Source of the DNA: an uncultured Acidobacteriota bacterium
GTDB taxonomy: Bacteria; Acidobacteriota; UBA6911; RPQK01; JAPXNP01
DNA: 64,000 bases
Assembly (NCBI GenBank): GCA_963777605.1
Contig: CAVZRV010000006.1
Span: 107,648-171,647, forward strand
Direction of reading: 5' to 3'
The notes beneath the pieces were generated by a model. That model did no database searches, was not told where the DNA came from, and was given only the letters and a program-made list of their open reading frames with translations. The position numbers were made by a program, and so were the translations under genes. This document shows positions 1-64,000 of the stretch, in pieces (the stretch's first letter is position 1; each line of letters starts with the position of its first letter).

Positions 1-120
1 TTCGCCATCTTCCTCAAAGAGTACATCTTCCAACCGTATTCGCGCATCCGCGCGGAGGCTGCGAAACCACCGCCGAACGGTTCCCAAATCGTCATTGCCT
101 TTCCCGCCTCCAGCGCCTAG
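1..120 (+). CDS. 3' end of an upstream gene (partial, unknown product)
   Basis: Frame 1 is open from base 1 (FAIFLKEYIFQPYSRIRAEAAKPP...) to TAG at 118-120. Confidence 0.45.
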   Translation, partial: FAIFLKEYIFQPYSRIRAEAAKPPPNGSQIVIAFPASSA

Positions 121-180
121 GATTCTACCGACGAGGTGCTGGCCTGAAAGGAAATCCACTGTCTTTGAGAATTCGCTGAG

Positions 181-1473
181 GTGCAAGTGAGCAACAGAAC
201 ATCCTTTCCCCGCGTATTCTGGGTAGCAAATTCGATCGAAGTCCTGGAGCGCTTCTCTTACTACGGGATCTACTTCGGATTCGGTATCTACATGGCCTCC
301 CTCGGGTTTTCAAAGGCCGACCTGGGGATCATCCAAAGTGTCTTTCTGCTCTTCTCCTACGCCGTTCCGGTGGTCTCTGGAACCCTGGCCGATCGCTATG
401 GATTCAAGAAGGTTCTGATTGTTTCCTACATGGCCTATCTGCCCTCAATTCTCCTTTTGATCCTGACCCGATCCTTCTCGGGAATCGCCTTGACCATGTT
501 GAGCATCGGACTGGCAGCGGGCATCTTCAAACCGCTGGTCTCGGGAACCGTCCGGGCCGTGACCGACAAGTCGAACAAGACCCTGGGATTCGGGATCTTC
601 TACGCGATGGTCAACGTCGGCGGGACGTTCGGCCCCATCGTGGCCGGGAAGCTTCGCGCGATTTCCTGGAACTACGCCTTCATAGCGGCGGCGATTGCCA
701 TCTTCATGATGCTCGTCATCACAATCCTGTTCTACAAGGAACCGGAGCGGGACATCGAGCGGAGCACACTGGGCGAGAAGTTAAAGGAGATAGGGACTGT
801 CCTCTCCGACGCGAAGTTCAGCGTCTTCCTGCTTCTGCTGGGAATCTTCTTCTGGCTTCCATTCTGGGCTTTTTTCAATCTCACGGCGATCTACGTAGAT
901 ACCAACATCGACACGGCTCAACTCTATCTCACGATGAAGGGAATCTTCGGTACCGGCTTTGCAGACTTCTTCTCTCATGACGAGGGAGGCGTCCGGAAGG
1001 TACTGGGAGAAACCATCTCCACTACCGGCTACATCATCATGATCCTTCAGGTTTTCGTTTCCCGAATCCTGGAGAAGTTCCAAGCCATCCCGTCCTTTCT
1101 CTTCGGCCTGTTTGTCTCCGCTGTCGGGTTCGTCGTTCTCGCCCTGGCCATCAACTCGGTCCCGGCCCTGATCTTCCTTGGAATCTTCTTTTTCGCAATC
1201 GGTGAGATGATCTCGTCTCCACGGATCCAGGAGTACATCACGTGGATCGCGCCGAAGGAAAAAGCTGGCCTTTACATGGGCTCGAACTTCCTCGCCACCG
1301 GCCTGGGAGGGGCGACCAGCGGAGTCACCTACACCAGCCTTTACGGGTACTTCGACAACATGGGTCATCCTGAATACGTGTGGTTCACGCTTGCAGCCCA
1401 CCTCCTCCTCGGAATCGTCGCGCTGACTCTCTATACCAGGATCGCCGGGGAATTCCGGGAGCGAGAGGAGTAG
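181..1473 (+). CDS. MFS transporter, POT/peptide-transporter-like
   Basis: N-terminal ExxERFxYYG motif (EVLERFSYYG), GxLADRYG motif A, about 12 hydrophobic helices. Confidence 0.9.
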   Translation: MQVSNRTSFPRVFWVANSIEVLERFSYYGIYFGFGIYMASLGFSKADLGIIQSVFLLFSYAVPVVSGTLADRYGFKKVLIVSYMAYLPSILLLILTRSFSGIALTMLSIGLAAGIFKPLVSGTVRAVTDKSNKTLGFGIFYAMVNVGGTFGPIVAGKLRAISWNYAFIAAAIAIFMMLVITILFYKEPERDIERSTLGEKLKEIGTVLSDAKFSVFLLLLGIFFWLPFWAFFNLTAIYVDTNIDTAQLYLTMKGIFGTGFADFFSHDEGGVRKVLGETISTTGYIIMILQVFVSRILEKFQAIPSFLFGLFVSAVGFVVLALAINSVPALIFLGIFFFAIGEMISSPRIQEYITWIAPKEKAGLYMGSNFLATGLGGATSGVTYTSLYGYFDNMGHPEYVWFTLAAHLLLGIVALTLYTRIAGEFREREE

Positions 1474-1577
1474 CCCGGTCCAGGTCGAACACCCAAACGA
1501 GAATCCGTGGCAGGATGGACATAACCCGGGCAAATCAAGTCCCGGACCGTGCTCCGGCCACAGTAAGGTAGATCGAT

Positions 1578-2776
1578 ATGGCCAAAGAACTCATCCGGCA
1601 GAAACTGGAACAGGCGGCAGAGATTCTACGAGGAATGCGGCATCGACTGCTGGCTGACTTTCGTCAGAGAGACCGCGGTGACAAGCGACCCGATGCTTGC
1701 GTTTCTCACCCCCGGCCACCTCACGTGGCACTCTGCGATCTTCGTGACGGCTCGTGGTGACAAGATAGCCATCGTCGGAAGCCTCGACCAGCGAGCAATC
1801 GAAGACCTCCAGCTCTACGATCCGGTCATCGGGTACGTCGAAGGCATCGGCACTTCCTTCAGGGAAGTCATTCGGAAGCTGGAGCCCCGAACGCTGGCAG
1901 TGAACTTCTCCAAGGAAAGCGAAATCGCCGACGGCCTCACTCATGGAATGTTCCTTCAGCTCGAGGACCTCCTCGCCTCGGCGGGATTCGCCGGAAAACT
2001 GATTTCCGCGGAGCCGGTCATCTCGAGTATACGGGCCCGGAAAACCCCCTATGAACTGGAACGGATCCAGCTGGCCATCGACGAAAGCCTTGACATTTTC
2101 GAGCAGGTCAAAGGCCTGCTTCGGCCCGGGATCAGCGAAACCGCCATCGCCGACTTCGTTCACGCCCAAGCCCGGGCGCGCCACCGCGAAACGGCCTGGG
2201 ATCCGTCCCAGTGCCCGGCAGTCTTTACCGGTCCGGACACTGCGGAAGCCCACTATCAACCGACTGAACGCCTGGTTGAAGCAGGGCATGTCGTCAATAT
2301 GGACTTCGGCCTCAAGGTCGATGGCTACTGTTCCGACCTGCAGCGCACCTACTACGTTCCCGACCATCCTGAGGGCGACGTCCCCGACCCAGTGCAGCGT
2401 GGCTTCGACACGATCGTGACAAGTATCGAAAAGGCTCGCCTGGCGATGCGCCCGGGCGTTCGTGGATTCGAAATCGATGCCGTCGCGCGCGACCACATCT
2501 GCGCGACCGGCTATGAGTCATTCCCCCACGCGCTGGGACACCAGGTGGGACGCTTTGCTCACGACGGCACGGCGCTGCTCGGACCCACCTGGGAGAAGTA
2601 CGCCACGAAACCGAACCATCCGCTCGAGGCCGGGAATGGTGTTTACGCTGGAGCCCCGCCTCAAGGTCCCCGGCCGTGGTACGGTTACCATCGAAGAGAT
2701 GGTCGTGGTGACCGAAAGTGGTGCCGAATTCCTTTCAAACCCCCAGAAACAGTTATGGACCAGCGATTTCACTTGA
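1578..2776 (+). CDS. Xaa-Pro aminopeptidase (M24 family), two apparent frameshifts (~1630 and ~2636)
   Basis: Pieces in three frames join to give MAKELIRQKL...DFG...YCSDLQRT...HALGHQVG...HD...GMVFTLEPRL...IEEMVVV, the M24 metal ligands. Confidence 0.88.
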
Positions 2777-2833
2777 CTTTAGACTTAATCTATGGATTCT
2801 TAGTTGTGACAAAATTGAGCCTGGGACCTGACT

Positions 2834-3241
2834 GTGAAGTACTTTTTCAAGGACATTAATGAGACGGCGAGCATCGAACGCCTGGAAGGCGCGGAAGAAC
2901 TCTTCCGACTCCGCTACACCAACCAGTTCTATGGGAACTGCGCCCTTCGTCTCCACCTGAGCCGGAAGACGGACGGTCAGATCCACGTTCACCGCCCGTC
3001 GATGCAGGTCGAAGCCAGTGACGTTAAGAAAGGGGATCTGAACTCCCTGATCACGGTTTCACTCAGGTTCCTGACTCAAAAACTGGCGCAACATCCTGAG
3101 ATTCTTCGTGGTGAACGCACCCAAGCCAGATCAGGCGTATTGGCCAGGTTACGATCGTGGTGCGGACTCGCGCAACCGGCTCCGAAAACGACCGTCTACG
3201 AGAAGGAGCGGTCCCCGCTCCGCAAGACCGGTACTGCTTAG
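2834..3241 (+). CDS. hypothetical protein
   Basis: 135-aa ORF with plausible composition filling the gap after the peptidase; no motif recognised. Confidence 0.6.
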   Translation: MKYFFKDINETASIERLEGAEELFRLRYTNQFYGNCALRLHLSRKTDGQIHVHRPSMQVEASDVKKGDLNSLITVSLRFLTQKLAQHPEILRGERTQARSGVLARLRSWCGLAQPAPKTTVYEKERSPLRKTGTA

Positions 3242-3396
3242 ATAGCCCCGCCTCCTCCGTCTCTCCACAAGTACTCACGAGAACTGAGAACTCTTGCTGG
3301 GTGAGCCCATGAAGGAATAAGGCCGTTGATCTTCGCCCTTGCCGGGCAAAACCTTTGAGTTCCGGAAGAGAGATAGTGAGGATTCCCCAAGCCGGC

Positions 3397-3432
3397 ATCG
3401 CGGGAGCTGTTGCTGGTTCAACTCCCGCGATA
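3397..3432. terminator. hairpin between convergent genes
   Basis: ATCGCGGGAG ... CTCCCGCGAT, a 10-bp inverted repeat just past the TPR gene stop. Confidence 0.5.
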
Positions 3433-3452
3433 TCGCTACCCGATCGGGAAGA

Positions 3453-4409
3453 TCAGGGCACGCCCAGTTCCTTCTTGGCAGCGTTGATGAACTTGTTTGC
3501 GTTCGATGTGTTTCCGTACCGAGTCTTGAGGAGCGTGTAGAGCTGCTGCCGCGCCTCCCGCGCGCTCTGCCCGTTCAACGCCACGGTTCGTGCATACCCG
3601 AGGATGGCGTCGTCCATCCGGCCGTTCCTCCAGCAGCATTCGGCCAGTCGGAACTGCCCGAAGTCGTCCTTCGGATCGAGCCTGACAGCCTCCTTGAAAT
3701 TCTTGTATGCGGTCGAAAAATCACCCAACCGGTGGGCATTTTCACCAATCGCGCGGTAAGCGAATGCGCGAGTCGCGTTGGTCTCGGGGTCCTCTTTGTC
3801 GCCCATGGCGGCGAGCAGTTGTTCCCCTCGCTTGGCTGCTCCGGCGAAGTTATTCGATTGCCAGTCGGTAAAGACCAGCAGTTTGAGCACGTCAATATTC
3901 TTCGGTTCATGCTTGAGTGCCCGCTCCGCCCACTTCTCCGTGTTCGGGTAGTCCTTCATCCCGTAGTACGCCGTCATCAAAAGGTAGGCGGTCGCACCCG
4001 ACGGAGCCTGCGAGTAGAGTTTGGTCCCGAACTCGATCAACTTGGCCGGTTGCCCCAGCTTCTGATAAGCCTCGGTGGCCATGGCAGCCGCCGTGCCGTC
4101 AGATGGCCGGTACCGCAGGTATTGTTCGGCGGCGGTGGCCAACTGAGCCCACCGCCCACTCTGCTTCAGGCTGCCCAGGTATTCCCCGTAGAGGTATGCC
4201 ACGTTCGGGTCAAGTGCAGAGGACTTAAATTTCTGGACGAATTGCAGCGCCAGATCTTTCTGCTTGGCGGCATTGGTTTCGGATGCGGCCTGCTGATAGA
4301 GCGCGTACTCCTCAGCATAGGTAGGGCTCTGTTCTTGAGCCAGGACCATGGCCGAAACGCAGCAGGCCAGGATCATCAAGAGAGACAGTTTCCGATAGGT
4401 AGAGTGCAT
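3453..4409 (-). CDS. secreted tetratricopeptide-repeat protein
   Basis: Signal peptide (MHSTYRKLSLLMILACCVSAMVLA), repeated A/Y-rich helical TPR-like units (AVRLDPKD, ALKHEPKN), RBS GGAGG. Confidence 0.85.
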   Translation of the reverse strand: MHSTYRKLSLLMILACCVSAMVLAQEQSPTYAEEYALYQQAASETNAAKQKDLALQFVQKFKSSALDPNVAYLYGEYLGSLKQSGRWAQLATAAEQYLRYRPSDGTAAAMATEAYQKLGQPAKLIEFGTKLYSQAPSGATAYLLMTAYYGMKDYPNTEKWAERALKHEPKNIDVLKLLVFTDWQSNNFAGAAKRGEQLLAAMGDKEDPETNATRAFAYRAIGENAHRLGDFSTAYKNFKEAVRLDPKDDFGQFRLAECCWRNGRMDDAILGYARTVALNGQSAREARQQLYTLLKTRYGNTSNANKFINAAKKELGVP

Positions 4410-4862
4410 CGATCCTCCTTCCGACCGCCTTTCGCGATCAATCACCTTCGCACAACCCGGCGAGCCAGGGCCTGATCGATCGGTCTCCGATGCCCAACAC
4501 CGCGACCGAACGATCTCAAGATCCCTCCTTAAAGCGGCGACCTCATCGCTTCAAAAAAACGCGCCAAGCCCGCCAGGTCAGGCACCGGTTTCAAGTTTAC
4601 TCCTGAAGAAAGAGAAAGCCCATCCGAAACCGCTTTGAGGAGGTCCAAATCTCCAAATTTCCGCTCCGGGAGTCATTGATTTTTGAGGCAATCGAGACTA
4701 AAGTGACGTTCGGGTATTCCGAAAGAGGCTTTTGATTAGGCGAAGGAGTGTTAACACATGCTCGTATGCTCATACGGTTCGGAAGACCGAGTCGGATTCG
4801 AGGATTCGATCCTTCTTCGCCTTTTTGTCATTTCTCCATTCCACTTCACTTAGGAGGATTCC

Positions 4863-6194
4863 ATGTCGCGACTTAAAGAGAAACTGCATGACAAGATTGT
4901 CGAGGGTCGAGATCGGGTAACAAAGCTGCTCAAAGAATCGGGGAACGTCAAGATCAGTGACGTCACGATTGCCCAGGCGATTGGTGGAATGCGAGGCGTT
5001 AAATGCCTGGTTACCGACATCTCCTACCTCGACCCGGAAGAAGGCATCCGTTTTCGCGGCTACACAATTCCGGAGACCCTGGCCCAGCTGCCGAAGGTGC
5101 CGGGCTGCGAGATGCCTTACGTGGAAGGCCACCTCTACCTGCTCTTGACCGGCGAAATGCCCGGGGAGGAAGACGTTCAGGAAGTCGTCCAGGAGTTTAA
5201 GTCGCGCCGCGCCGTGCCCCAGTACGTTTTGGATATCTTGCGTGCCATGCCGCGCGACAGCCACCCGATGACAATGTTCTCGGTGGCGATCGACGCCATG
5301 CAGAGGGAATCTGAATACGTGCGGCAGTACCAGAAGGGCATCAGCAAGTTCGACTACTGGGACTCCACCTACGAGGACGGGCTCAACCTGCTGGCCAAGC
5401 TGCCCCAGATTGCGGCTTACATCTTTCGAATGAAGTATCGGGGCGATACTATCATTCCGTCCGATCCGAACCTGGATATGGGCGGTAATTTCGCTCACAT
5501 GATGGGAATCCAGAAGCCCTATGACGACGTGTCCCGCCTCTACTTCATTCTCCACAGTGATCACGAGAGCGGCAACGTCAGCGCCCACACCGGACACCTC
5601 GTCTCCAGCGCCCTTTCCGACATGTATTACTCCATTTCCAGCATGATCAATGGCCTGGCTGGACCTCTCCACGGCCTGGCCTGCCAGGAAGTGCTCCGCT
5701 GGATCCAGGGAGTCATGGAGAAGATGGGTGGAAAGATCCCGACCGAAGAAGAGATGCGTGAGTTTGTCTGGGATACGCTCAACTCCGGCCAGGTCGTACC
5801 CGGCTTCGGTCACGCCGTTCTGCGCAAGACCGATCCGCGTTACCAGGCCCAGCGGGAGTTCTGTCTGAAGCACCTGCCTGACGATCTGACCTTCAAGTAC
5901 GTCAATCTCCTCTTCAACGTGGTCCCACCGGTACTCCGGGAACAGGGCAAGGCCAAGAACCCATGGCCGAACGTCGATGCCCAGTCCGGCGTCATACAGT
6001 GGCACTACGGAGTCCAGGAGTACGATTTCTACACCGTCCTGTTCGGCATTGGCCGGGCTCTGGGAGTCGTCAGTAACATCATCTGGGATCGCGCCCTCGG
6101 TTACCCGATCGAGCGGCCCAAGTCCCTCACCATGGCCATGCTCGAAGAGATGGCCAGGCAGGCTGCCGGCAAAGAGACAACCGGCGTCCGCTAG
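4863..6194 (+). CDS. gltA: citrate (Si)-synthase, eukaryote-like type
   Basis: LDPEEGIRFRGY, HSDHESGNVSAH, GLAGPLHG, VPGFGHAVLRKTDPRY and NPWPNVDA motifs; RBS GGAGG. Confidence 0.96.
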   Translation: MSRLKEKLHDKIVEGRDRVTKLLKESGNVKISDVTIAQAIGGMRGVKCLVTDISYLDPEEGIRFRGYTIPETLAQLPKVPGCEMPYVEGHLYLLLTGEMPGEEDVQEVVQEFKSRRAVPQYVLDILRAMPRDSHPMTMFSVAIDAMQRESEYVRQYQKGISKFDYWDSTYEDGLNLLAKLPQIAAYIFRMKYRGDTIIPSDPNLDMGGNFAHMMGIQKPYDDVSRLYFILHSDHESGNVSAHTGHLVSSALSDMYYSISSMINGLAGPLHGLACQEVLRWIQGVMEKMGGKIPTEEEMREFVWDTLNSGQVVPGFGHAVLRKTDPRYQAQREFCLKHLPDDLTFKYVNLLFNVVPPVLREQGKAKNPWPNVDAQSGVIQWHYGVQEYDFYTVLFGIGRALGVVSNIIWDRALGYPIERPKSLTMAMLEEMARQAAGKETTGVR

Positions 6195-6233
6195 AGAATC
6201 ACACCCGAATCTTTCTGTTTCGGTGAAGAAGGC

Positions 6234-6265
6234 AGGGCGGCTTCCCACGAAGCCGCCCTTTTTTT
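6234..6265 (+). terminator. Rho-independent terminator of gltA
   Basis: AGGGCGGCTTC-CCAC-GAAGCCGCCCT followed by a T tract. Confidence 0.85.
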
Positions 6266-6464
6266 CGCCCGCCCTCTTCCTTTTCGACGGAGTGACACAG
6301 GTGTCCGCGACGGTGATCAGGGAGTAGAACCCCTTATTGCTCCCATCGTCACGGCCGGGGACGGCCGTGCCACAGTTGAAATCATGCAACCATTTGCATA
6401 CTCTTTTCGTTAATTATTCCAACCTGGGTTTCCTAACAGTTCACATTAATCGAGGAGGTGCTGT

Positions 6465-7076
6465 TTGCGCCATATCCATGATGCAATCATGTATCGAGTC
6501 CTGGTTGTGTTCCTTGGAGTCGTCGGGGCAGTTCTGTTCTTGGACGGGTCATCCCTTTTTTCGCAGTCGGGCGTGGTTCAACCAAGCGAGCGGGTCCAGA
6601 AGGGTGCCTACCTCGTCACGCTCAGCGGTTGCAACGACTGCCACAGCCCCAAGGTGTTCACCGACAAGGGGCCGGAACCCGACCCGACACGCCTCCTGGC
6701 GGGGCATCCTGCCGGAAGCCCGATGCCTGAAATCGACTTCGACCGGATTTCCCCAGCCGGATGGGTACTGCTCAGCAACGATCTGACCGCCGCGGTCGGG
6801 CCCTGGGGCATCACTTACGCCGCCAACCTCACGTCCGACGAAGAGACCGGCATTGGACGGTGGACGGAGGAGGCTTTCATCGCCACCATGCGGAGTGGCC
6901 TGCACTGGGGAGTGGGTCCTGCGATCCTTCCACCCATGCCGTGGCAGAACCTGGGCCAGGCGTCCGACGACGATTTGAAGGCCATCTTCGCCTACCTGAA
7001 ATCTACTCACCCGGTGCACAACCCGGTACCGGCGCCAATGTCGTTGGAAGAGCTGAAAGCGAGTCGGAGGAAGTAG
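6465..7076 (+). CDS. c-type cytochrome (single CxxCH)
   Basis: Signal/TM segment, GAYLV..GCNDCH, AANLTSD..TGIG.W, PPMPW (Met ligand); strong RBS GAGGAGG before TTG. Confidence 0.9.
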   Translation: MRHIHDAIMYRVLVVFLGVVGAVLFLDGSSLFSQSGVVQPSERVQKGAYLVTLSGCNDCHSPKVFTDKGPEPDPTRLLAGHPAGSPMPEIDFDRISPAGWVLLSNDLTAAVGPWGITYAANLTSDEETGIGRWTEEAFIATMRSGLHWGVGPAILPPMPWQNLGQASDDDLKAIFAYLKSTHPVHNPVPAPMSLEELKASRRK

Positions 7077-7082
7077 GCTTCA

Positions 7083-7137
7083 AGGTTTCGGGTTGCGGTC
7101 GGCGGCCCGTCCAGTGGGACCCCGAAACCCGAAACCT
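7083..7137. repeat. REP-like inverted repeat built of CCGAAAC heptamers between convergent genes
   Basis: AGGTTTCGGGTTGCGG ... CCGAAACCCGAAACCT. Confidence 0.55.
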
Positions 7138-7156
7138 CGGAACCCGGGGCCGCGGG

Positions 7157-7774
7157 CTACTTCCCAGGCCAGCTGCCGAGAACTTCGATCCAGTCCACTC
7201 TCGACGATGCCGGCGTCAGGCCACCAGGCATCAGGTCAGTGAATCCGACTTCGAGAACCCGGTTCAGAGCAGGGTCTTTCTGCCAGTCCTCTTCGGTCAC
7301 TCGCTCGATATTCAGCTTTCGCCAGTGAACGTCCCGCAGGTTGACCTCCCAGATGTGCCAGTCAGCAGTTGTCCCATCGAACTTGTCGCTCACCAGCCAG
7401 GTTCCATCCTCGAGCCTTACGATCACACGAAGATCACGGAAGCCGGACTGCCTTGAACGCCACCGGACAACGGCGTCTCCGGACAGGTTCAGGGCCCCGC
7501 GCTTGTGCCGGAGGGTCACCGCCCAGTTTCCGGGGCAGACACCGGACCAGACGTAGTAAGGATCATTTTCGATCCAATCATGATGGCTCTTCTTGATGCC
7601 GGCAAAACCCGGCCCGTAAAGGCCCACTGTGAGATCGGGGTTGGCGACGTGATTCTGACCCAGGGGAATCTCAGCCGGAGTCTCTTTCCAGTCCTCGCGA
7701 AACAGCAGTTCCGGCGCGGCCTCGACCAACGATGATAATGGCAATGAAAGGAGCAGCAGGATAAGGATCCTCAT
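7157..7774 (-). CDS. secreted hypothetical protein
   Basis: Signal peptide MRILILLLLSLPLSSLVEA; Trp-rich, beta-sandwich-like mature part. Confidence 0.8.
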   Translation of the reverse strand: MRILILLLLSLPLSSLVEAAPELLFREDWKETPAEIPLGQNHVANPDLTVGLYGPGFAGIKKSHHDWIENDPYYVWSGVCPGNWAVTLRHKRGALNLSGDAVVRWRSRQSGFRDLRVIVRLEDGTWLVSDKFDGTTADWHIWEVNLRDVHWRKLNIERVTEEDWQKDPALNRVLEVGFTDLMPGGLTPASSRVDWIEVLGSWPGK

Positions 7775-7844
7775 GGCAGAATCATAGCGTGGCCGCATCA
7801 ATCGAGCAATTGACTAATCATCAGGATCGGACAAGACTCAAGTG

Positions 7845-9226
7845 GTGAACATTTCGGAAGAACAGGCCCACCGTCATCCACCAGGCTAGCCTGCGCATTC
7901 TGGATTCCACCGGCATTCAACTCGAGCACGACGAGGTCGTCTCGCGATTGATCAGTGCGGGAGCCCGGCCCGGAGACCGGGCCAACCTGGTCAGGATTCC
8001 GGGAGGCCTCGTCCACGAAGCCCTTGATCGAGCTCCCGGCGAGGTCCTCCTTGCCGACCTGGCCGGCGGCGTTGCAACCCTCACGGCCCGAAGCAAGGCG
8101 ATGTACTGGACCAACCCCGGGCTCCTGATCCAGGACGGAGACAACCCGCGGGAGGTCACATCAGCCGACCTCGCCAGGGTCGCCCGGCTCTGTGATCGCC
8201 TTGAGAACGTTGGCGGGGTGATGGGCATGGCCATGGCCGACATTCCACCCCATCACCGCGATTTTGTCGGAGTCCGGGTCATCGCCGAAAACTGCCGCAA
8301 GCATGTACGGGCACTTTGCTTCACTCCGCGAGGGATGGAGGCACTGGGAGCGATGCATCCCGTATTCGAAGGGAACTGGCTCAGCATCGGCTTCACCGCC
8401 CACGGACCACTGAGGTGGACCCACCTGGCACTCGATATTTTCCTGCGCAGTTCCGGAAGAGGTATCCCGGCGACCATCAACGGGGAACCGATGGCCGGAG
8501 TGACCGGCCCGGTCACCCTGGCTGGTTCGATTGCCGTCGGCAATGCCGAGATCCTCGCTGGGATTGTCGTCAACCAGATTCTCGAGCCTGGCCGACCCGT
8601 GATCTACAACCTGGGCCTGGCTCACACCTTCGACATGCGCTACGCAACCGCCGTCACGGGTGGACCCGAGAACGCCCTTTTTGCCGCAGCCAGTGCCGCC
8701 ATGGGACGGTACTACAACCTGCCATCCGCGTCCTGGGTCTCGACCGATTCTCTCTTCGACGATTCCCAGGCCGCCCTTGAAAAAATGTTCGGGTTCCAGA
8801 CCCACTCGGCGTCCGGTGTTTCCTTGGTCTGGGGAATGGGACAACTGGAAAGCGAAAAGAAAATCAGCCTGGTTCAGCTCGTCCTGGACAACGAGATGAT
8901 CAACTATTGCAACCGCTTCCAGCGCGGCATCGAATTCGATCCGGACTCGATTCAGGTTCCGCTTATCGAACATGTCGGCGCCCTGCGGCTCGTTTCTCGA
9001 AACCGACCACACGTTTACCCACTTCAGAGAGGCCTTCTGGGAACCTGGGCTGCTCAATCGCCAGGCGGCGACGCCGGACTCCCGGCCCGTGGAAGTACTC
9101 GCCGCCGCGAAAGCGGACGCACTCCTCCGCGAGGAACCGCTGTCCCGGCAAGATCAGGATCGTGTCAGAGCCCTGCGGGAAATTGAGGCGTATTACCGTC
9201 GAAGTTCGGAGGACGTTTGGAACTGA
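7845..9226 (+). CDS. trimethylamine methyltransferase (MttB) family protein, non-pyrrolysine; frameshifts near ~7868 and ~8985
   Basis: IHQASLRILDSTGI N-terminus, PMAGVTGPVTLAGSIAVGNAEILAG, YYNLPS..TDS..DSQAALEK, GSFLETDHT C-terminal motif. Confidence 0.88.
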
Positions 9227-9299
9227 GCGAAGTTTACCAGACCGGAAATCTCTGGTATGAGATGAATATGGATCCAAATTCAAGGAGGTCTCTTTTACG

Positions 9300-10619
9300 A
9301 TGAGTATTTCAAGACGGGCTTTTTTGGGCTCTTCCGCCGCCGCAGTGATCACTGCCGGGGCCGCTTCCAGAAGTGAGATCTGGGGAGCCAACGACCGGAT
9401 AGGCACGTGCGTGATCGGGTTCAACGGACGCGGTGGAGAACATATTCGCCAGATTTTGAAAGAGCCTGGTGCCGAAATCGTCGCTCTTTGCGACGTTGAC
9501 TCCCGGGTCCTCGAAGCCGGCATTGCCGAGGTCGCGAAAGCCCAGGGAAAGGCGCCAAAAGCCTATCGTGACGTTCGTGACGTAATGGCTGACCCATCCA
9601 TTGACGCAATCACAACAGCCACTCCCAACCATTGGCACTCCCTGATCACGGTTTGGGGCTGCCAGGCAGGCAAAGACGTCTACGTCGAAAAGCCGATGGC
9701 GCACGAACCGTATGAAGGCCGACAGTGCGTTGCGGCAGCCAAGAAATATGGCCGCATCGTCCAGCACGGTACGCAGTCACGCTCCGATCACACTCTCATC
9801 CGCGACATGAAGTTGATGCACGAGGGTTTCATCGGAAAGATCGTGCAGTCTCGCGGCGTCGTCTATAAGAACGGAAACCGCCAGGCCATCGGCCACGGTG
9901 CAGTCGGCCCAGTTCCCTCATACCTGGACTGGACGCTCTGGCAGGGCCCGGCCATGGAACAACCCTTTCTGATCAACAAGGACCACCCAGACAAGCCCGG
10001 TCTCTACGTTCACTACGACTGGCACTGGTTCTGGAACTACGGAAACGGAGAGATCGGAAACCAGGGTGTCCATCAGATGGATATCGCCTGCTGGTCCCAC
10101 AATCGCGGCAAGCCCGTCAAAGTGACGAGCACCGGAGGACGCTATGCCTGGGACGACGACGGCCAGACTCCGAACACTCAGGCAACCCAGTTCACATACG
10201 CAGACGGCTCCATTCTGACGTTCGACGTCCGCAACCTGGGATCGTTCTGGGAAGGGGGCGAAGAGGCGGGAGCCAGCACCAACAGCGCTTTCGGTGAAAC
10301 CGGCTACTGGGTCTACAATCGGGGGTTTTTCGACTACAAGAACAAGCCGATGGAAGTCACCGAACCCCTTCCCGAGGATATCGGCCCCTTTACCCGGTTC
10401 TTCCGCGCTGTACGTTCGCGGAAACTGTCCGATGTACCGGTCAGCGTCGAAGAGGCCCACCTGGCTTGTCTGCACTGCCAACTGGGAAATATCGCGTATC
10501 GAACGGGACACACACTCTTCTTTGAAGGCCAATCGGAGCGCTTTCTGAACTGCGAGGAAGCCAACCAGTTGCTCAAACGGGAGTATCGGCAAGGATTTGA
10601 GATTCCCGAGAGTGTTTGA
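9300..10619 (+). CDS. Tat-exported Gfo/Idh/MocA oxidoreductase
   Basis: SRRAFL Tat motif, IGFNGRG, ATPNHWH, GKDVYVEKP, GVHQMD. Confidence 0.93.
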   Translation: MSISRRAFLGSSAAAVITAGAASRSEIWGANDRIGTCVIGFNGRGGEHIRQILKEPGAEIVALCDVDSRVLEAGIAEVAKAQGKAPKAYRDVRDVMADPSIDAITTATPNHWHSLITVWGCQAGKDVYVEKPMAHEPYEGRQCVAAAKKYGRIVQHGTQSRSDHTLIRDMKLMHEGFIGKIVQSRGVVYKNGNRQAIGHGAVGPVPSYLDWTLWQGPAMEQPFLINKDHPDKPGLYVHYDWHWFWNYGNGEIGNQGVHQMDIACWSHNRGKPVKVTSTGGRYAWDDDGQTPNTQATQFTYADGSILTFDVRNLGSFWEGGEEAGASTNSAFGETGYWVYNRGFFDYKNKPMEVTEPLPEDIGPFTRFFRAVRSRKLSDVPVSVEEAHLACLHCQLGNIAYRTGHTLFFEGQSERFLNCEEANQLLKREYRQGFEIPESV

Positions 10620-10665
10620 TCACAAGCCGCAGGCAACGACATCTCTTTGACCAGGGAGGTTTTCG

Positions 10666-11496
10666 ATGGAAAATTCTTTCAATCGGCGCAAGTTCCTCGT
10701 GACGTCCGCTTCAGTCGTGGCATTGACCGGAGTGGGACCGGTCGAGGCTCGAAACGCCCCGGGCGAACTGAAGCTCGGGGTTGCCACCTACTCACTTCGC
10801 AAGTTCCCAAGAGACAAGGCGATCGAGATACTGAAACAGCTCGACGTCTCCTATGTCAGCATCAAGTCCTTTCACCTGCCCTACGAAGGCTCCGCCCAGG
10901 AGACCGCGGCCGGGAGCCAGGAGTTTCGGGATGCCGGGTTCACGGTTCTGAGTGGTGGCAACATCAGTCTCCAGAATCCGGCCGAGCTGCGTGCCATGTT
11001 CGAGTATGCCAAGGCGGCCGGAATGCCGATGATGGTCTGTGCCCCGACGCCCCAAACCCTGGACGCGGTCGAAAAGCTGGTCCAGGAGTTCAACATCAAG
11101 ATTGCGATTCACAATCACGGTCCGGAAGACAACGAGTTCCCTTCCCCCGAAAGTGCCCTGGTTGCTCTGAAGGGAAGGGACCGGCGGATGGGTCTCTGTA
11201 TCGACGTCGGCCACACGGCCCGGACGGGAGCCGATGTCGTGGAGTGGATTCGAAGGGCGGGGCCCCGTCTCTTCGACGTCCACATCAAGGACCTAGCCGA
11301 CCTGATGGCCGCCGACAGCCAGGTCGCGGTCGGTCAGGGAGCCATGCCGGTTACCGCGATTTTCCGACAACTCCTGGACATGAACTACCAGGGCGGCGTC
11401 ATGCTCGAGTACGAGATCCATCCCGACGATCCCCTGCCGGGCATGATCGAGTCCATCGCATACATGCGGGGAGTTCTGGACGGCTTGGCTGTCTAG
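10666..11496 (+). CDS. Tat-exported sugar phosphate isomerase/epimerase (xylose isomerase-like TIM barrel)
   Basis: NRRKFL Tat motif, IHNHG, DVGH, HIKD, LEYE. Confidence 0.92.
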   Translation: MENSFNRRKFLVTSASVVALTGVGPVEARNAPGELKLGVATYSLRKFPRDKAIEILKQLDVSYVSIKSFHLPYEGSAQETAAGSQEFRDAGFTVLSGGNISLQNPAELRAMFEYAKAAGMPMMVCAPTPQTLDAVEKLVQEFNIKIAIHNHGPEDNEFPSPESALVALKGRDRRMGLCIDVGHTARTGADVVEWIRRAGPRLFDVHIKDLADLMAADSQVAVGQGAMPVTAIFRQLLDMNYQGGVMLEYEIHPDDPLPGMIESIAYMRGVLDGLAV

Positions 11497-11614
11497 ACCG
11501 AATCCCTCCAGTCGAGACCTTTTCGATGCCCTGTCCGGGCGAGAAAGTCCTCCGCCCGGACAGCCTTCTCCGAACGGATCGAAAGATTTCCCAGGTGGCC
11601 GGCTGCCGCTGACT

Positions 11615-11845
11615 TTATTGAACGTGCCAGTGATCGGGGGCACCGATGATGACCGCGTCAATATCCGTGCGTTCCAGGTGCCTTCGATCGTCCACCACCT
11701 CATCCGCGCCTGGAGCCAGTTCCGTTTTGGCGCGACTCCGGTTCAGTCCGTAACCATCACACACCGCAGCGAACTCGGTTCCACCTGCGTTATTCGCCAG
11801 CCGCATGAGGTACCGGCATCGCCCGCCGGTACCGACCGCCCCCGG
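11615..11845 (-). pseudogene. N-terminal remnant of a Gfo/Idh/MocA oxidoreductase
   Basis: Minus frame reads GAVGTGGRCRYLM...AAVCD...IDAVIIGAPDHWHVQ-stop; no start region and no C-terminal domain. Confidence 0.75.
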
Positions 11846-13400
11846 AAGAAGACGAAGGAAAGAGTCTCACCACCATTACGCCGTGAGGCCCAATGCTGGC
11901 GTAAAATTCATCCCTGAATCCTTCGAGGTCAACCTGGCGCCATAGGTCTCGAACTCTCCCGACTCGCGACAGGCCCAGCTCCGCCCAGCCAACCTTCATT
12001 TCCCGGTCCTTCCCGGACAGGTTGAATAGGCCAACCGCGACAGAACCATCCTCGAGCGGTTTCGCCAGCACGAACTCCTGTGCCGTCTGGCGAAGAACGC
12101 GGGCCTGGCGGCCCAGGGAATCCTGGTCGACATCGATGATCTCGGCGTTGCAAAGCACGTTCAGCGTAAAGTCGTCGAGGCGGCTCATGTCACCCGAGAA
12201 GATCAGGGGAGCGGCCATGAGTGCCCACATCGACATATAGCTATATTGCTCGTTTCCACTCAGAGTGGTCGGACGCCCCTCCCCCATCCGGTGGGCGTCG
12301 CCGACCCAGCCGATGAGGATGTAGTCAGGGTCATTCCACGCCCCCGGGCCGGCATTGGCGAAATGGGCCGCGTTCTTCAGGCCGATCGAATAGAATCCGG
12401 GCAGGCTGGTTGCCGCCTCCAACCCCAGGTCCCCGGTTGTTCTCCAGCACTGTCCGCCGACACTCTCTCCCCAGTTCCAGACGTCGCCCATCCCGTACTG
12501 GCAGAGGTTGAGCAGCACGTCCCGATCGAGTCCCCCCAGGACCCCTCCCATTAGTCGATAGGGTTTCTCAAGCCGCGGGAGCCCTTCGCCCGTGGCAACC
12601 CGTTCATAGGAGCACCAGTCATACTTGAGAAAGTCAAAACCCCACTCGGCGAACTGCTCGGCATCGAGCCGCTCATGTTCGTAGCTGCCCGTGTATCCGG
12701 CGCAGGTCGTCGGCCCCGGAGAGGTGTACAGGCCGGCCCTCAAACCCTTGGCGTGAATGTAGTCGGTCATCGCCTTCATGTCTGGAAAGTAGCCGTTCGG
12801 AAGGATCGCCCCGTTCCCATCTCTCGCCTCGCCTGCCCGCAGCGGGTCGCTGTGACCAGGCTTGTTCATCCAGCAGTCGTCTATGTTCACGTACATATAC
12901 CCGAAATCGGCCATCCCACTGGCCACCATCATGTCGGCGGCCTCCCGCATGACGGCATCGGTGACCCGGTCGTAGTGGATGTACCAGCTGTTCCAGCCCA
13001 TCGGGGGAGTCAGCGCCAGCTTCGATCCGACCACGATCACGAAAGGTCGTTCCGAGGCACCGGACCCGTTCTCCGCCTTTAAGGTGACGCGGTACCGTCC
13101 AGGCTTCCCCGGAACTCTACCGGAAATGATTCCCGATGAAGAATCGAGGACGAGTCCCTCGGGGAGATCCACGGCGCTGAATCGGATCGGCCGAGTCCCC
13201 GTGCAGGGAATCCGATAGGTGAAAGGGTGCCCGGGCCTGGCTCCAAATACCCGGGGACCATTGATCTGCGGAGCCGGTCCCGGAGCAGGAGTCAGGATGA
13301 TTGAGGCATCCCCCTGGCTCGCTCCCTCCGCCGGGGCCGTTCCCGAAATCATGACTCCGATTATCACCGCGAATGCCAAACCCAGCCGTGTCTTCACCAC
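11790..13400 (-). CDS. alpha-galactosidase (GH27) with N-terminal Ig-like domain
   Basis: LALTPPMGWNSW, YVNIDDCW, DFLKYDWC, WRTTGD, WNDPD; LPEGLVLD..SGIISG Ig repeat; signal peptide. Confidence 0.95.
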   Translation of the reverse strand: MVKTRLGLAFAVIIGVMISGTAPAEGASQGDASIILTPAPGPAPQINGPRVFGARPGHPFTYRIPCTGTRPIRFSAVDLPEGLVLDSSSGIISGRVPGKPGRYRVTLKAENGSGASERPFVIVVGSKLALTPPMGWNSWYIHYDRVTDAVMREAADMMVASGMADFGYMYVNIDDCWMNKPGHSDPLRAGEARDGNGAILPNGYFPDMKAMTDYIHAKGLRAGLYTSPGPTTCAGYTGSYEHERLDAEQFAEWGFDFLKYDWCSYERVATGEGLPRLEKPYRLMGGVLGGLDRDVLLNLCQYGMGDVWNWGESVGGQCWRTTGDLGLEAATSLPGFYSIGLKNAAHFANAGPGAWNDPDYILIGWVGDAHRMGEGRPTTLSGNEQYSYMSMWALMAAPLIFSGDMSRLDDFTLNVLCNAEIIDVDQDSLGRQARVLRQTAQEFVLAKPLEDGSVAVGLFNLSGKDREMKVGWAELGLSRVGRVRDLWRQVDLEGFRDEFYASIGPHGVMVVRLFPSSSSGGGRYRRAMPVPHAAGE

Positions 13401-13524
13401 GTACCTCCTGCCACGTTGATCGAAAGCCCGCTTCCTGGAACTCTAAAGGACCGCTGCCCTGGAAACAACACTTTGCACGCACCCGTTGACAGGCTTCGGC
13501 CCGTGTTGAGAGACTGCCGATTGT

Positions 13525-14301
13525 ATGGTCGATGATCTCTACCTTCCGGTAAATGATGAAACCGAGATTGATCGAGTCCTGGTCGGATTTCCGGCGGTCG
13601 TCGATCGAAGACAGTTCGTTGAATTCGTTCAAGGCTTCCCGAGGCGTTACCTCATCCAGACACCGAAGGTGGAAATCGTCAAGCACTACCTTCTGGCCCA
13701 AAGCCTGTCGAGCCATCGAATCATCACGGCGCTTTCCGAAGAGAAGGGTCGCTGGAAGCTTTCCGTACTCACCCGTGACCGGTCGTTTCTTTTCGCCCAG
13801 ATTTCAGGGACTCTGAGCTGTTTCGGGATGAACATCGTGACCGCCGAAGCTTTTGCGAACGCTCACGAAATCGTTCTCGACACCTTCTACCTCGAGGACC
13901 CGGCCAACAAGTTCCAAGACACCGGGGAACGCCAGATTTTTCAGGACCTCCTGGAAGACATCGTTTCCGGAACGATTGCTCTCGAACCGATGCTCCAAAA
14001 CCTCTGGCCAGATATTGACTCGTGGCAGGAGGAACGGATCGATGTCAGCTTTGACAATGAGACTCTCAGCTCCTCAACCCTGATGGGGCTCCGCTGCCGG
14101 GACCGGTTCGGTCTCCTCTACCTGACCAGCCACTTCCTCTCGGAGCGCGGTTACTCGATCGAGATGGCCTATATCCGTACCAAGGGCGCAGAGGCCGACG
14201 ACGAGTTCTATCTCAGGATCAACAACCGGAAACTCGAACCGCACCACCTCGAGGAGTTGCACGAAGCCTTTCAGCACTTCTCCGTTCCCCGCTTCGCGTG
14301 A
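13525..14301 (+). CDS. stand-alone GlnD C-terminal-like protein (two ACT domains)
   Basis: FPRRYL linker, ACT1 (DRSFLFAQISGTL..GMNIVTAEAF..VLDTFYL) and ACT2 (FDNE..RDRFGLLY..IRTKGAEADDEFY); no nucleotidyltransferase or HD domain. Confidence 0.8.
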   Translation: MVDDLYLPVNDETEIDRVLVGFPAVVDRRQFVEFVQGFPRRYLIQTPKVEIVKHYLLAQSLSSHRIITALSEEKGRWKLSVLTRDRSFLFAQISGTLSCFGMNIVTAEAFANAHEIVLDTFYLEDPANKFQDTGERQIFQDLLEDIVSGTIALEPMLQNLWPDIDSWQEERIDVSFDNETLSSSTLMGLRCRDRFGLLYLTSHFLSERGYSIEMAYIRTKGAEADDEFYLRINNRKLEPHHLEELHEAFQHFSVPRFA

Positions 14302-14491
14302 CCCGCAACTTCAAGCGAATGATCTTCGGGCCTCCTTGGCGGTGCTGTCAGACGATGATCGATTTGAGGTCACGAAAACCAGATCCGCAGTCAGTTCCCT
14401 GCGCCTGGTCCAGATTCCGGGCACACAGTACCTGCTAAACCCGTCGAAAACATGGCAACTGTGACCTCACCATGTGTTATTTTTGCTGGCC

Positions 14492-15836
14492 ATGAAGCTG
14501 TCTCGGCCCTCGATTGTCCCGTCACCTCGATCACTCGTCACATCCGTGTCACTGCTGGTTGTTGGCGCACTCCTTTTCGGTTCCTGCAGCCAGCGCCCGG
14601 ACAGCGCCAATGCGTTTCACATGGAGCAGGCGACGCTCTTTCGCGGAACCCGCCCCTATCCCCTACGAGCCGTCCAATGGGACCGACTGGGAGATCCTGG
14701 ATTGGGGATCATCGAGAAAGCAAAGGTTCTGAACCAGGTTTGTCGAGTCGGCGGCAACTCCGTGGTAGTTGAGCTTCCCCGAGTCGAGTGCGTGACCGGT
14801 TCTCCGGTCTCGGTCTGGCTCAGCGCAGCAGCCGGACTCGTGGAGGAAACCCGAAAACGGAGTATGGGGCTGATCCTTCGGGTGGACAGCGATTGCGGAA
14901 CTCCGCCCTCTGTACTGACTGAGTACCTGGCGAAGGCATTTGGAGCAAATCGCTCGATTCTGCTCTGGATCGATGGAACCCGCGCTGCCGAGGTCGTCCA
15001 AGGCCTTCGATCGTCGCACTCAACGAACGTTCTTGCTCTCTTCCTCCGCCGGTGCCGATCTCTCGATGCAATCGCAACCGGGAGCTCGTTCGGGTTCCGT
15101 CCTTCTGGATCCCGCCGCTCTTGCCGGCGAGAACGAGCACTACATTCTCCTGGGAGGCGGATCAGCACTGACCCGCCTCGACGAAGTCTATGGACCCACT
15201 CAACAGGTTTACGCCGGTCCGCCCGACGGCGAGGGTTTCCGCCCCCTGTTCGACGGCACCAGCCTCGACAGTTGGAAGGCATCGGGTGACCCTTCGGGCT
15301 GGGGAGTCGTGGATGGAACCATCGCCTGGAAACACCGCGGAGGAGGACGACTCGAGACGCTGGCCCGCTTTTCGGACTTCGTCCTCCGGCTGGAGTGGAA
15401 AATCGAGGATGGTGGCAACAGCGGCCTCTTCATCCGCTGTCCCGCCGCCGGCAGAGAATCCCGGATCGGCATGGAACTGCAGCTATTCGGTGACTATGGC
15501 CAGGCGGCAAACCGTAACGGGACTGCGGCAATCTACGACGTCGTTGCCCCATCCGAGAATGCCTCCCTGCCCGCCGGAGAATGGAACCGGATGGAAGTCG
15601 AATGCCGGGGGTCAAACCTGCGTGTAGAACTCAACGGGAAGACCGTCCAGGACCTCGACCTGGACACAGTTCCAGAACTGAGCGTGCGCCTTCGCGACGG
15701 CTTTATCGCGTTGCAGGACCATGGAGACCCGATCGAGTTTCGCAGTATCCGGATCAAGCCTCTCGAAGCAAGTCTCAACAGCTCGGATTCCTCGGATCAA
15801 CAGCCGGTACCGGCAACAGGCCCAGTTCAACCTTAG
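14492..15836 (+). CDS. lipoprotein with C-terminal DUF1080 (3-keto-disaccharide hydrolase-like) domain; frameshift near ~15040
   Basis: Lipobox LFGSC; LFDGTSL..W, DFVLRLEWK..GNSG, GEWNRMEV, GFIALQDHG..FRSIRIK. Confidence 0.82.
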
Positions 15837-15840
15837 TGCG

Positions 15841-17310
15841 TTACTCGTAATACCACTTTGACATCCAGGGATCGCAAGTCCGGCGCTGAAACTCCTTCAG
15901 TTTTCCCTTGAGTTCCTCCAGCACGCTCGCGAAGTCCGGGTCTCCGGCAAGGTTCTTCGATTCCCAGGGGTCCTTGACGATGTCGTAGAGTTCGAACTCG
16001 GGCCGATGAATGTATTCCCCGACGGTTCGGGCTCCGTAGGGAGTCTCTGGTCCTTTTCGATAGGCGGCCTGCCAGGTTGCAGCAGCCCAAAGATCGGACG
16101 CAAATGGAAACGGCAGCGGATGGGCAATGTTCCAGATCAGCTTGTACTGACGGGTTCGGACGGCCCTCATCGGGTAGTACATCTGGAGCTCGTGAAAGGT
16201 GTGTGAAGCATAGGCCTCATCCCAGCCTTCCGGGTGCTCCTGCTCGAGAATCCCGAGGAAGGAGCGTCCGTGCAACCGGTGACGAGCGGGGAATTGGTCC
16301 CGCACGGCCGGAATGGTCACCTGATTCTCATATTCGGGTTGCTCGACCCCTGCAAAGTCCAGGATCGTCGGCGTGAGATCCGCCCAGTTCACCAGGGCGT
16401 CGTTTACAACTCCCCGCTTCACAAGATAGGGATTTCTGACGATGCAGGGCGACTTCAACCCCGGTTCGTAAACCGTCGTTTTGGCACCAGGAAAAGCGAT
16501 TCCATGATCCGAAATGTAGATGAACAGCGTGTCGTCAAACACGCCGATATCCTCGAGTACCTCGACCAGCATCCCGACTCCCTGGTCGAGACGGGACACG
16601 GACTGGTAATACTGGGCCAACTCAGCCCGGGCTTCCGGTGAGTCGGGAAGGAACGGCGGCACGATCACCTCCGACGGGTCATAAGTGATCGTCCGGATAT
16701 CCGGGTATCCGTCCGGCCGGTTGCCGAACCGGTCCGGACGAAGGGGAGACGACTCGACCACCCCCCCTCCGCGGTGCGGATCCGAGACACAAAAGTAAAG
16801 GAAAAAGGGCTCTTCGGTCGACTTCTCGATGAAGCCGCGACACTTGGCGATCATCTCGGACGGGCTTCGCTCCGAACCGGGGTAAAACTCGTCGAACTGA
16901 TAGACCGACTCGGGAGCGACGTGGTACTTGCCGACTGACGCGGTCCGATAGCCTTTCTCCCCCAGTAGAACCGGCAGGCTCTTGAGGTTTTCAAATGACC
17001 AGAAGTGGTTGTAGTCGTGCTGGTGTCCATACTGGCCGGTCCTGTGGTTGTAGAGCCCGGTCAGGATCACCGATCGACTGGCACTGCAGCTCGCAGTCGT
17101 CGCAAATGCGTTGGTGAACCGGGTGCCTCCCTCGGCCAGGGAATCCAGGTGCGGCGTCTGCACGACCGGGTTTCCATAGCAGCCGGCATCCTGCCCGTGG
17201 TCGTCGGCCACGAACAGAACGATATTCCGCTTAGCCGCGTAGCCATTCCGGGCACCAGCCAGCATCAACAGAACAAACCCGAAGACAATAACCCTACCGA
17301 GTTTCATCAC
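15841..17310 (-). CDS. sulfatase (heparan N-sulfatase/sulfamidase-like)
   Basis: ADDHG, formylglycine motif CSASR.VILTG, GKYHV, DPHR, SDHG, ELYDIVKDPWE; signal peptide. Confidence 0.95.
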   Translation of the reverse strand: MMKLGRVIVFGFVLLMLAGARNGYAAKRNIVLFVADDHGQDAGCYGNPVVQTPHLDSLAEGGTRFTNAFATTASCSASRSVILTGLYNHRTGQYGHQHDYNHFWSFENLKSLPVLLGEKGYRTASVGKYHVAPESVYQFDEFYPGSERSPSEMIAKCRGFIEKSTEEPFFLYFCVSDPHRGGGVVESSPLRPDRFGNRPDGYPDIRTITYDPSEVIVPPFLPDSPEARAELAQYYQSVSRLDQGVGMLVEVLEDIGVFDDTLFIYISDHGIAFPGAKTTVYEPGLKSPCIVRNPYLVKRGVVNDALVNWADLTPTILDFAGVEQPEYENQVTIPAVRDQFPARHRLHGRSFLGILEQEHPEGWDEAYASHTFHELQMYYPMRAVRTRQYKLIWNIAHPLPFPFASDLWAAATWQAAYRKGPETPYGARTVGEYIHRPEFELYDIVKDPWESKNLAGDPDFASVLEELKGKLKEFQRRTCDPWMSKWYYE

Positions 17311-17439
17311 AACCTCCGGTCGGGAATTCTAGCACCGCCTCCCAAGCTTCGACACCCCAGGCCGGCGTGCACGGCCAGGCTGCCCACCGCCGTGCTTCTT
17401 GAACTCGAATGATGGGCTCCGGTATCTTTGTGTGCAAGC

Positions 17440-17982
17440 ATGAAACTCCGGGTCACCCTTTTCTTGCTGTTCTTTATCGGTGTTGCGTTTGCCAATGACG
17501 CCGAGCTGAACACACTCAGCTTCGACGCCGATGCGCTCAAGCAGGAGTTCAACGCGACCAACGACCGCTCCAGGATGATCGTGATCCTGTCTCCGACCTG
17601 ACCGCATTGTCTTCAGAGGGCCTCTGAACTTGAACAAATTCTTGAGCAACTCCCAAACCGGCCGATCCGGGTCCTTCTCTTGTGGTCTCCGTTCATGCCG
17701 TACGACACTCGCGGCGCCGCTCAGCGAGCGACCACGTACGTCCCCGACGAGCGGGTGACTCAGTACTGGGATCTCTGGAAATACGGGTCGCGCACACTGG
17801 CACAGAAACTGGGGATTCCAGAACTTGAGGCGTGGGATCTGTTCGCCTTTTACAGACCCAATCTAAGCTGGAAGGACAAGACGCCCGAGCCCACCTTCTG
17901 GATGCAGGCCCGGGGACTCAAACACGGCGAAGAGTATTCCAAGGCGGCATTGACGAGCAAGCTGGAAACCTGGTTGCCCTGA
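17440..17982 (+). CDS. exported thioredoxin-fold selenoprotein (UxxC; TGA at 17599-17601 read as Sec)
   Basis: ATG 17440 is in frame with ORF 17680-17982; translation MKLRVTLFLLFFIGVAFA...IVILSPT-U-PHCLQRA...; a hairpin follows the TGA. Confidence 0.85.
17612..17628 (+). promoter_or_regulatory. candidate bacterial SECIS hairpin
   Basis: TTCAGAG-GGC-CTCTGAA, perfect 7-bp stem with a G-initial loop about 17 nt after the in-frame TGA. Confidence 0.7.
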
Positions 17983-18108
17983 TGTCCGAACCGGGCCACC
18001 GTGCCTTGATCTAGTCGAGCAAGTTGATTCCCCCCACAGCTTGCCATTCTCTATCACCTCTGTGCACAATCGGTGCGGGCACAGATCAAGTGCTCAAAGG
18101 CAGGCAAC

Positions 18109-19827
18109 ATGAATCGCTCTTCTTCCCCAATCTCTCTTCTCTTCATTCTCTCGGTCCTGGCAACGCTTTTCGTCCCTGCCGCGGCTGTAGCGCAACCGGC
18201 CCAGTCCGCTGTCGTGCGGATCGACCCGGGTTTGGCCCTGGTCGATTTCCTGGCCTTTGACCAGAGTGGAAAATTCGTCCCGGACCTGCGGGCGGACGAG
18301 GTGCAGCTCTTCGTTGACGGAAAGCCCGAGAAAGTTGATTTTTTCCAACTGGCTGACTTTCGCCCAGAACCGTCGGGTGGCGAATCCTCCCTGGGTTCGA
18401 CGCCGGGCAAGGAGTACACCGAGATCCGCGGCCCCAGCCCGATCATTTTCGTCTTTGACCTCGACAGTATGGAACCGAGCTCGCTGGCCCCTGCCCGGGA
18501 GTCTCTCAAGTCATTTCTTCAACAACCGCACCAAAATCGCCGTCTTTACATGCTTTTTGCGATTCAGGGTGGCCTCTCCCTGCGCTGCCGGTTGACTGAT
18601 GACCCGCAAGAGGTTCTCGATGCAGCAGAGTTGCTCACGATCAACCGAACCCCGGACACCTTCATCGGGCTGATCGAGCAGCTCGCCAAGACCTTCCGAA
18701 CCCTTGCCCCGGCTCGCCTCTATCTTCAGGCCATGCAGGATTCGGTCTCCGAAGCCAAGATCTTCGTCAATAACGCGATCAACCACTTGACGACCTTCAC
18801 CGAAGCGGCGACCGGGCTCGCCCACCAACTCGAGCCGCTTCCCGGTCGAAAGAGCGTGGTTCTGTATTCAAGCGGTTATCCGGTCACACCTTCGTCCACG
18901 GCTTTCCAGATCCTCCTCCAGTTCAACCACAGTGCCGGCCCTGAAGACATCATGCCGATGCACATACTGACCGCCCGGTTTGGCCAGCTGACGGATGAAA
19001 CCGGAACTGACCGGCTGCGGGCCGCACTCCGCGAACTCAACGGGAGTCAGACGTCCGTTTACGCAGTGAACACTGCCCGGTTGACTGGCGAGGGCCTGGC
19101 TAACTCTCCCGAGTCCCAATACATTCCTCGCTCTCTTCAGGGGCAGTACAACAGCGAGGACCGGAGCAGCCGAAAGTCGTTTCTCGAGCGCGTATCCGAT
19201 TCAACGGACGGGCTTTCGTCGGAGCTGACAGCGTTCGAAAAGCTCGAGAAACGGCTGCTTGAAGACAATTCCGCCTATTACGTCCTGGGGTTCCGGCCGT
19301 CCTGGAAGTTCAAGGAAGGATCGTTCAAGAAGTACGAGGTCAAGGTCGATCGGCCGGGAATTTCCGTTAAAGCCCGCTCCGGCTACCTGCTCCGCAAAGA
19401 GGACACGGCCCGGGACACGATTGAGTCCGCCTTTGAATTTCCCGAAGTATTTCGCGACTTCCCAACCGCGGGCACGGCCTCGGTGACAGGGAACCAGGTC
19501 TCGGTGCAACTTTCGATTCCCACCCAGGCGCTTCTATTCGGGACGGAGAACGGGAAGTGGGTTTGCAGGATTCGGGTATTAGGGGTGCTGGTCGATTCGT
19601 CGGGGACCTGGCAAACCGGGGGAAACAAGTACAGTATGGCCCGGGAGTTCAACCTCTCACTGGACAAGGCGCGCCTCGAGACATTGTTGAAGACCGCCAA
19701 CGTCACCGCTCCACTGACCGCCCAGGCACCGCCGGGACGCTACGAGCTGATCCTTGTCACCCGCCAGTGGCCGAGTGGAAGGGTCTCCACCTGGTACACC
19801 GACGTAGCGGTCCCGGAGCCCCAATAG
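18109..19827 (+). CDS. VWA-domain protein (VWFA-related acidobacterial family)
   Basis: VDFLAFDQSGKFVPDL..E.QLFVDGKP, PGRKSVVLYSSG, YYVLGFRP..VKVDRPG..ARSGY; signal peptide. Confidence 0.88.
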   Translation: MNRSSSPISLLFILSVLATLFVPAAAVAQPAQSAVVRIDPGLALVDFLAFDQSGKFVPDLRADEVQLFVDGKPEKVDFFQLADFRPEPSGGESSLGSTPGKEYTEIRGPSPIIFVFDLDSMEPSSLAPARESLKSFLQQPHQNRRLYMLFAIQGGLSLRCRLTDDPQEVLDAAELLTINRTPDTFIGLIEQLAKTFRTLAPARLYLQAMQDSVSEAKIFVNNAINHLTTFTEAATGLAHQLEPLPGRKSVVLYSSGYPVTPSSTAFQILLQFNHSAGPEDIMPMHILTARFGQLTDETGTDRLRAALRELNGSQTSVYAVNTARLTGEGLANSPESQYIPRSLQGQYNSEDRSSRKSFLERVSDSTDGLSSELTAFEKLEKRLLEDNSAYYVLGFRPSWKFKEGSFKKYEVKVDRPGISVKARSGYLLRKEDTARDTIESAFEFPEVFRDFPTAGTASVTGNQVSVQLSIPTQALLFGTENGKWVCRIRVLGVLVDSSGTWQTGGNKYSMAREFNLSLDKARLETLLKTANVTAPLTAQAPPGRYELILVTRQWPSGRVSTWYTDVAVPEPQ

Positions 19828-19863
19828 GTTCAGGGGACTCCGGGCATTTTTGCGATTCGGGTC

Positions 19864-20784
19864 TCAGCCGTTGATGAGGAGACGATCGACCCGGTTTGCG
19901 ACGTCTTTGAGGTAGGCCAGGTCTCCACCCCGGATCTCGACCGTCACAGGTCCGTGGTAGCCGACCTCCATCAACGCTTCCCGCACTGCCGGCCAGTTCA
20001 CGTCACCGTCGCCAAGGTTCACGAACTGGTAGCCTTCCCGCTTGAAGTCTTTCAGATGAACCTTGTCAATCCGGTAGCGCAGGGTGCGGATCCAATCCTC
20101 CGGGTAACCATAGAGCAGGACGTTGCCCACGTCGAAATAGGCCTTCAGCCAGGGACTGTTGAAGTGGTCAACGTAGCTGCGGAATTCAATCGGGCTGAGC
20201 AGAAACCGGTTCCAGACTTCCTCGATCGCAATCACCACTTCGAGTTCCTCGGCGAGAGGAAGCAGTTTCCCGACCTGCTCTACGGAGCGGTCCCAGGCGT
20301 CCTCGTAACGCGTCTCCGGATTTACTACCGCAGGGACCAGCAGCACGCTGTCGGCCCCCCAAAACTTGGCGTTCCGGAGAGACTGCCTCATTCCTTCGAG
20401 ACTCTTCTCCACTGCTTCGGGGTCACCGCTGGAGAGCGGGTACTTCCAGTGGGCCTGGTTCATCACATCGCGGATGATGATCCCTGCGTCCTCCGCCGCG
20501 CGCTTGATCTCCTCCGCGGTGGCTTGATCCGGCTCCGTGTAGGTCTGCACGTTTTGGAAACCCGCATCCCGGGCCAACTTCATTCGATCGGCAATGGACA
20601 GTTCCTTGGGCAACATCCCCCACACGACGCCCTTCGTCACCGGAAGCGGTTTTCCGGACGCACTGCCTGCTTGCGCGGCGGTTGCCGACGCGGTGATGCT
20701 CGCGGTTGATTTGGCCAGGACGGCTGCACCTGCTGCAGCCATAGACCCGGTCAGGAACTTTCTTCTGGTCGTATTTGAATTCAT
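19864..20784 (-). CDS. Tat-exported sugar phosphate isomerase/epimerase
   Basis: TRRKFL, LLVPAVV, IEEVWNRFLLSP, YFDVGN, HLKDF. Confidence 0.92.
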   Translation of the reverse strand: MNSNTTRRKFLTGSMAAAGAAVLAKSTASITASATAAQAGSASGKPLPVTKGVVWGMLPKELSIADRMKLARDAGFQNVQTYTEPDQATAEEIKRAAEDAGIIIRDVMNQAHWKYPLSSGDPEAVEKSLEGMRQSLRNAKFWGADSVLLVPAVVNPETRYEDAWDRSVEQVGKLLPLAEELEVVIAIEEVWNRFLLSPIEFRSYVDHFNSPWLKAYFDVGNVLLYGYPEDWIRTLRYRIDKVHLKDFKREGYQFVNLGDGDVNWPAVREALMEVGYHGPVTVEIRGGDLAYLKDVANRVDRLLING

Positions 20785-21104
20785 CGTCTCTCCTTCAGTA
20801 TCGACATAACGCAATCAACGCCTGCTTTCGGCGCTCCTCCCTGTTTGAACAATGAGAAGACCTCCCCGAACCCGAGTCTATGCACCAGGACCGGGTCGGT
20901 CAATAGTTCGTACTCGGTTTCCCCTTCGATCAATTCCACGAGCCTTCACGACCATCCCCATCTTTTGGAAATTGCACCAGAGCATAGCCTGAGTATACAA
21001 TCCTGTGTCATCTCTTTCTCTACTTGTCATTTCCATCAATTCCAGTACTTCACTGTTCACTGGCGGTGAAGATCCGAAGGAATCTCTTTCGAGGAGACAG
21101 CACC

Positions 21105-24100
21105 ATGCGCGCTGAGGGTTTGGTTCGAGTCAACCTTTTGATCATGACCGTCTTGCTGGCCTGTTCCCAGGGCCAGGCAGCCACGACGCTCAATTTCCCC
21201 AGGGTATCGTTCGACCCCAACACCCTAACCGGAGTCGCATTCGTGAATCCCACGGATCAGACTGCAACCGTTCAGGTGGTCGCGTACGGAGAAGATGGCA
21301 AACCCGTTACGGGAGACGCGTTCGCGAACCCGGCCGAGTTGACGATCGCACCTTACCGCCAGGAAGCGCGTCTCCTGAGTGAAATCTTCAGCGGATCCTT
21401 CCCATCCGACCAGGTCGCGTGGATGGAGGCAACCAGCAGTGTCGACGGAATCACTGGCTTTTTTCTCTACCTCGACCCCTCGCTTTCCTTTTTCGACGGA
21501 GCGGACCTGCCTGAGACTCAGCGGAAAATTGTCTTCAACGAGGTCCGCTCGGACGATTCATCTTCGACTGAGCTAAACGTTTTCAACCCCAACCCGTCGC
21601 CGACGATCCTCACCCTGACCCTGTTTCGCCCCAATCTGGCGCCACTCACACTGAACAATCCGATCAACCTGGCCGCCCACGGTGTGACCCGCTTCGACGC
21701 CGGTTCGGTATTCGGGCTCGATTCGATTCCGGTGGGCAGTACCCTCACCGTGGTCGCATCTGCCCCGGTCGGAGGTTTCGAATTTGTCAGGTTCCCGGGC
21801 CAGGATCTGGTGGGACTGAACGCCAAACCGGGCACCGAATCCCTGTCTGCACTCTATTTTCCTCAATTGGCGGTGCTTGGCCCCTGGAAGACGGAACTGG
21901 GTGTCGTCAGCTATGCCGAACAGCCTTCCATCCTCACCATCTCGGCATACCGGGGAGACGGGTCCCTGTACGCGGAGCCCGATTTGATCGGGTCCAATCC
22001 GGTGACGCGAATCCTCCCCGCGGGCCAGACGATGCTGGAAGACATCTCGACCCTCTTTCAGTTCCCCGGAACCGAAACCCTGACCGGGTGGCTCAAGGTC
22101 GAATCGACCTCCGATGCAGTCAACGGGTTCATGTCTTACGGGATTCCGATCGCCGGCTCCCGAGCGGCCGTTGCCGCTCAGGGCATCCCTCGGAAAATTG
22201 CCCTCTTCTCTCACATTGCCACAGCCTTCGGCTATTTCACCGGGGTCGCGTTGTTGAATCCGGGCACGATCCCCACCAACTATCGGGTGATCGCATTTAC
22301 GAAGGAGGGGGCTCAGATCGGGACTTACGAAGGGCTGCTCCGACCCGGCGAACGGGTCAGCCAGCTCATTACCGAGATGATCGAAGGAACCGCGGCTCAG
22401 AGTTCGGGATTCTTTATTGTCGTTGCCGAACAGCCCATCTACATGAGCTCACTCTTCGGAACTTCGACCGTCCTGGCCAACATTGCTCCCCAGTCCAGTT
22501 CGGCGCTGGACGGAAATACGATCGGAGGCCAGTCCTCGACAGTGACTCCCCATCTGGCCGTTGTCAGACCGGGTGCCTCGTTCCAGTTCCAGGCTTCCGC
22601 CTTCACCATCGACCCGGTCTGGAAAGTCGAGAGCTTGCCGGGCGGTGATCCGGAGATTGGAAACATCTCCCAGAGTGGTCTCTTCACCGCTCCCTCTGCT
22701 GCTCCCGACCTTCTTCCGGTGACCGTGTCCGCCGAAAGCGAAAACCAGGTATCCGGGGCGGCAGCGGATATTCTCGATCCTTCCGTACTCCTCCGGGGCC
22801 AGGGAACGGTTCTTTCGGTGGCTTACCTCCGCAACCTGAAGCGACTCTATACCGCCGAACTCAGCGCACAGGCCATTCAAGCGACGAGTTCCGGGCAGTC
22901 CCCGGCAGCCGACCCGCCCACCAGCCGAATCGTTCGGGTGTTTCCCGGAGCCGCAGTACAGCGGGCGGAGTTTCAGGGGGAGCGCATCTCCAAGATGATT
23001 CCCTACACGGCCTCGAACGGGACGGAGTTTCTGCTGTTTACGGCTAACTCCAGCGGAAGAGTCATTCGGCTGAACCCGGATACCGGGGAAATTCGTGATG
23101 TCATTACCGGTCTGAACGCTCCCTCTGCCCTGGTGCTCGACCCGGTGGGCGGGAACCTGCTTGTGGCCGAGCAGAATCAGATCCGAAGCTTCCCTCGACC
23201 TCTCCTGGAAGGTGACCTGCCCGCTCAAAGTCAGACCGATATTGCAGCTCAACGATCCTCGACGCGACGGCCCGTCGCGGGTTCGGCTCAGGTGGTCTCC
23301 GGGCTCGTCTCACCCCAGGGCCTCGTCGTCGATGCCTGTTCAGGCCGACTCTATTTCAGTGACGCCGGCTCGGTCGTGGAGTTTGATCGGCTGACCGGTC
23401 AGTCCCGCATCCTTGTCAATGACCTCGAGGCTCCCGGGCAACTGCTTGCGATTTACCGTTCCGGGCAATCCTGCCCTTCCGCGTTTCATTTGCTCGTCTC
23501 AAATCCCGGGGGAGAGTCACCAATTCTGGTAGTTCCCTCCGAGGACCTGGTCCTGCCGTGGGTGGGTCTGCCGGATACGGCGGACCTGGCATTCGTCCCT
23601 AAAGACAGTTCTCTCGGCACCGCCGAATCAGTCCTGCTCGGCGAAGTCGATGGAAGCAGCGGACAGGTTGAACGCGTCCGGGTTTCCGGACTCTATTCCG
23701 ATCATCCGACCAACCCGTCTGGTGCCATACCGGCGCTGGACTTTGCCGATCCACTCGGAGACACGTTCGGAAGCGGAACCTATCAGCCGGACGCGTGGAG
23801 CGTCACGACTTTCTTTTCCGAGCCCTCAACAACCCAGAACAATGCAGCGCTCGTGTTCATGCAGGGCGACTCCACCAGCAACGGGAACGAGATCGTCTCG
23901 GGATTGAAACTGACCTTTCGAAATCATGTGAGCCCTGCCGGGAGCGGACAGGAGGACGACCTGTTCGGCTGGATCGATCTTGATACGGACCAGGATCCCC
24001 TGACGGGCCGGACTTCGTACGTCGACGAGCGGACCAACTATTCCGCCGGGATTGGGAGTGATTTCATCCTCGACTTCGGAGGCTTCAGCTCTGGTGACGG

Positions 24101-24335
24101 GACGATCCCGCTTCTGCAGGTCGTGGGAGAAAGCCTGGAAGAGGTCGCTCGCATTCGAGTCGCTTTCGTGGATGAGCCTGATTTCGGCGGCACCAGCGTC
24201 CTGCTCGATTTTCACATTGACGATATCGATCCGGACGGCCGAGCCAACGTGGCGATCCTGGTCGGGACCGCCGAGGAATCCACCGACGCCATCCCGAACG
24301 GAGGTTATCTCAGCTCCGGTTACTCCGCGCCCTGA
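21105..24335 (+). CDS. large secreted multidomain protein (repeated beta-sandwich units, beta-propeller-like region)
   Basis: Signal peptide; repeated units starting LNFPRV / LYFPQL / LFSHIA with TGVA..NP and GW..V.S; NHL-like GLNAPSAL and GLVSPQGL; RBS GAGGAG. Confidence 0.85.
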   Translation: MRAEGLVRVNLLIMTVLLACSQGQAATTLNFPRVSFDPNTLTGVAFVNPTDQTATVQVVAYGEDGKPVTGDAFANPAELTIAPYRQEARLLSEIFSGSFPSDQVAWMEATSSVDGITGFFLYLDPSLSFFDGADLPETQRKIVFNEVRSDDSSSTELNVFNPNPSPTILTLTLFRPNLAPLTLNNPINLAAHGVTRFDAGSVFGLDSIPVGSTLTVVASAPVGGFEFVRFPGQDLVGLNAKPGTESLSALYFPQLAVLGPWKTELGVVSYAEQPSILTISAYRGDGSLYAEPDLIGSNPVTRILPAGQTMLEDISTLFQFPGTETLTGWLKVESTSDAVNGFMSYGIPIAGSRAAVAAQGIPRKIALFSHIATAFGYFTGVALLNPGTIPTNYRVIAFTKEGAQIGTYEGLLRPGERVSQLITEMIEGTAAQSSGFFIVVAEQPIYMSSLFGTSTVLANIAPQSSSALDGNTIGGQSSTVTPHLAVVRPGASFQFQASAFTIDPVWKVESLPGGDPEIGNISQSGLFTAPSAAPDLLPVTVSAESENQVSGAAADILDPSVLLRGQGTVLSVAYLRNLKRLYTAELSAQAIQATSSGQSPAADPPTSRIVRVFPGAAVQRAEFQGERISKMIPYTASNGTEFLLFTANSSGRVIRLNPDTGEIRDVITGLNAPSALVLDPVGGNLLVAEQNQIRSFPRPLLEGDLPAQSQTDIAAQRSSTRRPVAGSAQVVSGLVSPQGLVVDACSGRLYFSDAGSVVEFDRLTGQSRILVNDLEAPGQLLAIYRSGQSCPSAFHLLVSNPGGESPILVVPSEDLVLPWVGLPDTADLAFVPKDSSLGTAESVLLGEVDGSSGQVERVRVSGLYSDHPTNPSGAIPALDFADPLGDTFGSGTYQPDAWSVTTFFSEPSTTQNNAALVFMQGDSTSNGNEIVSGLKLTFRNHVSPAGSGQEDDLFGWIDLDTDQDPLTGRTSYVDERTNYSAGIGSDFILDFGGFSSGDGTIPLLQVVGESLEEVARIRVAFVDEPDFGGTSVLLDFHIDDIDPDGRANVAILVGTAEESTDAIPNGGYLSSGYSAP

Positions 24336-27178
24336 GAAACGAGCTCCGGGTTTCTTGGCAAGCTGAGCAGATTGGCGATCAGGCGATAGGCTCCCGGAAC
24401 TCCTTCGGGCAGCTGGCGGTAGAACGCGTAGGCGCAGTACACATAGATTCCTCGACCGTAATGGGCGTAGAGGAAGCCGCCTGACTGCGGATCCTGCCCG
24501 GGATCATGGGTTTCGACCAGCGCCTCGTAGTGGGCGTCCCAGGACCGCATGAACTTTGATCCCCGCTGCTCGATCCAGCCTGCGAAATCATCCGCCCCGA
24601 TCCGGTTGGGCCAGGTCAAAGCCGGGTTTTCGGGCTTCAGGATCTCGACCGGAGAACGCTCATCGGTCACTTCCTCGGGATTTCGCCCCATCTCATAGGG
24701 ATAGGGGCCGAAGTTTTCGTCATATTCGGGAGTGTTGTATTGGACCACCACCACTCCGCCGTTCTTCACGTAGTCGAGCAGTCGCCCGTTGTGGGTCTTG
24801 AGAGCCGGGCGCGCGGCGTAAGTTCGAACACCCAGGAGGATGACGTCGAAGCGGCTGAGGTCTCCCGACGCCAGGTCCTGGTCACTCAGAAAGGTGACCT
24901 GGATACCCAGGTTGGTCAGGTATTCGGGAACGGAGTCCCCGGTCCCGGTGATGTACGCGACGCTCAGGTCTTTGGCAACTTTCACGTCCACGCCCCGAGT
25001 CTCGTAAAGCGCAGGTCGGTAGAGGTTGTAGGGCCTCAATCCGGGGTAACCAGCCTGCCGCAATCCCTCGCTGTACTCACGTCCATCGTAGGTGGCGACG
25101 GCACGAATATCATAGGCCCGATCCTCCACGCCTGCCGGGAATACCCGAAAGGCGATTCGGTCTTCTTCACCGTCCCGAGCAGTCTGGTAACGCGCCGACT
25201 CCGGTTCGGCTCGCCACCCCTGGGGCAGGCTCAACCTCAAGTCGCCCTCCGCGGCCCCTTTCACGTTGCTGCCCACGGTGACCATCAATTCGAACGACTC
25301 TGCGCCAAATGGCACCACTCCCCGGCCCGGAGACACGGCAACCGAGACAGGGGGCCCGACCACGAGTGGGTTCATGACGGCACCCAACCCGGTGACCCTC
25401 TTGAGCGTCTGAACCACCTGCCCGGTTTCCAGCTTGACACCCCGGTAGTTCAGAGTCAGCCGAGCGGCAAGTGGGTATGGCCGGTGTGAGCGACCCAGAA
25501 ACTGCGTCTCTTTCACGTCGTAGTAGGCCTGTTCAATTCCCGGGCGGGTGAAGTAGGGGCGGGTGTAGGTCGGGTTGGAGGGCACCTTGACTTTGAACCG
25601 GACGTCTTGTGGGGTGTTCTCCGCCAGGTCCCGCGGAAACTCCGCCGAGGTCTCAATCTGCCAGGGAGAGGAATCGGAGGCAACCAGCTCGACTCGGGCC
25701 AGTTGTACCGGCTCGGAGGTCTGGTTGGTCACCGATACCTTGACCTGGAACTCCAGGTCCGGAATCGCCAACTGGAAGGTGTCTCGCATCCGGCGGAACA
25801 TGGGGCTCCCCTCGGGTTCATCCGGGCTGACGACGGCCAGGGCCGACACTCCGAGCGCCTCCAAAAGTGCTTCGTTGAACTGCTTTTCCTTAACTCGGAG
25901 CTCAAACACCACGTCCATCCGGGCCGGCTGTGGCAAATCGGATGCCTCCACGCTGGAGATCAGCGCACGGGTGGCGGTCAATCCTTCCGCCAGCACGGGG
26001 CCGACTCGCCCTGTTTCCTCCGCCGAGAACTCGTTCAGAGCGCGATCGACCAATTCCTGAATCTGTTCCAGGCCCAGGAGAAGAAATGACGGCGGGTTGT
26101 CGCCAGCCAAACCGGAGATGCCCTTGAGAGTTGTGTCGATGCCATCGAAGAGCCCTGCCTCGGTTTCCCCCGACTTGACCCGCGAGCCGAACCGATAGTA
26201 GTCGGACGAAAAGCTCCCCGCCGGGGGAACCGAAGCTCCCCCGTTTTGACATTTCTGCAGTCCGAGCCCTTCCCGGGAAATCTGCAGGAAGTTGAATCCC
26301 AGCAGCGGGTCATAACTCCCGGACTCCACCTTCACCGTCGTCGGCATGCCGCCGTCGGTCCAGGTATTCGCGACGTAGTTCTGGAAACCGGCCGGAGACC
26401 ACTTCTGCGTTGCGTAGTTGTACAACCCTTTCGGATCGAGGCTTCCTTCCTTGAGGGACGAGGGGACCCGGGCGTACACCTTGAGCGGGTTCCAGGGCCT
26501 CAGTCCCTCTTTGAGTTGCTCCGGGTAAACGGTTGGATCCCCGGCCAGCCGGAAGGCTTCCTGGGCGAGCTGACCGGTCGTCTGGTGGTTTCCGTGCCCG
26601 TCGGTCGCCCCTCCAACAAACACGGAGGTCAGGACCAGTGGCCTTGTCATGCGGATGACCCGGACGACGTCGGAACGCACCCGGTCATAGCCCCACTCGT
26701 CGAAAGCCTCCTCCCTGGTTTTCGAAAAGCCGTAGTCGGTCGCCCGGCTCCAGTACTGAGAGACACCATAATAGCGGTCGGCAGCGAGCAACTCCTCCGT
26801 CCGCACCAATCCGAGGGCATCGAAAAAGTCGTCGGACATCACGTTGGCCCCGCCCTCGCCCCGGGTCAGGCAGAGAAGACCGACTCGCGCTCCGTTACCC
26901 CGTGATTCCAGAGTCAGCAGACCACCGTCCTCGTCATCGGGGTGGGCGGTGATCATCAGCAGACTGGCCCGGGTCCCCAGCTTACGGAGGCTCTGGTAGA
27001 GGCCCACCGCTCCCCGGTCGTAACTCAGAGGCGTCGCGAATTCATCGGGTTCAATGGTGGTTTCGGGGTTCCCTGGGAAGCGTGTCTCGTTTGCAGCAGA
27101 CAGCGCAATCGAGCCGGCGATGACCGCCGGCAAGGCAACGGAAATCCAACCCCATCGTGGCACGTATCTAAGCTTCAT
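24320..27178 (-). CDS. PIG-L/LmbE-family deacetylase with C-terminal Ig-like and glutamine-amidotransferase-like domains
   Basis: AHPDDE, TRGEGG, RTEEL, DYGFSK, HGNHQ; C-terminal DVILLGVR..GGVVVVQY; signal peptide. Confidence 0.92.
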   Translation of the reverse strand: MKLRYVPRWGWISVALPAVIAGSIALSAANETRFPGNPETTIEPDEFATPLSYDRGAVGLYQSLRKLGTRASLLMITAHPDDEDGGLLTLESRGNGARVGLLCLTRGEGGANVMSDDFFDALGLVRTEELLAADRYYGVSQYWSRATDYGFSKTREEAFDEWGYDRVRSDVVRVIRMTRPLVLTSVFVGGATDGHGNHQTTGQLAQEAFRLAGDPTVYPEQLKEGLRPWNPLKVYARVPSSLKEGSLDPKGLYNYATQKWSPAGFQNYVANTWTDGGMPTTVKVESGSYDPLLGFNFLQISREGLGLQKCQNGGASVPPAGSFSSDYYRFGSRVKSGETEAGLFDGIDTTLKGISGLAGDNPPSFLLLGLEQIQELVDRALNEFSAEETGRVGPVLAEGLTATRALISSVEASDLPQPARMDVVFELRVKEKQFNEALLEALGVSALAVVSPDEPEGSPMFRRMRDTFQLAIPDLEFQVKVSVTNQTSEPVQLARVELVASDSSPWQIETSAEFPRDLAENTPQDVRFKVKVPSNPTYTRPYFTRPGIEQAYYDVKETQFLGRSHRPYPLAARLTLNYRGVKLETGQVVQTLKRVTGLGAVMNPLVVGPPVSVAVSPGRGVVPFGAESFELMVTVGSNVKGAAEGDLRLSLPQGWRAEPESARYQTARDGEEDRIAFRVFPAGVEDRAYDIRAVATYDGREYSEGLRQAGYPGLRPYNLYRPALYETRGVDVKVAKDLSVAYITGTGDSVPEYLTNLGIQVTFLSDQDLASGDLSRFDVILLGVRTYAARPALKTHNGRLLDYVKNGGVVVVQYNTPEYDENFGPYPYEMGRNPEEVTDERSPVEILKPENPALTWPNRIGADDFAGWIEQRGSKFMRSWDAHYEALVETHDPGQDPQSGGFLYAHYGRGIYVYCAYAFYRQLPEGVPGAYRLIANLLSLPRNPELVSQGAE

Positions 27179-27225
27179 CAGACCTCCCCCGAAACATGTC
27201 GAATCAGATTCGATCCCTCGTTCGA

Positions 27226-27304
27226 AACGCAAGGGCGCCAAGACCGCCAGGGTCCTTTTGGGTTCAAGAGAAGAAAACCTTTGCGCCTTGCTGTCTTGGC
27301 GGTT
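27226..27304. repeat. REP-like imperfect palindrome (CGCCAAG-type units)
   Basis: AACGCAAGGGCGCCAAGACCGCCAGGG ... CCTTTGCGCCTTGCTGTCTTGGCGGTT, intergenic within an operon. Confidence 0.6.
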
Positions 27305-27338
27305 CAATCCAACGTGGATATCCTCCCCGAACGCCCCC

Positions 27339-28730
27339 TCATCCTTGCACCTCACGTTGTCCTCTTGACCGCAGGAAGAGGAAGTAGGCGGCGACCGATG
27401 CGCCCAGGAACGCGGCCGAGAAGATCACGCCCGCCATTGGGCCGGTGAAGAAAATATAGAGCCAGAGTGCGAGCGAGATCAATGCCGGGAACGGGTAGAA
27501 CCACATGAGGAAAGGATGCGGAATGTCTTTCCGATAGCGATGAAGCAAGATCACGCCCAGGCACTGCCAGATAAACCGGAGCAGTATCTGCACCTGAATC
27601 AACCAGCTGACCAACTGACCAAGCGTAAAGAAGCAGAATGGCAGAGAGATCACTCCGAGCGTGATCAACGAGACGTAGGGGAAATGCTTCGTCGGGTGGA
27701 CCTTCGCGAACACTGCAAAGAAGTCCCCGTCCCGGGCGGCCGCAAAGGGGATTCGCGAGTATCCCAGGATAACGGCATAGAGCGACGACGCCGCCACGAA
27801 AAGGATCAATCCCGTCATGACGATGCCCGCAATGTGCCCGACCTCCGGGTCGGTGAAGGTCCTCGCGATGAAAACCGAGGCGACGGTCCGGGTCTGCTCG
27901 GCTTCCTGCCAGGGAATCATACCAACGATGACCGTGCTCATCAGGATGTAGAGCGTCGCCACCACAAAGATTGCCAGGACGATAGATCGGGGAACGACTT
28001 TGGTCGGGTTCTTGATCTCCTCGGCAATGTTGCAGACCTGGTTGTAGCCACCGTAACTGTACATGGCCAAAACCGAAGCCGCGCCCAGGCTGTAGATCCA
28101 TTCACTGTCGATCCGAAAGGCATGCTCGGGAAAGGTAAAGGCCTGCGCAGGAGAGAAGTTGAACAATCCGGCGATGATCACCCAGCCCACCGTCACCAGG
28201 ACTCCACCCAGCATCACGACAGCTAATTTTCCGATCGACTCGATGTCCCGGTACAGCAGTGCCGTCATCCCCAGGCAGACGAAGGCAGCTACCAGGTTGT
28301 GCTCGAGCGGCGACATGGTGGACCAGTAGAAGCCGAGGTAGTCGGCAAACCCGACGGCGCCTCCGGCAATCGAGAGGGGTGCGACCAGGATGATCTGGAA
28401 GATGAAGATGAACGCCATCATTCGCCCGATCCCAAATGGCTTGTAGGCTTCGCGCAGGTAGAGGTAAGGGCCGCCGCTGCCGGGTATTGCCGCCCCGAGC
28501 TGCGCGTACACCAGACCGTCGCAAAGGGCCAGAAAGGCTCCAGCCACCCAGGCGTAGATGATGTGCGGCCCGTGCATGGCCGCGATCATGAAAGGAATAG
28601 TCAGGAAGGGGCCGACCCCGACCATCCCGATGATGTTCGTGGCCGTGGCCTGCAGTAACCCCATGCCCCGCTCCAGGTGCGGGGACTCGTCCAACGGTGT
28701 ACTCAATTCAGCCGCACTTTCCGAGTTCAT
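27339..28730 (-). CDS. APC-family amino acid permease
   Basis: GMVGVGPF, LGAAIPGSGGPYLYLREAY, YSYGGY..AEEIKNP, SRIPFAAARDG; about 12 TM helices. Confidence 0.93.
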   Translation of the reverse strand: MNSESAAELSTPLDESPHLERGMGLLQATATNIIGMVGVGPFLTIPFMIAAMHGPHIIYAWVAGAFLALCDGLVYAQLGAAIPGSGGPYLYLREAYKPFGIGRMMAFIFIFQIILVAPLSIAGGAVGFADYLGFYWSTMSPLEHNLVAAFVCLGMTALLYRDIESIGKLAVVMLGGVLVTVGWVIIAGLFNFSPAQAFTFPEHAFRIDSEWIYSLGAASVLAMYSYGGYNQVCNIAEEIKNPTKVVPRSIVLAIFVVATLYILMSTVIVGMIPWQEAEQTRTVASVFIARTFTDPEVGHIAGIVMTGLILFVAASSLYAVILGYSRIPFAAARDGDFFAVFAKVHPTKHFPYVSLITLGVISLPFCFFTLGQLVSWLIQVQILLRFIWQCLGVILLHRYRKDIPHPFLMWFYPFPALISLALWLYIFFTGPMAGVIFSAAFLGASVAAYFLFLRSRGQREVQG

Positions 28731-30019
28731 GGAACCCCCAGATCCGATAACAATTGACTTGCTGTTTCAAGGTCCGTCACAAGAGGATTGGCGGCCAGGG
28801 CCCGGCGGCAACTCTCCACGTCGCGCTCGTGCGAGGCGACGATGGTCAGTCGCTCGTAGTGCTTGATCCGCTCGATGAGTTCCCGGGTGTGGGAAGGAAC
28901 CGGCGGAACGCTGAGAGCGAGAGCCCCGCTGCAGTTGACGACGCAGGGGACCTCGATGATGTCGTCATCTTCGAGGAAGGGGAAATTGCCCCGGTTCCGG
29001 ACATTCAGTGGAATGATGGCGCCGTTGTTGAAGTGAATGGCCGACACAACGGCCATGGCGATGCGGTCGTAGCCCGTGAGGACGCCGGAAGAGCCGGCAG
29101 GCCGCCGCTCGGCACCGGTCTCCACCTCCATATAGCCGGCGTCCCGGGCAGCAAGGTAGCTCCGGTAGGCACCAGCGCGATCGACTCCGGGACGGCGCAG
29201 CTCCTCGAGGAGCCGGCGATTCAGCCCGGCGATGATCTCCCCTCGCGAGGACCCGGCTTTTCGAAGATTGGCAAGGGCCCGATCGGTCCGGTAGTAGTAA
29301 TAGAGGTACTCAGTCGGAAGCAGCCGTAATTCCTGGAGCCGGGAGGTTTCGAACAGGGGCGCACGATAGACTCGTTCCAGGCGCTCCCGATCATCCCAGA
29401 TCGCGTCCAGAATCGGGTTTCCCCGATGAAGGACCTGGCGAAGCCAGCCAAGGTGATTCAGTCCGAAGAAGTCGAAGTAGCAGTCGTGCGAAGAGACACC
29501 CATCACGTGGGCCACCTCTTCGAATAGTTCGGTCGGCGTGTCACAGATCCCGATGATGCGGTATCGCGCCGCTTCCTGGACCGCCTGCGTGATGATACTG
29601 ACCGGGTTTGTGAAATTGATGATCCACGCCTCAGGCGCGTGTCGGGCAACCTGGGTCACGATCTCGAGCATCGCCGGAATCGTGCGGACGGCCATGGCAA
29701 AACCGACCGGGCCCACCGTTTCCTGCCCAACAACGCCGCGCTCGAGAATCGTCCTCTCATCGCGGGCTCTTCTCTCGATTCCTCCGACCCTGATACTGAC
29801 GAAGACAAAGTCTGCTCCGGAGACGCAGTCGGCTATTTCCCTGTGACGAGTTACCAGGAGGCCCGGCGCCATATCCTGGGCCAGCCCCCCGATCAGTTCG
29901 AGCCGATCCTGGTCGACGTCGTAGAGAGCGATTTCCTCGAGCGGCAATCCTGACTCCGCCAAACCCTGGACCAGCAATGGGCACCGCGCCCCGGCCCCTC
30001 CAATCAACGCGATCTTCAT
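28727..30019 (-). CDS. family 4 glycoside hydrolase (6-phospho-beta-glucosidase-like)
   Basis: KIALIGGAG, GQETVGPVG, INFTNP, IGICD, GLNHLGW; 4-bp overlaps with both neighbours. Confidence 0.94.
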   Translation of the reverse strand: MKIALIGGAGARCPLLVQGLAESGLPLEEIALYDVDQDRLELIGGLAQDMAPGLLVTRHREIADCVSGADFVFVSIRVGGIERRARDERTILERGVVGQETVGPVGFAMAVRTIPAMLEIVTQVARHAPEAWIINFTNPVSIITQAVQEAARYRIIGICDTPTELFEEVAHVMGVSSHDCYFDFFGLNHLGWLRQVLHRGNPILDAIWDDRERLERVYRAPLFETSRLQELRLLPTEYLYYYYRTDRALANLRKAGSSRGEIIAGLNRRLLEELRRPGVDRAGAYRSYLAARDAGYMEVETGAERRPAGSSGVLTGYDRIAMAVVSAIHFNNGAIIPLNVRNRGNFPFLEDDDIIEVPCVVNCSGALALSVPPVPSHTRELIERIKHYERLTIVASHERDVESCRRALAANPLVTDLETASQLLSDLGVP

Positions 30020-30897
30020 AAGAGTTCCTCCCGCTTCGGGAGACCGTCGAGGCCCCCGGCTCTCAGTGTCGATAACGCCCCCATCCGGTTACCCTCGGTC
30101 AGGCAACACTCGAAGTCTTTGCCGTTCAGAAGTGCTGCCAAAAAAGCGGCATTGAAAGCGTCGCCGGCTCCGGTCGGATCAAGTGCTTTCACAGTTAGCG
30201 CTGGGACCGCGATCGTCTCCTTCGCCGTAACCAGCCGGGAGCCTTGCGCCCCCAGCTTGATCACCGCCTTCGACGCGTGACCCCGCCAGAACTCCTGTGC
30301 GTTCAAGAGCGTCGCTGCTTCTGAATAGAGTAGTGCCTCGGCTTCGTTGACAAACACAAAATCCAGTACCTTCAACAGTGAATGGAATCCGGGATCGCGG
30401 ATGAGACCTTCGTTCCACCCGAAATCCCATGACGTCGTCCGGCCCCGCCGACTGGCCGCGGCCACAATTTCCGCCCACAGCCCGCAGTCAGCGGGGTAGA
30501 AAGCGAAGTGGAGATGCCGTCCGTCGGCACGCCGAGCCGGGCCCTGCAGTCTCTCCTCCAGAACGTCGTTGACGCCATTGTACGTGACGAACGTTCGTTC
30601 CGCACCAGTGGAAAGTGCCGCACTGATCGCGTGAGGTTCGTTGGAACGGCGGACATTCCGCACCGTGATGCTCTCGCTCCGCAGTCGCCGCACCGCCTCG
30701 CGGCACAACCCGCTGATCACCAGGCAATTCAGCCCCAGACGTGAACCCGCGACGGCCGTGATCATGACGCCGCCGCCGAAGGTTCTCACGAACTCGCCGG
30801 TCTTGAGTTCTTCGCCCAGCCCGGGGAGGCGGGGAAGGTTGAGAAAAATGAGATCTTCAAATGATTCGCCGATGGCTACCAAATCGTATTTTGGCAC
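30016..30897 (-). CDS. PfkB-family carbohydrate kinase
   Basis: FVNEAEA, KLGAQG, DPTGAGDAFNA. Confidence 0.93.
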   Translation of the reverse strand: MPKYDLVAIGESFEDLIFLNLPRLPGLGEELKTGEFVRTFGGGVMITAVAGSRLGLNCLVISGLCREAVRRLRSESITVRNVRRSNEPHAISAALSTGAERTFVTYNGVNDVLEERLQGPARRADGRHLHFAFYPADCGLWAEIVAAASRRGRTTSWDFGWNEGLIRDPGFHSLLKVLDFVFVNEAEALLYSEAATLLNAQEFWRGHASKAVIKLGAQGSRLVTAKETIAVPALTVKALDPTGAGDAFNAAFLAALLNGKDFECCLTEGNRMGALSTLRAGGLDGLPKREELL

Positions 30898-31185
30898 CCC
30901 GGGAAGATACCACAGCCAATCCGACCTCCCGCAATGCCCGTCTCGATCAGGAGTTCGAACCTGGCTCGAGGTCGGGGCTCGTCGACGTTCCAGACACCTG
31001 GTTGAGGCGGAAGGTCCCCATTTATGTCAACTTAGCTTCAACACCACCGGTGGATTGGCCAGTGGGCTGACCTGATGGATTTCGAGGTAGACACCGTCCT
31101 GGATGATGAGGAGGTCGCCCAAGTCCTTCGGGACAGCTTAGGTTAGGCAGTTTTTCTCTGTACAGCAGGACAGACCTGTGCTTCC

Positions 31186-32346
31186 ATGGTCCGAACCATG
31201 GCAAAGTCGAGTACGCTGACCGCCGGACCAACACCTGAATCAGCCCCTCACCGAGTTGCGAACGGCCCATCACTCGACAAGAAGACCCGCCGGCTGGTTT
31301 CCCTTGACGCGTACCGGGGACTGATCATGATCTGCCTGATTTCAGTCGGCTTCGGTCTGGCCGCATTCGAGGGCCATTCCTACCTGGGATTCCTGGCCAT
31401 GCAGGTGGATCACGTCCAATGGCAGGGCACGGTGTTCTGGGACCTGATCCAGCCGGCCTTCATGTTCATGGTCGGCGTGGCAATGCCGTTTTCCTACGCC
31501 AAGCGGCGTGCTCTCGGCCAGTCTCACAACCGGATTCTGATCCACGGAGTCCAGCGCGCAGTACTGCTCATCGTTATCGCCAACGCGATGGCAACAGTCC
31601 AGGAAGGCGTTCCCTCGATCGGATTCATCAACGTCCTCGATCAAATTGCGATCGGCTATGTCCTCGCCTTTTTCGTCCTTCGGCGCGGCTACCTGACCCA
31701 GGGACTCGTTGCCGGGGGAATCCTGTTGGTCTACACCCTGGCCTGGGTTTTCTATCCCGGAAACGGTCCTGCGGGTCCGTGGGCCATGACCACTCAAAAC
31801 CTCGGCGGAGACTTCGACCTCTGGATGCTCGGACGGCACTATTCCGGCTATTACGTCGGACTCAACGCCATCCCCTCGACGGCCACGATCATTTTCGGAA
31901 TCATGTGTGGCCGCCTGGTCGGCAGTGAACTTCCGCCGAGACGGATTGTCCGGATCCTCCTGGGAAGTGGAGTCGCCGGGATTCTGATCGGCTTGGCCCT
32001 GAGCCCGATGGTTCCCATTATCAAGCGGATCTGGACCGCGTCGTTCACCCTCTATTCGGCGGGATTCGTGATTCTGGGCCTGCTCTTCTTCTACTGGATC
32101 GTGGAGATCAGGAAACTCCAGCGGTGGACCTTCCCACTGGTCGTAGTCGGGATGAATTCGATCTTTGCCTACATGATCTTCCAGATGGCCCGGGGATCTG
32201 TAGAAGACGGAGTCATGGCGTTCATCCGGCCTGTGGTGGAAGCGCTGGGCCCGTATGGGGCCGTGATGCACTCTGTTTTGAGCCTGGCGGTTATCTGGTA
32301 CGTGCTTTACTTCTTCTACAAACGGCGCATTTTTCTCCGGGTCTGA
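31186..32346 (+). CDS. NagX / heparan-alpha-glucosaminide N-acetyltransferase-like membrane protein
   Basis: RLVSLDAYRG, H..W.G..WDLIQPAFMFMVG, PIIKRIWTASF, GMNSIFAY. Confidence 0.88.
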   Translation: MVRTMAKSSTLTAGPTPESAPHRVANGPSLDKKTRRLVSLDAYRGLIMICLISVGFGLAAFEGHSYLGFLAMQVDHVQWQGTVFWDLIQPAFMFMVGVAMPFSYAKRRALGQSHNRILIHGVQRAVLLIVIANAMATVQEGVPSIGFINVLDQIAIGYVLAFFVLRRGYLTQGLVAGGILLVYTLAWVFYPGNGPAGPWAMTTQNLGGDFDLWMLGRHYSGYYVGLNAIPSTATIIFGIMCGRLVGSELPPRRIVRILLGSGVAGILIGLALSPMVPIIKRIWTASFTLYSAGFVILGLLFFYWIVEIRKLQRWTFPLVVVGMNSIFAYMIFQMARGSVEDGVMAFIRPVVEALGPYGAVMHSVLSLAVIWYVLYFFYKRRIFLRV

Positions 32347-32364
32347 CAGGTCGGACACGTTCAA

Positions 32365-35300
32365 CTACTCAATCCCGTCAAAAACAGACTGTTCCTTCTC
32401 AGGCACCGGCACCCTCGATATGACCAGCGACAATTTCCCGTTGCGGGCGTGGTAGATCCCCTGGCTCTGGTAATTCCGGATCACGTACTCGGCGAAATCC
32501 AGGCAGGTCCCGTCAGTGCCCTTGAGCGGTTTCTCCCCGATCTGCGCCAGATCCAGGGTCGCCGGGTAGGACTCACTGGCCAGGTTGTAGAGCTTTTTCG
32601 GTTGCCACGGCGGGAGACCTAGTCGGGTCAGTTCAGGGTAGTAATCCACGTCGGCCCGGGCCCTTTCGAACGCTACCAGGCCGGCCCTTCCCGAGAGCTT
32701 GTGCCCCGGCTTGTCGTAATCGCCAAATACCCCCCCGTGGGTGATCACGATCTCGGGCCGATAGGCCCGGATCGCCGCCACCATCTGGCGAACCACGTTC
32801 TCCTCTCCTTCCCAGAGGCGCTCGCTGAAGTGGTAGTAGTCACTGCCGTTGTTGCCGGTTTCGAATTCATTGAAATTGGTTGCCGTCCGCACCCCGACCA
32901 TCCACATGTCCCGATCATGTTCCAGGTTGTAAGTCTCCTCGTACTCGCTGCTGTGAACGTCACTGAGCGTTCCCACGTCAACGATCGTCCGGTTTTCGTT
33001 AATGGTGTAGTGGGCAAAAAATGCGTTCAGGTTGATAGCGGCGTCATCGCCGTGGGCCATCATGACGAGAATGTCGGCCTTAGGCTGAGGGACTCTTCCC
33101 GGTTCCCAGTTCCGCCCGCCATCGTGCGAACGCAGCACCTGCTCCTGTTCCCCGACGACGATCACCTCACCACCATCGTTTGCCCAGACCGCCCGCATCC
33201 ATCCGCTATTGGGCAACGGCTGGTAGCGCCAACTGGCTCCCCCGTCTTCAGTCACCAGCATCCGGGTTCCCAGTTCGCCCACCGCGTAGCCGATCCGGGG
33301 CGTCACGAACCGCACGCTTCTCAGGTCCATGAGATCGCGGATCTCCGATTTGAAGAAGGTCGCGGCCGGGTGCCAGGACTCTCCACTGTCATTCGACACG
33401 AGGACGGTTCCGTTCTGGCCTACGATGCAACCGGTTGAACCGTTGAAGGTGACGTCGGTGTAGATCGGCTGAAATCCGTACGGTCGTCGGTCGGCCTCGG
33501 CCTGAACCGGTGTCCATGACTCACCACCGTCGGCGGTCTTGATCACCGTTTCATTCAGACCGACGGCGAAACCGGTTTTCTCGTCTCTGAATTCAACCCC
33601 GTAAAGCCAGTTGATCGAGCCCGTGGTCGGCAAGACCGACCACGACCTCCCCCGTCTGTCGTCTTGAGCAGGAAACCCCGCTCTCCGACGGCGTAGCCGA
33701 CTCGTTCGTTGACGAGGTCGAGACCCAAAAGCAGCCGCCCTCGCTCGCCGTACTGGCACTCCCAGGTCTTCCCGCCGTCAGTGGTGTGAAAAATGTAGCC
33801 GTAACCCCCGCGCCGGTCATGACGCATGCTCTCGTTGGTCTCGGCGATGCGCAGCCGGCCACCGACGGCCCACCCCTCATTCGGACTGACAAAGTCAACC
33901 CGGTACAGGTCCGCGTCACTCTCCAAAGGGATACGCTGCCAGTGTTCTCCTCCATCCTCGGTACGAAGGATTGTTCCCATCGCTCCAACCGCCCAACCGT
34001 TTGGGCCAATGAACTGGACGTCCATCAAGGGATAACCACCCTCCGCGGGATGAGGCACGGATGCGTAATACTTCGCGGCATCGATCACTCCCAGCATCTG
34101 ATCCGCCTGCTCCAGGATCCTGGATTCCTGGGATGAATCACCGTCCAGGGAAAGTTGCTCGAGCGTCTTCCGAACTTCCGACACCCCGCCGGCAACCTCA
34201 CCGATCCGCTCGATCCCGGCAAGGAGATCGTCCCGTCTCCTTCCGAGCGTCGCCTTCACTCCACCCGGGTCGAGGGTGTCGATGCCGTCGAGAGAACCGA
34301 ACGTTCTCGGGTCAAGGAAATTTCCTCCCGAGTAGCTCCAGGCCTGGAGTTCCGACTCTCCCTCGCCAATGAGCCGGTTTCGAAACAGGTTTAAGCCCCA
34401 GGTCTCGCGGCTCTTCAACGGCAGATCCAGGGCCGTCAGATCGACCAGGGCCCGGGCTCCCCAACCGCCGGCGGTTTCATACCGCTCCACCTTGACCGGA
34501 GGAGTCCAGGAACGGGCCGGCTCGCCGTACGGTCCGTAGTGGGTTCCCCGGACGCCGCCCTCGTTGTCCACGACGATCATGTAGAAAGCCTGGTGCACCG
34601 AATCACCGGGCGTACCCCGGGGTTGCAGGATGATCCAGAAGCACTCTTTCTGGAATAGACCCTGATCGACGAAAATCCCGTTGACCCCGGCCAGTCTGGG
34701 CCTCCATGCCCTTCCCCAGGCTGGTATCGTCCGCACTTCTTTCCGCGAGCCCGGCGCCATCTCCCTGGAGATTGACCGCCAGGCTCAACCCGCTCAGAAC
34801 CACCTGCGCCCGCGCCCGGTTGCCTTCAACCAGTTCGCCCATCCGATCCGTCCAATCCAGTTTGAGAACCGGAACCGATTCCCAGAGCCCTCCATCTCCT
34901 GAGCCGCCCGGAGGCGGGATCGAATCCAACCGGCTGATCTGCGCGCGAACGGGCTGCTTCTGGCTCATGTCCGGCTTCACCTCTTGCAGGAAGTCAGGCC
35001 GCGTCCAGTAGTAGGACACTAGTCCGGGGCGCCGGACCATTACGTCCTGGGTGACGGTCACGCCGACGTCCGCTGAGGTAACACGCGCCTGACCCTGCGC
35101 CGACTGAGAGCCATGGTGGAATGCCAACCGCCAGTCCCAACCAGGATCCGAGAAGAGGTCCAACCCGCTGAATGGAATCCGCATTTCAAGATCCCAGCCC
35201 CCGTCTCGATGGGCCGTCGCCACTTCCGCACCGGAGTTCCAGGAAGAGAAAAAGAACCCGTCCAGGTAAGGATCGAAATAGGAGTCCCAGACCGTCCCCA

Positions 35301-35775
35301 GGGGATTGGCGGCAATGGAGTAATAGTACCCGCTGCGCACCTTGATCGAGTCGGGCAGCCAGGGCCGAAGATCAACCTGCACGTAGTCATCACCGGTGAT
35401 CACGCCGTCGAAATCCTCGAGCGACGCAGTGATCCCATCCGGTTCATCGACCGACCAGAAAAGGTAGATGTTCTCGCCATCAAAGAGGACCCGAACCGAG
35501 GTCTTGTCCAGGTTTCCCGATGCGTCGCCCAGAGGGGAGATCTCGGCCGCGCGGTTCCAGTCGTCCTCCGTCATGGTCCCGTCTACGGTGATCTGCCTGG
35601 GCACGAACGTATGCCTGGTCTGGTAGAGCTGTTCTCCAGGTCCTGACTTGACCGAGATCAAGCGGTTTCCCCGGACGACCCGGTCTCCGGAAGCGTAGTG
35701 CTTCTGCCCGAGCGCCGGCGCCCCACTACAAAACACAGCTAGACTCACTACCAGAAAGATTCGCCTGAGATTCAT
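32365..35775 (-). CDS. large secreted protein: two CBM9-like domains, YCF48-like beta-propeller, PIG-L-like domain; frameshifts near ~34700 and ~33655
   Basis: Signal peptide; ITVDG..W, WDLEMRIPF, WGLNLFR (CBM9-like); repeated GWAVG..GTILRTEDGG..W (BNR/YCF48); MAHGDD..IRAYRPEIVITH..H (PIG-L-like). Three consecutive ORFs overlap at the breaks. Confidence 0.8.
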
Positions 35776-36225
35776 GATCACCTTACTTCTGGCCTTTTCG
35801 ACCGCTGTTGACCGAACGGCGGGGAGGGTTGGGCTGGCGAGTAACCTGCTGAAGACGCCTGATCTTGTCGGTGGGAAGATTCTCTTTTTCGCCTCGGACA
35901 GGCTTTTCATTATCGTCAGTTTTCTTCATCGAGCTACCCCCAAACAAATGTCCAGTCGGCCCCATCATCATCCTATGACTAAACGGCGTCAAGGGTTCTG
36001 CCGGAGGAAGTCGGTCCGTTAATCGTCAAGGTCGGCACCGTCCTTCTTCAGACAATCGGAGCATATTGAATCCCTGGTCGGACTTTTCCGACTGCGCGCC
36101 GATTCATCCGGCATCCCCGGGAGGGGACAGATGGAGTGGACAACAAGTCACCTTTTATTGTACATGCGGATCGAGACAGCTGATTGTTTGCATCCCTGGG
36201 TTGGGACCCGACCTGGCAGCGCCGA

Positions 36226-36528
36226 ATGCCGGCCCGCATCAAGATGATCTGGACGATCACGGTCGTCCTGGCCACGGCGTCGCTCTATGCTTTGAGGTTT
36301 CTGGCCGTCTGCTTTATGCCCTCTGGACAGCGATGGATTCCCATCAGCATCGTCGTCTTCGCCTACGCGCTCTTCTCCCTGGCCCAAGTCCTGGTTCGAC
36401 GCGAGGTCTTCCGCCGACTGGATAGTGACGAGGATCAACTGGCCGCCCGGCAGATCCAAGTGTGGCTTCTTCCCACGGATTTGCCCGCGGCGTCGAACCC
36501 TCCGATGATACGGCGATCCTCGCAATGA
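36226..36528 (+). CDS. small hypothetical membrane protein
   Basis: About 100 aa, two hydrophobic segments; no motif. Confidence 0.4.
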   Translation: MPARIKMIWTITVVLATASLYALRFLAVCFMPSGQRWIPISIVVFAYALFSLAQVLVRREVFRRLDSDEDQLAARQIQVWLLPTDLPAASNPPMIRRSSQ

Positions 36529-36542
36529 AGGTGAAATAGGCC

Positions 36543-39500
36543 CTACGAACCAAAGGTTTCTACAACCTTGCGTTCCTTGGAGCCAAACCAGCGACGGGAA
36601 CTCAGCCACACGAGTGCATTTTCCTTGCTCACATAAATCACCGGGATCAGGACCAGAGTGACGAGCGTAGAAGCCGTCAGCCCTCCAATCACGACCCGGG
36701 CCAGGGACGCCTGGATCTCCGCACCGGCTCCGATCCCCAGCGAAAGAGGCAACAGCCCCAGGACCGTGGTCAGAGTCGTCATCAGGATCGGGCGTAGCCG
36801 CAGCCGGCCCGATTGCACTACGGCTTCTCTTACCTCGAGACCGTGTTCCCGACGCATCAGGTTGATGTAGTCCACGAGAACGATTGCGTTGTTCACGACG
36901 ATTCCAATCAGCATGATCATCCCCATCAGGCTCTGAATGTTGATGGTCGTGCCGGTCAGGATCAGGGTCGGCACCACACCGATCACGGCAAGTGGAACCG
37001 AGAACATCACCACGAGAGGGTCGAAGAAGCGCTCGAACTGGGCCGCCATCACCATGTAGATCAGGACGAGCGCCATGATTATTGACAGCCGAAAATCCGA
37101 GACCGCGCGCTGCTGTTCCTCGTACTCACCTCCGAAAAAGAGTGAAAACGCTTCCGGCAACTGGACGCCGCCGACACGGGCCCGAATCTTGTCCACCGCC
37201 GCCCCCAGCGGTACTCCGCTCTCCAGGTTCGCCGTAATCATCGTGATCCGCTGGCCGTCAATTCTGCTGATTTCCGTTGGGCCCCGGCCGCGACTCTGGA
37301 CCACAACTGACGACAAAGGCACCACCTCACCGTCGCCTGTGCGAATGGAAATGTTCTTCAAGTCATGGGGACTGAGTCGGTCCTCCTGACGCAGCCGGAC
37401 CAGGATCGGGAACTCATCGCCTCCTTCCCGGAAAGCACCCGCCCGACTCCCTCCAACGTTGGTCTGGATAACCCGCGCAACATCGCTCACGGTCAGGCCG
37501 AGATCGGCAATCTTCTGGCGGTCGAACTCCAGGTTCTGCTCGGGTCTTCCCTCCCGTCGACCCACTCTCACGCCGGATATTTCGGGAATCTCTTCCATCC
37601 GGAGCCGGATCTCCTGGGCCAATTCCTGGGCTCGTTCCAGATCGTAGCCCCTCAGCTGGATGGATACGGACTCGTTCCCGCCCGAGCCGAAGATCCGGCG
37701 GAGAATCCAGAGCCCGGACTGGGCCGTGACTCGAATGTCACCACCCGGAACCTTTCCGTCAACGGCTTCCCTCAACCGGTCCGCCAGTTCGAACGTGGAA
37801 ACAGAACGACGATCGGCGCCAACCATCGTGATCTCAACTTCTGCACGGCCGTCGCGAACGTCGGTGGTCAGGTGCCCCACGTCCTCCATCGGGAGGTTGT
37901 CACGGACCACCCGCTCCAACTCCTTCAGGTATTCATTCTGCACCGCGATATTGGTTCCTTCAGCCATCAGGAAGTCAATGTCGATCTCATCCGCGTCGGT
38001 CTGGGGTGCCAGTTCCATCGGGATCATCGGAAACAGGACGAAACAGGCAACCACCAGGAGAGTGGTAACGCCGAAGACGATCGCCTTGTGGTTCAGTGCC
38101 AGCCCGATCACTCCGGCATAGCCTCCCTCGAGCCGTCCGAAAACACGCTGGAAACGACTCCGCTTTGGACTTCCCGTCTTGTTCCGTCCCTTGATGGTCA
38201 GGAAACGGCTGCAGAGCATGGGAACGAGCGTCAGTGCCACGAACAGTGAACAGACCACCGCGAATACGACTACCAGGGCCAACTGTTTGAAGATCAGCCC
38301 GGATATCGTCTGCATGAAGACAACGGGAAGGAAGATCACGCAGGTCGTCAGCGTGGACGCGACGATCGCACCGGCCACCTCCCGGGTGCCGACCAGGGCG
38401 CTCGCTTTCAGTTCCCTGCCCTGTTCCTCTCTTTGCCGGACAATGTTCTCGAGTACCACGATCGCATTGTCAACGATCAGGCCCACCCCCAGGGCCAGCC
38501 CCCCGAAACTCATCTGGTTGAGGGTCAAGCCGTTGAAATAGAGGAGCCCGAAGGTGGCGATAATCGAGATGGGGATCGAGACGGCGATGATCACCGTCGA
38601 AGAGAAGTTCCGGAGAAACAGGTACAGGATGAAGACCGCCAGGAGGCCTCCCCATATCGCCGATGTCTGCACGTTGTCCATCGAAGCCTGGATGAACCGG
38701 CTCTGGTCGGTCGTGACAAACAACTCCAGATCGTCTCGCTCCTGGTTGATCCGATTGATTTCCCGGCGGACATCCTGCGCCACCTCTACCGTGTTGGCCC
38801 CCGTCTGTTTCCGGATCGCAAACCGGATCATCGGGTTCCCGTCGATGGTTACCACCCGCTCGAGATCCTGGTACCCCCAGCTCACTTTCGCCACGTCACG
38901 CACCCGAATCGGCTTCGAGTCGATAATCGTGATGATGACATCGGCAATCTGGTCGATCGAAGTGTACTCGCCCAAACTGCGGACGTAGAGGCGCTGGATT
39001 CCCGAGTTGACGTTGCCTCCCGGCAGGGTCGCGTTCTCCGCCGCGATGGCCTGCTGGATCTCGGCAGAGGAGAGCCCTGCCGAGATGACACGATCCATGT
39101 CCAGGTCAACATGGACCTCCTTGTAGATGCCACCCCAGATATCGATCGACCCGACTCCCGGGATCTGCTCAAACCGCCGGGTGACCTCGCGTTCCAGGAC
39201 CTGCGTCAATTCCTGAAGGTTGCGCGTCGAATAGGCACCAACAATTACGACCGGAAAGTTGTCCGGGTCGAACTTGCGAATGCGCGGCGTGTCAACTTCC
39301 GGAGGGAGGTCGTCACGGATCCGGTCGAGTGCCGCACGAACGTCATTGGCCGCAACGTCGACATCGGTTCCCTGGGCGAATTCCAGGGTGACGTCACTTT
39401 CACCCTCCTGAGATCTGGAACGCACTCGCTCGACACCGGGAACGCTGGCGATGGTGTTTTCGATCGGCTGGGTGATGATCTGCTCGATCTCCTCCGGACC

Positions 39501-39662
39501 CACGTTGGGATACTCGGTCGAGATCGTCAGTTGGGGATATTCAATGGGCGGTAGCAGGTCAACCGGAAGGAAACGGAGCGACATCACTCCGACCACGATG
39601 ATTATGAGGAAGAACATCGTCGTGGCAACCGGTCGCTTGACGGCGAGTTCGGTGATATTCAT
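36543..39662 (-). CDS. RND efflux permease (AcrB/HAE1 family)
   Basis: 1039 aa; AVKRPV, GLIVDNAIVVLENI, GIVVNNAIVLVD, RLRPILMTTLTT. Confidence 0.96.
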   Translation of the reverse strand: MNITELAVKRPVATTMFFLIIIVVGVMSLRFLPVDLLPPIEYPQLTISTEYPNVGPEEIEQIITQPIENTIASVPGVERVRSRSQEGESDVTLEFAQGTDVDVAANDVRAALDRIRDDLPPEVDTPRIRKFDPDNFPVVIVGAYSTRNLQELTQVLEREVTRRFEQIPGVGSIDIWGGIYKEVHVDLDMDRVISAGLSSAEIQQAIAAENATLPGGNVNSGIQRLYVRSLGEYTSIDQIADVIITIIDSKPIRVRDVAKVSWGYQDLERVVTIDGNPMIRFAIRKQTGANTVEVAQDVRREINRINQERDDLELFVTTDQSRFIQASMDNVQTSAIWGGLLAVFILYLFLRNFSSTVIIAVSIPISIIATFGLLYFNGLTLNQMSFGGLALGVGLIVDNAIVVLENIVRQREEQGRELKASALVGTREVAGAIVASTLTTCVIFLPVVFMQTISGLIFKQLALVVVFAVVCSLFVALTLVPMLCSRFLTIKGRNKTGSPKRSRFQRVFGRLEGGYAGVIGLALNHKAIVFGVTTLLVVACFVLFPMIPMELAPQTDADEIDIDFLMAEGTNIAVQNEYLKELERVVRDNLPMEDVGHLTTDVRDGRAEVEITMVGADRRSVSTFELADRLREAVDGKVPGGDIRVTAQSGLWILRRIFGSGGNESVSIQLRGYDLERAQELAQEIRLRMEEIPEISGVRVGRREGRPEQNLEFDRQKIADLGLTVSDVARVIQTNVGGSRAGAFREGGDEFPILVRLRQEDRLSPHDLKNISIRTGDGEVVPLSSVVVQSRGRGPTEISRIDGQRITMITANLESGVPLGAAVDKIRARVGGVQLPEAFSLFFGGEYEEQQRAVSDFRLSIIMALVLIYMVMAAQFERFFDPLVVMFSVPLAVIGVVPTLILTGTTINIQSLMGMIMLIGIVVNNAIVLVDYINLMRREHGLEVREAVVQSGRLRLRPILMTTLTTVLGLLPLSLGIGAGAEIQASLARVVIGGLTASTLVTLVLIPVIYVSKENALVWLSSRRWFGSKERKVVETFGS

Positions 39663-39680
39663 GCTGGTCCCTGGTTTCGT

Positions 39681-40979
39681 CTATTCTCGTCTCAGGACTT
39701 CCTTAAGCAAGTCCTCTCGTTGCAGGTTCTGCAGTTCCATGACACGGTCCCAACTCATGGGACGCACCCGGGCCCGGTCCCGCCCTTCTGCGAGAAGGTT
39801 CTGTCCAACCGTAACCACCCAGGATTTCGGATCGAGCCCCTCCACTCCGACCTCCATCCGCCCTTCGGCCAACACGTCGATCGGCTTGAACTTTGCTTCC
39901 ACCGCAGGCGAAACCGACGCACTCGAATCCGGTCCATCAGTAACCGCGTGGTCGTTCGGTTCGAAGGACGGAATGTGATAAATCCCTTCCTCTCCTGTTG
40001 CCGGATGGGTGTAAACGGCACTCGCCGGAACGAGTGTCGCTTGCCGGCTTTCGCCGTAGAGGATTTCGACGGAGACCGACATTCCCGGTCTGAGCACGCT
40101 CCCGTCGTTTCGGATATCGATTTCCGCCTCGGTACTTCTCGTCGCAGGATCTAGAAACGGCGAGATTCGGGACAACCGCGACGCGAGCACCCGCGCTCCG
40201 TCATCCCTCCCTCCGGTGTACACCTTGACCGTCTGACCCACCTTGACGTTGGCCAGGGCGGCGGAGTTCAGGACTACTTCAATCCGAAGCCGCTCCAGGT
40301 CGCCGATCGTGAAAAGCTCGGAATTGGCGCCGACCTGCATCCCAACCTCGGCGTTTCTGCGCCCAACGGTCCCGGTGATCGGAGCTCGCACGACGGTCTT
40401 GGACAAGATCGTTCGCGTCTCTTCAATTACCGATTCCGATTCCTGGATTTGAGCCTCGGCCAGTTCGATATTGGCCCGGGCCGAGTCGAGTTGGGCCTGC
40501 AGCGTCTCTACTTCCAGCTGACTTGACAGGCCCTCCTCAGCCAGGGCGGCCGTCCGACGGTACGACACTTCCAGCTCCCGGTAGCGCGCGCGGGCCTGGC
40601 TCAGCGCCGCCTGGTTCACCTTCAGCCCGGCCTCGGCCTGTCTCAACTGTTCCCGGTACTGGCTGTCGTCGAGCACAGCCAGGGGATCCCCGGCCCGAAC
40701 CAGATCCCCGTTCCGGGCGAGCACACGAACCATTCTTCCGCTGATTTCAGGGTAGAGCGAAACCTGGTTCTGGGCGATGACCGTCCCGTTCAGTCGCTCG
40801 GACAACGGTAGCGTCCCGAGCCTCGCCTGAACCGCTTCCACGACTGGGACGATCGATTCGGACGCCGTGTCGGCAGCGCCCGCCGTTGGCGGAGTGAAAG
40901 ACGAAGAACAGCCCGACATCAGAATTGAGGTCAAGAGTCCGGATAATACAGCTGCGGCATAACGTGTCGACAAGCTCAT
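39681..40979 (-). CDS. RND periplasmic adaptor (membrane fusion protein)
   Basis: Lipobox MSGC, GDLVRAGD lipoyl half, coiled coil, RAPITGTV, LRPGM. Confidence 0.94.
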   Translation of the reverse strand: MSLSTRYAAAVLSGLLTSILMSGCSSSFTPPTAGAADTASESIVPVVEAVQARLGTLPLSERLNGTVIAQNQVSLYPEISGRMVRVLARNGDLVRAGDPLAVLDDSQYREQLRQAEAGLKVNQAALSQARARYRELEVSYRRTAALAEEGLSSQLEVETLQAQLDSARANIELAEAQIQESESVIEETRTILSKTVVRAPITGTVGRRNAEVGMQVGANSELFTIGDLERLRIEVVLNSAALANVKVGQTVKVYTGGRDDGARVLASRLSRISPFLDPATRSTEAEIDIRNDGSVLRPGMSVSVEILYGESRQATLVPASAVYTHPATGEEGIYHIPSFEPNDHAVTDGPDSSASVSPAVEAKFKPIDVLAEGRMEVGVEGLDPKSWVVTVGQNLLAEGRDRARVRPMSWDRVMELQNLQREDLLKEVLRRE

Positions 40980-41123
40980 GGTTCTCCCGGCCTTATGCGT
41001 TTAAAATCGGAACAGAAATCCGACGATTTGAAGCAGAAAATGGACTTGCTTTATAGCCTACCAGACAAAATCGATCACCTCCGGCTGGATTTCGGCGGAC
41101 TGAATCGTTAGTGTAGGCTCATT

Positions 41124-43382
41124 TTGCGAGCACTGGACAAGCTGGAGACGTTCCAATTAGTACAGAAGAGCTTCCCTCGAATTCTGCTTCCGGTAGTGGC
41201 ACTGCTCGTCGCCGGGTGGTTTCTCAGTGCCTGCGGCAATCAGCCATCGCTGTACGTGGCGTCGCGGGAATCGAACGACCTCGTGACTGTTTTGCGGTCG
41301 TCGGGAGTTCCTTTCGTACTTTGTGAACGTCCTGCGATCGCTGTCGAATCCGCTCCCGAAGGAGCAGGTGTTCTCCTGCTGGCCGACCGGTACCCCCTGG
41401 AAACGCTTGTCGCGCCGGAGTCATTACTTCGGACAGCCGACCGCAAGACCCTGCGACTCTTCCTGGAGTATCCCGGAGCCATCGGCGACTTGTCGCTGCC
41501 TCAACCCAGCCAGGATCGGCTTCTGAGAGGGGTCGTCACTTCCGACTTCTTCGGTCCCGACTTGCCACGGTTGAGAATCCTGGCCCTCAATGGAATGCAC
41601 TTTGTCGCCCCGGAAGGCAACAGCTTGAAAACCCACCTTGCGGCTGCCCGGGTGGCGGGCTTTGATCGCGCCGTTTACGGGCTTCCCGAAACCACCTATC
41701 CCCTCCTCTCCGAGGGCTTGCTTTCCGATTTCTACTCAGGCCTGAATTCGAGCTCCGCGCCCCAGATAACGGAAGTCCCTGTCGAGTCCCAACGCGGCAG
41801 AATCCTGGTTGCCGGTACCGGAGTCAGCCATTTTGTCCGCGGACGGTTCGCCCCCCAGCGGGACTGGGGCATTTTCTGGCAACGCATCCTCGAGTGGGCC
41901 GGCGCACGCGACCTTCCCGAACTCAAGTGGGATCACCCGGTAAAGCCGGCGTATGGCCGATTGACGGCCCGTGCCGACGACTCAGAATCGGTCGCCTTTG
42001 CGCGGGGAGTCGACTGGTTCCTGCGAGCCAGGATCATCGCCTCTCCCGGGATACTCGACGAGAGTCGCCGACAGGACGATTTCCTGGTCCCATGGGAGGA
42101 TGCTCCGGCTGCCGGGGACGGGAGCTCCGGGAGTATCGAGGCGGTCATGTCGGTCGTTAACCAGGATGGGGACCAACCCCTGGGCACGGTCCTGCGAGGG
42201 GACTGCATCGCCGAAACTGCCATGGCCCTTGCGGCCGGCGCCGCGATTCTGTCTCGGGATGACTACGCCGCCGTCAGCCGCCGCCTTCTCGACTTCTATC
42301 TGCTCGAGTCGAGGGCAACCAGGGGGGCAAGAGGCGATCTGTCGGCGGGAGCCTACGGGTTGATTGCCTGGGGAATCTCCAATGACGCCTGGTACAAGGC
42401 CAACTACGGCGACGACAACGCCCGCTTGATGCTGGCCACCCTGGCTGCTTCGGCCCTGCTCAAGGAGGACCGCTGGAATGACGTGATCATGCGCTGCCTG
42501 CTGGCCAATCTCCGAACGACCGGACGCAAAGGTTTCAGGACCAGCCGAATCGACCTCGAGGACCTGGCCAGGAACGGATGGCGCCACTATTTCGACGCCT
42601 CTCCCGTCAATCCCGCGCCCCACTTCGAAGCCTACCTCTGGGCCTGCTACCTGCTCGCCTATCAGAAAACCGGTTTCGAACTCTTTCGGGAACGGGCTGA
42701 AAGCGCGATCCGGATCACCATGGACGCCTACCCCGACGGACTGAAGTGGACCAATGGACTGTCCCAGGAAATGGCCCGGATGATTCTGCCGCTCGCCTGG
42801 CTGGTCCGGGTCTCGGACACCCCGGAAAATCGGGCAATGCTGAAGCGGGCTCTTGATCCCCTCTTGAAACTTCAGGACACCAGTGGGGCGATCCGTGAAT
42901 TCCTCGGGGACCCGAAAAACGGCAAATACCCGCCTCCCGCCAGTAACGAGGACTACGGCCGAAACGAGGCATCACTGATTGCCGAGAACGGTGACCCCGT
43001 CAGCGATCTTCTCTACACCGTCAACTTTGCATTCCTCGGCTTGAACGAGGCAGCGCGAGCAACGGGAGACCCGGAAATCCGAGCCTCCTGCGACCGTCTG
43101 GCCGACTTCCTGGTGCGCATCCAGGTCAGTTCGGAACGCTATCCGTACCTGGACGGCGGGTGGTTCAGGGCATTCGACTTCGGCAGGTGGGAGTTTTACG
43201 CCAGCAACGCCGACATCGGGTGGGGTGCCTGGTGTATCGAAAGCGGCTGGACCCAGGGTTGGATCACCGCAGTCCTGGGCCTCCGGCAACTGGACGTTTC
43301 ACTTTGGGATCTGGCGATCCAGCCCCGCATCGAGCATCGGTTCCAGGAACTCAGAACCTCCATGCTGCCTGGAATTGAGTAA
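41124..43382 (+). CDS. hypothetical lipoprotein with probable (alpha/alpha)-barrel glycosidase-like domain
   Basis: Lipobox LSAC; Trp/Asp-rich C-terminus (YGDDNAR, WTNGLSQE.AR, IESGWTQGW). The fold is inferred. Confidence 0.75.
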   Translation: MRALDKLETFQLVQKSFPRILLPVVALLVAGWFLSACGNQPSLYVASRESNDLVTVLRSSGVPFVLCERPAIAVESAPEGAGVLLLADRYPLETLVAPESLLRTADRKTLRLFLEYPGAIGDLSLPQPSQDRLLRGVVTSDFFGPDLPRLRILALNGMHFVAPEGNSLKTHLAAARVAGFDRAVYGLPETTYPLLSEGLLSDFYSGLNSSSAPQITEVPVESQRGRILVAGTGVSHFVRGRFAPQRDWGIFWQRILEWAGARDLPELKWDHPVKPAYGRLTARADDSESVAFARGVDWFLRARIIASPGILDESRRQDDFLVPWEDAPAAGDGSSGSIEAVMSVVNQDGDQPLGTVLRGDCIAETAMALAAGAAILSRDDYAAVSRRLLDFYLLESRATRGARGDLSAGAYGLIAWGISNDAWYKANYGDDNARLMLATLAASALLKEDRWNDVIMRCLLANLRTTGRKGFRTSRIDLEDLARNGWRHYFDASPVNPAPHFEAYLWACYLLAYQKTGFELFRERAESAIRITMDAYPDGLKWTNGLSQEMARMILPLAWLVRVSDTPENRAMLKRALDPLLKLQDTSGAIREFLGDPKNGKYPPPASNEDYGRNEASLIAENGDPVSDLLYTVNFAFLGLNEAARATGDPEIRASCDRLADFLVRIQVSSERYPYLDGGWFRAFDFGRWEFYASNADIGWGAWCIESGWTQGWITAVLGLRQLDVSLWDLAIQPRIEHRFQELRTSMLPGIE

Positions 43383-43518
43383 TCGGAGCTCACTCCGCAT
43401 TGCTCGAGCAGTTCGACTGCCCGATCCACGGCATACCCCTTTGCGACTTCGCGTTTGGAAAGAAGGCTCGGGAATGGAGTTTCCCGTTACGGGCGCGTCG
43501 CGAATTGAGCAGAGGCGT

Positions 43519-43679
43519 CCTTAAGGCAAGGTCAGGACCGCGGGTTCGAGGCTGGACTGCTGAGTGCTGGGGCCTATCGCACGGAAGGCCCGACAGACTC
43601 CAGCAGGTCCTGGGCTCGGGCTGGCATCGAGGGGGTAGTCACGCAGGAGCTCGACCGAAACGCCAACCTTGCCTTGAGG
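43519..43679. other. ~160-bp structured element with 14-bp terminal inverted repeats (MITE-like or ncRNA)
   Basis: CCTTAAGGCAAGGT ... ACCTTGCCTTGAGG enclosing a long internal hairpin. Confidence 0.55.
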
Positions 43680-43682
43680 TGT

Positions 43683-43988
43683 TCAACCCCATTTCTCGCC
43701 AAGTTCGTCCAAACCGGCTTTCTCCAAATCTTCCGGCGTCATCGCGATGCGGAAGCGGCATTCGGCATTGAAGTTCAGAAAGAACGGTTCTGCGATCACC
43801 GGGATCTGGGAAGGGTCATTCACGTCGAGAACGAGAAGCGCCCCTCGTCTACCGTGTTCTTCTGTGAAATAGACCAGTTCCGGCTTGAGTTCGTCGAGAA
43901 TTTTTCGAAAGATCGAACCCACCCTTTTTGTCCGCACCAGGGTGTTGAACGGTTCGTGTGGCATCGCAACGCTGACTAACATTCGCAT
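43683..43988 (-). CDS. small conserved-looking hypothetical protein (GYD/DUF3303-like)
   Basis: MRMLV..PHEPFN..KPELVYFTE.HG.RG..AEPFFL.FNA..MTPEDL; RBS GAGGAG. Confidence 0.8.
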   Translation of the reverse strand: MRMLVSVAMPHEPFNTLVRTKRVGSIFRKILDELKPELVYFTEEHGRRGALLVLDVNDPSQIPVIAEPFFLNFNAECRFRIAMTPEDLEKAGLDELGEKWG

Positions 43989-44178
43989 GTCTTGTGTCTC
44001 CTCTGAGTTGAGGGTCCCAGATTCGGGGTCAGAGCCGATTTCTTCTCTGCGGCACTTCGTCAAAGCGACTCAGCTTGACGGAGATGAGGCGGGAAAGAGG
44101 CCCTCGACTATCCAGCCGAAAAGAGGGGCCAAATCTGTTGTTGCCTATATTGTACGCTTCCATGTTGAATGAAGCCTG

Positions 44179-45546
44179 ATGAGAAGTTTGCCGAACGAGA
44201 CTGAACACACGGAACTGCAAAGCTGGAAAGGAGTCGCTTCCTTTCTGGGGGTCTCGGTTCGCACTGCTCAAAAATGGGAGACAGACCTCGGACTTCCCGT
44301 TCACAGGATGGGAGCGGGACCCGGCTCTCGCGTCATGGCTTTCAGCGATGAACTGGAACAGTGGAAAGTCCGGATCGCCAGCGAAACGGCACAGCGGAAA
44401 GGGAAAGAAGAGCCGGCAGCACCGGCTCGAAGGCGGCGGCTCCCCTGGCTGATTCTTCTTTCTATCATTGTGGTCGCGATCGCAGTTGCCATCGCGGTCT
44501 ACGTCAGCCATGCCCGGGCCAAACCATCCCAGTGGTCGCTCGAAAGGGACACCTTCCAGGTCATGGACCCGCAGGGAACGGTTCTTTGGTCTTTGCAGTT
44601 GCCCGCCGTGGAACCGGACCTCTACGAAAGGCCGATGCGTCGTCTCGGAGATGCGTGGCTTTCAGAAAATGCCCGCATCGACGATTTTGACGGGAATGGT
44701 TCGCCGGAACTGATTCTCATCGTGCGCCAACCTGGAATCAGTGACGAGCTACGCTGCTACGACGCGGCAGGTGAACCGCGCTGGACGTTCCAGTTTGGTC
44801 GAGATCGCCACGTGGGATCGCGCTTCTTCGAAAATGTCTACCTTGGTCGGCTCTTTATCGGTCCACTTCTCGGCCGAGACGGGCGGCGATACGTCCTGGC
44901 TTACGGAGAGCAGGGTGGCTTTTATCCCGCGCAGCTCGTCCTCCTTGATGCTTCCGACGGAACGGTTTGCTCCGAGTACTGGCATCCGGGCTACATGAGC
45001 AGGTATTCGTTTCTGCTGGAGGACCTCGACGGAGACGGGTTCAGGGAGCTGATGGCCGGGGGCTTCAACAATCCCGAGCAGGGACCCGGTTACGCCGCTC
45101 TAGTCGTCCTTGGTATTCCGTTCAAGAAACCCCAACCGGAGATCAGGAACATCTTTGGGGATCCGGCGGGCCAGGAAGAAGCATACCTCCTCTTCTCCAG
45201 GCCGGATATCTGGAATGTGAAAGAAGAGACCCCGTTTCTGAACGAACTCTTTCCAGCCGACGGGACTCACTTCCGTGCGACGATTTTTGCCGCCTCGGGA
45301 GACAGTCACTACCGGCTACTACTCGATCGCCAGCTGAATGTCGTCGAAGCGAGAGCGGGAGATCAACTGGCTCGCATTCACCAGGATCTCTACCTGCAGG
45401 GGCTCCTCGATCACAAACTGAATGAATCAGAAGTCGAATCCTGGAAGCGGGTCCTGCACTTCCGTTCAGCACCCAACGGCAACGGCCCGGAAGTGAGACT
45501 CCTCTGGGAGAAGGGAGACAGCACTTCCAACGCAACGCAGAATTGA
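44179..45546 (+). CDS. membrane-anchored regulator: N-terminal HTH, one TM helix, extracytoplasmic FG-GAP-like propeller
   Basis: LQSWKGVASFLGVSVRTAQKWETDLGLPVHR; TM LPWLILLSIIVVAIAVAIAVYV; DFDGNG and DLDGDG motifs. Confidence 0.82.
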   Translation: MRSLPNETEHTELQSWKGVASFLGVSVRTAQKWETDLGLPVHRMGAGPGSRVMAFSDELEQWKVRIASETAQRKGKEEPAAPARRRRLPWLILLSIIVVAIAVAIAVYVSHARAKPSQWSLERDTFQVMDPQGTVLWSLQLPAVEPDLYERPMRRLGDAWLSENARIDDFDGNGSPELILIVRQPGISDELRCYDAAGEPRWTFQFGRDRHVGSRFFENVYLGRLFIGPLLGRDGRRYVLAYGEQGGFYPAQLVLLDASDGTVCSEYWHPGYMSRYSFLLEDLDGDGFRELMAGGFNNPEQGPGYAALVVLGIPFKKPQPEIRNIFGDPAGQEEAYLLFSRPDIWNVKEETPFLNELFPADGTHFRATIFAASGDSHYRLLLDRQLNVVEARAGDQLARIHQDLYLQGLLDHKLNESEVESWKRVLHFRSAPNGNGPEVRLLWEKGDSTSNATQN

Positions 45547-45576
45547 GAGGATCACAGGCGACGGACACCGCCATCA

Positions 45577-45592
45577 GAAATCTAAAGATTTC
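45577..45592. promoter_or_regulatory. palindrome, candidate operator
   Basis: GAAATCT-AA-AGATTTC, perfect 7-bp arms. Confidence 0.5.
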
Positions 45593-45603
45593 GCCGCCTC
45601 TCG

Positions 45604-45619
45604 GGGCAGAATCGTTGCA
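45604..45619 (+). promoter_or_regulatory. candidate sigma54 (-24/-12) promoter
   Basis: GGGCAGAATCGTTGCA, i.e. GG-N10-GC with TTGCA. Confidence 0.45.
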
Positions 45620-45679
45620 ATTCTCACAAGCTGATTGAGATGTGGACAATCGGGCGACCTCTCACCCGTGTGCACTGGC

Positions 45680-45800
45680 ATGAAAAACATGGCAACCCTG
45701 ATCGCGGCAGGATTCATTCTCACGTCCTTCGGTCACGGAAATCCTCAACCCTCTGATCAGATGGTCAGTGTCGGGTCTCATCGGCTCCAGTCCGAGTCAT
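45680..45800 (+). pseudogene. remnant of a secreted protein N-terminus (possibly alpha/beta hydrolase)
   Basis: MKNMATLIAAGFILTSFG...MVSVGSHRLQ, then the sequence degenerates. Confidence 0.35.
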
Positions 45801-46260
45801 GGGGAGTGGGCCCGCTACCGTCGGCATCGATTCCGGGCTCGCGGATCGACTGGCCGGGAAGATGGCACACTCATCGAGAAGTGATTCGAACGGTCTCCGC
45901 GCGCCTTGGTTTCGCCCTCCGGAGCGCGTCAAAGTCACCAGCGCGTAAAGCATGCCCACAGCGACAGCAGGATCCTGGCTTCCGCGAGGGTGAGGGGCCG
46001 TTCGAGTCGGGACAGGTTCGATCCGGATGTCGCGTTCGAGGGGGAGCTTCTAGTGATTTTTGTCATTTGCCGTTACCGTAGACTTGCGGCCTGGGTGGCA
46101 GTGCCTGGCTGACGTGAATCGTTTACCGGTGTTGATTGATGTGATGAGTTTGGACGCCTCTTATCGTCTCGATGAATTGATGGGAGGTCGCACCGATTTG
46201 GACGGTTACATGAGAGGCCGGGAACCTGGAATACAAGCAGAAATTGAATGGAGTTGAACA

Positions 46261-48561
46261 ATGATCACAACATCGGCCGACAATGGGAGTCTCTCACCAT
46301 GGTGGAGGCACTCAGCCATTCTCGTGATGATCGCCGGCTTTTCGGTTCTTTCCCTCGTTACCGTCTTGACCTATACGAACGCTCCGCCCATCCCCGAGCA
46401 GGTTACGGATGGAACGGGGACCGTGGTGTTTACCAAGGCCGATATCCTGAAGGGCCAGGGAGTCTTTCTCAAGTACGGCCTCATGGAGCACGGGAGCCTC
46501 TGGGGTCACGGGGCTTACCTGGGTCCGGACTACAGCGCGGAGTACCTGCACCGGCTCAGCGAAGTGACACGGGACACGATTGCGAACGAGCAGTACGGAA
46601 AGCCCTTCGCGCAACTTACCCCGGACGAACAGAGCGCGGCATCTGCGCGGACGATCACGGTGCTCAAGGAAAACCGTTACGAGCCGGCATCCCAAACTCT
46701 CCGGTTCTCGCCGGGCGAGGTGGCTGCCTACCAGACCCAGCTTCCAGAATGGAGTGACTACTTCACCCGAAAGGACGCCGCTCCGGGGCTTGCGGCCGGG
46801 TCGATTCAGAACCCTGGCGAGATTGAGGCTCTGACGGCGTATTTCGCCTGGGCGGCCTGGGCTACCACGGCGAATCGCCCTGGGAAGGACTACTCGTACA
46901 CCAATAATTGGCCGTACGAGCCCATCGCCGGCAACCGTCCTTCTACCGAGGCCTATGTCTGGAGCGCCATGAGTCTGATCACTCTCCTCGCGGGGCTCGG
47001 GTTGATCCTCTTCGTCGTCGGCAAGTTCGACTACCTGGGCTGGAAGGGCGAGAGTGCCGGTTCCGAGGATATGCCGACTGCCTTATCACGGCCCCAAGTG
47101 TCTCTGCCTGCGTTGCAGCTCACACCCAGCCAGTGGGCTACGGGGTGGTTTTTCGGCATCGTGGCTCTGCTGTTCCTGGCCCAGTCCTTTCTGGGCGGAG
47201 CACTCGCGCACTATCGGGTCGAGTCCGGAGCCTTTTACGGGCTTGACCTGGCTCGCTGGCTACCCTATAACCTGGCTCGCACCTGGCACCTGCAACTTGC
47301 CATCTTCTGGATTGCTACTGCGTGGGTGGGTGGCGGCCTTTTCCTGGCTTCGTGGGTCGGCGGCAGTGAGCCCAGACGCCAGAAGCTGGGAGTGTACGCG
47401 CTCCTCGGTGCGCTGGTGGTGGTAGTCGTTGGCAGCATGGCGGGAGAGGCGCTCGGTATCAACGACAAGCTCGGCCAGGCCTGGTTTTGGTTCGGCCACC
47501 AGGGCTCCGAGTACCTGGATCTGGGGCGGTTCTGGCAGCTCCTGCTGGCCGCTGGCCTCCTCTTCTGGCTCTGGCTGATGTTTCGTGCTCTCAAACCCGC
47601 GTTCAAGAGCCCTGACAAGCGCCAACTGTCCTCACTCTTTCTCTATGCAGCTGTGGCCATCCCTGTCTTCTACCTGCCCGCCCTTTTCTATGGCCCGGAG
47701 ACCAACTTCGCCATCATCGACAACTGGCGCTTCTGGATCATTCATCTCTGGGTGGAGGGATTCTTCGAGATCTTCGCGACGGTCCTGGTGGCCATCATGT
47801 TCCACCAGATGGGAGTCGTCAGCAGCAAGACCGTCACGCGCCTGATCTACCTGGACGTTATCCTGTATCTCAGCGGCGGGATCATCGGCACGGGCCACCA
47901 TTGGTACTTTACCGGGCAGGGAACCCTCAACATGGGGCTGGCAGCATGCTTCTCCGCTCTGGAAGTCGTGCCCCTGACGCTGCTGACTCTGGACGCCTGG
48001 GATTTCATCAAGCTGAGTAAGGCGGAGGGCCCCACCGATCTGGTCTCGAGCCAGAAGTGGTCGATCTACTTCCTCATGGCGGTGGGAGTCTGGAACTTCG
48101 TTGGCGCGGGGATCTTCGGTTTCCTGATCAACCTGCCGATCGTGTCCTACTTCGAGGTGGGCACGACGCTCACTGCCAACCACGGACACGCGGCCATGTT
48201 CGGTGTCTTCGGAATGTTGGCGCTGGCGGTCCTGGTCTTCTGTTTGAGAGCGATGCAATCCGACAGCACCTGGAAGGGGACGGAGAAGTTCATCCGAGTG
48301 GGCTTCTGGGGCGCCAACGCGGGCCTCGCCCTGATGGTGATCCTGGATCTGTTTCCGGGAGGAGTCATCCAACTCTGGGATTCCATTGCCAACGGGTATT
48401 GGCACGCGCGCCGCCTGACCTTTCTAATGGGCGGTACCTTCCACAAGCTGGAGTGGATTCGCCTGGTAGGCGATACTGTTTTTCTCCTCGCCGGTGCCCT
48501 GCCCATCACGCTGGCTGCCCTGCGCAGCGTGTGGAAAAGGGACCTCGCCCCCTCGAAGTGA
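46261..48561 (+). CDS. norB: quinol-dependent nitric oxide reductase (qNOR)
   Basis: GSLWGHGAYLGPDYSAE, YTNNWP, RTWHLQLAIFW, HLWVEGFFE, GTGHHWY, SALEVVPL, NHGHAA; 766 aa with fused N-terminal domain. Confidence 0.96.
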   Translation: MITTSADNGSLSPWWRHSAILVMIAGFSVLSLVTVLTYTNAPPIPEQVTDGTGTVVFTKADILKGQGVFLKYGLMEHGSLWGHGAYLGPDYSAEYLHRLSEVTRDTIANEQYGKPFAQLTPDEQSAASARTITVLKENRYEPASQTLRFSPGEVAAYQTQLPEWSDYFTRKDAAPGLAAGSIQNPGEIEALTAYFAWAAWATTANRPGKDYSYTNNWPYEPIAGNRPSTEAYVWSAMSLITLLAGLGLILFVVGKFDYLGWKGESAGSEDMPTALSRPQVSLPALQLTPSQWATGWFFGIVALLFLAQSFLGGALAHYRVESGAFYGLDLARWLPYNLARTWHLQLAIFWIATAWVGGGLFLASWVGGSEPRRQKLGVYALLGALVVVVVGSMAGEALGINDKLGQAWFWFGHQGSEYLDLGRFWQLLLAAGLLFWLWLMFRALKPAFKSPDKRQLSSLFLYAAVAIPVFYLPALFYGPETNFAIIDNWRFWIIHLWVEGFFEIFATVLVAIMFHQMGVVSSKTVTRLIYLDVILYLSGGIIGTGHHWYFTGQGTLNMGLAACFSALEVVPLTLLTLDAWDFIKLSKAEGPTDLVSSQKWSIYFLMAVGVWNFVGAGIFGFLINLPIVSYFEVGTTLTANHGHAAMFGVFGMLALAVLVFCLRAMQSDSTWKGTEKFIRVGFWGANAGLALMVILDLFPGGVIQLWDSIANGYWHARRLTFLMGGTFHKLEWIRLVGDTVFLLAGALPITLAALRSVWKRDLAPSK

Positions 48562-48827
48562 GGACCGTACCTCACTGGAAGACCAAGGGATGTGAAGCCG
48601 AAATACGGTTGGAAAGGGTGTTCGCCTTCGGCAACACGTCCCAGGCTCGGACAAGCCCGGTCCTCGTTGGGAAGCTTCAAACATGGATCCAGTTCGTCCA
48701 TGCGGAGCTTCCCTCCGGTTTCAGCGGCGTCGGAGGTCGGTTTGGCAGTCTTCCTGCCCCCGAAGGAATCGCCAATCTGACAAGCTGGGCTGATGGGCTC
48801 GCTGCCGGGCTCCCCCCGCCGCAGGGT

Positions 48828-49091
48828 CTAATCCGCCTCGCGCAAATGTCCCTTGAACACCGCCACCACCAGGAAGTCGTCCCTCTCGGCGCGGCTCCGA
48901 ACTTGAAAAGCCTGCCTGCGGGCTTGCTCCCCCGCGTCCGCAGCATCTCTCGCGTAAACATGCTCGGTGTAGTAGTCCTCCCTGCATTTCTTGGACAAAT
49001 TCGCCGGGCAACAAATCAAAACGGTGTAGGGTTTCAGTCTTGAGCCAACGGTACCTCGCAGCTTCCCTTCTTCGCGCTGGCTCCGTTCCAC
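48828..49091 (-). CDS. small hypothetical protein of phage/plasmid type
   Basis: LKPYTVL..P..YYTEHV.A..A..ARRQA..DFLVVAVFKGHL; GTG start after a purine-rich RBS. The mobile-element origin is an impression only. Confidence 0.5.
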   Translation of the reverse strand: MERSQREEGKLRGTVGSRLKPYTVLICCPANLSKKCREDYYTEHVYARDAADAGEQARRQAFQVRSRAERDDFLVVAVFKGHLREAD

Positions 49092-49189
49092 ACCCCCTCG
49101 TAAAACGAGTCTCATCCTACCCTCCCCAAGGGTTTACAGAAACGTTATGTGCGGTTGGATGCGGATTGGGGGCGGGAGTTGCGCCGGTA

Positions 49190-50000
49190 TCACCGCCGGA
49201 AAAGCTCGAACAGAGAAAAGCTTGTCACCATCGCATTCAGGTTATGGATTGCGACGGCGACGGCTCCCACCAGAAGCAGTCTCCAGAGACGTTGGGCACC
49301 CAGCCCCAGGGCCGGCAGCAAGAACAGAGAAGGAACCAGGCTCACGACATTCGCGCGCCCCAGATAAGAGCCCGCCGATGCCAGGTTGGTTTCCAAGTCG
49401 GAGCCCGATCCGCGCCTCAGCAACCGTCGGGCAATGTTTCCGCCGCTCACGAAACGAACCATTCGCACATCGTGCCCATACACGTAGAAGAAGCACCAAT
49501 AATCACCCCAGGTCTCGGAATACAGAACCGGGACCCGCTCATTGCGGAAGGCCGCCCGGACAGGATCCGAGAAGAGGACGCCATCTCCGGCCCCAAGGTA
49601 AAGACGGGCAGGCTGGTTGGCCAGTGAGAAGTGCGCGGCCTTTTGCGGTTGAGTGCGGTAATCCTCCCGTACCGCATCGAGCAGACCGGAAAACGACGCC
49701 CCGACGACGACAAGAACGATCAGGAGCAGCGAGATGCGACTCACGATCCTGAAGACTGCCTGCCCTCTCAGAAACAAAAGGAGGGCGCACATGAGCACGA
49801 CCAGAGGAACGGGCAGGAAATCCCACTGGCGAGAGAGGACCGCCAGGGAAAGGAAGATGCCGAGCATTGCCGCGCCCAGTGGGGGCAGCCGCTTCTCCGC
49901 CTCCACCTTCAGCACGAGATAGATGTGAGCGCTCGCCCGGTTGAAGCATCTCCTCTTCAAGCCTCACGACGACTCCGTCCACTGGCGGACCAATCGTGAA
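49190..50000 (-). pseudogene. fragment of a multi-TM membrane protein (glycosyltransferase-like)
   Basis: Hydrophobic stretches and LYSETWGDYW; no clean start or end. Confidence 0.4.
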
Positions 50001-50196
50001 TACGCCTTGCTCAGTGTCGAAATCAAGCGAAGCAGTGGCTGCCAGAACACAGTGGCTAAACCAAGGCTGGCGAGGAAGGCTCGACGGTCGATCTGGATAC
50101 CTCACCGCTGCTCAAGTGGTTCCTGGGCGGTTAACGCAACCTGGACGGTGAAGTCGCATCGTTTCCGGCTAGGAGTGCCTAAATCGGGTTGAGCGG

Positions 50197-50238
50197 AAAA
50201 AAAACAGCCGCAGCGACCGTTCAATCACCGCGGCTGTT
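50197..50238 (-). terminator. Rho-independent terminator of the PEP-CTERM gene
   Basis: AACAGCCGC...GCGGCTGTT stem followed by T8 on the minus strand. Confidence 0.75.
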
Positions 50239-50249
50239 ATTGGGGTTCT

Positions 50250-50915
50250 TCACTGACGGCGGCGTTTTATGTGAGATGAAACCAGCCCGACCATGCCGAT
50301 CCCAAGCAGCACGAGGCCCGACGGCTCCGGAACCGATGTAACCGTTCCCTCGTAAAGCAATCCGAACGGGTTTGAATCGGTCGTTGTCCCAGTCCCGACT
50401 TGGAAGGCTTCAAACGTTATCGTGTGCAAACCATCCGTCACGAAGGTGAAATTGATCAGGCCAAACTCATCCGGTTCACAGCCAACTGGACCATTTGCAC
50501 AAGTGCTCTGAGTAAAGTTCGGGGCGTAAACTTCCACGCCATCGATGAGGACGCGTGAAGTGTCGTCAGTCCAGACAGCCAAGTTCAGCGTCGATCCTGC
50601 CGCCGCGTTAAAGGTCTCAACTACCGTCATTACGACAGCGGTGCCAGCGTATGGTGCGAGAGTTCCCCCTCCGACACCAGTTTGCGCGTAGGAGATCCAC
50701 ACTGCACCAGATTCTCCCACGCCATTATGATTCGGTTCCCAAGCTGAATGGACGCCGATCGCCACTGCACCTCCGGCCGGAATACTACCTGGCGCATTGA
50801 CATACGTTATCGTGTCGCTCGGATTCGAGATGATCACCACCGGATCAGCCAAGACGGTTCCGAAACTGATGAGTAGGGCAGAAATGACGATCGCCAGAAC
50901 GATGGAAGATTTCAT
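50250..50915 (-). CDS. PEP-CTERM sorting domain protein
   Basis: Signal peptide; C-terminal VPEPSGLVLLGIGMVGLVSSHIKRRRQ; RBS GAGGA. Confidence 0.93.
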   Translation of the reverse strand: MKSSIVLAIVISALLISFGTVLADPVVIISNPSDTITYVNAPGSIPAGGAVAIGVHSAWEPNHNGVGESGAVWISYAQTGVGGGTLAPYAGTAVVMTVVETFNAAAGSTLNLAVWTDDTSRVLIDGVEVYAPNFTQSTCANGPVGCEPDEFGLINFTFVTDGLHTITFEAFQVGTGTTTDSNPFGLLYEGTVTSVPEPSGLVLLGIGMVGLVSSHIKRRRQ

Positions 50916-50975
50916 TGAGTTCACTTGTCCTCTCCTCGCATTGAGTTCACTTATTCTCTCCTCGGAGATGAGAGC

Positions 50976-50992
50976 ATGCAAGAAGAATGCCA
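50976..50992 (-). promoter_or_regulatory. sigma54 promoter of the PEP-CTERM gene
   Basis: Minus strand TGGCATTCTTCTTGCAT (TGGCA-N6-TTGCA), about 60 bp upstream of the ATG. Confidence 0.8.
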
Positions 50993-51133
50993 GCAACTGC
51001 GCCGCTTCCCAGCCCATAACGCTAAATCCTAGAGCGTAAATAGTTTCCCGAGTCGAGATTCACTGCACTTGCCAGTTGATACCGGGGGTGGGTTCCGAGA
51101 CCTTAACTGTTGTGGTTTCGATTAATCGGAAAC

Positions 51134-51149
51134 GTCGGGTTACTTTACA
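51134..51149. promoter_or_regulatory. candidate upstream enhancer for a PrsR-type activator
   Basis: GTCGG-N5-TTTACA about 145 bp upstream of the sigma54 site; resembles the TTTACA-containing motif associated with PEP-CTERM genes (recalled, not searched). Confidence 0.55.
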
Positions 51150-51315
51150 CCTAAAGCCAACATGGCCCGCTGGTGATTCCTTCATAGGGCTCAAAGTTTC
51201 TGGAGCTAGTGTGCTTATAGCGATTCACAGCCTAATAGGATGAATTGTGAATTAACGAAGAATTTCGACGTAGGAGGACCAGAGTGTCCGTCAATGATTC
51301 CGGCCGGTTGCGTTT

Positions 51316-52346
51316 GTGGGGACGACGCCCCCTGGTCCAAGACCGGACCTTGATATCGGCGACGGGACCACCCTCACGCGGCAGGATCTCGTGAACTCCG
51401 TGAGCCAGGAGATCGGAAACAAGCTGAAACAGATTCAGGTGCTCATGAGCGTGATGTCCGGCGAGGCCCAAGGCGCGGTTCCGCCGGGACAGCTCGAGCA
51501 GTTCGGAGTGGAGTTGCAGGCGACGTTAGAGCGCATCGGCCAGCTTCGAGAACCGACTCCGAGCGAAGGTAAACCCCAGATCCAGGAACTCACCACGAAC
51601 CTGACCCTGAGCATCTTCGTTCTCTCGACGCTGACTGCCATCGCCGTGGCTTTCTACGTTTCGCGCTTCTTCAACCGCCGGCTCGGAAAGCTTCGGGAAG
51701 GGGCGTAAATCATCGGCTCCATGAATCTGGATCATCGGATCAAGGTGGACGGAAATGATGAGTTCGGGCAGATGGCCTCCGCGTTCAATTCGATGACGGA
51801 GGAACTCGATCTGGCTCGGGGTCGCCTGACCGACGCAGACCGCCAGCTCGCCTTGCGAAGCCGGGAAATTGCACAGGAAAAGATGCGTTCGGAGGAGTTA
51901 CTGCAGAATATCCTGCCCGATGAGGTAGCTCAAGAACTGCACCTCAAAGGCGCGGACGATCCAAAGAATTTCGAGGATGTGACGATTCTGTTCATCGATT
52001 TCGTTGGGTTATCCCATTCGACGCTGCGTCTCTCTGCTGAGGAATTGGTCGATAATCTCCACGATTACTTCACGGCGTTCGACCGGATCGTCTATCGATA
52101 TCAACTCGAGAAACTCAAGACGATCGGAGATTCCTACATGTGCGCCGGTGGGCTCCCCGTCAGAAACCCCGCCCACCCCGTCGAAGCGGTTTTGACGGGA
52201 TTTGAGTTCCTGGAGACGGTTCGTCTGAGAGACTGCCCGGAAAACTCTGCCCGGTGGGGGGTGCGCATCGGGATTCACACCGAACCGGTGATTGCTGGAG
52301 TGGTGGTATCCGCAAGTTCGCATTCGATGTGTGGGGAGAAACCGTG
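51316..52346 (+). pseudogene. HAMP + class III adenylate/guanylate cyclase, disrupted
   Basis: In-frame TAA at 51706 inside the HAMP domain; LLQNILPD, VTILFIDFVG, KLKTIGDSYM, RIGIHT; truncated right after DVWGETV. Confidence 0.85.
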
Positions 52347-52530
52347 TCGTGATGAGGCGGTGATCCGTGAATACATTCAGAACCAGGAAGCGGAGGACCG
52401 ACAACGGGATCAGCAGGAACTGTTCAATCAGTAGCCACCATCAGGTGGCGCAAGTTGCCGCGCAAGCGCCTCCGTCAAGACCGCTTTGAGCGGCTCACAA
52501 ATTCAAAAGCCCCCGGCTCTGCCGGGGAAT
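52346..52530 (+). mobile_element. tnpA: 3' remnant of an IS200/IS605-family element (tnpA C-terminus and end hairpin)
   Basis: RDEAVIREYIQNQEAEDRQRDQ-type C-terminus, then GCCACC..GGTGGC, CCGCT..AGCGG and CCCCGGC-TCT-GCCGGGG hairpins. Confidence 0.8.
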
Positions 52531-52551
52531 TCGGTTAGTGTCGCATGCTGA

Positions 52552-54048
52552 TCACGCGGCCCCTGGGATTACGGGTTCGGATTGGGCTCGCCCGCCGCTC
52601 CTGTCCACGGTGACCACCTGGTATTCGTGCCGACCCTCCATTGAGGCCTCCTCCCAGGCGAACGGCTCCTTCGAAATCTGGGGGGAGTGTTCCACATGGC
52701 CGACCGGTTCGCCATCTCGCAGGATCTCGTAGTGCTGAATCGGCTGATCCGCCGCATACGCAGTCTGCCACGTCACCCGGGCCACCGGAGTGGCCTGCCC
52801 CCGTTGATCGATCTCGGCACGAACCTCACGAGGTGCACCCAATCCCTCCTGTGCCAACTGGAACCAGTTGGTCTGCCCCGAACGCGCCTTCAGGGCCAGT
52901 TCCTCGATCTCCTGCCGATCCGTTTCGCTGAATGATTCCGCGGCAACCTGGGCAGCCGACAAATTCTGTTCGAGCTGGCAGTTTCGGCCATCGGAGTCGA
53001 TCCGGCCGATTCCGATGATCGCCGTCCCGATGCCCGGCGTGGTCAACGCGTATTCGGCGAGGGGCCGACTGGGCAGTTCCTCGGTCCCCACGAACTGGAC
53101 GACATCGTCAGGAGTCCGGGACCATCGCGGGTCCTTGGTATACATGGCTCCGTCGGCGAAGACCTTCATGGCGATCATTCCCACATTCCGGGCCTGGGCC
53201 ACCGGCATGGCGTTGTACTGGTGGCTCAGATAGCGCCGATCGTTCGCGTTGATGGCGATCAGCATCGTTTCGATGATCCCCTGCGTATCTCGTTGCAGGC
53301 ATTCCATCATGACCGGGGAGGAGATATGCCCGGTGATACCGATCTTGCGAATGAGCTGCTCCTCCTGGGGATTCAGGCCGGTTCGGTTGGTCCCGTCCCG
53401 ATAGTCGACCAGTGCGGCCAGTGCGCCGATGCTCTCCGCCTGGGGATCGGGATCCTCCAAGCCCAGGTAGATCGCATCCACCTCCTCCACAGTGTTGAGG
53501 TTGTGGATCTGAAAAAGATCGATATAGGCCCCCGGCGGATAGCCTCCCGATCCATCCCCGAAAATCTGGCTCAGCGACCGTTTGATGTCATCGACCACCC
53601 GCGATCCTTCCGGGCCCTCGGTGCGGTCGTTCACGCCCGAAGAGGAGCCTTTGGCGTGCCGGATCATGCTCTTCGAGGCCAGGTACAACGATCTTCGTCG
53701 TGCCTCGTCGTATTTCGGCCGCCCGGGGATCAAGTTCAGGGCTTCGAAGGCCTTACCGTAGTTCACCTGGCTCGGACCATAGACATTGGAGGTATCCAGG
53801 TAGTTCACCCCATGATCGACGGCCTTGACGATAATTGCCGCGGGATCGATACCCTGGGCGGTCCACTGCAGCGAAGCCTGTCCGCCCAGGCCCAGAGTGG
53901 TGACCTCCCAGCCCGTCCGTCCCAGGATTCGGGTCATCGGCTTGGCGACCTTGACATCGCCGCAACTGATGTAAGGGAACGCCAGTGTACCCGCGACCGC
54001 GGCAGTCGAAGTTTTCAGAAAACCCCGGCGATTCGGCTTCTTTAGCAT
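52552..54048 (-). CDS. Tat-exported aldo/keto reductase with C-terminal FN3-like domain
   Basis: NRRGFLK, RILGRTGWEVTTLGLGG, NYLDTSNVYG, IGITGH, IAMKVF; VTW..Y.I.RDG..YQVVTVDRSG. Confidence 0.9.
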   Translation of the reverse strand: MLKKPNRRGFLKTSTAAVAGTLAFPYISCGDVKVAKPMTRILGRTGWEVTTLGLGGQASLQWTAQGIDPAAIIVKAVDHGVNYLDTSNVYGPSQVNYGKAFEALNLIPGRPKYDEARRRSLYLASKSMIRHAKGSSSGVNDRTEGPEGSRVVDDIKRSLSQIFGDGSGGYPPGAYIDLFQIHNLNTVEEVDAIYLGLEDPDPQAESIGALAALVDYRDGTNRTGLNPQEEQLIRKIGITGHISSPVMMECLQRDTQGIIETMLIAINANDRRYLSHQYNAMPVAQARNVGMIAMKVFADGAMYTKDPRWSRTPDDVVQFVGTEELPSRPLAEYALTTPGIGTAIIGIGRIDSDGRNCQLEQNLSAAQVAAESFSETDRQEIEELALKARSGQTNWFQLAQEGLGAPREVRAEIDQRGQATPVARVTWQTAYAADQPIQHYEILRDGEPVGHVEHSPQISKEPFAWEEASMEGRHEYQVVTVDRSGGRAQSEPVIPGAA

Positions 54049-54372
54049 GTAAGTCTCCCTTCAAAACAACCCGACGGGATTCGAGTCCCGTCGCCGGCTC
54101 AACCAACTTAACCAATTTCAAGCTTGGTCGAGCCCAGTCGAGTTGTCAAGATCAGGAGCAGGTCCGACCCGGCTTCGCCCCCAGCGAAACCCTGGCAGTC
54201 TCCTCGTCCAGGGGGTGGAACAGGCGTCCTCTTTTTCCAGGTGGTAGCAAGGACTGGGCCCAGCCCGTGCCACTTCTTCCCCAACTCAAAATCTGGCACA
54301 CCCTGTAACCTCGGCAGAATTCTCCTTCAGGAAGCAGTGAACAGAATTTCAACGCGAGAAGGAGAATTCTCA

Positions 54373-55567
54373 ATGAACAGTGAGAAGACCAACCGCACTG
54401 CCCAAATCAAGATTCACTGGCTCGACAACCTGAGGACATTCGCCGTCTTCCTGGTGGTCGTTCTGCATGCCGGACTGGTCTACGAGAGCAGTGGAATCAC
54501 GGCTTTCTTCTGGATCGTCGACGATCCCTCGACCAATCATTTCTCCGGAATTCTGAATATCGTGCTGGATATCTTTGTCATGTCCACCATCTTCTTCGTC
54601 TCCGGATACTTCACTCCAGGCTCCATCGACAGACGGACCCCACGGGAATTTCTGAAATCAAAGTTCAAGCGGCTGATGATCCCCTGGGCAATTGGCATCC
54701 TGACGCTAATCCCTCTCTACAAAGTCCTCTTCCTCTACTCCCGCGGCCTTCCCCAGGAGCACTGGACGAACTACTTCCACTGGAACAGCATCTGGAATCA
54801 GAACTGGTTATGGTTTCTTCCGGTCCTGTTTCTTTTTCACGTGGCTTTTCTGCTGCTCTCCAGATTGCGGATCGATCTTTCCTGGCTCTCTCTCCGATCC
54901 GTTGTTTTCGACCGCCTCCTTCGTCGGATTGGGCTACTCCCTGGTGATGGACTGGTTCAACCTGCAGGGGTGGACGCAGACGTTCTTTCTGCAGTTTCAG
55001 AACGAACGGCTGCTGATCTACTTCCTGGTCTTCCTCGTGGGCGCATTCTGCTACCGGCAGCGTGTTTTCAATCACCTCCGAAGAGCGGATGGCCCTACTG
55101 GGCGGTCGCCTTCACGGCCGGAATTCCGATCGACCTCTACATCGTCATGGTCCTCTACCCATTCATCCGGCCAGGCACCAGCCTGATCTCCGGAAACAGT
55201 CGATTCCATCCTGGCTCATTGCTCCTTCATTGTTTCCCTGCTCTGTCTGCTCTATCTCAGCACCGAAACGTTTCGCCGATACGTGAACCAAAAGGGAGCC
55301 CTGGCCCGGACTCTGAGTCGCAACTCCTACTACGTGTACGTGATCCACACGGTCGTGATGGGAGTCTTTGCCATCGCTCTTCTTGGAACAGGCTTGCCCT
55401 CGCTGGCGAAGCAATTTCTGGTCGTGGTCCTGACCTACGCGTCAAGCAGCTCTTCTGGTCTCCGGCATCCGAGGGATCGACCGATCGAGAATGTGCGTTT
55501 CTACAATAGGCTACGACCCTACACCAGACGGACGGCGAATCGACCTCCCGACGGTCGGTGCCTTTGA
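54373..55567 (+). CDS. acyltransferase family 3 (MdoC/OpgC-like); several frameshifts
   Basis: WLDNLR..LVVVLH, FFVSGYF, KFKRLMIP, LWFLPVL, SYYVYVIH across several frames. Confidence 0.8.
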
Positions 55568-55600
55568 CCCACGGCGGCCTGGCAAGCTAGAGTGCCAATC

Positions 55601-56346
55601 ATGAAGGACATCCCGCCGCGCCGCTTTCATCACGACGCAATGGAGCCTGGTGAGTCAGGCCAAGGGCGACGATGCCGGCCGGGCCTGTGCCCGGTCGGCG
55701 CTCGAGGAATTGTGCCGCCTCTACTGGTATCCTCTCTATGCCTTCGTCCGAAGCGAGGGTCACTCGGCCGATCAGGCCCAGGACCTGACTCAGGCCTTCT
55801 TCGCCCGCATTCTCGAATCGGCAGGGCTGGCTATCCGCTGACCGCAGCAAGGGCCGCTTCCGTTCCTATCTACTCGGAGCGATGAAGCACTTCCTAGCCA
55901 ACGAATGGCACCGGGCAAGGACTCAGAAGCGGGGAGGGCAATTTGAATTTGTCGAATGGAACTCTGCCGACCTGGAAGCCCGGTACTCAGCCACGGCTCC
56001 AAGCATGAACAACCCGGATCGTGTTTTCGACCGCGAATGGGCCCTTGAAACCGTCGGGGCAGCTCTCCGATCGCTGCGTCTGGAAATGACCAAAGCCGGC
56101 AAGCGTGAGCTTTTCGAGACGCTCAAGGGAACTCTCACCGGGAGAGACGAACCGTCCCGCAAGGACATGGCCGCCCGACTCGGAATGAGTGAGGGTGCCA
56201 TCAAGGTTGCGGTGCACCGGCTGAGGCGAAGGTACACTGAACTCCTCCGTGCAGCCATCGCCGAGACGGTCGCTGACGAGGAGAGCCTGAGAGACGAAAT
56301 ACGTTACCTGATCGAGGTTCTGCGAGATCCTCAGCTTGGCTTGTAA
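55601..56346 (+). CDS. ECF sigma factor of the Ser/Thr-kinase-associated type; frameshifts near ~55625 and ~55837
   Basis: F.TTQWSLV, ALEELCRLYWYPLYAFVR, AQDLTQAFF, KGRFRSYLL, FDREWA, LGMSEGAIKVAVHRLRRRY. Confidence 0.9.
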
Positions 56347-56417
56347 CCACTGACTGGAAACTACGGTAGAACATGCATCCCTGCTTGTCGCCGTGATCGC
56401 AGCCACCCACCGGAGAC

Positions 56418-56560
56418 CGGGGGAGGAATCGGGCATCGAGAAGCGGGCATCGAGAATGGTTGTGGAATGAGGAAAACCGGGTGCTTCCAACGCGATCGCG
56501 ACCCATCTCTCTTAGGTGTGGGTTCATTCTGGCTTCCCGATTCCCGATTCCCGCTCCCGG
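56418..56560. repeat. inverted arrays of GGGAATC/GATTCCC-like heptamers
   Basis: GGAATCGGGCATCGAGAAGCGGGCATCGAGAATG ... CATTCTGGCTTCCCGATTCCCGATTCCCGCTCCCGG between the sigma and kinase genes. Confidence 0.55.
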
Positions 56561-56591
56561 GTCCGAAGCCGGAAAGAATGGAGACTCAGCT

Positions 56592-59354
56592 ATGACGATC
56601 CCGGCGACCGGTCAGTGCCTCCGTTGCGGGGCAGTGGTTCCGACCCACTCGACCGAGGATCTTTGTCCTGCATGCCTGCTCTCCGGTGCCCTCGAGGCAT
56701 CCGAGCAGGAAACCAGAGCTCTGGTGACAGCGCGTGGACCCGAATCTGCAAAGCGCGACCCTGCTGAGTTTCCGACTCGTCTGATGCCGGGAACCACGAC
56801 GGGGGCGGGGCCGGCAGTGGGCTCGATCACGTCCGGCGATGGGTCCGGAATCACCCGAAGTCAAGGGATTCCCGTCGCAATTCGGGGACTACCGCCTGTT
56901 GAGGTTGCTGGGCCAGGGGGGGATGGGCACCGTTTACGAAGCCGAACAGCTGTCCACGGGCCGCCGTATTGCCCTGAAGATGTTGGGGGATCAGATCGAC
57001 TCCCCGGAGATGAGGCAGCGATTCCTCCGGGAGGGTCGCCTGGCCGCAGGCGTCAACCATCCGAACAGCCTGTACGTCTTCGGCAGCGAGGAAATTGACG
57101 GAATTCCCGTCATCACCATGGAGATCGCTGGCAGCGGGACGCTTCAGAACCGCCTCGAGAAACGCGGGCCTCTTCCCGTCGCCGAAGCAGTGGACGCCAT
57201 TCTGGACGTCATCGCCGGCCTCGAATCCGCCTTTTCGAGAGGCGTGCTCCACCGAGACATCAAACCGTCGAACTGTTTCGACTATCCGGACGGGTCGGTC
57301 AAAGTCGGAGACTTCGGACTCTCGGTTTCCACCATGGTTGGGTCAGACACCTTTGTGACCGCCACTGGAACCGTCCTGGGAACGCCCGCCTACGCCTCCC
57401 CCGAGCAACTGCGGGGCGATGCGCTCGATCTGCGCTCCGATATCTACTCGGTCGGGGCGACCCTGTTCACTCTCCTCACCAACCGGGCCCCGTTCGAGGG
57501 AGACAACGCCATCCAGGTCGTGGCCAACGCGGTCAACAAGAAGCCGCGACCAGTGACCGAGTTCCGCCCCGAAATTCCCGGCGAACTCGCGCAGGTGATC
57601 GACCGCTGCCTGGCCAAAGAGCCCGCTGGGCGATTTCCCGACTATCCGTCCCTGCGCAATGCTTTGCTGCCCTTCAGTTCCCGGGAGCCGGAACCGGCTT
57701 CTGTGAAGACCAGGGTCCCGGCCGGATGGATCGACTACCTGATCGCCTTCCTGCCCCCTTACGTGACACTGATGCTTCTGGTCGGACCGGATGCTCTCTT
57801 GCAGCGGCCCGTTTATGAACGGAGTCTCTACGCGGCCCGGTATTATCTCCTTCTTTTCGGCCTGGGATTCCTGTACTTCAGCCTTTCTGAAGGGATCTGG
57901 GGCGCCGGGTTGGGGAAGAGGCTCAAGGGCCTCCAGGTCGTCCGGTCAGACGGACGACCTCCTGGCGTCGGCCGGGCCCTGTTGCGGATCCTGATCCCAA
58001 TCCTTTCCATTGAGTGCGTTCGCATGCCCCTCAGCATGGCAGTCATCCGCAGTCCCGAATTCACGCAGTCCCAGATCGTGATTTTCGTGGTTATCGCCAA
58101 CGTGTGCGCCTGGATTCCGGTGCTGTTGACGTTGACCGCACGTCGTGAGAACGGCTACGCGACCGTATGGGATCTGCTCTCCGGAACCAGGGTTGTGGTT
58201 CGGCCCCAAGGGAGTGTCCGCCCGACGATTCGACCCCGGCAACAGCCATCCTCACTGGAGGAGGATGGAGGAGATTTCGGACCCTACCAGAACATCCGGC
58301 AACTGGTTCCCGGAAAATGGATTCTCACCAGGGACCCGGCACTTCGACGCGACGTCTGGCTTCTGAAACGCGACTCGGACGGGGCTCTCGATTGGGCGAA
58401 GGGAAGTCGCCCGCCCAGGGCGGCTGCGATGGCTGCAGAAGCTCGAGACGGAGGAAGGGACCTGGGATGCCTTTGAAGCGACTCCGGGCACACCCTTCTC
58501 CCACCTGATCGAAGGCAGGGCGATCCCCTGGTCGAGTCTACGGCACTGGCTTCATGACCTTGCCTCAGAACTGTGGGGTGCCGGTAGAGACAAGACCCTC
58601 CCCCCGGAGTTGAGCCTGGACCATATCTGGATCACAGATCAGGGACGAGCGGTTCTCCTTGACCAGGCATGGCCCGAAGTCCCGAGTCCAGCCGCGCCCA
58701 TATGTGTCGAAGATCTGGCAGGCCGGCAACGTTTTTTGAACGCCGTCGCTTCCTGTGTCGACGCCACGGGGCTTCCCGTTCACGCACGTCCGGTTCTGTT
58801 GAACCTGAGAGAGGCGAAATTCGAGAAGCTCAGCTTTCTGACCGGTGTCCTCAGGGGCATGCTCGACAGACCCGCCGAAGTCAGCGGAGGTGTTCGAGCC
58901 GGCTCTATCTTCATGATGCCGGCCTATATCTGGGTGCTGGTTCTGGTCGGCCTGACTCAGGCTGACCCGAACTCGCATTGGAGTACTTCCTCTGCCGTGG
59001 TGGCACTATTGTCTATACTGCTGCTCCTGGCCGGGACGGCTGTCGTCCAGCTTCTGGAATTTCCGTTCCGCACAACCGTCGGTCTGACGATCTTTCGGCT
59101 GGCGGTAGTTGACGGGGACGGGAATCCGGCCAGGATCGGAAGACTGCTCCGGCGCTGGGCGATCATCTGGTTCCCGCTCTTCGTTCCGATCCTGCTGGTT
59201 GCACTGGTGGCCGGAGGTGAGGGAGAGCCCCGGAGCCGTCCTGGCGGCCGCGGCAATTCTCGCCCTGTGGGGCGCAGCCGCCGTCTATTCGGTGATCCAT
59301 CCACATCGTGGGCTGCACGATCGCCTGGCCGGCACCTGGGTCGTTCGCCATTGA
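56592..59354 (+). CDS. Ser/Thr protein kinase: Zn ribbon, kinase, RDD, degenerate kinase, RDD; frameshifts near ~56840, ~58385, ~59230
   Basis: CLRC..LCPAC; LGQGGMGTVY, ALK, HRDIKPSN, DFG, GTPAYASPE; RDD-like R..AGWID / GLGKRLKGLQVV / WDLLSGTRVV and LHDRLAGTWVV. Confidence 0.88.
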
Positions 59355-59396
59355 TTCCACCATGAAGCGACCTACAGACTTCAGACAAACACTCGG

Positions 59397-59510
59397 AACC
59401 TGGAGAAGCACACGATGCAAACTCTGCTCGGCCATTCCCGTCTGTTGACGACGGAACGCTTCTACGCGTTCCACTCGCACAGGCTGGCCGTTCAGCAAGT
59501 CTGCGTCTGA
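59397..59510 (+). pseudogene. C-terminal remnant of a tyrosine recombinase/integrase
   Basis: Reads MQTLLGHSRLLTTERFYA (box II LGH..TT..Y) and ends 135 bp from the tRNA fragment. Confidence 0.75.
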
Positions 59511-59582
59511 TCGAAGGGGCCAAGCAGAAGCGAGAAGAACAGAAAGAAGGAGCCGTATAATGGCCCTGCAGGACACAAACAG

Positions 59583-59612
59583 GAAAGGTGGGTTGGCCCA
59601 CCCTTTCTTTCT
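59583..59612. terminator. hairpin between the integrase remnant and the tRNA fragment
   Basis: GAAAGGTGGG-TTGG-CCCACCCTTTC followed by a T-rich tract. Confidence 0.55.
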
Positions 59613-59644
59613 CGCCGTGACTCCTTCCAATCCCACGTCGGTAA

Positions 59645-59689
59645 TGGTGGGCGGTACTGGGATCGAACCAGTGACCTCCGGTTTGTAAG
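59645..59689 (-). tRNA. 3' half of tRNA-Val(TAC); att-site duplication, not an intact gene
   Basis: Minus strand CTTACAAACCGGAGGTCACTGGTTCGATCCCAGTACCGCCCACCA (anticodon loop, T arm, acceptor 3' strand, CCA); no D arm or 5' acceptor strand upstream. Confidence 0.88.
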
Positions 59690-59710
59690 AACGGGCCCAA
59701 CCCTTTACGA

Positions 59711-59745
59711 AGTGATCCGATCGGGTCACTAACCACTACTAACCA
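59711..59745. repeat. palindrome plus arm-type direct repeats next to att
   Basis: AGTGATCCGA-TCGGGTCACT (one mismatch) and ACTAACCA at 59728 and 59738 (10-bp period). Confidence 0.65.
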
Positions 59746-59958
59746 GTCTAGCCGGGTCTTTCCTGTTTGGGTCCTAAGTCAAATTCTGCGTTCCCGTTAG
59801 GAAGCGCAGGAAACAAACAGGACAGCATGGTGATGAACGCACATTTCAACAAAGCCAACCTCGCCGGGCGGCTCCCTTCCGATTCGCCGTATCATTCTTT
59901 CCGATTTCGAATTCAGAACTCTGGGTTTCCCTCGCTCCCCACTCCTCTCCACGACTTG

Positions 59959-60080
59959 CCGTACCTTAAGGGAAAGCGGCCGTACTTCGGGGGAAGAACC
60001 GTACCTCAGGGGAAGGATCTCCGTACTTCAAGGGAAGAAATACCGTACTCCAAGGGAAGGATTTCCGTACTTCGAGGGAA
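59959..60080 (+). repeat. six 16-bp direct repeats CCGTACYYYRRGGGAA (iteron-like)
   Basis: Copies start at 59959, 59980, 59999, 60021, 60043 and 60065 (periods 21, 19, 22, 22, 22); an AT-rich tract follows at ~60105-60182. Confidence 0.9.
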
Positions 60081-60241
60081 GAGAATCCCTCTGAAACCCG
60101 CATCAAGATTGCGTTTGCGAAATACAAGATTTCTTCAAAACACTCTCAAAATATATTCAACAACAAACAGTCGTTGTTGTTCACCGGAACGGGATTCGGG
60201 CTCACCAAGGAGGAATGGAAGTTCACCGTGGAGATCTTGAA

Positions 60242-61264
60242 ATGACGACCCACGAACAGCGCATCCAGGCACTGCAGGAATTCGGGTACAACGAGCGGGA
60301 GGCCGCCTTTCTCACAGTTGCCGCACTTCATGGCGGTTACTTCGTGCGGCGCCAGTACAACCGGTTTGTGGGTTGCCGTAACGGCACGACCGAAATCCAG
60401 CTCGTTCAGCGAGCGGCGGCGAATCGACACTCGCGAGCCACCGTCTTTCCGAATAACACCGGGGTCTATCACCTGTGCGCCCGCCCATTCTACGAGGCCC
60501 TGGGGGATCCGAATAACCGGAACCGGCGCCGCCGTGCGCCGGCCGCCATCAAGACTAGGCTGATGGCCCTCGATTTTGTGCTGACTGATCCGGAGCGGAC
60601 CTACCTGGCCACCGAACGCGAGAAGGTCGATTACTTCACCAGCGAGAGGAAACTCTCTCCGGACCTCCTGCCCGCCAAGCTCTACTCTTCGGAACGGTCG
60701 AACGAGGAGACGACTCGTTACTTCGTCGATAAGTTTCCCCTCTTTGTCTCGTCTGACGACGCCGACTCCTCGCCTGTGGTCTCCTTTTCCTATGTCGACT
60801 CCGGGGCACGGTCTTTAGCGGGCTTCGACACGTTTCTCAATCAGTACAGCCGGCTCTTCGGTCAGTTGGGCACGCTTCGGCTCTTCTACATCGCCGCCTC
60901 TGAACGACACTTCCAGGCGGCAAGGCGCAGAGTGAAGTCCCTCGTCGCAGTGCTCGACTCCGAGGCGGCAAACCAGCCCTACGCGGCCGGTCTCCTCGAG
61001 TACTTTCGCCTGGAGCACCTCTACGAAACCAAGCAGTTTCAGTCCCTGAGCCGGGACCGATTGATCCGTCTGAAGAACGCTCGCCGATTCTTCAACGGCC
61101 CGGACACCCAATCCCTTTTTGAACTCTGGAAAGAGGCTGGCGATCGTGCGGTTGCCGAAAGGATCCAGGATCGCGCAGCGTACCGTTTCCCGATTTCCGT
61201 GGATTTTCAAACCTACCGCCTGGAGCACAGCTATGATTTTCTCGAGAGCTTCAAGAGGCGCTGA
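60242..61264 (+). CDS. uncharacterised protein, candidate replication initiator of the element
   Basis: 340 aa, basic, with an N-terminal wHTH-like segment (GYNEREAAFL..ALHGGYFVRRQY); lies directly after the repeat array; RBS GGAG. Function inferred from context only. Confidence 0.75.
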   Translation: MTTHEQRIQALQEFGYNEREAAFLTVAALHGGYFVRRQYNRFVGCRNGTTEIQLVQRAAANRHSRATVFPNNTGVYHLCARPFYEALGDPNNRNRRRRAPAAIKTRLMALDFVLTDPERTYLATEREKVDYFTSERKLSPDLLPAKLYSSERSNEETTRYFVDKFPLFVSSDDADSSPVVSFSYVDSGARSLAGFDTFLNQYSRLFGQLGTLRLFYIAASERHFQAARRRVKSLVAVLDSEAANQPYAAGLLEYFRLEHLYETKQFQSLSRDRLIRLKNARRFFNGPDTQSLFELWKEAGDRAVAERIQDRAAYRFPISVDFQTYRLEHSYDFLESFKRR

Positions 61265-61309
61265 AATGCCGATCGAACCACCAAGACGATCGAAGACTCG
61301 TCTGCATCA

Positions 61310-61345
61310 GGGTTTCGATACGGATTTCGACTCGGATTTCGAGCT
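61310..61345 (+). repeat. three tandem 12-bp repeats GGATTTCGAnnn
   Basis: GGGTTTCGATAC GGATTTCGACTC GGATTTCGAGCT. Confidence 0.7.
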
Positions 61346-61696
61346 CCAGACGGGGTGAACACTTAGGATTTTCAACAATTTTCGGCACCGCTTCGCGCCC
61401 GTTGGGGCGCTTCACGGGGTCGCAGAGTGGGCGGGAGCGACCCCGGTCATTGGGCGCTTGGGGCGCCCAGACCGATTCCCCTCCCCAAAGGTCGGGCCAG
61501 GGTCGCTCCCGCCCACCTTACGACAGTCCGACCGGCCGGAGTGATCCCAGCAGGCACACTCTCGAACATCGAGGTCTTGACCGGATCCTCGATTGTCAGG
61601 CCTTCCGGTTGCAGGTATCCTGAGGCGACTTGGAAGATCGAGCTCAGCAGGGGTCTTGTCGGGCTCGGGCGAGATACTCGCATCGGAGGAGACCAA

Positions 61697-62809
61697 ATGC
61701 CGCCAGTACGCTATCACGAAGGCCGGTTCCCACCCGTGACGCTCGACTGGTCGGAGCTCATCCCTCTGATCGGCCCTTCGGCCGCGGCGCTGGCACGTTA
61801 CGACGGCATGCTCGCAGCCGTGCCCAGCCCGGATGTACTTCTCTCGCCGCTCTCAACCCAGGAGGCCGTGCTCTCATCCCGGATTGAAGGCACCCAGGCG
61901 ACAATGGGGGAGGTCCTGGAATTCGAGGCGGGAAGAGCGGCTGTGTCACCTGAGCGCCGGGATGATATTCAGGAGATCCTCAACTACCGCGCAGCGATGC
62001 GCGAGGCCGAAAAGCTGCTGGCTAAGCTGCCTCTGTCGCAGCGGGTTCTCCGCCAAGCCCATGCCGTGCTGCTTTCCGGAGTACGTGGTCGACATAGCGC
62101 ACCCGGCCAGTATAGGAAGGTGCCGAATTGGATCGGTCCACCGGGATGCACCATCGAAGAGGCCCACTTTGTTCCGATCGAACCGGACAAGTTGCCCGGT
62201 GCCATGAGCGACTGGGAGCGTTATGCCCATAACGACGGCCCCGACCAGCTCGTACAACTCGCTATCCTGCATGCGGAGTTTGAAGCACTCCATCCGTTCC
62301 TTGACGGAAACGGCCGACTCGGTCGGATGTTGATTCCACTCTTTCTCTGGCAGAGGGGGCTGATCGGTCGACCCATGTTTTACATCAGCGGCTATTTTGA
62401 GTCACGACGAGATGCCTATTACGAAGCTCTGCTGGCCGTGTCACGGGACAATGCTTGGACCGCTTGGTGCCGCTTCTTCCTGGAAGCGGTGAAAACCCAG
62501 GCGGAGGACAATCTCGCGAAGACGAAGGCGATTCTGGATCTCTACGAATCGATGAAACGCCGTGTGCCGGAGTTGACCCGCTCACAATACGCGATGCGGG
62601 CTGTGGACTGGATCTTCCAGCACCCCGTTTTCCGGACCTCGGATTTTGTGGAGTCCGCGGGGATCCCGGCGGCGACGGCTCGGAGATTCTTCAACGTGCT
62701 CTACGAAGGAGAAATACTGCAGGTTCTCGTCGAAGGACGGGGTAGCCGTCCAACCGTCCTGGCATTTCCTGCTCTGATCAACATCGCCGAAGGCAGAGAA
62801 TTGCTTTGA
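61697..62809 (+). CDS. Fic family protein (class II, N-terminal inhibitory motif)
   Basis: HPFLDGNGRLGR catalytic motif, SSRIEGT inhibitory motif, C-terminal HTH-like segment; RBS GGAGGAG. Confidence 0.95.
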   Translation: MPPVRYHEGRFPPVTLDWSELIPLIGPSAAALARYDGMLAAVPSPDVLLSPLSTQEAVLSSRIEGTQATMGEVLEFEAGRAAVSPERRDDIQEILNYRAAMREAEKLLAKLPLSQRVLRQAHAVLLSGVRGRHSAPGQYRKVPNWIGPPGCTIEEAHFVPIEPDKLPGAMSDWERYAHNDGPDQLVQLAILHAEFEALHPFLDGNGRLGRMLIPLFLWQRGLIGRPMFYISGYFESRRDAYYEALLAVSRDNAWTAWCRFFLEAVKTQAEDNLAKTKAILDLYESMKRRVPELTRSQYAMRAVDWIFQHPVFRTSDFVESAGIPAATARRFFNVLYEGEILQVLVEGRGSRPTVLAFPALINIAEGRELL

Positions 62810-62835
62810 TGATCACTCCTTCAAACGGACAGACA

Positions 62836-62903
62836 TTGCTGCTCACTTTTGGCGTCCCGATGAGCGACAAACTGTTTTGTCTTTCATAAGTGAGCGACAA
62901 AAT
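62836..62903. repeat. paired inverted/direct repeats TGAGCGACAAA
   Basis: TGAGCGACAAA at 62861 and 62891, each preceded by an imperfect reverse-complement copy. Confidence 0.6.
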
Positions 62904-63007
62904 GGTTCCACAGCAAGAATCGATTATTCTGTGAGTCCACTGCCGGAGCCAATGGCTGAGTGCGTAGCCCCCTCGTTGCTGCCGCCACTTTCGTGAGAAA
63001 CCGGTCT

Positions 63008-64000
63008 ATGAAAGAGAAACGGCCCGATACCAACTACTCCTACGACAATATCAATCGGCCCACCGGGCGCACCTACTCGGGAGACGGCGGCGTCACGCCG
63101 TCGGTCACTTATACTTACGATCAAGGCACCTACGGGATCGGACAGCTGACCGATCTCACCTCGAGCTGGGCCGACGCCCAGCATCCGGCCAATCTCCTCT
63201 CGTCGATCACCTACAACTCAGCCGGACAACCCGACTATGCCCTCCTGGGGAACAATCGGGAGCTTCGGCGGGGATACCATCCCGTGACCGGACAACTCCA
63301 GCATCACGAGGTCCGAAACATCGACCGGCCCTTCACCAATGCCGGCTTTGAGTCGGGGACGGCGGGCGATGCCTCGGACTGGACCGAGATCCTCGGGTCG
63401 GCCAGAAGCGACGAGACGGCCCTGACCGGCAAGTACTCGTTGAAGCTGGCCTCGGGGTCGCTGGCCCTGGCCTCGGCAAGTAGCTACATCGCCGTCCAGG
63501 GCAGTACCACCTACACCCTGTCCGGCTACCTCTACCTGTCCTACTACCACTCGGGCAACGTCTACATCGATCCCGACGGCGGAAATGCCCAGGGGCAGGC
63601 TTTTACGAACGTCCAAGCGTTTGCCGACACGTCGAAGATCGGCACGTGGCAGCGCGTCTCGGCGACGTTTACGACCGCGGCCGGGACGACTGGAGTCAAG
63701 GTGCGCGTGGTCCATGACGGAGGACAATCCGGAATGTCGGCCGTCTTCTGCGCCGATGAGCTGTCGATTACCGCGGGCACGACGGCTCCGGCAGCGGCGT
63801 GGACCTACGATTACCGGGAGGGCAATATTCGGATCGACAATCCCAGTTTCGAATCCGGATCTTCGACGAACGCCATCGGCTGGAATCAGAGCAGTGCGTA
63901 TCGAGACACTGCCCAAGCCAAGCAAGGTAGCTATTCGATGCGGCTCACTTCCTCATCGACCGCCACAGCCAGAGCCAGAAGCTACTCGTTGGTCCGCGGC
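63008..64000 (+). CDS. RHS/YD-repeat protein with inserted CBM4/9-like domains (N-terminally incomplete, runs off the window)
   Basis: Open frame absent from the ORF track: YSYDNINRPTGRTYS..VTYTYD..GIGQLT, ITYNSAGQ; then NAGFESG..W..GKYSLK..TYTLSGY..WQRVSATFT and a second NPSFESG unit. Confidence 0.8.
   Translation, partial: MKEKRPDTNYSYDNINRPTGRTYSGDGGVTPSVTYTYDQGTYGIGQLTDLTSSWADAQHPANLLSSITYNSAGQPDYALLGNNRELRRGYHPVTGQLQHHEVRNIDRPFTNAGFESGTAGDASDWTEILGSARSDETALTGKYSLKLASGSLALASASSYIAVQGSTTYTLSGYLYLSYYHSGNVYIDPDGGNAQGQAFTNVQAFADTSKIGTWQRVSATFTTAAGTTGVKVRVVHDGGQSGMSAVFCADELSITAGTTAPAAAWTYDYREGNIRIDNPSFESGSSTNAIGWNQSSAYRDTAQAKQGSYSMRLTSSSTATARARSYSLVRG

Follow-up and report, generated by a model that had tools for sequence, protein, structure and literature searches.

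A single gene in the window, the 64,000-nucleotide stretch of uncultured Acidobacteriota DNA analysed here, very probably encodes an exported 180-residue thioredoxin-fold selenoprotein, a thiol/selenol-disulfide catalyst in which an in-frame UGA specifies selenocysteine (Sec). Computation shows the signals for recoding and how well they are conserved, the genome's Sec machinery and the fold, while selenium incorporation, export, catalysis and the direction of the reaction are inferred. SelB and tRNA-Sec would decode the UGA as Sec, directed by an RNA hairpin that starts ten bases past this codon and whose GG-initial loop lies 17 bases after it. A cleavable signal peptide would lead to secretion of a mature protein of about 162 residues, the active site of which would be the selenol/thiol pair of U54-P-H-C57 at the N-terminus of helix 1. 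A selenenylsulfide would form between U54 and C57, and the protein would most likely carry out thiol/selenol-disulfide exchange outside the cytoplasm. A secreted Sec-containing thiol oxidoreductase of 180 residues had been proposed in an earlier note on this DNA; homologues with Cys or TGA at the codon, the hairpin, the Sec genes and the fold support that proposal, export and activity being the parts that we infer.

Translated with TGA read as Sec (U), the gene comprises 180 codons between an ATG and a TGA terminator at 17980-17982 on the forward strand (Table 1). Its lone other in-frame stop is a TGA in the context MIVILSPT-TGA-PHCLQR, after which the frame stays open to the terminator. The start at 17440, the sole TGA at 17599 and the open frame to 17982 given in the earlier note all agree with this translation. 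Mechanical ORF calling lists two pieces only, a 57-aa frame that ends at the TGA (17428/17440..17601, TTG start) and the 100-aa distal frame. The N-terminal MKLRVTLFLLFFIGVAFA, which precedes ND, reads as a signal peptide, with a basic start, a hydrophobic core and an A-x-A motif; all full-length homologues have a hydrophobic N-terminus, and the AlphaFold2 model leaves residues 1-21 out of the folded domain. The public runs listed are four DNA runs with small shares (0.04-0.10) and no RNA run, and contigs from the DNA reads span 17400-17589 and 17677-17827 but miss the TGA.

Table 1. Features of the putative selenoprotein gene, in window coordinates.
Feature	Position	Strand	Basis
Selenoprotein CDS, 180 codons and stop	17440..17982	+	End-to-end alignment with full-length Cys homologues (178-183 aa)
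Predicted Sec-type signal peptide, residues 1-18, MKLRVTLFLLFFIGVAFA, cleavage after A-F-A	17440..17493	+	Read from the sequence
Thioredoxin-like domain, residues 22-180	17503..17979	+	AlphaFold2 model and structural matches
UGA read as Sec (U54), first residue of U-P-H-C	17599..17601	+	Cys/TGA in relatives
TGT codon, resolving Cys57 of U-x-x-C	17608..17610	+	Cys in 91/95 wider-family members
SECIS-type hairpin, stem 17612-17618/17622-17628, loop GGC 17619-17621	17611..17629	+	Pairing in relatives
100-aa ORF (TTG start) reported by mechanical calling instead of the whole gene	17680..17982	+	ORF list

The earlier note had suggested looking for homologues with Cys or TGA at this codon, for a conserved downstream hairpin and for selA, selB, selC and selD in the genome, and all of these were found. 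All 14 full-length database homologues carry Cys opposite the TGA, as C-P/G-H-C, and in their alignment the window protein retains each family-invariant column. The related genomes yielded 71 gene copies at 70 loci, with TGA at the exact codon in 51 and Cys in 20; the 51 TGA copies have the motif SPTU[PG][HN]C and are spread over 16 taxonomic families. Of 61 genomes from the same order, 58 gave matches in a profile search, and exactly one in-frame TGA is present in 67 of the 94 matches; the family has one to four copies per genome. SPTUxxC was also found at all 20 loci fetched in a phylum-wide search, 19 of them from other orders and one from the window's own order. Sec forms occupy most clades of the tree, and the window gene falls within a Sec-only group of seven rows. 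The window copy itself sits on a long branch (0.61), and no relative in the tree exceeds 58% identity to it, so that, as far as conservation alone can tell, that particular copy may have decayed.

The hairpin TTCAGAG-GGC-CTCTGAA, which the earlier note had placed about 17 nt past the TGA, is present, with exactly 17 bases from the A of the TGA to the first G of the loop. Its outer pair (17611/17629) is a C-C mismatch in the window and C-G in most relatives. Folded alone, the window hairpin has a minimum free energy of -9.0 kcal/mol (z 0.53), a value matched by 138 of 200 shuffles, so the hairpin exceeds chance only through comparison with relatives. An Rfam scan of 17000-18500 at E<=10 returned chance-level matches only, with SECIS families absent. 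Across 47 TGA forms, an 8-bp helix ten bases past the UGA pairs in 94.4% of cells, and pairing falls to 26-65% when its 3' partner is slid by one to three columns. Compensatory changes occur at four of the eight pairs, with double changes in 28 cells, and none of 500 shuffles matches the observed percentage paired or the covariation score. Two of five covariation measures lie within shuffle range (double-change pairs, 76/500; further pair types, 454/500), and since the sequences are related the shuffle counts overstate the support for the hairpin. In 20 Cys forms, pairing at these columns drops to 38.8% of cells, a level that shuffled or slid columns also reach. The hairpin is therefore conserved at a fixed distance, covaries and is confined to TGA forms. 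The selD gene of the same genome (KCAGU) has a 9-bp hairpin with the loop GGA, also starting 17 nt past the UGA.

The window genome contains selA (528 bits), selB (354 bits), selD (363 bits, with a TGA of its own) and a tRNA-Sec gene (selC; 70.5 bits, anticodon TCA), all four above curated cut-offs, and ARAGORN calls the last of these tRNA-SeC. A selA gene is present in 55 of 61 related genomes; five of the TGA-form genomes lack a selA match, and each of the five has a selB that passes the cut-off. It is highly improbable that the TGA is a true stop, in a pseudogene or between two unrelated ORFs, or is read through without Sec, by near-cognate Trp or Cys insertion or under a reassigned code: the window hairpin alone is not significant (z 0.53), the copy sits on a long branch and the gene also ends in TGA, which shows that UGA does work as a stop in the host organism, but TGA recurs at this codon in 51 of 71 copies from 16 families and in all 19 other-order loci fetched, with both halves conserved and in frame, which is not how a nonsense mutation would be inherited, and it stands opposite Cys only, never Trp, in close Cys forms, in company with a hairpin that the Cys forms lack and with the full Sec machinery. 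Comparison with relatives already brings the true-stop reading close to refutation. Genetic code 4 or another reassignment was rejected because the gene terminates with TGA and the internal TGA aligns with Cys, and sequencing error because the identical codon occurs in 51 other genes.

The selenoprotein so read is modelled with confidence as a thioredoxin fold of the TlpA/ResA/DsbE-like structural class. The AlphaFold2 model, built from 95 sequences (pLDDT 93.4, pTM 0.87), superseded an earlier one from 14 sequences (pLDDT 74). It predicts a strand at 44-50, followed by SPT-U54 and a helix at 55-70 (helix 1), which Sec leads into; the earlier note had named UxxC at a beta-strand end as the typical motif of thioredoxin-fold selenoproteins, and in the model U-x-x-C lies where a strand ends and helix 1 begins. 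The top structural match is DsbE of M. tuberculosis (1lu4; VIA-align Z 13.0, rmsd 2.7 over 123 residues). ResA, DsbE, SdbA and TlpA-like chains score VIA-align Z 12-13, DsbF and CcmG are also among the matches, and Foldseek E values for extracytoplasmic thiol-disulfide oxidoreductases range from 2e-5 to 3e-4. A PDB sequence search reached a best E of 0.023, limited to the CxxC region of PDI and thioredoxins. The alignments suggest P127, P149 and P151 as candidate cis-proline residues.

We rate the proteins with this gene's signature as a probable new selenoprotein family, in a comparison that covers the families identified by Pfam or NCBIfam models. The possibility of an undescribed family, raised in the earlier note, fits the finding that the window protein is claimed by no Pfam or NCBIfam family, its only NCBIfam hits being TrbB (E 0.04) and PRK03321 (E 0.22). 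Scans of 16 members gave only weak, sub-threshold matches to Thioredoxin_4, Glutaredoxin and Thioredoxin, and the family signature (SPT-U/C-x-x-C, W-x-P, D-x-R, W-D, A-W-D-x-Y and P-x-P-x-F-W) was not found in any named family. Public records hold the Sec forms as 96-115-aa stumps named 'hypothetical protein', and the name 'selenoprotein' is absent among those shown for the best 120 of 413 relatives. One Cys form is recorded at NCBI as 'DsbA family protein', and one JGI record of a Cys form reads 'thiol-disulfide isomerase/thioredoxin'. With a natural Cys homologue as query, the nearest ESM Atlas clusters are 'hypothetical protein' and have no common Pfam family. The family seems to be widespread in soil Acidobacteriota, and current selenoprotein lists do not seem to include it.

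It is quite unlikely that this is a real selenoprotein belonging to a family already known. AhpC-TSA (PF00578), Redoxin (PF08534) and Thioredoxin_8 (PF13905), which we take to be the Pfam counterparts of cd02966, match neither the window protein nor any of the 16 members at E<=1, although the fold class is TlpA/ResA/DsbE-like. The JGI name for one Cys form would suit a known family, but the NCBI name is 'DsbA family protein', not TlpA, and neither the stump records, the names shown for the best 120 relatives nor the nearest ESM Atlas clusters point to a described selenoprotein. Table 1 of PMC13188914 gives 119 prokaryotic selenoprotein families and subfamilies, among which some UxxC families are defined solely by cd02966 or cd02970, a point in favour of prior description; families in that table known only by CDD/PANTHER models correspond to cd02966, cd02970, cd10141, cd01144 and PTHR43551. 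Its thioredoxin-fold UxxC families include Sec-thioredoxin, Prx-like thiol:disulfide oxidoreductase, DsbA-like form 1, DsbG-like, thiol:disulfide interchange protein, thiol-disulfide isomerase-like protein, SaoT and a HUIPC-motif protein. The Pfam and NCBIfam identifiers in the same table are without a match to the window protein at E<=1, and P0017-P0023 and other members have none at E<=0.01.

Within the preferred reading of a new exported selenoprotein, the case for a general periplasmic thiol-disulfide oxidoreductase is evenly balanced, a role tied to copper or mercury handling is conceivable if doubtful, and some other role is distinctly unlikely. DsbB and VKOR were not found at E<=0.001 in the window genome, which is 96.7% complete, so that a U-P-H-C oxidase would be without its usual re-oxidant. 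A DsbD-type electron importer (DsbD_TM) is encoded there, and on these two results we favour a role akin to that of a reductase or isomerase, or protection of metal-site thiols, over a classical DsbA oxidase. A separate, true DsbA-domain protein is encoded in the same genome at C7:654530-655006.

A selenoprotein for heavy-metal handling, not for general disulfide exchange, would bind or transfer Cu(I) or Hg(II), or would maintain reduced cysteines in periplasmic metal binders of the MerP/CopZ type, and its Sec-Cys pair would provide either two very soft ligands of high affinity or a rapid reductant of metal-site thiols; taken together, these jobs are somewhat unlikely to be the protein's own. 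A metal-linked role is made possible by distant relatives, which are often fused to metal domains: an HMA domain (PF00403) is fused in 48 of the best 120 relatives listed, of 413 at E<=1e-10, under names such as 'copper chaperone CopZ', 'mercuric ion binding protein' and 'heavy-metal-associated domain-containing protein', and one relative (P0037) is fused to MerT. The fused forms P0044 and P0052 also have signal-like N-termini. However, the relatives with fusions share just 27-37% identity, fusions are absent from all 71 close copies examined, and in a fused protein the thioredoxin domain might just as well assist in redox chemistry, in which case the metal role and the main explanation would become one. 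Sco copper chaperones are among the structural matches (Z about 10), but the His of U-P-H-C, kept in the close clade, occurs in only 19 of the 95 wide-family members, so the family as a whole does not share a Sco-like Cys-Cys-His site. The abstract of Haft and Gwadz (bioRxiv 10.1101/2022.07.06.499078) links selenoprotein families that were newly recognised to the mercury-resistance protein MerB, to organometallic biochemistry and to methylmercury biosynthesis. Metal genes are absent from the eight neighbouring ORFs scanned at 11790-24335. Across 30 loci there is no conserved neighbour gene within 1.5 kb, real neighbours being shared only inside one genus, so that genomic context gives no substrate. 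The widely shared 'neighbours' at these loci are antisense shadow ORFs over the gene itself. The sulfatase gene at 15841-17310, which is divergent, was rejected as a functional partner because it is not conserved as a neighbour. Returning to the exported selenoprotein, we suggest, tentatively and as a speculation, that the SPT-U-x-x-C proteins form an undescribed Acidobacteriota family that would serve as the main selenol-based redox or metal-thiol catalyst of the cell envelope and, given how often relatives are fused to HMA domains or MerT, may connect selenium use by soil bacteria with the handling of periplasmic copper or mercury in organisms for which DsbB and VKOR were not found.

Acidobacteriota rank among the most abundant bacteria of soil, yet little of their selenoproteomes has been charted. 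This one family would add one to four Sec genes per genome across an order, and its TGA forms extend to further orders within the phylum. The single acidobacterium in the deep-Sep test set (PMC12013277) had three known selenoprotein genes. Annotation pipelines and selenoprotein databases that build on known families would miss SPTUxxC genes. A clean, covarying acidobacterial SECIS could seed searches for more Sec genes in the phylum, and the frequent fusion of relatives to heavy-metal domains offers a testable clue to what makes selenium worth its cost to an exported thiol oxidoreductase. The understanding of Sec decoding is unchanged; what is added is a probable new family of the commonest selenoprotein kind, with a thioredoxin fold and a UxxC motif.

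In the bacterial SECIS consensus the UGA-to-loop distance is 16-37 nt, a range that includes the 17 of the window. Like bacterial SECIS elements (E. coli fdhF type; bSECISearch consensus), the window hairpin lies 3' of the UGA within the coding sequence and has a loop that begins with G. It differs from them in its short stem of 7-8 bp, its 3-nt GGC loop (5 nt if the closing G-C opens), the bulged U, which is not evident, and the Rfam SECIS models, which it does not match. The active-site tetrapeptide of E. coli DsbA is C-P-H-C, as in Cys forms of the family and corresponding to U-P-H-C in the window. DsbA of this type, a periplasmic dithiol oxidase, is exported, as is predicted from sequence for the window protein. 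The DsbA models PF01323 and PF13462 do not match the window protein; ten of 16 members match Thioredoxin_4 (PF13462), with a best E of 0.0013 that is below the gathering threshold, and DsbA structures are absent from the 50 top-ranking structural matches shown.

Proteins of the TlpA/ResA/CcmG/DsbE type (1lu4; B. subtilis ResA, 2f9s; S. gordonii SdbA, 5um7) are secreted or membrane-anchored and have CxxC at the start of helix 1, and the window protein would be alike in these respects. Their extra N-terminal strand and the inserted helix in the thioredoxin fold are common to the window protein, and they are its closest structures (Z 12.4-13.0, rmsd 2.7-3.3, 123-127 residues). Identity to them is just 6-16%, however, and the window protein would have Sec for their first Cys and lacks their Pfam match. 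The known UxxC selenoprotein families in Table 1 of PMC13188914 have Pfam and NCBIfam identifiers that are without a match at E<=1, yet the window protein is likewise probably a redox protein and shares their common logic, in which UGA takes the place of the N-terminal Cys of CxxC, many homologues carry Cys and a SECIS lies directly downstream.

The gene is a frame of 180 codons with a sole in-frame TGA in the context MIVILSPT-TGA-PHCLQR, after which the open frame runs on to the terminal TGA, and a mechanical ORF list splits it into two pieces (Table). The earlier note had reported these coordinates, the single TGA, an ORF track showing just the last 100 aa, and a hairpin with a spacing of about 17 nt, and its description proved accurate on re-reading the sequence. 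On the comparative sequence evidence, this is very probably a real selenoprotein gene in which the TGA is recoded as selenocysteine (Sec) at residue 54 (U54).

Coordinates of the gene and associated features (window positions unless a contig is named)
Feature	Position	Strand	Detail
Selenoprotein gene	17440-17982	+	ATG 17440; terminal TGA 17980-17982
In-frame TGA (U54)	17599-17601	+	
ORF-list piece 1	17428-17601	+	57 aa
ORF-list piece 2	17680-17982	+	100 aa
Hairpin TTCAGAG-GGC-CTCTGAA	17612-17628	+	loop start 17 bases past TGA
Scored helix	17611-17618 with 17622-17629	+	8 bp
Sulfatase gene	15841-17310	-	Pfam Sulfatase, E 1.8e-44
Sigma-70-like site	18041-18070		
Downstream ORF	18073-19827	+	584 aa
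Second own-genome copy (L055)	C7:377181-377693	-	outside window
selD, own genome (L011)	G000:C7:931111-932034	-	outside window; 363 bits
selB, own genome	C29:419808-421721		354 bits, cut-off 242
selA, own genome			528 bits
tRNA-Sec, own genome			70.5 bits, anticodon TCA
DsbD-type transmembrane domain	C29:412511-413152		
Adjoining TGA and Cys copies (L030)	G010:C14:129938-131072		same strand
Copy in two pieces	G014:C5:1925697-1926219		profile 6-56 (with TGA) and 57-179

Of 15 database hits to the read-through protein, one is a C-terminal stump of 101 aa and 14 are full-length homologues (160-183 aa, 40-52% identity), all 14 of which carry C-P-H-C or C-G-H-C opposite the U-P-H-C of the window protein. 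The profile built from these homologues matched in 58 of 61 genomes of the same order; by hand count of the table rows, exactly one in-frame TGA is present in 67 of the 94 matches (one row being the unpublished genome G018) and none in 27. At the nucleotide level 71 of the matches were read (30 loci and 40 regions, one locus with two copies), the 23 omitted being the unpublished genome's row, weak matches, and those cut short by the end of a contig. The codon aligned to the first Cys is TGA in 51 of these copies, as SPTU[PG][HNSK]C, and TGC or TGT in 20, which is the Cys or TGA alignment that the earlier note had proposed to look for. In a phylum-wide sample of 301 genomes, matches at E ≤ 1e-15 occur in 46. 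The close clade (E < 1e-39) is confined to the window's order, and 26 genomes of other orders carry more distant relatives, with one TGA in 23 of 30 rows (hand count; four rows are from the unpublished genomes G202 and G083). Of the loci identified in this way 20 were retrieved, 19 of them belonging to other orders and one to the window's order, all in published genomes, and every one of them reads SPTUxxC.

The hairpin is unremarkable in the single sequence (MFE -9.0 kcal/mol when folded alone, z 0.53; 138 of 200 shuffles equally stable), and an Rfam search around it at E ≤ 10 returned no family of SECIS, the hairpin that directs Sec insertion; its significance had to come from relatives. When 47 TGA forms are aligned without gaps, standard pairs occupy 94.4% of the 376 cells of the helix; shifting the 3' partner by 1-3 columns lowers this to 26-65%. 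Both sides have changed at 4 pairs in 28 cells (C-G to G-C, G-C to A-U). None of 500 shuffles matches the observed percentage paired, number of double-change cells, or covariation score, a significance that is overstated because the sequences are related; the number of pairs with double changes (reached by 76 of 500) and of further pair types (454 of 500) is unexceptional. The decisive control is provided by the 20 Cys forms, in which only 38.8% of cells in the same columns are paired and slid or shuffled versions are no worse; the peptides encoded over the hairpin columns are similar in both kinds of gene. By this comparison the predicted hairpin, whose conservation the earlier note had proposed to check, is conserved and covarying in TGA forms only. 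At least seven of the eight pairs are retained in the same register in 15 of the 20 phylum-wide loci. The selD gene of the window's own genome is itself a selenoprotein gene (KCAG-U-ASK) with a 9-bp hairpin and a GGA loop starting 17 nt past the UGA, and given this equal spacing both genes would present the same geometry to SelB.

The own genome (6.7 Mb, 96.7% complete) contains selA, selB, selC, and selD, all four of the genes that the earlier note had listed for a search. Across the 61 related genomes selA is matched in 55. Five of the six others have TGA forms and the sixth a Cys form only; because selB is above its cut-off in all five, selA is probably absent from those assemblies rather than from the genomes. 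About 6.6 kb separate selB from the one DsbD-type transmembrane domain that was found.

In a tree of the 71 copies, for which the Sec/Cys residue was masked, most clades are occupied by Sec forms, from within which the Cys forms branch; the best tree has seven changes of state, only one of which is forced by well-supported branches. The window's gene falls within a Sec-only group of seven rows (SH-aLRT 92) on a long end branch (0.61), with at most 58% identity to any relative, and retains every family-invariant residue. The second own-genome copy has SPTUGHC, a signal peptide, and the hairpin, so that this genome holds at least two Sec genes of the family. The adjoining copies at L030 offer a ready-made comparison of a Sec form with a Cys form, and the G014 copy matched in two pieces may be frameshifted or broken. 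The upstream neighbour of the window's gene, a divergently transcribed sulfatase gene, is not conserved next to family genes in other genomes; the downstream ORF begins with a signal-like stretch and matches nothing in Pfam, and the region's sole sigma-70-like site precedes this ORF, not the selenoprotein gene.

The earlier note could not assign a named family, and at E ≤ 1 the window protein indeed has no match beyond chance level in Pfam and NCBIfam (Integrase_Zn 0.082, TrbB 0.04, PRK03321 0.22). Sub-threshold hits among 16 members scanned are to Thioredoxin_4 (10, best E 0.0013), Glutaredoxin (8), and Thioredoxin (7). Table 1 of a 2026 review gives 119 prokaryotic selenoprotein families or subfamilies with domain identifiers, and no Pfam or NCBIfam identifier in that table matches the protein (PMC13188914). 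As this comparison covered Pfam and NCBIfam identifiers, the family may, with a small but real probability, already have an entry under a CDD-only name. One such entry is cd02966, 'thiol-disulfide isomerase-like protein', which goes back to the Sargasso Sea paper (PMC1088965). Acidobacteria had three families and four selenoproteins in the counts of a 2006 survey (PMC1794560), the deep-Sep entry for its one acidobacterium gives three known selenoprotein genes and no new one (PMC12013277), and BSepDB is described as built from known families (PMC13326102). Full-text literature searches on Acidobacteria/Acidobacteriota selenoproteins, and on selenoprotein families newly described from metagenome-assembled genomes, turned up no paper on such a family. 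Public protein collections call the Cys forms 'DsbA family protein', 'thiol-disulfide isomerase/thioredoxin', or 'hypothetical protein' and contain the Sec forms as 'hypothetical protein' stumps of 96-115 aa, and 'selenoprotein' is in no name among the matches listed; those ESM Atlas clusters that lie nearest to a Cys homologue carry the label 'hypothetical protein' and share no Pfam family. SPT-U-x-x-C proteins form a widespread acidobacterial family, probably unlisted so far, of which this gene is the founding example here. As a new family it falls in the class of selenoproteins met most often (thioredoxin fold, UxxC) and is therefore only moderately surprising. Its value is threefold: it allows a systematic annotation error across an abundant soil phylum to be put right, supplies Acidobacteriota with a clean SECIS model, and suggests a link to metal handling that can be tested.

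Computation establishes the recoding signals, their conservation, the Sec machinery, and the fold. In the mechanism proposed, UGA 17599 would be read by SelB and Sec-tRNA when the hairpin (17611-17629) reaches the ribosome, the pre-protein would be exported and its signal peptide cleaved, and the selenenylsulfide (U54-C57) of the mature domain would undergo exchange with thiols or disulfides of its substrates. By eye, the N-terminus MKLRVTLFLLFFIGVAFA, with the cut before ND, looks like a cleavable signal peptide, and a hydrophobic N-terminus is shared by all homologues. Members of the family are marked by the signature S-P-T-C/U-x-x-C, W-x-P, D, D-x-R, W-D, A-W-D-x-Y, W, P-x-P-x-F-W, and CxxC is retained in 91 of 95 wider-family members.

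HMA-domain fusions in 48 of the best 120 of 413 relatives (profile search, E ≤ 1e-10; hand count), with source names such as 'copper chaperone CopZ' and 'mercuric ion binding protein', and a MerT fusion in one relative suggest that the protein may work alongside periplasmic metal-binding cysteines, either as their reductant or by dealing with the metal itself. However, the close clade has no fused member, no conserved neighbour turned up within 1.5 kb across 30 loci, and none of the 8 neighbouring ORFs scanned in the window is a metal gene, so the metal role is kept as a rival to, or refinement of, thiol-disulfide exchange. The fused relatives include database proteins P0024, P0026, P0037, P0044, P0052, P0065, and P0092 (HMA, MerP/CopZ-like; MerT once), and three long relatives contain an NCBIfam 'DF family (seleno)protein' stretch below its cut-off. 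The reaction could run in either direction. U-P-H-C copies the oxidising tetrapeptide of DsbA, but it speaks against an oxidase that searches of the 96.7% complete own genome yielded no match to DsbB or VKOR, whereas they did find a membrane importer of reductant of the DsbD type; that genome also encodes a separate canonical DsbA-domain protein, and the nearest folds are mostly DsbD/CcdA-dependent reductases.

Thiol-disulfide exchange is consistent with the structure model (95 sequences; pLDDT 93.4, pTM 0.87), in which residues 1-21 lie outside the fold and strand 44-50 is followed by S-P-T and by U54 at the N-terminus of helix 55-70, the predicted canonical thioredoxin active-site position and the UxxC at a strand end that had been proposed from the sequence. 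By sequence no solved structure is related (best E 0.023). Structure searches with the model would place the protein among extracytoplasmic thiol-disulfide oxidoreductases, with M. tuberculosis DsbE (1lu4) at Z 13.0 (rmsd 2.7 over 123 residues, 16% identity), ResA, Chlorobium DsbE, SdbA, DsbF, CcmG, and TlpA at Z 10.6-12.7, and the Sco copper chaperones at Z about 10.
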